In this document: positions 1 to 64,000 of the stretch, one piece after another | Layout of the letters: every line of letters starts with the position of its first letter | Position numbering within the stretch: the first letter of the stretch is position 1 | Made by a program: the position numbers and the translations under genes | The notes under the pieces: generated by a model | The model's database searches: none | The model's input: the letters and a program-made list of their open reading frames with translations, nothing else | What the model was told of the DNA's origin: nothing | Assembly: GCF_016903815.1 (NCBI RefSeq) | Contig: NZ_CP069973.1 | Direction: 5' to 3' (one strand) | Length of the DNA: 64,000 nucleotides | Origin: Escherichia coli | Lineage (GTDB): Bacteria; Pseudomonadota; Gammaproteobacteria; Enterobacterales; Enterobacteriaceae

Positions 1-26602: not shown

Positions 26603-27218
26603 CACGTTTTTCACTCCTGCTCCCTTCGAGGTATGCCGCGTGTCGTATAAAACTTTCTTTAAGGCTTAGAGTCAAGCATCAAAAAGCGGTCAAATTATAC
26701 GGTGCGCCCCCGTGATTTCAAACAATAAGTAGCCAAAAGGTGAATAAATGTTTAAATATTTTTCCAGTGCATACAATTGCGACTTTTCTGCAAACCCTGT
26801 TCGATCATGAAAAACTGTAAATAACGCGTAAACACTGGTGATAAAGCGTGCTTCAGATCACATATTGAGCATGTTCGCGCACAGCATATTTATTTACTTG
26901 GCAAATGATGCCTTTGCAAGTTTATGATATTTCAGTCTAAAAACAGATACTGTTTTAATAAATGACATTTACACAACAAAAACCACCCATTGACATTTTT
27001 AATAATGTTTTAACAGCAAATGATGATTCTTAGCGCCGATTTTTAGCAGACTGATATTTTCACTTATGACTTATTTTCTGCTTACCAAAAAAAGCCACGT
27101 TACTTTGTTGATGCAAAAGAGTGAACGTGGCGTTAAATGTAACCAGTTATATCAGTAGAAAACCTGGTTGTTGTTAACAGTCTAACCGGTCAATTTTTTA
27201 TGATTTTTTTGATAAAAA

Positions 27219-27842
27219 TTAAATTTTATTTGCTTTAATCACCACCAGATGACGTTCGCCATCCAGGGCCGGAACGTGAAGTTTAACCACTGATTCGACC
27301 TGATATTCTTCGGGCAACAAAGCGATTTCATCTTCCGGCATTTGGCCTTTCAGCGCGTAGAAACGACCTTGCTCACCAGGAAGATGGTGGCACCAGCTCA
27401 CCATATCGTTCAGAGAGGCAAAAGCGCGGCTAATTACGCCATCAAATGGCGGCTCTGAAGGAAACTCTTCTACCCTGCTCTGTACTGGCTCAATATTCTC
27501 CAGTTTAAGCTCATGTTGCACCTGACGAAGGAAACGCACGCGTTTACCAAGGCTATCCAACAACGTGAAGTGGGCTTCAGGACGCACGATAGAGAGTGGA
27601 ATGCCAGGCAGTCCTGGTCCGGTGCCGACATCGATAAACCGTTCACCTTGCAGATACGGTGCCACCACAATGCTATCGAGAATATGGCGTACCAGCATCT
27701 CATTAGGATCGCGGACCGAAGTCAGGTTGTACGCTTTATTCCATTTATGCAGCATATTCACGTAGGCAATTAGCTGGTTTTTCTGGTGATCGGTAAGCGA
27801 AATTCCTGCGTCTTTCAGCAGAGAGGTGAGTTTGTTGAGCAC
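27219..27842 (-). CDS. rsmG: 16S rRNA m7G527 methyltransferase
   Basis: 207 aa recognised RsmG (GidB). Confidence 0.95.
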
Positions 27843-27905
27843 GGTGATTACCTGTTCTTGATGCGTTGCCCGGTAAGCGGGTGCTTACCAGGCATTTTTA
27901 ATGCG

Positions 27906-29795
27906 TTATGCGCTACGACGCAGCATACCCTGTTTTTTCAGCCATACCAGCAGAATGGAGATGGCCGCAGGCGTGACGCCAGAAATACGCGAAGCCTGGC
28001 CGATAGAGGCCGGTTTGTGATCGTTAAGTTTGGCGATCACTTCGTTAGAAAGACCGGATACCTGGCGGTAATCCAGCGTCGCTGGTAGCAGGGTGTTCTC
28101 GTTACGCAGCTGCTTTTCGATCTCATCTTGCTGGCGCGCGATATAACCTTCGTATTTAACCTGAATCTCAACCTGTTCCGCCGCCTGTTCGTCTGTCAAC
28201 GCAGGGGCAAACGGCGTCAGCGTGGTTAATTTTTCATAAGTCATTTCCGGACGACGCAGCAGATCTTCACCACTGGCTTCACGGGAAAGCGGCGCAGTCA
28301 GGTGAGCATTCACTTCGGCTGCAGCTTCCGCCGACGGGGTTACCCAGGTCGATTTCAGACGCTGACGCTCACGCTCGATATTCTCAAGTTTCTCGTTAAA
28401 GCGCGCCCAACGTTCGTCATCCACCAGGCCCAGTTCACGACCGATTTCAGTCAAACGCAGATCCGCATTATCTTCGCGCAGCATCAGACGATATTCTGCG
28501 CGCGAAGTAAACATACGATACGGTTCTTTGGTTCCTAAAGTGCACAGGTCATCAACCAGTACGCCGAGATACGCCTGAGAACGCGCCGGAGCCCAACCTT
28601 CTTTGTCAGCAGACAGACGGGCAGCGTTAAGACCAGCCAGCAAACCTTGCGCAGCGGCTTCTTCGTAACCGGTAGTGCCGTTAATCTGACCAGCAAAGAA
28701 CAGCCCCTGGATAAACTTGCTCTCCAGCGTCGGTTTCAGGTCGCGTGGATCGAAGAAGTCATACTCAATGGCATAACCCGGACGTACGATCTTCGCGTTT
28801 TCCATCCCCTGCATGGAGCGGACGATTTGCATCTGCACATCGAACGGCAGGCTGGTGGAGATACCGTTCGGATAAATTTCGTTTGAGGTCAGCCCTTCCG
28901 GTTCAAGGAAGATCTGATGCTGATTTCTGTCGGCGAAGCGCATGACTTTGTCTTCGATCGACGGGCAGTAGCGTGGGCCGACACCTTCGATCACCCCTGC
29001 ATACATTGGGCTACGATCGAGGTTACTGCGGATCACATCATGGGTTTTCTCGTTGGTATGGGTGATATAACACGGCACCTGCTGTGGATGCTGGGACGCA
29101 TTGCCCATAAACGAGAATACCGGCATTGGGTTATCGCCATGCTGTTGCGCCAGCACGCTGAAGTCGATAGTACGCGCATCAATACGCGGCGGTGTCCCGG
29201 TTTTCAGACGACCAACGCGCAGCGGCAGTTCACGCAAACGGCGAGAGAGCGGAATGGACGGCGGATCACCAGCACGGCCACCGCTGTAGTTATCCAGACC
29301 GATATGAATTTTACCGTCGAGGAACGTCCCAACGGTGAGCACGACGGCTTTGGCACGGAACTTCAGTCCCATTTGGGTAACAGCACCGACCACGCGATCG
29401 TTTTCGACAATAAGATCTTCAACCGCCTGCTGGAAGATCATCAGGTTCGGTTGGTTCTCCAGCGCCGTACGTACCGCCTGCCGGTAGAGCACACGATCCG
29501 CCTGAGCACGGGTAGCGCGAACCGCTGGCCCCTTGCTTGCGTTTAGTATCCTAAACTGGATACCCGCCTGATCGATCGCTTTCGCCATCAGACCGCCGAG
29601 TGCATCCACTTCTTTTACCAGATGTCCCTTCCCAATACCGCCGATCGCCGGGTTGCAGCTCATCTGCCCCAGAGTGTCGATATTGTGTGTCAAAAGCAGA
29701 GTCTGTTGACCCATACGCGCCGCGGCCATCGCGGCCTCGGTGCCTGCATGACCCCCGCCAATGATGATGACGTCAAAAGGATCCGGATAAAACAT
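27906..29795 (-). CDS. mnmG: tRNA uridine 5-carboxymethylaminomethyl modification enzyme
   Basis: 629 aa, N-terminal FAD motif [13 protein letters not shown]. Confidence 0.95.
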
Positions 29796-29883
29796 GGTGA
29801 TTGCCTCGCATAACGCGGTATGAAAATGGATTGAAGCCCGGGCCGTGGATTCTACTCAACTTTGTCGGCTTGAGAAAGACCTG

Positions 29884-30160
29884 GGATCCAGGGTATTAAA
29901 AAGAAGATCTATTTATTTAGAGATCTGTTCTATTGTGATCTCTTATTAGGATCGCACTGCCCTGTGGATAACAAGGATCCGGCTTTTAAGATCAACAACC
30001 TGGAAAGGATCATTAACTGTGAATGATCGGTGATCCTGGACCGTATAAGCTGGGATCAGAATGAGGGGTTATACACAACTCAAAAACTGAACAACGGTTG
30101 TTCTTTGGATAACTACCGGTTGATCCAAGCTTCCTGACAGAGTTATCCACAGTAGATCGC
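29884..30160. other. chromosomal replication origin oriC
   Basis: three AT-rich 13-mers GATCTATTTATTT (29906-29918), GATCTGTTCTATT (29922-29934), GATCTCTTATTAG (29937-29949); DnaA boxes TGTGGATAA (29963-29971) and TTATCCACA (30143-30151); dense GATC clustering; located between mnmG and mioC. Confidence 0.95.
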
Positions 30161-30173
30161 ACGATCTGTATAC

Positions 30174-30617
30174 TTATTTGAGTAAATTAATCCACGATCC
30201 CAGCCATTCTTCTGCCGGATCTTCCGGAATGTCGTGATCAAGAATGTTGATCTTCAGTGTTTCGCCTGTCTGTTTTGCACCGGAATTTTTGAGTTCTGCC
30301 TCGAGTTTATCGATAGCCCCACAAAAGGTGTCATATTCACGACTGCCAATACCGATAGCGCCAAAGCGGACCGCAGAAAGATCGGGCTTCTGTTCCTGCA
30401 ATGCTTCATAGAAAGGAGAAAGGTTATCCGGAATATCTCCGGCACCGTGGGTTGAGCTGATAACCAGCCAGATCCCCGAGGCAGATAAATCTTCCAACAG
30501 CGGACCGTGCAGCGTTTCGGTGGTAAAACCCGCCTCTTCCAGCTTTTCAGCCAGGTGTTCTGCCACATATTCGGCACCGCCGAGGGTGCTGCCGCTGATA
30601 AGAGTGATATCTGCCAT
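30174..30617 (-). CDS. mioC: flavodoxin-like FMN-binding protein MioC
   Basis: 147 aa recognised. Confidence 0.95.
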   Translation of the reverse strand: MADITLISGSTLGGAEYVAEHLAEKLEEAGFTTETLHGPLLEDLSASGIWLVISSTHGAGDIPDNLSPFYEALQEQKPDLSAVRFGAIGIGSREYDTFCGAIDKLEAELKNSGAKQTGETLKINILDHDIPEDPAEEWLGSWINLLK

Positions 30618-30706
30618 AAACCGCCACCTTTATTAAGAGTGGCGTATTGTACGCTGTGAACGCGTTGGGATCTACCTGTGGAAAAGTATGGGATTAAAAA
30701 AGCCGA

Positions 30707-31165
30707 TCAGGGCTTAATGGTACGCATGATCGGGTTCTGCAGGACGATCAGTGTCTCGGTGGACTGAATTTCATCAATTGTTTGGATCTTGTTGATAAGT
30801 ACATGCTGGAGAGCATCGATCGAACGGCACATCACTTTTATAAAGATGCTGTAGTGGCCGGTTGTGTAATAGGCTTCAGTGACTTCATCGAGGCTTTCCA
30901 GCTTTGCCAGCGCGGAAGGATAGTCTTTGGCGCTCTTTAATATAATGCCGATAAAGCAGCCTACGTCATAACCAAGCTGCTTCGGGCTGACATCAATACG
31001 CGCCCCGGTAATGATTCCCGCCTGCTTCATTTTCTCTACTCGAACGTGAATCGTCCCCGGACTGACGCCAAATTGTTTCGCCAGTTCGGCGTAAGCGGTG
31101 CGCGCATTGCCCATTAATGCTTCCAGGATGCCACGGTCCAGATTGTCGATTAGATAATTTTCCAT
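30707..31165 (-). CDS. asnC: Lrp/AsnC-family transcriptional regulator
   Basis: 152 aa recognised. Confidence 0.95.
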   Translation of the reverse strand: MENYLIDNLDRGILEALMGNARTAYAELAKQFGVSPGTIHVRVEKMKQAGIITGARIDVSPKQLGYDVGCFIGIILKSAKDYPSALAKLESLDEVTEAYYTTGHYSIFIKVMCRSIDALQHVLINKIQTIDEIQSTETLIVLQNPIMRTIKP

Positions 31166-31316
31166 AGGATTTTCTTATGCGGATTGATGATTCATTCTAT
31201 TTTAGCCTTCTTTTTTAATGAATCAAAAGTGAGTTAGGCTTTTTATTGAATGATTATTGCATGTGTGCCGGTTTTTGTTGCTTAATCATAAGCAACAGGA
31301 CGCAGGAGTATAAAAA

Positions 31317-32309
31317 ATGAAAACCGCTTACATTGCCAAACAACGCCAAATTAGCTTCGTGAAATCTCACTTTTCTCGTCAACTGGAAGAACGTCTGGGG
31401 CTGATCGAAGTCCAGGCGCCGATTCTTAGCCGTGTGGGGGATGGCACGCAGGATAACTTGTCGGGCTGTGAAAAAGCGGTGCAGGTAAAAGTAAAAGCTC
31501 TGCCTGATGCCCAGTTCGAAGTGGTTCATTCACTGGCGAAGTGGAAACGTCAGACCTTAGGGCAACACGACTTCAGCGCGGGCGAAGGGCTGTACACGCA
31601 CATGAAAGCCCTTCGCCCCGATGAAGACCGTCTTTCTCCGTTGCACTCGGTCTATGTAGACCAGTGGGACTGGGAACGCGTAATGGGCGACGGCGAGCGT
31701 CAATTCTCGACTCTGAAAAGCACGGTAGAGGCGATCTGGGCGGGAATTAAAGCAACCGAAGCTGCGGTTAGCGAAGAGTTTGGCCTGGCACCGTTCCTGC
31801 CGGATCAGATCCACTTCGTACACAGCCAGGAGTTACTGTCTCGTTATCCGGATCTCGATGCCAAAGGGCGTGAGCGGGCGATTGCGAAAGATCTTGGCGC
31901 GGTATTCCTCGTCGGGATTGGCGGCAAGTTGAGTGATGGTCATCGTCACGACGTGCGCGCACCGGATTATGATGACTGGAGCACCCCGTCAGAGCTGGGC
32001 CATGCGGGTCTGAACGGCGATATTCTGGTATGGAACCCGGTACTGGAAGATGCGTTTGAGCTTTCTTCCATGGGGATCCGCGTGGATGCCGATACGTTGA
32101 AGCATCAGCTGGCGCTGACCGGTGATGAAGATCGTCTGCAGCTGGAGTGGCATCAGGCGCTGCTGCGCGGTGAAATGCCGCAGACCATCGGCGGCGGTAT
32201 CGGCCAGTCTCGTTTGACCATGCTGCTGCTGCAACTGCCGCATATCGGCCAGGTTCAGTGTGGTGTATGGCCGGCAGCTGTTCGCGAGAGCGTCCCTTCT
32301 CTGCTGTAA
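31317..32309 (+). CDS. asnA: aspartate--ammonia ligase (asparagine synthetase A)
   Basis: 330 aa recognised; divergent from asnC. Confidence 0.95.
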
Positions 32310-32313
32310 TTGT

Positions 32314-33765
32314 TTATCGCCGCCAGCGTCTGAGCAGGCGGCTTCGCATCCCGGTATCAAAGCGCCAGATATGATCGAAAATGCGCATGATGCCGGGTTT
32401 GCCATGTGCCGACATCGCCACGGCATGAAAGCGATGCTGATGTACCCGCTGCAACTCTTTCACTTTGCTCGTCACGTCGTCAGGCAACCGCTGGGCGATA
32501 AAATCAGAAATCACCACCGCATCGGCGTCAAACCACTCCCGACTTTGCAAGCGTTCCATAATGGCGCGAAAACAACTGGCCAGATCGGTGCCGCCACGAA
32601 ACTGCTGACTTAAAAAGCGGATCGCTTGTTCGATGCCTTGTGGGCCTGAAAGCTCATAACGGACGATCTCGGTGGAAAATAGCATAATATAGCAGCGCCG
32701 GTTTTCAGCGAGAGCAATGCGCATCAAGGCCAGGCAGAACGCTTTCGCACACTGTTCATTAAAGCCGCCCATTGAGCCGGAAGTATCCACACAGACAATA
32801 AACGGTCCGCGCGGCTGTTCGTCGTAATCTTTATGTACCACCGGACGTTCGATCACTTTTTCTCGCCACGACTCACCGTGCAGGCGATAGGTGAGCAACT
32901 GTTTTTCCACCAGCCGACGGTAAAACTCATACTCCAGTTCTGTTATCCCTAGTGTCGCCAGTTCTGGCGGCAGGAGACGTAAAATATCATCGCTTTGTTG
33001 CAGACCATCAACCTGCTCAGGAACCGTCGCCGGTTCGCGCACCATGGTGCGGAAGGTTTCCATCTGCGCATCGTTGCGCGGTATTGATTTGGCTTCCCGG
33101 GAACGCCCCAGCTGTTCTGCCAGGCGTTTCAGTTCCGGCTGTTCGTTAAGAAATTCACCGTATTTCACAATCAACTGATAGTCGCCACGTTTAAGCTGAC
33201 CGGCGCTCATATCCCACAGACGACCAGCTGCGGTATTGTTATCTGCGAGAATCGGTTCAAGTTGTCCGCTCAGCGTCATGCGTTCCTGAACTTCACTCAA
33301 CAGTTGTTCGCGTTCTTCTTCTAATAGCTGTTGATTTAACGTCGTTGCTTGCACGATCAGACTTAAACGCCAACGCTGGAGAAAAAGCGTGTGTAACGCT
33401 GAAGTGATCGTGCTGTTAGCATCAACCAACTGTCGGGCTTGTTCTGCCCATGGGGAATTCAGACGATGCAGTAAGTCCAGGATCTGTGGTAGCTGCACAA
33501 TAAACTGCGGCGTGGAGAGGAGCTGGCTTTGCTGATAGCACATCACCTCTTCGGTGAGTTCCGGCGGGACTCGGGCATCTTTCAGCCGACTGCGCAGCGC
33601 CTCACGCCAGCGGGGAACATCATCAGTGATTGCCGCCTTCAGTCGTGGGAATTTTTCAAAGAAGACTGCCAGCTGCGGTGAGGCCAGCAGCGCGATGATC
33701 ATCTCTTCGATCAATCCCTCTTCGCTGACGGCCAGCATCACATTAAGCGTATCCAGCGTTAGCAT
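32314..33765 (-). CDS. viaA: VWA-domain protein interacting with RavA
   Basis: 483 aa recognised. Confidence 0.9.
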
Positions 33766-35255
33766 TGTTGTGCCTGGCGAATCTGTGCGCCGACATCCTG
33801 TAGGCTGGCTTCAATGCGACCTAACCAGTCGCCAGGGATAAACAGACATTTTTGCTGTTCGCTGAATAAAGCGTGTTGCTTGCGCCAGTCGCTTTCAAGC
33901 TCTTCCAGTTGTTGTTTTATTTCACCTGGCAGACCTTCAGCCGATGAACCGGGAAGTGCCAACGTACTGCCTTGTAAACTTACATCGCGTACAACAAGAT
34001 GTTGGGCGCTATCCACTTCCAGATTCAATTTCTGAGCAAAGCCGATACCGTTCAGTTTGCCGCGAATTTCACCACCTTTACTCAGCCACTGTTCCAGCGC
34101 GTTACGCTCAAAGGAGATATGAACCACTTCCATATCATGCAGTTTTAACGGTTTTTGCAGCAGCAGAGTCAGAGTGGAAGCAGTAACGTTAACAGGGAGT
34201 TGATACTGCTGACGACGGCTGAAAATGCCGCCCAGACGAATTACCGTTAAGGCTGTTTTATCGCTTTGTTGCTGCTGTAGTTGCAGGTGACGTTGCACAA
34301 TCGCGCCCAGGCGGGTCAACATCCCTTGCTGTTGCCAGGCATGACCGGTCATCAATACATCAATTTGTTGTTGTATCAAATTCAGGCTTTGCGCGTCATA
34401 CCACAGGCAATCTTTCAGCAAAATGAGATCAACCGGGGCAACAGCACTGCGACCGTTAAAAAAGGCGCTGGCCTGCAATAAGCGGATCGCTTTTTTCCAG
34501 CGACGATCCGAGACATAAGGCGCATCCGGTAATTTATCCAGTTGCTGGCGCAGCATAAAAATCAGCTCAAATACATGATCGGGCAGCGTAATTTCACCAA
34601 TCTCTTTCTGCCAGCGTTCATATTCTTCATCTGTGACCTGCAAGGAGGCAGGAACCGGATTGTCGTTTTCATCCTGTTGACTGGTCAGCATGGAGCGGAA
34701 ATTCGCTTTATCCTGCACTTTATCTAACCACAGACGAATCAGCATGCGGTCATATAACGCTTCCAGACTGCTGTCTGCTTCCGGCAGCTCGTTGGAGGCC
34801 GCCACCAGCAGGCGCATCGGGATTTTTTCTACGTGTGCACCGTTGCGGAACTGGCGCTCGTTAATGGCGGTGAGCAAGGTATTAAGAATTGCCGGGCCCG
34901 CTTTCCAGATCTCATCCAGAAAGACGATTTCTGCTTCCGGCAGGTAACCGCTGGTTAAACGTTCATAGCGCCCTTCATCTTTTAGCGCCTGAATAGAAAG
35001 GGGACCAAAAACCTCTTCCGGCGTGGAGAAGCGGGTCATCAGATATTCAAACGCGCGGGCATTCTGAAAGGCGAATTTTAAGCGCCGGGCGATCAAACTT
35101 TTGGCAATGCCTGGCGGGCCAAGGAGGAACACACTTTCACCACTTAATGCCGCTAATAAACACAAGCGGATGGCGTGGCTACGTTCATAAAGCCCCTTTT
35201 CCAACGAACTGCTCAGGCGGGAAATTCTTTCCGCTAATAAATGAGGGTGAGCCAT
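33759..35255 (-). CDS. ravA: MoxR-family AAA+ ATPase RavA (498 aa from MAHPHLL)
   Basis: Walker A GPPGIAKS; overlaps viaA start by 7 nt; ORF track extends 8 codons upstream. Confidence 0.93.
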
Positions 35256-35477
35256 AATGAAGTGGCGTCCTTTCGTCAAAAGTTCTGCGTAAATTGCGAG
35301 TATAGACGTTTCTTGCTGGTGGCTAAAATAGTCTCAAAGGGGGGGTATTTTTCTTTGAGCCAGGTTAATGTGGCCGCATTTAGGAGTACGATTTTGCCGT
35401 TAATCGTGCATACTGTGCGCTTTTTTGTGGGCCAAGGGACTAAGCACACATTTCATATTTCAACGAAAGACTAGTCT

Positions 35478-37346
35478 ATGAGCACTGATAATAAGCAATC
35501 ATTGCCCGCGATTACCCTCGCGGCGATTGGAGTTGTCTACGGCGATATTGGTACCAGCCCGTTATATACACTTCGTGAATGTTTGTCCGGCCAGTTTGGT
35601 TTTGGCGTTGAACGCGATGCCGTGTTTGGCTTTTTATCGCTGATCTTCTGGCTGCTAATCTTTGTGGTTTCCATTAAATATCTCACCTTCGTGATGCGGG
35701 CAGATAACGCCGGTGAAGGGGGGATCCTGACGTTGATGTCGCTTGCCGGGCGTAATACGTCGGCGCGAACCACATCAATGCTGGTGATTATGGGGCTAAT
35801 CGGCGGCAGCTTTTTCTATGGTGAAGTCGTCATAACACCCGCTATTTCGGTGATGTCAGCCATTGAAGGTCTGGAAATCGTCGCCCCGCAGCTGGATACC
35901 TGGATAGTTCCCCTCTCAATCATCGTTCTCACTTTACTATTTATGATTCAAAAACATGGCACGGCTATGGTCGGTAAGCTGTTTGCGCCGATCATGCTGA
36001 CCTGGTTTTTGATTCTGGCAGTACTGGGGTTACGTAGCATTATTGCTAACCCGGAAGTGCTGCATGCGCTGAATCCGATGTGGGCGGTGCATTTCTTCCT
36101 TGAATACAAAACGGTTTCTTTTATTGCATTAGGGGCAGTGGTGCTGTCGATTACGGGGGTCGAGGCGCTGTATGCTGATATGGGGCACTTTGGTAAGTTC
36201 CCTATTCGCCTGGCGTGGTTCACCGTCGTATTACCTTCCTTGACCCTTAATTACTTCGGTCAGGGAGCGTTGTTGTTAAAGAACCCGGAAGCGATTAAGA
36301 ACCCGTTCTTCCTGTTGGCACCGGACTGGGCGCTGATCCCGCTGCTGATCATCGCCGCACTGGCGACGGTAATTGCCTCGCAGGCGGTTATCTCTGGCGT
36401 CTTCTCATTGACGCGTCAGGCGGTACGTCTGGGATATTTGTCGCCGATGCGCATTATTCACACCTCCGAAATGGAGTCAGGGCAAATCTATATTCCGTTT
36501 GTGAACTGGATGCTCTATGTCGCGGTCGTGATTGTGATTGTCAGCTTTGAGCACTCCAGCAACCTGGCGGCGGCGTACGGGATTGCGGTGACCGGAACCA
36601 TGGTGCTGACGTCTATTCTCTCGACTACCGTGGCGCGTCAGAACTGGCACTGGAATAAGTATTTTGTTGCGCTGATCCTGATTGCTTTCCTTTGTGTCGA
36701 TATTCCATTGTTCACCGCTAACCTCGATAAACTGCTCTCCGGCGGCTGGTTGCCATTGAGCCTCGGTACGGTGATGTTTATCGTGATGACCACCTGGAAG
36801 AGCGAACGTTTCCGTTTGCTGCGGCGGATGCATGAACATGGTAACTCTCTGGAGGCGATGATTGCTTCGCTGGAGAAATCACCGCCCGTTCGCGTGCCCG
36901 GGACCGCGGTGTATATGTCGCGTGCAATCAACGTCATTCCCTTTGCGCTGATGCATAACCTTAAACATAACAAGGTATTGCATGAGCGGGTGATTCTGTT
37001 AACTCTGCGCACCGAAGACGCGCCTTATGTCCATAACGTCCGTCGGGTACAGATTGAACAACTGTCGCCCACGTTCTGGCGCGTGGTGGCAAGTTATGGT
37101 TGGCGAGAAACGCCAAACGTGGAAGAAGTATTCCACCGCTGCGGTCTGGAAGGATTAAGTTGCCGGATGATGGAAACCTCCTTCTTTATGTCGCATGAGT
37201 CGTTGATCCTCGGCAAACGCCCGTGGTATTTGCGTCTGCGCGGCAAGCTGTACTTGCTGCTGCAACGTAATGCGCTGCGTGCGCCGGATCAATTTGAAAT
37301 CCCACCAAACAGGGTTATCGAACTGGGTACTCAGGTTGAAATCTAA
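35478..37346 (+). CDS. kup: KUP-family potassium uptake protein
   Basis: 622 aa recognised. Confidence 0.95.
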
Positions 37347-37352
37347 CGCCAG

Positions 37353-37386
37353 ACGCCTCCTTTCTCCATAAGGGGGCGTTTTTTGT
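37353..37386 (+). terminator. Rho-independent terminator of kup
   Basis: ACGCC...GGCGT stem followed by TTTTTT. Confidence 0.6.
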
Positions 37387-37387
37387 G

Positions 37388-38096
37388 CACAGAAAACCCC
37401 CAGCTAGGCTGGGGGTTCCGGAAAGCTTTCAGCTTTGAGCCAGTTATTAAAACCCCTTTTGATTTGTTAAAACACCTTGCGGTCTGGCAACTGCAAGTGT
37501 CAAACAAGAAATCAAAAGGGGGTCCCAATGGGGAACGAAAAGAGCTTAGCGCACACCCGATGGAACTGTAAATATCACATAGTTTTTGCGCCAAAATACC
37601 GAAGACAGGTGTTCTACAGAGAGAAGCGTAGAGCAATAGGCAGTATTTTGAGAAAGCTGTGTGAGTGGAAAAGCGTACGGATTCTGGAAGCTGAATGCTG
37701 TGCAGATCATATCCATATGCTTGTGGAGATCCCGCCCAAAATGAGCGTATCCGGGTTTATGGGATATCTGAAAGGGAAAAGCAGTCTGATGCTTTACGAG
37801 CAGTTTGGTGATTTGAAATTCAAATACAGGAACAGGGAGTTCTGGTGCAGAGGGTACTACGTCGATACAGTGGGTAAGAACACGGCGAAGATACAGGATT
37901 ACATAAAGCACCAGCTTGAAGAGGATAAAATGGGAGAGCAGTTATCGATTCCCTATCCGGGCAGCCCGTTTACGGGCCGTAAGTAACGAAGTTGGATGCA
38001 AATGTCAGATCGTGTGCGCCTGTTAGGGCGCGGCTGGTAAGAGAGCCTTATAGGCGCATTTGAAAAACCTCCGGCTATGCCGGAGGATATTTATTT
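37388..38096 (+). mobile_element. IS200-type insertion sequence (IS200/IS605 family); ends approximate
   Basis: Y1/HuH transposase ORF; perfect 8-bp stem hairpin CCCCCAGC-TAG-GCTGGGGG (37397-37415) typical of the IS200 left end; second stem CCCCTTTT...AAAAGGGG (37447-37519) ending just before the RBS/start; kup-rbsD spacer is about 700 bp longer than the roughly 200 bp I remember for K-12. Confidence 0.7.
37528..37986 (+). CDS. tnpA: IS200 transposase TnpA (HuH Y1 transposase, 152 aa from MGNEKSLAHTRWNCKYH)
   Basis: recognised IS200 TnpA with HuH motif (ADHIHMLVEIPP) and catalytic Tyr region; ORF track starts further upstream. Confidence 0.9.
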   Translation: MGNEKSLAHTRWNCKYHIVFAPKYRRQVFYREKRRAIGSILRKLCEWKSVRILEAECCADHIHMLVEIPPKMSVSGFMGYLKGKSSLMLYEQFGDLKFKYRNREFWCRGYYVDTVGKNTAKIQDYIKHQLEEDKMGEQLSIPYPGSPFTGRK

Positions 38097-38190
38097 TCAT
38101 GGTTAATCACCATGTAAAACGTTTCGAGGTTGATCACATTTCCGTAACTTCACGATGGTTTTCCCAACTCAGTCAGGATTAAACTGCGGG

Positions 38191-38210
38191 TCAGCGAAAC
38201 GTTTCGCTGA
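38191..38210. promoter_or_regulatory. RbsR operator (perfect palindrome TCAGCGAAACGTTTCGCTGA)
   Basis: 20-bp perfect inverted repeat just upstream of rbsD; LacI-family operator architecture. Confidence 0.8.
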
Positions 38211-38221
38211 TGGAGAAAAAA

Positions 38222-38641
38222 ATGAAAAAAGGCACCGTTCTTAATTCTGATATTTCATCGGTGATCTCCCGACTGGGACATACCGATACGCTGGTGGTGT
38301 GTGATGCAGGTTTACCCATCCCCAAAAGTACAACGCGTATCGATATGGCATTAACCCAGGGTGTACCTTCTTTTATGCAGGTGCTGGGCGTCGTCACAAA
38401 TGAAATGCAGGTCGAGGCAGCCATTATCGCGGAAGAGATCAAACAACATAATCCGCAACTCCACGAAACGTTGCTCACTCACCTTGAGCAGCTGCAAAAA
38501 CACCAGGGAAATACCATTGAAATTCGTTACACCACGCATGAACAATTCAAACAACAAACCGCAGAAAGTCAGGCGGTAATTCGCAGCGGAGAATGTTCTC
38601 CGTATGCGAATATCATTCTCTGTGCTGGCGTGACGTTCTGA
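38222..38641 (+). CDS. rbsD: D-ribose pyranase (139 aa from [10 protein letters not shown])
   Basis: recognised RbsD. Confidence 0.93.
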
Positions 38642-38648
38642 GGCCGTC

Positions 38649-40154
38649 ATGGAAGCATTACTTCAGCTTAAAGGCATCGATAAAGCCTTCCCGGGCGTAA
38701 AAGCCCTCTCGGGTGCAGCGTTAAATGTCTATCCTGGCCGCGTGATGGCGCTGGTGGGCGAAAACGGTGCGGGTAAATCCACCATGATGAAAGTGCTTAC
38801 GGGTATCTATACTCGCGATGCCGGTACGCTTTTATGGCTGGGGAAAGAAACGACGTTTACCGGGCCGAAATCTTCCCAGGAAGCCGGGATTGGGATTATC
38901 CATCAGGAACTGAACCTGATCCCGCAGTTGACCATTGCCGAAAACATTTTCCTCGGTCGTGAGTTTGTTAATCGCTTTGGCAAAATTGACTGGAAAACCA
39001 TGTATGCCGAAGCGGATAAATTGCTGGCTAAACTTAACCTGCGCTTTAAAAGCGACAAGTTAGTGGGCGATCTTTCCATCGGTGACCAGCAAATGGTTGA
39101 AATAGCCAAAGTGCTGAGCTTTGAGTCGAAAGTCATCATTATGGATGAACCGACCGATGCGCTGACCGATACCGAAACCGAATCCTTGTTCCGCGTCATC
39201 CGCGAGCTGAAATCGCAAGGCCGCGGTATTGTCTATATTTCCCACCGCATGAAAGAAATCTTCGAGATTTGCGATGACGTTACCGTTTTTCGTGATGGGC
39301 AATTTATTGCTGAGCGTGAAGTAGCATCACTGACCGAAGATTCGCTGATTGAGATGATGGTGGGCCGCAAGCTGGAAGATCAATATCCGCACCTGGACAA
39401 AGCGCCAGGAGATATTCGCCTGAAAGTCGATAATCTCTGCGGACCTGGCGTTAACGATGTCTCTTTTACTTTACGCAAAGGCGAAATTCTTGGCGTCTCT
39501 GGTTTGATGGGCGCAGGTCGTACCGAACTGATGAAAGTGCTCTACGGCGCACTGCCGCGCACCAGCGGTTACGTCACCCTGGATGGGCATGAAGTTGTTA
39601 CCCGTTCACCGCAGGATGGCCTGGCAAACGGCATTGTGTATATCTCCGAAGACCGTAAACGTGACGGTTTAGTGCTGGGCATGTCAGTAAAAGAGAATAT
39701 GTCGCTGACCGCGCTGCGCTACTTCAGCCGCGCTGGCGGCAGTTTGAAGCATGCCGATGAACAGCAGGCAGTAAGTGATTTCATTCGTCTGTTTAATGTG
39801 AAAACGCCGTCGATGGAACAGGCAATTGGTCTGCTTTCCGGTGGCAATCAGCAAAAAGTGGCGATTGCCCGTGGTCTGATGACACGCCCCAAAGTGTTGA
39901 TCCTCGATGAGCCTACCCGTGGCGTAGATGTCGGCGCGAAAAAAGAGATCTATCAACTGATTAACCAGTTCAAAGCCGATGGCTTGAGCATCATTCTGGT
40001 GTCATCGGAGATGCCAGAAGTATTAGGCATGAGCGATCGCATCATCGTCATGCATGAAGGGCATCTCAGCGGGGAATTTACTCGTGAGCAGGCCACCCAG
40101 GAAGTGTTAATGGCTGCCGCTGTGGGCAAGCTTAATCGCGTGAATCAGGAGTAA
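38649..40154 (+). CDS. rbsA: ribose ABC transporter ATP-binding protein (two ABC domains)
   Basis: 501 aa, two Walker A motifs. Confidence 0.95.
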
Positions 40155-40158
40155 AAAA

Positions 40159-41124
40159 ATGACAACCCAGACTGTCTCTGGTCGCCGTTATTTCACGAAA
40201 GCGTGGCTGATGGAGCAGAAATCGCTTATCGCTCTGCTGGTGCTGATCGCGATTGTCTCGACGTTAAGCCCGAACTTTTTCACCATCAATAACTTATTCA
40301 ATATTCTCCAGCAAACCTCGGTGAACGCCATTATGGCAGTCGGGATGACGCTGGTGATCCTGACGTCGGGCATCGACTTGTCGGTAGGTTCTCTATTGGC
40401 GCTGACCGGCGCAGTTGCTGCATCTATCGTTGGCATTGAAGTCAATGCGCTGGTGGCTGTCGCTGCCGCTCTCGCGTTAGGTGCCGCAATTGGTGCGGTA
40501 ACCGGGGTGATTGTAGCGAAAGGTCGCGTCCAGGCGTTTATCGCTACGCTGGTTATGATGCTTTTACTGCGCGGCGTGACCATGGTTTATACCAACGGTA
40601 GCCCAGTGAATACCGGCTTTACTGAGAACGCCGATCTGTTTGGCTGGTTTGGGATCGGTCGTCCGCTGGGCGTACCGACGCCAGTCTGGATCATGGGGAT
40701 TGTGTTCCTCGCGGCCTGGTACATGCTGCATCACACGCGTTTGGGGCGTTACATCTACGCGCTGGGCGGCAACGAAGCGGCAACGCGTCTTTCTGGTATC
40801 AACGTCAATAAAATCAAAATCATCGTCTATTCTCTTTGTGGTCTGCTGGCATCGCTGGCCGGGATCATTGAAGTGGCGCGTCTCTCCTCCGCACAACCCA
40901 CGGCGGGGACTGGCTATGAGCTGGATGCTATTGCTGCGGTGGTTCTGGGCGGTACGAGTCTGGCGGGCGGAAAAGGTCGCATTGTTGGGACGTTGATCGG
41001 CGCATTAATTCTTGGCTTCCTTAATAATGGATTGAATTTGTTAGGTGTTTCCTCCTATTACCAGATGATCGTCAAAGCGGTGGTGATTTTGCTGGCGGTG
41101 CTGGTAGACAACAAAAAGCAGTAA
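40159..41124 (+). CDS. rbsC: ribose ABC transporter permease
   Basis: 321 aa recognised. Confidence 0.95.
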   Translation: MTTQTVSGRRYFTKAWLMEQKSLIALLVLIAIVSTLSPNFFTINNLFNILQQTSVNAIMAVGMTLVILTSGIDLSVGSLLALTGAVAASIVGIEVNALVAVAAALALGAAIGAVTGVIVAKGRVQAFIATLVMMLLLRGVTMVYTNGSPVNTGFTENADLFGWFGIGRPLGVPTPVWIMGIVFLAAWYMLHHTRLGRYIYALGGNEAATRLSGINVNKIKIIVYSLCGLLASLAGIIEVARLSSAQPTAGTGYELDAIAAVVLGGTSLAGGKGRIVGTLIGALILGFLNNGLNLLGVSSYYQMIVKAVVILLAVLVDNKKQ

Positions 41125-41148
41125 TAACGACTACAGGACATCTTGAAT

Positions 41149-42036
41149 ATGAACATGAAAAAACTGGCTACCCTGGTTTCCGCTGTTGCGCTAAGCGCCA
41201 CCGTCAGTGCGAATGCGATGGCAAAAGACACCATCGCGCTGGTGGTCTCCACGCTTAACAACCCGTTCTTTGTATCGCTGAAAGATGGCGCGCAGAAAGA
41301 GGCGGATAAACTTGGCTATAACCTGGTGGTGCTGGACTCCCAGAACAACCCGGCGAAAGAGCTGGCGAACGTGCAGGACTTAACCGTTCGCGGCACCAAA
41401 ATTCTGCTGATTAACCCGACCGACTCCGACGCAGTAGGTAATGCTGTGAAGATGGCTAACCAGGCGAACATCCCGGTTATCACTCTTGACCGCCAGGCAA
41501 CGAAAGGTGAAGTGGTGAGCCACATTGCATCTGATAACGTACTGGGCGGCAAAATCGCCGGTGATTACATCGCGAAGAAAGCGGGTGAAGGTGCCAAAGT
41601 TATCGAGCTGCAAGGCATTGCCGGTACATCCGCAGCCCGTGAACGTGGCGAAGGTTTCCAGCAGGCCGTTGCTGCTCACAAGTTTAATGTTCTTGCCAGC
41701 CAGCCTGCAGATTTTGATCGCACCAAAGGTTTGAACGTAATGCAGAACCTGTTGACCGCTCATCCGGATGTTCAGGCTGTATTCGCGCAGAATGATGAAA
41801 TGGCGCTTGGCGCGCTGCGCGCACTGCAAACTGCCGGTAAATCGGATGTGATGGTCGTCGGATTTGACGGTACACCGGATGGCGAAAAAGCGGTGAATGA
41901 TGGCAAACTAGCAGCGACTATCGCTCAGCTACCCGATCAGATTGGCGCGAAAGGCGTCGAAACCGCAGATAAAGTGCTGAAAGGCGAGAAAGTTCAGGCT
42001 AAGTATCCGGTTGATCTGAAACTGGTTGTTAAGTAG
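41149..42036 (+). CDS. rbsB: periplasmic ribose-binding protein (start probably MNMKKLATL)
   Basis: signal peptide plus recognised RbsB. Confidence 0.95.
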
Positions 42037-42164
42037 TAGTTTTAATCAGGTTGTATGACCTGATGGTGACATAAATACGTCATCGACAGATGAACGTGTA
42101 ATATAAAGAAAAGCAGGGCACGCGCCACCCTAACACGGTGGCGCATTTTATGGACATCCCGAAT

Positions 42165-43094
42165 ATGCAAAACGCAGGCAGCCTCGTTGTTCTTGGCAGC
42201 ATTAATGCTGACCACATTCTTAATCTTCAATCTTTTCCTACTCCAGGCGAAACCGTAACCGGTAACCACTATCAGGTTGCATTTGGCGGCAAAGGCGCTA
42301 ATCAGGCTGTGGCTGCTGGGCGTAGCGGTGCGAATATCGCGTTTATTGCCTGTACGGGTGATGACAGTATTGGTGAGAGCGTTCGCCAGCAGCTCGCCAC
42401 TGATAACATCGATATTACTCCGGTCAGCGTGATCAACGGCGAATCAACAGGTGTGGCGCTGATTTTTGTTAATGGCGAAGGTGAGAATGTCATCGGTATT
42501 CATGCCGGCGCTAATGCTGCCCTTTCCCCGGCGCTGGTGGAAGCGCAACGTGAGCGTATTGCCAACGCGTCAGCATTATTAATGCAGCTGGAATCACCAC
42601 TCGAAAGTGTGATGGCAGCGGCGAAAATCGCCCATCAAAATAAGACTATCGTTGCGCTTAACCCGGCTCCGGCTCGCGAACTTCCTGACGAACTGCTGGC
42701 GCTGGTGGACATTATTACGCCAAACGAAACGGAAGCAGAAAAGCTCACCGGTATTCGTGTTGAAAATGATGAAGATGCAGCGAAGGCGGCGCAGGTACTG
42801 CATGAAAAAGGTATCCATACTGTACTGATTACTTTAGGAAGTCGTGGTGTATGGGCTAGCGTGAATGGTGAAGGTCAGCGCGTTCCTGGATTCCGGGTGC
42901 AGGCTGTCGATACCATTGCTGCCGGAGATACCTTTAACGGCGCGTTAATCACGGCGTTGCTGGAAGAAAAACCATTGCCAGAGGCGATTCGGTTTGCCCA
43001 TGCTGCCGCTGCGATTGCCGTAACACGTAAAGGCGCACAACCTTCCGTACCGTGGCGTGAAGAGATCGACGCATTTTTAGACAGGCAGAGGTGA
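42165..43094 (+). CDS. rbsK: ribokinase (309 aa from MQNAGSLVVLGS)
   Basis: recognised RbsK; ORF track extends upstream. Confidence 0.93.
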   Translation: MQNAGSLVVLGSINADHILNLQSFPTPGETVTGNHYQVAFGGKGANQAVAAGRSGANIAFIACTGDDSIGESVRQQLATDNIDITPVSVINGESTGVALIFVNGEGENVIGIHAGANAALSPALVEAQRERIANASALLMQLESPLESVMAAAKIAHQNKTIVALNPAPARELPDELLALVDIITPNETEAEKLTGIRVENDEDAAKAAQVLHEKGIHTVLITLGSRGVWASVNGEGQRVPGFRVQAVDTIAAGDTFNGALITALLEEKPLPEAIRFAHAAAAIAVTRKGAQPSVPWREEIDAFLDRQR

Positions 43095-43097
43095 TGC

Positions 43098-44090
43098 TTG
43101 GCTACAATGAAAGATGTTGCCCGCCTGGCGGGCGTTTCTACCTCAACAGTTTCTCACGTTATCAATAAAGATCGCTTCGTCAGTGAAGCGATTACCGCCA
43201 AAGTTGAAGCGGCGATTAAAGAACTCAATTACGCGCCATCAGCCCTGGCGCGTAGCCTCAAACTCAATCAAACACATACCATTGGCATGTTGATCACTGC
43301 CAGTACCAATCCTTTCTATTCAGAACTGGTGCGTGGCGTTGAACGCAGCTGCTTCGAACGCGGTTATAGTCTCGTCCTTTGCAATACTGAAGGCGATGAA
43401 CAGCGGATGAATCGCAATCTGGAAACGCTGATGCAAAAACGCGTTGATGGCTTGCTGTTACTGTGCACCGAAACGCATCAACCTTCGCGTGAAATCATGC
43501 AACGTTATCCGACAGTGCCTACTGTGATGATGGACTGGGCTCCGTTCGATGGCGACAGCGATCTTATTCAGGATAACTCGTTGCTGGGCGGAGACTTAGC
43601 AACGCAATATCTGATCGATAAAGGTCATACCCGTATCGCCTGTATTACCGGTCCGCTGGATAAAACTCCGGCGCGCCTGCGGTTGGAAGGTTATCGGGCG
43701 GCGATGAAACGTGCGGGTCTCAACATTCCTGATGGCTATGAAGTCACTGGTGATTTTGAATTTAACGGCGGGTTTGACGCCATGCGCCAACTGTTATCAC
43801 ATCCGCTGCGTCCTCAGGCCGTCTTTACCGGAAATGACGCTATGGCTGTTGGCGTTTACCAGGCGCTGTATCAGGCAGAGTTACAGGTTCCGCAGGATAT
43901 CGCGGTGATTGGCTATGACGATATCGAACTGGCAAGCTTTATGACGCCACCATTAACCACTATCCACCAACCGAAAGATGAACTGGGGGAGCTGGCGATT
44001 GATGTACTCATCCATCGGATAACCCAGCCGACCCTTCAGCAACAACGATTACAACTTACTCCGATTCTGATGGAACGCGGTTCGGCTTAG
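43098..44090 (+). CDS. rbsR: LacI-family ribose operon repressor
   Basis: N-terminal [26 protein letters not shown]. Confidence 0.95.
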
Positions 44091-45483
44091 ATTTACGCTG
44101 TCTTTTGATCAAATTATTACCATCGGTTGTTTTCAGAAGCATGAACATTGCTGCTGAAGCAACAGTAATAATGCCCATCGTGATAAACGTATAGTGGAAT
44201 TGTTCGACTGTCGTTGTGCCTTCCATCCCTTCATAAACGCGAAGGACGGCCGCACTTACAGCAACGCCTAAACTGATAGACAGTTGCTGCGTGACCGCCA
44301 GAACACTGTTACCGCTGCTGGCGTTGTCATCGGTCAGATCGGCAAGTGTGATGGTATTCATTGCGGTAAATTGCGTCGACATAGCCATCCCTAATATAAA
44401 CAACGGCAAGATCAGCATCCATATCGCCATTGCTGGTGATTGCAAAGAGAACTGAGCGATCATTAGCCCAATAATCACCGTGATCCCCACTAACGTATGG
44501 CGATAGCCCAGACGACGTAAGACTTGGGTAACCATCGATTTTGCAATAATGGAACCTAACGCTGTCGGTGCCATCATACAGCCGGCAATAAACGCCTGAT
44601 AACCAAATCCTACCTGTAACATCAATGGCATAAGGAACGGTACACAGCCGGTCCCCAGACGGGTTGCAATATTGCCTACGATACCGATCGAGAAAGTGCG
44701 GGTTTTAAATAAATCTAATGAAATTAATGGGTTTGGCGTGCGTCGTGCATGGAGAATATAGAGAAGCAGTAACCCGATGCTGGTGACAATTACCGTCAAG
44801 GCAATCCAACTGGCGACAATCTTTTCCCCGAATAGCTCTATTCCGCTTGAGAAGAGAACAAGGCTAAGGCCAAACAGCAAAAAGCCAGTGATATCGAATC
44901 TGCGTCGTGCGGTGGTGAAATTGGGCATATGTTTGCGCGCGTAAAGAAGGCCCGCAATACCTATGGGGATATTGATTAAAAATATCCAGTGCCAGGTTGC
45001 CCAGGTGACCAGCACGCCGCCAAGAACGGGGCCTAAAATTGGCCCCACCAGACCCGGCATGGCGACAAAATTCAATACAGGAAGAAGCTCATTACGAGGA
45101 TAAGCGCGCAGTAAGGCCAGCCGAGCAACAGGCATCATCATTGCGCCGCCTATCCCCTGAATAACCCGGAAGACAACCAGCTGTGGTAGCGAGTTAGAAA
45201 GTGCGCAGGCCAGAGAACCCAACGTGAACAGACTCACGGCAAGGGTAAATATGCGACGCGTACCGAAGCGATCGGCTAGCCATCCGCTTACCGGAATAAG
45301 CATCGCCACCGTCAGCGTATAACTGATGATGGCTGATTGCATCGCGAGAGGAGAACGATTAAGGCTATGAGCGATTGCGGGTAAGGCGGTATTCAGAATA
45401 GTGGCATCAAGTGCCTGCATGAAGAAGGCCATCGCCGCGATCCACGGCAAACCCGCCATACTGCGCTTCTTTTTATCGCTCAT
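44056..45483 (-). CDS. hsrA: MFS transporter (YieO/HsrA)
   Basis: 475-aa MFS membrane protein; 3' end overlaps rbsR 3' end by 35 bp (convergent). Confidence 0.85.
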
Positions 45484-45505
45484 TCAATGTCCTGTTATCG
45501 GGGTG

Positions 45506-46198
45506 TCACTTATCAGGTGAGCGTAGCAGCGCCTGACAAGCTTTAAATGCCGCGTCGCCATCGCTTTGGATAATCGCGTCAACAATCGCCTGGTGCAGAT
45601 CCAGCTTTATCACTGTGTCGCTGGTAATTGACGTGAAGTAAGTGTGATAAACCGAATGGAATAGCGAGGCGAATGAGGTCAAAAACGGATTGGCGCTCAT
45701 TTCATAGATATGCTCATGCCAAGCCATATCGACCTCAATCCAGCGTTCACGGCGAAAGTTCTCTTTTAATGCCACCATTTCGGCCATTAACGTATTGAGA
45801 TGCGCCTTCTGTTCCGCGGTGCCAACCGTTGCAGCCAGTAGGCAAGCTTGCGGCTCCAGACAGATACGCATAACCAGAAAGTGATCGATGACCTGATGAA
45901 AGTTCTCTTCTGTCATCCACCAGGTAAGCAATTCCTGATCAAGAAAATTCCAGTTTGATTGTGGCATGACCCGGGTACCAATTCGCGGTCGCGGTAAAAC
46001 CATCCCTTTTGCCGTTAACGTTTTGACCGCTTCGCGTACCGCTGTACGACTCACTCCAAATTGCTCGCCCAGCTCAATCTCACCAGGCAAAATGGTGCCG
46101 GGTTCATATTCACCTTTTAAGATGCGTTGCGCCAGCTTCTCAGCCAGAACATACGAAAGGTTTTTCTGTGCAGCTAACTGTTGTGCGCTTAAAGGCAT
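45506..46198 (-). CDS. yieP: GntR/FadR-family transcriptional regulator
   Basis: 230 aa, N-terminal wHTH. Confidence 0.85.
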   Translation of the reverse strand: MPLSAQQLAAQKNLSYVLAEKLAQRILKGEYEPGTILPGEIELGEQFGVSRTAVREAVKTLTAKGMVLPRPRIGTRVMPQSNWNFLDQELLTWWMTEENFHQVIDHFLVMRICLEPQACLLAATVGTAEQKAHLNTLMAEMVALKENFRRERWIEVDMAWHEHIYEMSANPFLTSFASLFHSVYHTYFTSITSDTVIKLDLHQAIVDAIIQSDGDAAFKACQALLRSPDK

Positions 46199-46330
46199 TA
46201 CTAATCTTCCTTTTTCTTTTTATTCCTCCTTAGTATGCCACCAGGAAGTGTGATTACGGTTGCAAAAACGGCAAATTGCTTGTTTTATGGCACATTAACG
46301 GGGCTTTTGCTGAAAAAATGCGCGGTCAGA

Positions 46331-46380
46331 AAATTATTTTAAATTTCCTCTTGTCAGGCCGGAATAACTCCCTATAATGC
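46331..46380 (+). promoter_or_regulatory. rRNA operon promoter P1 with UP element (-35 TTGTCA 46351-46356, -10 TATAAT 46374-46379)
   Basis: 17-bp spacer, GC-rich discriminator GCGCCACC, A/T-rich UP element upstream. Confidence 0.85.
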
Positions 46381-46469
46381 GCCACCACTGACACGGAACA
46401 ACGGCAAACACGCCGCCGGGTCAGAGGGGTTCTCCTGAGAACTTCGGCAGAGAAAGCAAAAATAAATGC

Positions 46470-46498
46470 TTGACTCTGTAGCGGGAAAGCGTATTATG
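46470..46498 (+). promoter_or_regulatory. rRNA operon promoter P2 (-35 TTGACT, -10 TATTAT)
   Basis: 17-bp spacing; canonical rrn P2. Confidence 0.8.
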
Positions 46499-46534
46499 CA
46501 CACCCCGCGCCGCTGAGAAAAAGCGAAGCGGCAC

Positions 46535-46547
46535 TGCTCTTTAACAA
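46535..46547 (+). promoter_or_regulatory. rrn antitermination boxA (TGCTCTTTAACAA)
   Basis: exact boxA consensus in the leader. Confidence 0.85.
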
Positions 46548-46678
46548 TTTATCAGACAATCTGTGTGGGCACTCGAAGATACGGATTCTTAACGTCGCAA
46601 GACGAAAAATGAATACCAAGTCTCAAGAGTGAACACGTAATTCATTACGAAGTTTAATTCTTTGAGCATCAAACTTTT

Positions 46679-48220
<1,542 letters not shown>

Positions 48221-48305
48221 CCTTAAAGAAGCGTTCTTTGAAGTGCTCACACAGATTGTCTGATAGAAAGTGAAAAGCAAGGCGTCTTGCGAAGCAGACT
48301 GACAC

Positions 48306-48381
48306 GTCCCCTTCGTCTAGAGGCCCAGGACACCGCCCTTTCACGGCGGTAACAGGGGTTCGAATCCCCTAGGGGACGCCA
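48306..48381 (+). tRNA. gltU: tRNA-Glu (anticodon UUC), spacer tRNA
   Basis: GTCCCCTTCGTCTAGAGGCCCAGGACACCGCCCTTTCACGGCGGTAACAGGGGTTCGAATCCCCTAGGGGACGCCA. Confidence 0.97.
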
Positions 48382-48575
48382 CTTGCTGGTTTGTGAGTGA
48401 AAGTCACCTGCCTTAATATCTCAAAACTCATCTTCGGGTGATGTTTGAGATATTTGCTCTTTAAAAATCTGGATCAAGCTGAAAATTGAAACACTGAACA
48501 ACGAAAGTTGTTCGTGAGTCTCTCAAATTTTCGCAACACGATGATGAATCGAAAGAAACATCTTCGGGTTGTGAG

Positions 48576-51479
<2,904 letters not shown>

Positions 51480-51571
51480 ACAACGCCGAAGATGTTTTGG
51501 CGGATGAGAGAAGATTTTCAGCCTGATACAGATTAAATCAGAACGCAGAAGCGGTCTGATGAAACAGAATT

Positions 51572-51691
51572 TGCCTGGCGGCCGTAGCGCGGTGGTCCCA
51601 CCTGACCCCATGCCGAACTCAGAAGTGAAACGCCGTAGCGCCGATGGTAGTGTGGGGTCTCCCCATGCGAGAGTAGGGAACTGCCAGGCAT
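51572..51691 (+). rRNA. rrfC: 5S ribosomal RNA
   Basis: TGCCTGGCGGC...CTGCCAGGCAT, 120 nt. Confidence 0.97.
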
Positions 51692-51743
51692 CAAATTTAG
51701 CAGTAAGCCGGTCATAAAACCGGTGGTTGTAAAAGAATTCGGT

Positions 51744-51820
51744 GGAGCGGTAGTTCAGTCGGTTAGAATACCTGCCTGTCACGCAGGGGGTCGCGGGTTC
51801 GAGTCCCGTCCGTTCCGCCA
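51744..51820 (+). tRNA. aspT: tRNA-Asp (anticodon GUC)
   Basis: GGAGCGGTAGTTCAGTCGGTTAGAATACCTGCCTGTCACGCAGGGGGTCGCGGGTTCGAGTCCCGTCCGTTCCGCCA. Confidence 0.97.
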
Positions 51821-51828
51821 CCCTAATT

Positions 51829-51904
51829 AGGGGCGTAGTTCAATTGGTAGAGCACCGGTCTCCAAAACCGGGTGTTGGGAGTTCGAGTCTCTCCGCCCCT
51901 GCCA
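51829..51904 (+). tRNA. trpT: tRNA-Trp (anticodon CCA)
   Basis: AGGGGCGTAGTTCAATTGGTAGAGCACCGGTCTCCAAAACCGGGTGTTGGGAGTTCGAGTCTCTCCGCCCCTGCCA. Confidence 0.97.
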
Positions 51905-51908
51905 GAAA

Positions 51909-51939
51909 TCATCCTTAGCGAAAGCTAAGGATTTTTTTT
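51909..51939 (+). terminator. Rho-independent terminator of the rRNA operon
   Basis: ATCCTTAGC-GAAA-GCTAAGGAT followed by TTTTTTT. Confidence 0.85.
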
Positions 51940-51998
51940 ATCTGAAATAACCTCTCCGAAGTAAATCCTTCTACCGGCATCCTTGCCAGCCATTCAGA

Positions 51999-52838
51999 TT
52001 AATACACTTCATCCAGCACGTTAATTTTCAATAGATCGCGAATCAACGCATTTTTATCGCTATTTTGCAGCCATATGGCATAAAGCGGCCGTGAAAGTGT
52101 TGTGCTATCGACAACGGTATGCAGGCCGCCTTTTTTACGCGCCCAACTGACGGGTAGCCAGGTGCAACCATTAAGCGTCGCAATCTGTTGCTGTGCCAGT
52201 TCAGCAGAACTGGTTGTCAGAATGGGAACTTCGTCAGCACCGATCAAACCTGCCTCATGCTGTTGAAAATCTGGCCCCCATTCCAGTCGCAGATAGTTAA
52301 GATCTCCCTTTAGTTTGGAAGGGGCACTGGTATAAAGCGCTAAAGTGAAATACCCGAGCAACTGACTGCTAAATTCGTCCATTTTGGGCGCTTCAGTAGT
52401 AATAAGAAGATCAAGCTGGCGTTCATGCAGCTGTTTTACCAGAGACTGCCGTTGGGCAATTCGCGCTTCGAACTGTAAGCCTGTATGGGCATCCTGATTT
52501 TTATACAAACGTCCCAGCCACTGATTAAGCATACATTCCCACAATGAGGCGCTGGCACCGATAGAAAACTCGTTATGTCGTGAGGTATGCGCCACCTCCT
52601 TACGGGCGGCCTGCCAGGTGCTCATGAGCGTTTCTGCATAAGGCAGTAGTTTTTCACCGGCAGCGGTTAAACGGATATTGTTTCTGTGGCGGGTGAAAAG
52701 GTTCACACCCAGTTGATTTTCCAGTTGTCTGATTCGAAAGCTCACGGCTGATTGGGTCAGATAGAGCGATTCAGCCGCTCGACCAAAGTGACGCGTTCGG
52801 CTAACTTCCAGGAAAGTTTTTAACAATTCCGTATCCAC
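51999..52838 (-). CDS. hdfR: LysR-family transcriptional regulator HdfR
   Basis: 279 aa, N-terminal LysR HTH. Confidence 0.92.
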
Positions 52839-52956
52839 AGTGCTCTCCGCAAAATTATTTGTCGTTATGATTTAAATGTTTTGTTTTACACTCTGTCAAG
52901 CGTAACTAATACTCCGCGCCATAACTAGCTCGGTCAAAGAATTAGGAGCGTGCAGG

Positions 52957-53295
52957 ATGGCGGAAAGCTTTACGACGACTAATCGATATTTCGACAATAA
53001 ACATTATCCACGTGGATTCTCTCGTCATGGTGACTTCACCATCAAAGAGGCACAACTGCTTGAGCGTCATGGTTATGCCTTCAATGAGTTGGATCTTGGC
53101 AAACGCGAGCCGGTTACCGAGGAAGAGAAACTCTTCGTAGCAGTATGCCGTGGCGAACGTGAGCCAGTGACAGAAGCAGAACGCGTGTGGTCCAAGTATA
53201 TGACGCGTATCAAGCGTCCAAAACGTTTTCACACCCTTTCCGGCGGTAAACCGCAGGTTGAAGGTGCTGAAGACTACACCGATTCTGACGATTAA
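52957..53295 (+). CDS. yifE: DUF413-family protein YifE (MaoP)
   Basis: 112 aa recognised; divergent from hdfR. Confidence 0.9.
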
Positions 53296-53298
53296 TAA

Positions 53299-53322
53299 AA
53301 AGGGCGAAATGCCCTTTTTTTA
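53299..53322. terminator. bidirectional Rho-independent terminator between yifE and comM
   Basis: AGGGC-GAAAT-GCCCT with flanking A-run and T-run; overlaps comM stop. Confidence 0.75.
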
Positions 53323-54840
53323 TGTCAGTAGTTTTTGCAGATGGATGAGCAAACGGTCAATCGCACGATAGCTAACTGCCTCCTGCAAATGCTGACGTGT
53401 GATAATGTCAGACTGATCAATATCAGCAATTGTTCGTGCAACTTTCAATAACCGCTGCCAGGCACGAATCGATAACCCCAGATGGATCAGCGTTTCTTCC
53501 AGCCACTGCGCATCTTCGCTCTCAAGCTTGCAGAATTGGCGTATTTCCGGATTATCCAGCCAGGCGTTCAGTTTATTCTGCCGCTTAAATTGGCGCTCTC
53601 TGGCGGCCATTACACGTTGTTTAACGGTGGTGCTGTTTTCTCCCGGCACTACCGTTTTACTCAAAATGCCGGGGGGCGGTAATGGGATCTCCAGTGAGAG
53701 ATCGAAGCGGTCGAGAAAGGGCCCCGAGAGCCGGTTGAGATAACGTAATGTCTGTTCTGGCGTGCAGCGGTTATGGTTTCCCTGATAATGTCCGGTAGGG
53801 CTGGGATTCATCGCCGCAACAAGCTGGAAACGGGCTGGATAGGTTATTTTTGCTCGTGTGCGTGAAAGATGGATCTGCCCGGATTCAATCGGCTCTCGCA
53901 AGGCATCCAGTGTACGCCGTTCAAATTCAGGTAGCTCATCAAGAAAAAGCACGCCGTTATGCGCCAGCGAAATTTCACCTGGCCCTGGAATTGCACCACC
54001 GCCCACCATCGCAGTTAACGACGCACTGTGATGCGGTGAGCGGAATGGGCGCTGCCGCCATTGTTTTTGTACTGATTCAGCATTTACCAGACTTAATATC
54101 GCAGCGCTCTCCAGTGCCTCTTCATTGCTTAAATCTGGCAAAAGGCCATTAATACGGCTGGCGAGCATTGTTTTACCTGTTCCCGGCGGCCCAATCAGTA
54201 AAAGGTTGTGCCCGCCAGCGGCGGTAATTTCCAGTCCTCGCTTTCCTTGCTCCTGACCGACAACATCACTGAGATCATGTTGTAGCGCCCGGGATACTGC
54301 ATCAGTTGGTTTCGGGCGTTCGAGAGCGTGCTTACCCTCCAGAAACGCACAGACAGCCTGCAGATGATCGGCTATCAGGCATCCTTCACCGTTAATTAGC
54401 CCCACTTCATCTTCGTTATCTTTCGCGACGATAATTTTTCTGCCCGACTTAATAGCTTCAGTTGCACTGGAGATTGCGCTGGGAACGCCACGCAGAGCGC
54501 CTGTAAGCGCTAGTTCTCCGACTAATTCATATTCATCTAATTTATTGGCTGTAAGCTGTTCTGAGGCCGCCAGCAACGCAATGGCGATAGGTAAATCATA
54601 TCGTCCCCCTTCTTTTGGCAGATCGGCTGGAGCAAGGTTGATGGTGATTTTTTTCGCCGGATATTCATATCCGCTATTGATAATGGCGCTGCGCACGCGA
54701 TCGCGGGCTTCTTTTACCGTTGTTTCTGGTAAGCCCACCATCGTTAAGCCGGGTAGACCTTTACTGATATGTACCTCAACAGTGATTGGGGGCGCATTTA
54801 CTCCCAGGGCTGCGCGGGTATGAACAATTGACAGTGACAT
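53320..54840 (-). CDS. comM: Mg-chelatase-like AAA+ ATPase ComM/YifB (506 aa from MSLSIVHT)
   Basis: Walker A GPPGTGKT; ORF track extends 10 codons upstream. Confidence 0.92.
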   Translation of the reverse strand: MSLSIVHTRAALGVNAPPITVEVHISKGLPGLTMVGLPETTVKEARDRVRSAIINSGYEYPAKKITINLAPADLPKEGGRYDLPIAIALLAASEQLTANKLDEYELVGELALTGALRGVPSAISSATEAIKSGRKIIVAKDNEDEVGLINGEGCLIADHLQAVCAFLEGKHALERPKPTDAVSRALQHDLSDVVGQEQGKRGLEITAAGGHNLLLIGPPGTGKTMLASRINGLLPDLSNEEALESAAILSLVNAESVQKQWRQRPFRSPHHSASLTAMVGGGAIPGPGEISLAHNGVLFLDELPEFERRTLDALREPIESGQIHLSRTRAKITYPARFQLVAAMNPSPTGHYQGNHNRCTPEQTLRYLNRLSGPFLDRFDLSLEIPLPPPGILSKTVVPGENSTTVKQRVMAARERQFKRQNKLNAWLDNPEIRQFCKLESEDAQWLEETLIHLGLSIRAWQRLLKVARTIADIDQSDIITRQHLQEAVSYRAIDRLLIHLQKLLT

Positions 54841-55192
54841 AAGCCCTCCTTGAGTCACCATTATGTGCATAAGATATCGCTGCTGTAGCCCGCTAATTCG
54901 TGAATTTTAGTGGCTGATTCCGGTTTATTTGTGTAAGTGAAGTTGAGTTGTTCTGGCGGTGGAATGATGCTCGCAAAAATGCAGCGGGCAAAGGATGAAC
55001 TACGAGGAAGGGAACAACATTCATACTGAAATTGAATTTTTTTCACTCACTATTTTCTTTTTAAAAAACAACAATTTCTCTTGAAATTATTAAAGACATC
55101 ATAAAAATAGGCCAAAAAATATCTTGTGCTATTCGCAAAATCTATGGTAACTCTTTAGGCATTCCTTCGAACAAGATGCAAGAAAAGACAAA

Positions 55193-64000: not shown

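Follow-up and report, generated by a model that had tools for sequence, protein, structure and literature searches.

A canonical oriC, strand bias carried by long operons and the Z-locus island in a 64-kb window of an Escherichia coli chromosome

The window analysed here, a single stretch of 64,000 nucleotides, contains the textbook chromosomal origin of E. coli, flanked by genes with a strand bias towards co-direction with replication, by a GC-skew switch and by the low-GC Z5211-Z5214 island (Z-locus). It is very probable that one explanation covers all of these: a canonical origin, an ordinary strand bias and skew switch around it, and an island whose orientation is a historical accident without a detectable selection signal. 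All four components (origin, strand bias, skew switch and island) have been described already, and no new biology is involved. The finding serves as an anchor, as it fixes the window as E. coli chromosome, as the oriC region and as part of a Z-locus-carrying lineage, and sets the direction of replication, which aids the interpretation of all other findings in the 64 kb.

The origin lies between mnmG and mioC (30174-30617, minus strand). The segment 29882-30180 aligned gap-free to the annotated origin_of_replication of MG1655 with an identity of 298/300 (99.3%), the 13-mers and DnaA boxes matching, as the comparison with an annotated E. coli oriC proposed by the sequence-only reading had anticipated. 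That reading placed the origin accurately, from the classical BamHI site to 9 bp beyond R4, and was right that oriC is present but not that the window is centred on it, the midpoint at 30022 being ~2 kb left of the true centre. The two substitutions relative to MG1655 are 29890 T>A, which is left of the AT-cluster, after the BamHI site and outside the minimal origin, and 30096 A>G, which is between R2 and R3/C3 and is the only base differing from K-12 across the low-affinity-site region; neither falls inside any box or 13-mer mapped here. Nothing observed speaks against its being oriC, and with 99.3% identity to the experimentally defined K-12 origin the site would be expected to fire bidirectionally under the control of DnaA.

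A 901-bp query around oriC matched 5424 of 5426 complete E. coli genomes, several at 100% and always between mnmG and mioC, and the 277-bp oriC region reached >=95% identity in every matching genome except one and was chromosomal in each case, never on a plasmid. Gene annotation was taken from the RefSeq record of E. coli strain 7/2 (NZ_CP023820.1, 4229499-4293498), and could be transferred base for base because the window differs from that record at only three positions, without indels. These differences are at 4999 (espY4), 48838 (23S rRNA) and 62176 (ilvY), and mark the source of the window as very closely related to strain 7/2 but distinct from it.

The 13-mers, DnaA boxes and dense GATC sites that the sequence-only reading had recognised as a canonical oriC were all located (Table 1). 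Exact matches to TTATNCACA number six in the 64 kb (both strands), three of which fall inside a single 189-bp stretch of oriC. The low-affinity boxes R5M and I1 match exactly the K-12 oriC box sequences TCATTCACA and TTATACGGT, and the low-affinity arrays (R5M, tau, I1-3, C1-3) and the predicted IHF and Fis sites are identical to those of K-12 save at 30096. The left-hand DnaA boxes share one orientation and R2 and R4 have the opposite one, in agreement with the K-12 architecture (PMC5716108, PMC9198467). Three tandem AT-rich 13-mers starting with GATC make up the duplex unwinding element, which is flanked by the AT-cluster (PMC9198467). A window-wide search with the 13-mer consensus allowing 3 mismatches was uninformative, giving 267 matches against 200 expected, mostly in the AT-rich island; among them, only the tandem triplet is meaningful.

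The 277 bp contain 13 GATC sites, where the window average predicts 1.33 (Poisson P=2e-9), and the densest interval elsewhere in the window has 7 sites. The minimal origin (29906-30151) contains 11, which is the classical number. GATC clusters at the origin serve sequestration by SeqA, and by analogy with K-12 the hemimethylated origin would be sequestered in this way after firing.

The initiation mechanism has been established for K-12 (PMC9198467, PMC5716108) and probably extends to the present oriC, given its near-identity to the K-12 sequence. DnaA would bind R1, R2 and R4 first, after which ATP-DnaA would fill the two oppositely oriented arrays of low-affinity boxes, and IHF would bend the R1-R5M interspace. 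The M and R 13-mers would then be unwound, with help from the AT-cluster and the L 13-mer, and bidirectional replication would follow the loading of two DnaB helicases (hexamers).

Table 1. Coordinates of the origin elements, flanking gene blocks and island features in the 64-kb window
Feature	Coordinates	Strand	Remarks
Z5211-Z5214 island (Z-locus)	3679-10684		low GC; between yieH and phoU
espY4	3815-6223	-	Z-locus; co-directional
Pentapeptide-repeat gene, 395 aa	6529-7716	+	Z-locus middle gene; head-on
794-aa ORF	8186-10570	-	Z-locus; phoU-proximal; paralogue of the espY4 product; co-directional
Uninterrupted minus-strand gene run	8186-31165	-	from the 794-aa ORF through oriC to asnC
Remnant (frameshifted pseudo-ORF)	10537-10684	-	phoU-side island edge; overlaps the 5' end of the 794-aa ORF
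mnmG (gidA)	27906-29795	-	left neighbour of oriC; transcribed away from oriC, co-directional
oriC region	29884-30160		BamHI-site start, AT-cluster, minimal oriC, 9 bp past R4
GATC (Dam/SeqA) cluster	29885-30252		13 sites in 29884-30160, then 5 more into the mioC 3' end
DUE-flanking AT-cluster	29894-29905	+	TATTAAAAAGAA; exact string match; element defined in PMC9198467
Duplex unwinding element (DUE)	29906-29949	+	L/M/R 13-mers GATCTATTTATTT, GATCTGTTCTATT, GATCTCTTATTAG; K-12-identical
L 13-mer	29906-29918	+	exact string match
M 13-mer	29922-29934	+	exact string match
R 13-mer	29937-29949	+	exact string match
DnaA box R1	29963-29971	-	TTATCCACA; exact consensus; high affinity; left end of DnaA-oligomerization region (role, PMC5716108)
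R1-R5M interspace	29972-30017		K-12-identical; K-12 counterpart holds IHF-binding site and tau1 box; placement here predicted after PMC5716108
DnaA box R5M	30018-30026	-	TCATTCACA; exact match; low affinity; region K-12-identical
DnaA box I1	30040-30048	-	TTATACGGT; exact match; low affinity, ATP-DnaA preferred; region K-12-identical
DnaA box R2	30069-30077	+	TTATACACA; exact consensus match; middle region
R3 box	30104-30112	-	TTATCCAAA; exact match; K-12-identical; overlaps C3/C2 low-affinity sites of right region
DnaA box R4	30143-30151	+	TTATCCACA; exact consensus; high affinity; bounds DnaA-oligomerization region on the right; opposite in orientation to R1
Origin-proximal right block	30174-35255	-	4/5 genes head-on: mioC, asnC, viaA, ravA minus; asnA alone plus
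rrnC operon	46679-51904	+	16S, tRNA-Glu, 23S, 5S, tRNA-Asp, tRNA-Trp; co-directional; strongest positive skew in window

Replication from oriC is bidirectional, and since forks depart both ways, a gene is co-directional with replication if it is on the minus strand to the left or on the plus strand to the right. The sequence-only reading held that nearly all genes to the left are on the minus strand, that most to the right are on the plus strand and that both arrangements are co-directional, which is borne out by 22 of the 26 left-hand features and 24 of the 33 right-hand ones (18 of 27 CDS), both majorities matching fork direction (co-orientation by gene on both sides, Fisher P=1.6e-5). The bias is gone when transcription units, defined from K-12 operon knowledge and intergenic gaps, are counted instead, 7/10 being co-oriented to the left of oriC and 8/15 to the right (Fisher P=0.41). 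Units that are co-oriented have a median length of 2499 bp, compared with 1040 bp for head-on ones (P=0.016), and add up to 46.2 kb, against 12.4 kb. The strand bias is thus carried by long operons: those that are long and highly expressed or essential (pst, glmUS, atp and mnmG-rsmG on the left; rbs, rrnC and ilv on the right) follow the well-known co-directional bias, and short regulatory and accessory units, including the regulators asnC, hdfR, ilvY and yieP, depart from it. As a first point of method, counting orientation gene by gene makes the evidence look stronger than it is, since the members of one operon are not independent of each other.

Gene orientation had also been said to flip around oriC. 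The bias between the two sides stands, but the flip does not appear to be located at oriC, as its two neighbours, mnmG and mioC, share the minus strand. The switch that maximises co-orientation lies at the ravA-kup junction (~35.3 kb), where 49 features are co-oriented, compared with 46 when the switch is placed at oriC. mioC is transcribed toward oriC, which is a long-known trait of the K-12 origin.

The glmU-atpC intergenic region has a match to the Rfam sRNA family STnc410 (187 bits, 19448-19605, plus strand), on the strand opposite both adjoining operons and head-on to the leftward fork. The divergent pair hdfR (minus) and maoP (plus) is at 51999-53295, ~22 kb right of oriC, and maoP is annotated as the Ori macrodomain organisation protein MaoP.

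Plus-strand GC skew changes from -0.052 on the left side of oriC to +0.051 on the right side. The cumulative-skew minimum, at base resolution, coincides with the maximum-likelihood two-state change point at 29759, which is within the first codons of mnmG and 125 bp left of the oriC region; its 2-log support interval (28670-30718) includes oriC, so that the sign change expected near 30.0 kb is found. The change point has a log-likelihood gain of 42.9, which is still >=15 with the island and rrnC masked, and it is unmoved by masking the AT-rich island alone or the island and rrnC together.

It is possible, though unlikely, that this skew flip is merely a by-product of the flip in gene orientation, through the G excess of coding strands, and so gives no independent evidence of where replication starts. 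In a weighted regression of per-gene plus-strand skew the gene-strand term dominates (t=4.5, against t=2.4 for side), as it does at 4-fold degenerate sites (t=3.7, against a non-significant t=1.3), and the head-on viaA-ravA genes have negative plus-strand skew despite being on the right replichore, the skew of the whole origin-proximal right block being only +0.010. However, the side term is positive in both regressions, and the change point falls at oriC and not at the ~35.3 kb orientation optimum, where a change point is 3.8 log-likelihood units worse. The origin is, moreover, fixed independently by sequence identity, and 64 kb offers little power to separate the two effects. Within the window, skew follows gene strand more than replichore side, and the switch at ~29.8 kb is the ordinary asymmetry of leading and lagging strands, which coding-strand skew largely reinforces and with which it is confounded. 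GC skew in windows as short as this one is confounded with gene strand, which is a second point of method.

The low-GC block between yieH and phoU is the Z-locus, which here replaces the bgl island. Its GC content is 31.4% and that of the flanks ~52%. The two large proteins are paralogous (38% identity over 572 residues, E=1e-108), and all three proteins have weak Pfam pentapeptide-repeat matches, nearly all under curated cut-offs; a scan against NCBIfam gave nothing for the two large proteins and, for the middle one, only a far-sub-threshold pentapeptide (SmQnr) match. Z5211-Z5214 was described by Sankar et al. 2009 (PMC2646131) as an alternative to bgl, with ~30% GC and without mobility genes, found in 19% of the strains studied and passed on clonally in phylogroup D and lineages related to it. 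Among 5426 genomes, 1109 match the Z-locus query, of which ~1,060-1,109 (~20%) truly carry the island, as the listed match of lowest rank extends over only ~150 bp of core sequence next to phoU; in every matching genome it is in a single place. O157:H7 has the same collinear block in the same orientation beside phoU. At this site K-12 has the alternative bgl-yieLK-cbrBC island, with 6/8 genes co-directional, and co-directional coding bases amount to 81% in the Z-locus and 88% in the bgl island.

The 794-aa ORF is intact and of equal length here and in O157:H7 (7501-9885 of the compared locus), and the comparison between the two identifies it as a hypervariable allele at a fixed locus. It has a dN of 0.27, a dS of 0.32 and a dN/dS of about 0.8, and is most divergent in its C-terminal third, where identity per 50 residues falls to 24-38%. 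Between the two genomes the flanking core has 97.2-97.6% identity and espY4 has 95.9%.

The sequence-only reading noted that the acquired effector-like genes follow the same orientation rule as the core genes, which is correct for the two large genes, but it overlooked the middle gene, which is head-on. Its proposal that this orientation suggests long residence or selection against head-on insertion, which does not hold up, is here considered improbable. Both large genes are on the leading strand, the bgl island of K-12 is mostly co-directional as well, and the Z-locus is old enough to occur in divergent lineages including O157:H7, with a dS as given above for one gene. Against this, the Z-locus is one collinear block at one locus, clonally inherited and with the same orientation in all carriers (PMC2646131), so that its orientation is one historical event and not several trials, and within that event one of the three genes is head-on. 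In non-polC bacteria ~55% of horizontally transferred genes lie on the leading strand (PMC5054707), and against this baseline two co-directional genes have a P of ~0.30, and at least two of three a P of ~0.57. At 31% GC the island is not ameliorated.

Co-direction is no sign of age either, as the recent IS200C insertion between kup and rbsD is also co-directional. The insertion occupies 37395-37986 on the plus strand, with tnpA at 37528-37986 and a match to the Rfam family STnc490 at 37395-37518; it is found at this site in only 93 of 5426 complete genomes and is evidently recent, and the strains that match it have ~19-24 IS200 places each.

Silencing by H-NS is typical of such AT-rich islands (PMC2646131), and it would leave little transcription to clash with replication. 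A literature search on 'EspY4' returned only virulence-gene lists and nothing on Z-locus expression or H-NS silencing, so this silent-island argument is one that we infer. The negative plus-strand skew of the head-on island gene was considered as a sign of long exposure to replication-linked mutation and rejected, as its 25 informative 4-fold sites are too few. That the Z-locus is old within E. coli is suggested by evidence unrelated to orientation, as it is common to O157:H7 and more divergent than the flanking core.

The orientation of the Z-locus is instead attributed to historical accident, a single entry followed by vertical inheritance; that no selection signal is detectable is argued from low statistical power, which stops short of demonstrating neutrality. 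The third point of method is that the orientation of one inherited island cannot support claims of selection or age. Both alternative yieH-phoU islands being mostly co-directional could reflect orientation-dependent filtering of insertions near oriC, where multifork replication makes fork passage most frequent, though the chance of this is slight; if true, 'selection against head-on' would apply to acquired DNA as a rule of position.

It is most improbable that the true orientation switch is at the ravA-kup junction, ~5 kb right of oriC, as the effective start of the rightward fork or an ancestral origin position: the higher count of co-oriented features there and a secondary cumulative-skew dip at ~35 kb are set against a gap of only three genes in two transcription units, a likelihood of the skew that favours oriC, the transcription of mioC toward the origin, long known in K-12, and a search of the window that found no DnaA-box, 13-mer or GATC cluster near 35.3 kb. 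A displaced origin at ~35.3 kb, taken from the skew dip and the orientation optimum together, was accordingly rejected, with no origin motifs there and a likelihood 3.8 log units lower.

The origin of K-12 MG1655 (NC_000913.3 3925744-3925975) has the same flanking genes, mnmG/gidA and mioC, and the same order, spacing and orientation of the AT-cluster, the L, M and R 13-mers and the R1, R5M, I1, R2, R3 and R4 boxes, with 11 GATC sites; the present origin differs from it in the point substitutions at 29890 and 30096. The genome average for genes on the leading strand in E. coli is ~55%, and the bias in the present window, at 78% of features, is above it. As in bacterial gene-strand bias generally (PMC11040001, PMC5054707), leading-strand genes are in excess on both replichores, with the rRNA operon and the long, highly expressed operons running in the direction of replication; the present case differs in that counting by transcription unit removes the bias and the switch does not appear to fall exactly at the origin.

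The Z-locus of O157:H7 and phylogroup D (PMC2646131) resembles the present island in its yieH-phoU site, ~30% GC, two paralogous large ORFs, lack of mobility genes and presence in ~20% of strains. The middle gene is annotated with 395 aa here and with 223 aa (672 bp; 5845-6516 of the compared locus) in O157:H7 Z1504, the 794-aa ORF has 75.7% DNA and 56% protein identity to the O157:H7 allele, and the remnant at the phoU-side edge is frameshifted here, whereas O157:H7 is annotated with an intact 135-bp ORF at that position.

What the first reader, a model, noticed from the sequence alone, without database searches (positions are those of the whole stretch)
37388..38096. IS200-type element inserted between kup and the rbs operon
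An IS200 TnpA (HuH Y1 transposase) ORF is preceded by a perfect 8-bp stem hairpin and a second stem that ends just before the RBS and start codon; these structures are expected to dampen expression and block read-through from kup. The kup-rbsD spacer is about 700 bp longer here than the roughly 200 bp I remember for K-12. I also recall IS-mediated rearrangements of the rbs operon in E. coli B, so this looks like a recurrent insertion site. Element ends are estimated, since IS200 has no terminal inverted repeats.
Basis: partly seen in the sequence, partly recalled or inferred. Interest (0 to 1): 0.45.

Follow-up and report, generated by a model that had tools for sequence, protein, structure and literature searches.

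The report
IS200C insertion behind the kup terminator
This is an ordinary, intact copy of the small, well-studied insertion sequence IS200C, sitting just after the kup terminator and upstream of the ribose operon in the E. coli ST405 lineage, where public genome annotation already records it.

Summary
An intact IS200C element lies between kup and rbsD. It encodes a 152-aa Y1 HUH transposase (Pfam Y1_Tnp, E=3.8e-38; HUH at residues 61-63, Tyr125). [quoted passage not shown]

The same locus is 100% identical in 93 of 5426 complete E. coli genomes (the two checked in papers are ST405). RefSeq annotates it there as "IS200C family transposase".

Empty-site comparisons correct the ends to about 37385-38095. 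The kup-rbsD spacer is 875 bp here against 166 bp in K-12.

The "recurrent insertion site" remark is not supported. Only this one clone has IS200 here. E. coli B carries a different element, IS150, 30 bp further upstream.

Extra findings:
- Nine of nine independent IS200C copies sit directly after an intrinsic terminator hairpin and its T-run.
- The two element ends carry homologous hairpins, each preceded by AAAA, which is complementary to the T-run target.
- Carrier genomes hold 12-35 matching places (about as many IS200 copies), against a median of 1.

Verdict: already known, low interest.

The parts
35478..37346 (+). kup (low-affinity K+ transporter), the upstream neighbour
   Evidence: ORF of 622 aa. 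Annotated as kup in the identical locus of strain 7/2.
37353..37384 (+). Intrinsic terminator of kup. Stem 37353-37362 / 37370-37379 and T-run 37379-37384. This is the target the IS landed behind.
   Evidence: DNA fold -8.6 kcal/mol. Flagged as terminator-like. Present in K-12 and other empty sites.
37385..38095 (+). IS200C element (inserted DNA). The 708-bp core 37386-38093 is shared with all other copies. The G at 37385 and the TT at 38094-38095 belong to the insert at four other loci. The register is ambiguous by two T (37383-38093, 37384-38094 or 37385-38095).
   Evidence: Absent from K-12. Full-length matches in 2063 genomes. Identical ends at 9 loci. Empty sites at guaA, pgm, pheP-ybdG and yfeX-yfeW show a 711-nt insert. 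Published numbering (terminator at nt 12-34) puts nt 1 at 37384 (PMC4513863).
37395..37417 (+). Left-end hairpin: perfect 10-bp stem, loop TAG. It is the bidirectional terminator that blocks transcription coming from kup, and the presumed TnpA-binding hairpin of the left end.
   Evidence: Corresponds to nt 12-34 of IS200 in PMC4513863, which is reported to stop about 85% of upstream transcripts (PMC5435999).
37395..37518 (+). Match to Rfam RF01405 (STnc490), which covers the tnpA 5' region (5'tnpA sRNA region)
   Evidence: 146.4 bits against a gathering score of 56, E=1.9e-31, full model 1-124.
37453..37522 (+). [quoted passage not shown]
   Evidence: MFE and centroid folds. Inverted repeat I2, 94% complementary. 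Corresponds to nt 69-138 in PMC4513863, with about 20-fold repression reported (PMC5435999).
37447..37537 (-). art200 antisense sRNA, placed by homology only. The 5' end is at IS200 nt 153/154 and the RNA is about 90 nt long.
   Evidence: Coordinates transferred from PMC4513863 using tnpA ATG = 37528. No expression data here. The promoter scan found no consensus promoter, in line with the paper's remark that the -10 element is almost unrecognisable.
37528..37986 (+). tnpA, a Y1 HUH transposase of 152 aa. HUH (HIH) at residues 61-63, catalytic Tyr125.
   Evidence: Pfam Y1_Tnp E=3.8e-38. Motifs located. PDB relatives 2ec2, 2f4f/2f5g, the IS608 TnpA 2a6m, and 2xm3 (depositor name only 'transposase'). 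At the same position RefSeq annotates WP_000526135.1 in a locus whose DNA is 100% identical.
38068..38086 (+). Right-end hairpin: perfect 8-bp stem, loop TAT. It is terminator-like on both strands and homologous to the left-end hairpin.
   Evidence: Ungapped alignment of the left and right hairpin regions is 18/23 identical with two compensatory stem changes, and 0 of 1000 shuffles score as well.
38096..38221 (+). Native kup-rbsD spacer left downstream of the IS. It holds the palindrome TCAGCGAAACGTTTCGCTGA (38191-38210), which I take from memory to be the RbsR operator.
   Evidence: Collinear with K-12 with only 2 substitutions. The operator and promoter assignment rests on recalled knowledge and was not tested.
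38222..38641 (+). rbsD, first gene of the ribose operon, intact
   Evidence: Annotated at this position in the identical locus of strain 7/2.

Best explanation
This is an intact copy of the insertion sequence IS200C, of the IS200 group in the IS200/IS605 family. It is inserted in the T-tail of the kup intrinsic terminator, 128 bp upstream of rbsD, in the same direction as both genes.

The element consists of:
- a left end with a 10-bp hairpin that doubles as a bidirectional terminator;
- a 5'UTR stem that hides the ribosome-binding site;
- one gene, tnpA, for a Y1 HUH single-strand DNA transposase;
- a right end with a related 8-bp hairpin and a T-rich tail.

By homology with IS608 and ISDra2, TnpA would bind the two subterminal hairpins on the top strand, cut with Tyr125, excise a single-stranded circle and paste it 3' of a short target on the lagging-strand template. 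Here the target is the T-run that follows a terminator hairpin.

Expression is kept very low in four ways: the upstream host terminator, the element's own left-end terminator, sequestration of the Shine-Dalgarno sequence, and (by homology) the antisense RNA art200 together with Hfq.

The copy arose once in an ancestor of the ST405 clone, during an expansion of IS200C that left 12-35 copies per genome. It most probably leaves both kup and rbs function unchanged.

Shown here: identity of the element, its anatomy, its ends, its distribution, and its position behind a terminator. Inferred: the chemistry of transposition, the guide/target pairing, art200, and neutrality for rbs.
For: - Transposase: Pfam Y1_Tnp 130.7 bits. 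HUH and Tyr125 present; Y125F is catalytically dead in PMC4513863. Sequence relatives with solved structures include the IS608 TnpA.
- RNA: Rfam STnc490 at 146 bits.
- Folds: left-end hairpin, SD-sequestering stem and right-end hairpin all fold better than shuffles.
- Public annotation: the identical 1201-bp locus is annotated 'IS200/IS605-like element IS200C family transposase' in 93 complete genomes.
- Insertion: K-12 lacks the element.
- Family anatomy: no terminal inverted repeats. The left and right hairpins are homologous, with compensatory changes.
- Target: nine of nine independent copies abut a terminator hairpin (-14 to -28 kcal/mol) plus a T-run on their left side. A 2026 preprint reports terminator-like sequences immediately upstream of ISs, strongest for IS200/IS605.
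- Replication strand: oriC lies at 29906-29954, so the IS top strand is the lagging-strand template. The same holds for wzzB, yfeX and pheP-ybdG by K-12 annotation and for three more loci from recalled map positions. This agrees with the known family bias (PMC5371812).
- Lineage and copy number: WCHEC96200 and WCHEC4533, both among the listed carriers, are described as ST405. The listed carrier genomes have 12-35 places against a median of 1.
Against: - Nothing contradicts the identification.
- At four other loci the insert is 711 nt. At kup the net gain is 709 nt, and the native T5-G-T4 tail reads T6-[IS]-T4. No sampled empty site gives an exact join.
- The TT at the right boundary could be a 2-bp target duplication, which the family is said not to make (PMC7290912).
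- The position behind terminators could reflect survival of harmless insertions rather than target choice.
- Activity, art200 expression and the effect on rbs were not measured.
- Rfam places STnc490 on the tnpA-sense strand, while PMC4513863 calls STnc490 the antisense RNA.
Confidence: 0.95

Rival explanations
1. The kup-rbsD spacer is a recurrent hot spot for insertion sequences, which predisposes the rbs operon to rearrangement.
For: Two different ISs occupy this 166-bp spacer in two lineages: IS200C in the ST405 clone and IS150 in E. coli B REL606. I recall that the B-strain IS150 mediates rbs deletions in the long-term evolution experiment (Cooper et al. 2001). I did not check that here.
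Against: 5316 of 5411 genomes have an uninterrupted spacer, and 93 of the 95 exceptions match the count of IS200C carriers. With a query that also detects the IS150 position, at most 102 genomes are interrupted. The two ISs sit 30 bp apart on opposite sides of the kup terminator. The listed IS200 carriers share 100% identical junctions, which points to one event.
Confidence: 0.05
2. The insertion is kept because it changes ribose-operon expression, for example by insulating rbs from kup read-through or by moving upstream promoter elements away. On this view it is adaptive for ST405 rather than neutral.
For: The IS lies 128 bp upstream of the rbsD ATG and adds two further terminator-like hairpins between kup and rbs. 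It is present in all 93 carrier genomes.
Against: The 126 bp next to rbsD, including the operator palindrome, are collinear with K-12. kup already ends in its own terminator, so the extra insulation adds little. Eight other copies sit in equivalent positions behind terminators at unrelated genes, so the location follows from target choice. Presence throughout a clone is expected from descent alone.
Confidence: 0.08
3. The copy is an immobile relic whose retained role is to supply regulatory RNAs (5'tnpA and art200) to the host, as proposed for Salmonella IS200.
For: [quoted passage not shown] The 5' region here matches Rfam STnc490 almost perfectly.
Against: The tnpA ORF and both ends are intact. 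Copies at other loci are 100% identical. Copy number ranges from 12 to 35 among genomes that share the identical kup junction, which argues for recent, probably continuing, transposition in this clone. A regulatory RNA role is not excluded, but it would be in addition to mobility.
Confidence: 0.1
4. The ORF is a REP-associated tyrosine transposase (RAYT, TnpA-REP), a domesticated relative of IS200 transposases, rather than an insertion sequence.
For: As far as I recall, RAYTs also fall in the Y1_Tnp family.
Against: The ORF lies inside a discrete unit of 708-711 bp that is absent from K-12. That unit is present in up to 35 copies with identical ends. It is flanked by its own two hairpins and not by REP arrays, and RefSeq names it IS200C.
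Confidence: 0.01

Closest known systems
IS200 of Salmonella enterica (707 bp; Lam & Roth; Beuzon & Casadesus; Ellis et al. 2015, PMC4513863) and its E. coli isoform IS200C
   Same: The anatomy is the same, and in the same register: terminator hairpin at nt 12-34, SD-sequestering stem at nt 69-138, tnpA ATG at nt 145, and a 152-aa TnpA with Tyr125. The 5' region gives a full-length Rfam STnc490 match. RefSeq names this exact protein an IS200C family transposase.
   Different: Nothing of substance. The length measured from empty sites is 709-711 nt rather than 707. This copy's junction is 2 nt short of the pattern seen at four other loci.
IS608 (Helicobacter pylori) and ISDra2 (Deinococcus), the mechanistic models of the IS200/IS605 family
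   Same: All have a Y1 HUH TnpA (PDB sequence matches at E=4e-19 to 2a6m and 2e-16 to 2xm3). All have subterminal hairpins at both ends, no terminal inverted repeats, insertion 3' of a short specific target, and the top strand on the lagging-strand template. A short sequence 5' of each hairpin foot (here AAAA) is complementary to the target (here a T-run).
   Different: IS200C has no tnpB. Its target is a T-run behind a hairpin instead of TTAC or TTGAT. The guide/target pairing is inferred here from sequence and has not been demonstrated.
IS1541 of Yersinia pestis/pseudotuberculosis and IS200 of S. Typhi (high-copy IS200 expansions)
   Same: A lineage-specific expansion to tens of identical copies: more than 50 in Y. 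pestis and 26 in S. Typhi (PMC5435999), against 12-35 in the ST405 carriers here.
   Different: The host lineage is E. coli ST405. The pangenome study PMC11774025 lists IS200C as the dominant transposable element of one E. coli phylon, so the expansion itself has been noticed before.
IS150 upstream of rbs in E. coli B (REL606)
   Same: An IS in the same kup-rbsD spacer, in the same orientation as rbs.
   Different: It belongs to the IS3 family (DDE transposase), is about 1.4 kb long and has a 3-bp GAC duplication. It is inserted 8 nt after the kup stop, upstream of the kup terminator and 30 bp away from the IS200C site.

Membership tests
IS200/IS605 family, IS200 group | Encodes a Y1 HUH transposase (TnpA) with the HUH motif and a single catalytic tyrosine | tested here: met
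   Pfam PF01797 E=3.8e-38. HIH at residues 61-63 and Tyr125. PDB relatives 2ec2, 2a6m and 2xm3.
IS200/IS605 family, IS200 group | tnpA only, no tnpB; total length about 0.7 kb | tested here: met
   The insert is 708-711 bp. tnpA is the only ORF supported as a gene; the mechanical ORFs that overlap it on the other strand have no support.
IS200/IS605 family, IS200 group | No terminal inverted repeats | tested here: met
   The inverted-repeat search over 37370-38110 found no pair linking the two termini.
IS200/IS605 family, IS200 group | Subterminal hairpins at both ends, the TnpA binding sites | tested here: met
   Left-end 10-bp stem at 37395-37417 and right-end 8-bp stem at 38068-38086. The two are homologous, 18/23 identical with two compensatory changes. 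Binding by TnpA was not tested.
IS200/IS605 family, IS200 group | Inserts 3' of a specific short target sequence that abuts the left end | tested here: met
   All nine loci have a T-run immediately 5' of the left end. Empty sites at four loci show that the T-run was there before insertion.
IS200/IS605 family, IS200 group | No target-site duplication | tested here: inconclusive
   The insert at guaA, pgm, pheP-ybdG and yfeX-yfeW is 711 nt with T's on both boundaries. It is either 711 nt with no duplication or 709 nt plus a TT duplication, and sequence alone cannot separate the two.
IS200/IS605 family, IS200 group | Multiple copies with identical ends at unrelated loci (mobility) | tested here: met
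   Full-length copies in 2063 genomes, up to 35 places per genome. Nine loci have identical ends and different flanks.
IS200C isoform (ISfinder name) | High nucleotide identity to the ISfinder IS200C reference sequence | not testable with these tools
   ISfinder is not available here. As a proxy, at this position RefSeq annotates WP_000526135.1 as 'IS200/IS605-like element IS200C family transposase' in a locus that is 100% identical at the DNA level.
Rfam RF01405 STnc490 (IS200 5' region RNA) | Covariance-model score above the gathering threshold | tested here: met
   146.4 bits against 56, full model length, on the + strand. The strand is the tnpA-sense strand, whereas PMC4513863 describes STnc490/art200 as antisense.
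art200 antisense regulation (Ellis 2015) | An antisense transcript starting at IS200 nt 153/154 that pairs with the tnpA 5'UTR | not testable with these tools
   Only the homologous sequence is present. No RNA data are available, and the consensus scan found no promoter.

The most novel reading that the evidence does not exclude
IS200C may actively select intrinsic terminators as its targets. A GC-rich hairpin followed by a T-run on single-stranded DNA mimics the element's own right end, which is a hairpin plus ATATTTATT. The AAAA that sits 5' of each IS hairpin would act as a guide for the T-run. This would give the element a built-in safe-haven choice that also shields tnpA from read-through. 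It would also explain how IS200C, an element described as barely mobile, reached 12-35 copies in ST405 without inactivating genes at any of the nine sites sampled.
Probability: 0.3. Interest if true: 0.4.

Novelty: already known. Interest (0 to 1): 0.12.

Why it matters
As a finding it matters little. It is a known insertion sequence, at a locus already annotated in RefSeq, and it most likely has no effect on kup or rbs.

It has modest practical value:
- The kup::IS200C::rbsD junction marks the clone that includes ST405, a globally spread multidrug-resistant lineage.
- The high and variable IS200C copy number in that clone shows that this supposedly dormant element has been active recently in E. 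coli.
- The uniform placement behind terminators is a clean natural data set for working out how IS200 chooses targets. As far as I could find, that has been shown experimentally only for its relatives IS608 and ISDra2.

Tried and rejected
- A first K-12 alignment suggested a 708-bp element (37386-38093) inserted after a pre-existing TTTTTG. Empty sites at guaA, pgm, pheP-ybdG and yfeX-yfeW showed that the G and two T's come with the insert, so I rejected the 708-bp parse.
- I searched for an exact empty site for the kup locus with two reconstructions, T6-G-T4 and T8. Neither exists among 5411 genomes; all of the best hits read T5-G-T4. The 2-nt irregularity at this junction stays unexplained.
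- The 13-mer consensus GATCTNTTNTTTT found nothing in the window. The exact K-12 oriC left-end sequence did.
- The sigma-70 scan found no promoter for tnpA or art200. This is uninformative, because both promoters are reported to be weak or non-consensus.
- I tried to read the IS200/IS605 'peel and paste' review by DOI for the published IS200 target. It is not held.
- Searches for papers on IS200 target choice or IS1541 and terminators returned only indirect mentions.
- The weak Rfam hit to Yersinia Ysr202 (28.5 bits against a gathering score of 315) is only the right-end hairpin. I dismissed it.
- I considered and rejected the RAYT reading (see rivals).

Full report
**What is there.** kup ends at 37346 and rbsD starts at 38222, so the spacer is 875 bp. 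In K-12 MG1655 the same spacer is 166 bp. A pairwise alignment shows one block of about 709 bp that K-12 lacks, with collinear sequence on both sides. The block contains one supported gene, at 37528-37986 (+). Its 152-aa product matches Pfam PF01797 (Y1_Tnp, "Transposase IS200 like") at E=3.8e-38 over the whole profile. It carries the HUH motif (HIH, residues 61-63) and Tyr125; the Y125F mutant is the catalytically dead control in Ellis et al. 2015 (PMC4513863). Its nearest relatives with solved structures are Y1 transposases, including the IS608 TnpA 2a6m.

**It is already annotated.** The 1201 bases around the element are 100% identical in strain 7/2 and 29 other listed genomes. In total, 93 of 5426 complete E. 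coli genomes hold the full locus in one piece. RefSeq annotates the gene there as "IS200/IS605-like element IS200C family transposase", between kup and rbsD. Two of the listed carriers, WCHEC96200 and WCHEC4533, are described in papers as ST405, phylogroup D.

**Anatomy against the published IS200.**
- The left 160 nt fold into three parts: a perfect 10-bp hairpin (37395-37417, loop TAG), a small hairpin, and a long stem (37453-37522) whose 3' arm contains the Shine-Dalgarno sequence AAGGGGGU, 5 nt before the ATG. The fold has z=-4.25, and no shuffle out of 200 folds as well.
- Rfam RF01405 (STnc490) matches 37395-37518 at 146 bits, against a gathering score of 56.
- Ellis et al. place the terminator at nt 12-34, the SD-sequestering stem at nt 69-138, and the art200 5' ends at nt 153/154, complementary to the first three tnpA codons. 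Setting nt 1 at 37384 reproduces all three positions to within one base.
- The published functions therefore transfer by homology. The left hairpin is a bidirectional terminator that stops about 85% of incoming transcripts, and the stem represses translation about 20-fold (PMC5435999). art200 and Hfq add further repression (PMC4513863).
However, the 8-bp perfect stem it mentions is the right-end hairpin (38068-38086), and the second stem includes the RBS rather than ending before it.

**Ends.**
- Eight further full-length copies were fetched from eight other loci (ybdG, ynfU, an unannotated site, guaA, icd, yfeX, pgm, wzzB). All share exactly the sequence TGCACAG...GGATATTTA with the window copy, and the flanks differ beyond it.
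- All nine left flanks end in T-run+G, and all nine right flanks begin with TT.
- Empty sites settle which of these bases belong to the insert. At guaA and pgm the best empty alleles among about 5400 genomes are 3 nt shorter than the joined flanks. Base-by-base comparison shows T-run | G+708+TT | flank. K-12 gives the same result at pheP-ybdG and yfeX-yfeW.
- The inserted DNA is therefore 711 nt. It is either a 711-nt element with no duplication or a 709-nt element with a TT duplication, and the T's make the two indistinguishable.
- In window coordinates this is 37385-38095, or the same span shifted left by one or two bases.
- The kup copy is slightly irregular. All of the best-matching empty sites read GCG-T5-G-T4-CATGG, while the window reads GCG-T6-[G...A]-T4-CATGG. 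That is a net gain of 709 nt. Neither reconstruction of an exact empty site exists in the collection. At least one extra 2-nt change, or an unsampled ancestral allele, is needed.

**Family features.**
- No inverted repeat links the two termini.
- The two subterminal hairpins are homologous. AAAACCCCCAGCTAGGCTGGGGG and AAAACCTCCGGCTATGCCGGAGG are 18/23 identical without gaps, and two stem differences are compensatory. No shuffle out of 1000 scores as well.
- This is the IS200/IS605 architecture summarised in PMC7290912: no terminal inverted repeats, a hairpin at each end, and insertion 3' of a specific tetra- or pentanucleotide that is recognised by a guide sequence at the 5' foot of the hairpin.
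- In IS200C the four bases 5' of both hairpin feet are AAAA, which is complementary to the T-run target. I infer an IS608-like guide/target pairing, but nothing here tests it.

**Where it lands.** In nine of nine loci, the 45 nt to the left of the element fold into a strong hairpin (-14 to -28 kcal/mol) that ends 5-9 nt before the junction and is followed by the T-run. This is an intrinsic terminator. The right flanks show nothing comparable. In six loci the terminator belongs to a gene that ends within about 60 nt on the same strand: kup, guaA, icd, yfeX, pgm and wzzB. [quoted passage not shown] The general pattern is therefore on record. Active target choice and survival of harmless insertions would both produce it. 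The element's own right end (hairpin plus ATATTTATT) is itself scored as terminator-like, which suggests that host terminators may be recognised as right-end mimics. That is the "novel case" below.

**Replication strand.** The K-12 oriC left-end sequence lies at 29906-29954 (+). The IS is therefore 7.4 kb clockwise of the origin, and its top strand is the lagging-strand template. The same holds for the wzzB, yfeX and pheP-ybdG copies using K-12 annotation, and for guaA, pgm and icd using map positions I recall. That makes seven of seven. This matches the known bias of the family (PMC5371812). It is partly confounded by the co-orientation of genes with replication.

**Copy number and activity.**
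- With the element alone as query, 2063 genomes hold a near-full-length copy. The median among the 3096 genomes with any match is 1 place, and the maximum is 35.
- The listed carriers of the kup junction have 12-35 places, and the other copies fetched are 100% identical.
- This spread, among genomes that share an identical junction, argues for recent and possibly continuing transposition. The numbers are comparable with the 26 copies in S. Typhi (PMC5435999).
- A pangenome study lists IS200C as the dominant transposable element of one E. coli phylon (PMC11774025).

**Is the spacer a hot spot?**
- 5316 of 5411 genomes match at least 80% of a 261-bp K-12 query across the spacer in one piece. The 95 exceptions are accounted for almost entirely by the 93 IS200C carriers; the two split genomes listed break at the IS200C position.
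- With a query that also splits at the IS150 position, 102 genomes are interrupted.
- E. coli B REL606 carries IS150 between kup and rbsD. It is inserted 8 nt after the kup stop with a GAC duplication, upstream of the kup terminator and 30 bp from the IS200C site.
Recurrence at this site is not supported.

**Effect on neighbours.** kup keeps its stop codon and its terminator. The 126 bp upstream of rbsD are collinear with K-12, with two substitutions. They include the palindrome TCAGCGAAACGTTTCGCTGA, which I recall as the RbsR operator. The right-end hairpin with its T-rich tail should stop the weak tnpA transcription before it reaches rbs. I infer that the insertion is neutral. This was not tested.

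**Verdict.** The finding is a correct identification of a known element that is already annotated at this locus in public genomes. Novelty: already known. Interest: low. The uniform position behind terminators, the AAAA/T-run complementarity and the ST405 expansion are the only points worth a follow-up.

Noticed in passing
window 37379-37386 and 38093-38098; L012, L013, L014: At four other loci the IS200C insert is 711 nt (G + 708 + TT). At kup the net gain is 709 nt, and the native T5-G-T4 tail reads T6-[IS]-T4. No genome in the collection has an empty site that joins exactly, so a 2-nt irregularity at this junction is unexplained.
   Followed up: partly
L004-L011 (left 60 nt of each) and window 37353-37384: Nine of nine independent IS200C copies sit directly after an intrinsic terminator hairpin plus T-run. 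In six cases the terminator belongs to a gene that ends within about 60 nt on the same strand.
   Followed up: partly
window 37393-37417 and 38064-38086: The left-end and right-end hairpins are homologous (18/23 identical, two compensatory stem changes). Both are preceded by AAAA, which is complementary to the T-run target. This suggests IS608-like guide/target pairing.
   Followed up: partly
window 37395-37518: Rfam RF01405 STnc490 matches the tnpA-sense strand, although Ellis et al. 2015 describe STnc490/art200 as antisense to tnpA. The Rfam model appears to represent the sense 5'UTR (5'tnpA) orientation.
   Followed up: no
carrier genomes listed (e.g. NZ_CP086678.1 with 12 places, NZ_CP173528.1 with 35): Genomes that share the identical kup::IS200C junction differ nearly three-fold in IS200C copy number (12-35), against a species median of 1. 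This indicates a recent expansion in the clone that includes ST405.
   Followed up: partly
L003 3546-5160 (E. coli B REL606): IS150 lies in the same spacer, inserted 8 nt after the kup stop with a GAC target duplication. It is upstream of the kup terminator and 30 bp from the IS200C site.
   Followed up: yes
window 29906-29954: An exact copy of the K-12 oriC left end (the three 13-mers) lies here. The window therefore spans the replication origin, and the IS is 7.4 kb clockwise of it.
   Followed up: partly
window 46679-51904: A complete rRNA operon is present: 16S, tRNA-Glu, 23S, 5S, tRNA-Asp, tRNA-Trp. There are also Rfam hits to StyR-44 (48459-48567), STnc410 (19448-19605) and Rev39_5p_UTR (55122-55411).
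   Followed up: no
L011 against L015 (wzzB-hisI spacer): At this locus the filled site exceeds the K-12 empty site by 713 nt, not 711. The extra two bases are T's in the terminator tail. They are either a strain polymorphism or slippage of the cleavage register in the homopolymer.
   Followed up: no
NZ_CP044403.1 position 1 (hit H130): This chromosome record starts close to the IS200C insertion point in the kup-rbsD spacer (its match begins at query base 86 of the K-12 spacer query). The locus is split across the record ends and escapes the count of 93 carriers.
   Followed up: no

Follow-up and report, generated by a model that had tools for sequence, protein, structure and literature searches.

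The window, a stretch of 64,000 nucleotides from the Escherichia coli contig NZ_CP069973.1, carries the ribose repressor gene rbsR and the transporter gene hsrA as convergent neighbours. Their coding regions share 35 bp tail to tail at 44056-44090, as read from both the list of open reading frames and the raw sequence. Upstream of hsrA lies yieP, and the two form one operon (PMC11340327). The genes and features of the junction are given below by their positions in the window.

43098 to 44090, plus strand: rbsR, ribose operon repressor of the LacI family, 330 aa; TTG start, TAG stop at 44088-44090; Pfam LacI and Peripla_BP_3.
44056 to 45483, minus strand: hsrA (old name yieO), MFS transporter, 475 aa; TAA stop as the complement of 44056-44058; Pfam MFS_1 over residues 17-406.
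44056 to 44090, both strands: tail-to-tail coding overlap of 35 bp in phase (123:132), from direct reading of the sequence.
44059 to 44088, minus strand: HsrA residues 466-475, a lineage-specific C-terminal extension antisense to RbsR codons, from comparison with species that have a 4-bp overlap.
45506 to 46198, minus strand: yieP, regulator of the GntR/FadR type, upstream of hsrA and source of minus-strand transcription into the junction.
43750 to 43840 (approximate), minus strand: region of Rho-dependent termination of hsrA-strand transcripts (Adams et al. 2021, PMC7815308, Supplementary file 2).
44068 to 44091, no strand assigned: p19-captured, RNase III-cut double-stranded RNA of 22 bp (Huang et al. 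2020, PMC7373196, Table S3, entry 'hsrA rbsR').

The 3' end of a coding region is fixed by the first in-frame stop codon and both frames are anchored by homology, so that a mis-called stop has no room at this junction. That both frames encode real proteins is seen from the identity of RbsR to PDB entry 9ny7 over 330 aa and its alignment with PurR up to residue 329, from the Pfam matches of both products listed above, and from orthologues in 80 species. The reference stop codons were checked, and RefSeq gives the same ends and the identical 35-bp overlap in strain 7/2 and in K-12, to which the 801 bp around the junction are 100 and 98.4% identical, respectively. The overlap reported by the first-pass annotation is therefore confirmed by the open reading frames, the raw sequence and the RefSeq ends alike, and no other in-frame stop or corrected hsrA end removes it. 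That the 3' end of hsrA or rbsR was mis-called and the proteins do not really overlap is exceedingly improbable. Nothing positive speaks for it beyond the general experience that long annotated overlaps are sometimes mispredictions, but these usually affect start codons and not stops. The stops here are unambiguous, homology fixes the frames up to the tails, and the same ends recur in more than 5,400 genomes and several genera.

Two further annotation details of the genes were recorded. The TTG start of rbsR is annotated 3 nt past the rbsK stop (TGA at 43092-43094), with an in-frame ATG three codons on at 43107. The gene at 44056-45483 was named 'mdtD: multidrug transporter subunit MdtD' by PGAP in every genome examined. 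The true mdtD we take to belong to the mdtABCD-baeSR operon, elsewhere, and the name given to hsrA looks like a paralogue mis-naming.

Within the overlap, position 1 of the rbsR codons faces position 1 of the hsrA codons, position 2 faces position 3 and position 3 faces position 2, an arrangement that Lillo & Krakauer denote as phase (123:132). A silent third-position change in rbsR consequently falls on the second base of an hsrA codon, and vice versa. The two protein ends encoded here are of different kinds. According to the PurR alignment and Pfam, the RbsR residues form the conserved end of the LacI/PurR fold, and the HsrA residues are a polar tail after the last hydrophobic helix, well past the MFS_1 match that ends at residue 406.

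The 801-bp junction stretch was found in 5,414 and the 55-nt junction in 5,413 of the 5,426 complete E. coli genomes. These 55 nt, with the overlap at their centre, had the same sequence in 4,411 of 5,414 records, the remainder having 95-99% identity. Two natural variants illustrate how edits in 44056-44090 alter both proteins, which is relevant when rbsR or hsrA is engineered or deleted. In STEC299, T replaces C at 44078, which has no effect on RbsR but puts His in place of Arg469 of HsrA (R469H). In WY517-2, an in-frame deletion of 15 bp (44058-44072) takes out TPILM of RbsR together with the hsrA stop, leaving an RbsR of 325 aa, an HsrA of 486 aa and an overlap of 68 bp. A larger deletion was seen in E. 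coli JNE181771 (2252-4338 of locus L003; about 42930-44150 of the window). It runs from the 3' part of rbsK through the whole of rbsR into the 3' end of hsrA, and the annotation gives both genes flanking it as truncated pseudogenes.

One genome per species was scanned, which gave 80 Enterobacteriaceae loci or, together with the window, 81, and hsrA and rbsR were convergent neighbours in all 80 scanned loci. Overlap lengths were determined by walking each frame from its start, since tblastn aligned through stop codons. In three loci (L055, L083 and L080) the tblastn lengths of 124, 79 and 40 bp were such artefacts, and frame walking gave a 4-bp overlap in each. Over the 81 loci the junction ranged from a 3-bp gap to a 53-bp overlap, with no spacer longer than 3 bp, and the states were distributed as follows.

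35-bp overlap: 35 of 81 loci
4-bp overlap: 26 of 81 loci
2-bp gap: 7 of 81 loci
9-bp overlap: 6 of 81 loci
53-bp overlap: 5 of 81 loci
24-bp overlap: 1 of 81 loci
3-bp gap: 1 of 81 loci

The 35-bp state was found in Escherichia, Salmonella, Citrobacter, Intestinirhabdus, Enterobacter and Leclercia, and the 53-bp state in Lelliottia and Huaxiibacter. The commonest state outside the E. coli group was the 4-bp shared stop (TTAA, TTAG, CTAA or CTAG), which occurred in Raoultella, Pluralibacter, Pseudocitrobacter, Trabulsiella, Yokenella, Franconibacter, Siccibacter and Buttiauxella. Kosakonia had the 9-bp overlap, and Kluyvera and Phytobacter the 2-bp gap. The first-pass annotation had considered the overlap probably conserved. 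This holds within E. coli and also in Escherichia, Salmonella, Citrobacter and Enterobacter, but the length of 35 bp is not family-wide, as 4 bp, 9 bp or a gap of 2-3 bp takes its place in many genera. With a spacer of at most 3 bp in all loci, the missing space for a terminator is a property of the whole family and not peculiar to the 35-bp state. Two database records from the scan call for a remark: the enterobacterial hsrA-rbsR locus of the 'Chryseobacterium sp. 18061' record (L036) is almost identical to that of 'Citrobacter sp. 18056' (L028). Both cluster with the Klebsiella-like 4-bp clade and not with Citrobacter, and the records are probably mislabelled or contaminated.

When the loci were aligned on the rbsR stop, a conserved hsrA GATGG stood 35, 34 and 36 nt from that stop in the 4-bp, 35-bp and 9-bp states, respectively. 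The three frame classes thus differ by single-base indels, which are located in a Lys-rich, A-rich stretch immediately before the stop. In the 4-bp state the hsrA strand reads ...GCT TAA, with TTA (the rbsR TAA) offset by one base as in the classic shared-stop tetramer, and HsrA terminates in ...KERHK(A/R)*. These alignments suggest an origin of the 35-bp overlap by a one-base shift beside the shared stop. Loss of one base, CTTAAG to CTAAG, would keep an rbsR stop as TAA becomes TAG, leaving that protein unchanged. The same loss would destroy the hsrA stop, shift the HsrA frame and add about 10 codons. The extended HsrA would then read the antisense of the last, conserved RbsR strand (LTPxLMERGS) to a TAA opposite the Leu-Thr codons. 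A run of about 10 codons before the next stop after a frameshift is about what chance gives, and the overlap's length is not a question of statistical significance.

Other states differ from their neighbours by the loss of a stop codon. In Kosakonia oryzendophytica the hsrA stop was lost (TGA to GGA), extending the overlap from 9 to 24 bp. In Lelliottia it was the rbsR stop that was lost (TAG to TCG), by which the overlap grew from 35 to 53 bp and RbsR gained six residues. A neighbour-joining tree of both proteins placed the 35-bp state in two clades, parted by a clade with the 4-bp and gap states; the deep branches of the locus tree are very short. Because the HsrA tail is simply a conserved piece of RbsR read in antisense, frameshifts that arose independently would produce almost identical tails, and the likeness of the tails is no proof of a single origin.

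Constraint on the tail was assessed through rbsR third-position diversity on the codon alignment, as N-terminal indels distort counting from the gene end. In species with the 35-bp overlap, the diversity of the last 10 rbsR codons was 0.252 compared to 0.437 gene-wide, and only 1.3% of 10-codon windows were as low. In species with a junction of at most 9 bp, the last 10 codons had 0.48 against 0.465 gene-wide, which is the 55th percentile of windows. That the synonymous diversity of rbsR is reduced only where the overlap exists argues further against mis-called 3' ends, and this reading is close to refuted. Second positions of the HsrA tail had a diversity of 0.229 compared to 0.03 in the HsrA body, and thus change about eight times faster, although still slower than silent sites. 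K466, P467, P471, S472, E473 and E475 are the steadier residues. The pattern is suggestive of weak purifying selection on the predicted HsrA tail, and it is suggestive only, coming from a sample of ten codons in related species. By the same comparison, the tail is probably translated.

As the first-pass annotation had stated, the junction has no space for an intergenic terminator. A scan with a consensus pattern gave no site resembling a terminator up to about 380 nt from the junction, and 200-nt stretches folded no better than shuffled sequences on either strand (z of -0.78 and -0.69). Rfam returned no RNA family at the junction. The C-rich Rho loading regions looked for by composition were uninformative, the skews being mild. 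A bidirectional intrinsic terminator was considered as a candidate and rejected, as scan and folding gave no G+C-rich hairpin with a U tract at or near the junction. Elsewhere in the window, Rfam matches comprised the STnc410 sRNA, the Hfq-binding STnc490, the 5'UTR element Rev39 and a complete rrn operon that includes tRNAs and StyR-44 (19448-19605, 37395-37518, 55122-55411 and 46679-51901).

With no spacer, each mRNA must end within the other gene. For the hsrA strand, published data place this end at a Rho region with its peak at MG1655 3938923 on the minus strand, classed as antisense to rbsR, with a Rho score of 2.78 and a p of 7.6e-6 (PMC7815308). Using an offset of 3895130 between MG1655 and window positions, inferred from the gene ends, the peak lies at about 43793 in the window, about 263 nt past the hsrA stop. 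Downstream and upstream coverage were 32 and 102 without bicyclomycin and 143 and 164 with it (PMC7815308), and the greater read-through with bicyclomycin that marks Rho dependence was thus found on the hsrA strand in these data. On the plus strand, the same data contain neither a Rho region downstream of rbsR nor, from rbsR to the rrn leader, any Term-seq 3' end (PMC7815308).

Transcripts of the rbs operon encounter candidate ends well before the junction. In the gap between rbsB and rbsK, at about 42120-42148 of the window, a GC-rich hairpin with a U tract directly follows rbsB. The 3' end at MG1655 3937278 is presumably that of RbsZ, the sRNA derived from the rbsB 3'UTR. In Term-seq this 3' end after rbsB was very strong and had the top score in its neighbourhood (PMC7815308). 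The start of rbsK in the list of open reading frames (GTG at 42138) falls inside this terminator; RefSeq starts the gene at 42165. The 5' part of rbsR contains an 8-bp perfect hairpin, ATCGCTTC-GTCAGT-GAAGCGAT, within 43171-43195 on the plus strand. A Term-seq 3' end at MG1655 3938325 lies 98 nt into rbsR and 3 nt past this hairpin, and about 60 nt beyond that 3' end, about 160 nt into rbsR, follows a Rho region at MG1655 3938387 (about 43257 in the window) with a score of 3.77 (PMC7815308). Hairpin, 3' end and Rho region together suggest premature termination inside rbsR. Given the strong 3' end after rbsB and the 3' end and Rho region early in rbsR, much rbs transcription in LB probably ends before the junction.

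Some transcription of both strands nevertheless reaches the overlap. The double-stranded RNA captured with p19 maps with a plus-strand read at 44070-44091 and a minus-strand read at 44068-44089, leaving 2-nt 3' overhangs. Its presence in the overlap indicates that both strands are transcribed across it and that they pair in vivo. Its abundance was low, with 1.85 and 2.72 reads per million (PMC7373196). The rbsR-hsrA pair is also listed among 165 convergent excludons of E. coli that were seen in half or more of 58 RNA-seq sets of MG1655 (Sanmartin et al. 2025, PMC12288877). The antisense read-through that the first-pass annotation proposed to check is hence borne out by the published ExcludonFinder list, the double-stranded RNA and the Rho-dependent termination antisense to rbsR, all of which bear on transcripts of both strands crossing the overlap. 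A second RNase III-cut double-stranded RNA captured with p19 had about 6-11 reads per million (PMC7373196). It corresponds to 45709-45730 inside yieP, with one mismatch to this strain and about 1.6 kb past the rbsR stop. It implies some plus-strand (antisense) RNA there, either from rbs read-through or from a separate antisense promoter.

The first-pass annotation thought it possible that transcription of one gene interferes with the other. The overlapping transcripts raise the question of whether the spacer-free junction is kept because yieP-hsrA and rbs operon transcription counteract one another, either by polymerase collision or by RNase III cleavage of the paired 3' ends. Such a functional excludon is unlikely. 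Its listing in the published excludome would support it, but the criterion of ExcludonFinder automatically scores any coding overlap as a transcript overlap. RNase III-cut RNA does occur inside the overlap, yet it is rare at the read counts given above. In its favour, the hsrA strand runs about 263 nt into antisense rbsR before the Rho stop, but much of the plus-strand transcription ends ahead of the junction, after rbsB and early in rbsR. The absence of a spacer in every one of the 81 Enterobacteriaceae loci is in its favour and could reflect selection for transcript overlap, which is a point against regarding the overlap as incidental. The length and sequence of the overlap, however, drift freely among genera, and no anticorrelated expression of the pair was found in the literature searched. 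In its most specific form, yieP-hsrA read-through, limited by Rho and cleared by RNase III, would lower RbsR and tune derepression of the ribose operon, and strong rbs transcription would damp hsrA; we regard this working excludon as quite improbable. If a functional excludon were present, RbsR levels, and hence ribose use, would be tied to the expression of YieP and HsrA.

By far the most probable reading is that rbsR and hsrA form a genuine, already annotated convergent overlap, left as a side product by drifting stop codons where the junction was never spaced. In the published data, Rho halts the hsrA-strand transcripts about 260 nt into antisense rbsR, and the complementary 3' ends form a small amount of double-stranded RNA that is cut by RNase III. 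According to this by-product reading, the pairing of RNA at the junction would be a tolerated side effect and not a control device, and any effect of the overlap on expression is probably small and incidental.

The pair closely resembles other convergent overlapping genes of prokaryotes, in which the shift of a stop codon has made the 3' ends of two real genes, one on either strand, overlap. In E. coli K-12, convergent coding overlaps number 58 by one count and 75 by another. Among convergent overlaps in general, the 4-nt class is the modal one, and phase (123:132) is the commonest (49%) for those of at least 5 nt (PMC2174442, PMC4161906). The first-pass annotation had called the arrangement unusual, which these counts contradict, as the phase found here is the commonest for long overlaps. 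The 4-nt relatives of rbsR/hsrA use the same four shared-stop tetramers as known pairs, and the 35-bp state has their (123:132) phase. A change of stop codon is the accepted origin of convergent overlaps (Lillo & Krakauer 2007, PMC2174442; Huvet & Stumpf 2014, PMC4161906), and one of these papers already pointed out that any terminator of such a pair must sit inside the partner gene. In contrast to typical cases, the stop at rbsR/hsrA appears to have been displaced by a one-base frameshift beside the shared stop and not by a point mutation of the stop, and the junction has at least 7 length states among genera. Nothing essential differs.

The likeness to two other systems is partial. As in an excludon (a concept of Sesto et al. 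2013; ExcludonFinder, PMC12288877), the transcripts of opposed neighbours overlap, double-stranded RNA is processed by RNase III and the pair is listed in the excludome. Classic excludons, however, are marked by a long antisense UTR and by genes of opposed function whose expression is demonstrably mutually exclusive, whereas for rbsR/hsrA such antagonism and a functional link of ribose regulation to HsrA are hypothetical. Like the sites of bidirectional intrinsic terminators, the junction is the meeting point of two convergent transcription units. It differs from them in having no G+C-rich hairpin flanked by A and U tracts, and termination on the hsrA strand is Rho-dependent and takes place within the neighbouring gene.

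The overlap, its excludon listing and the RNase III-cut RNA of rbsR/hsrA were already known, and the arrangement is neither unusual nor new. The reconstruction of the history of the junction is a small addition of detail. In itself the overlap, which is present in every reference annotation, is of little importance. It serves as a worked example of how a one-base change beside a shared stop may add to a protein a tail taken from the antisense of its neighbour, and of how such a junction keeps shifting among related genera.
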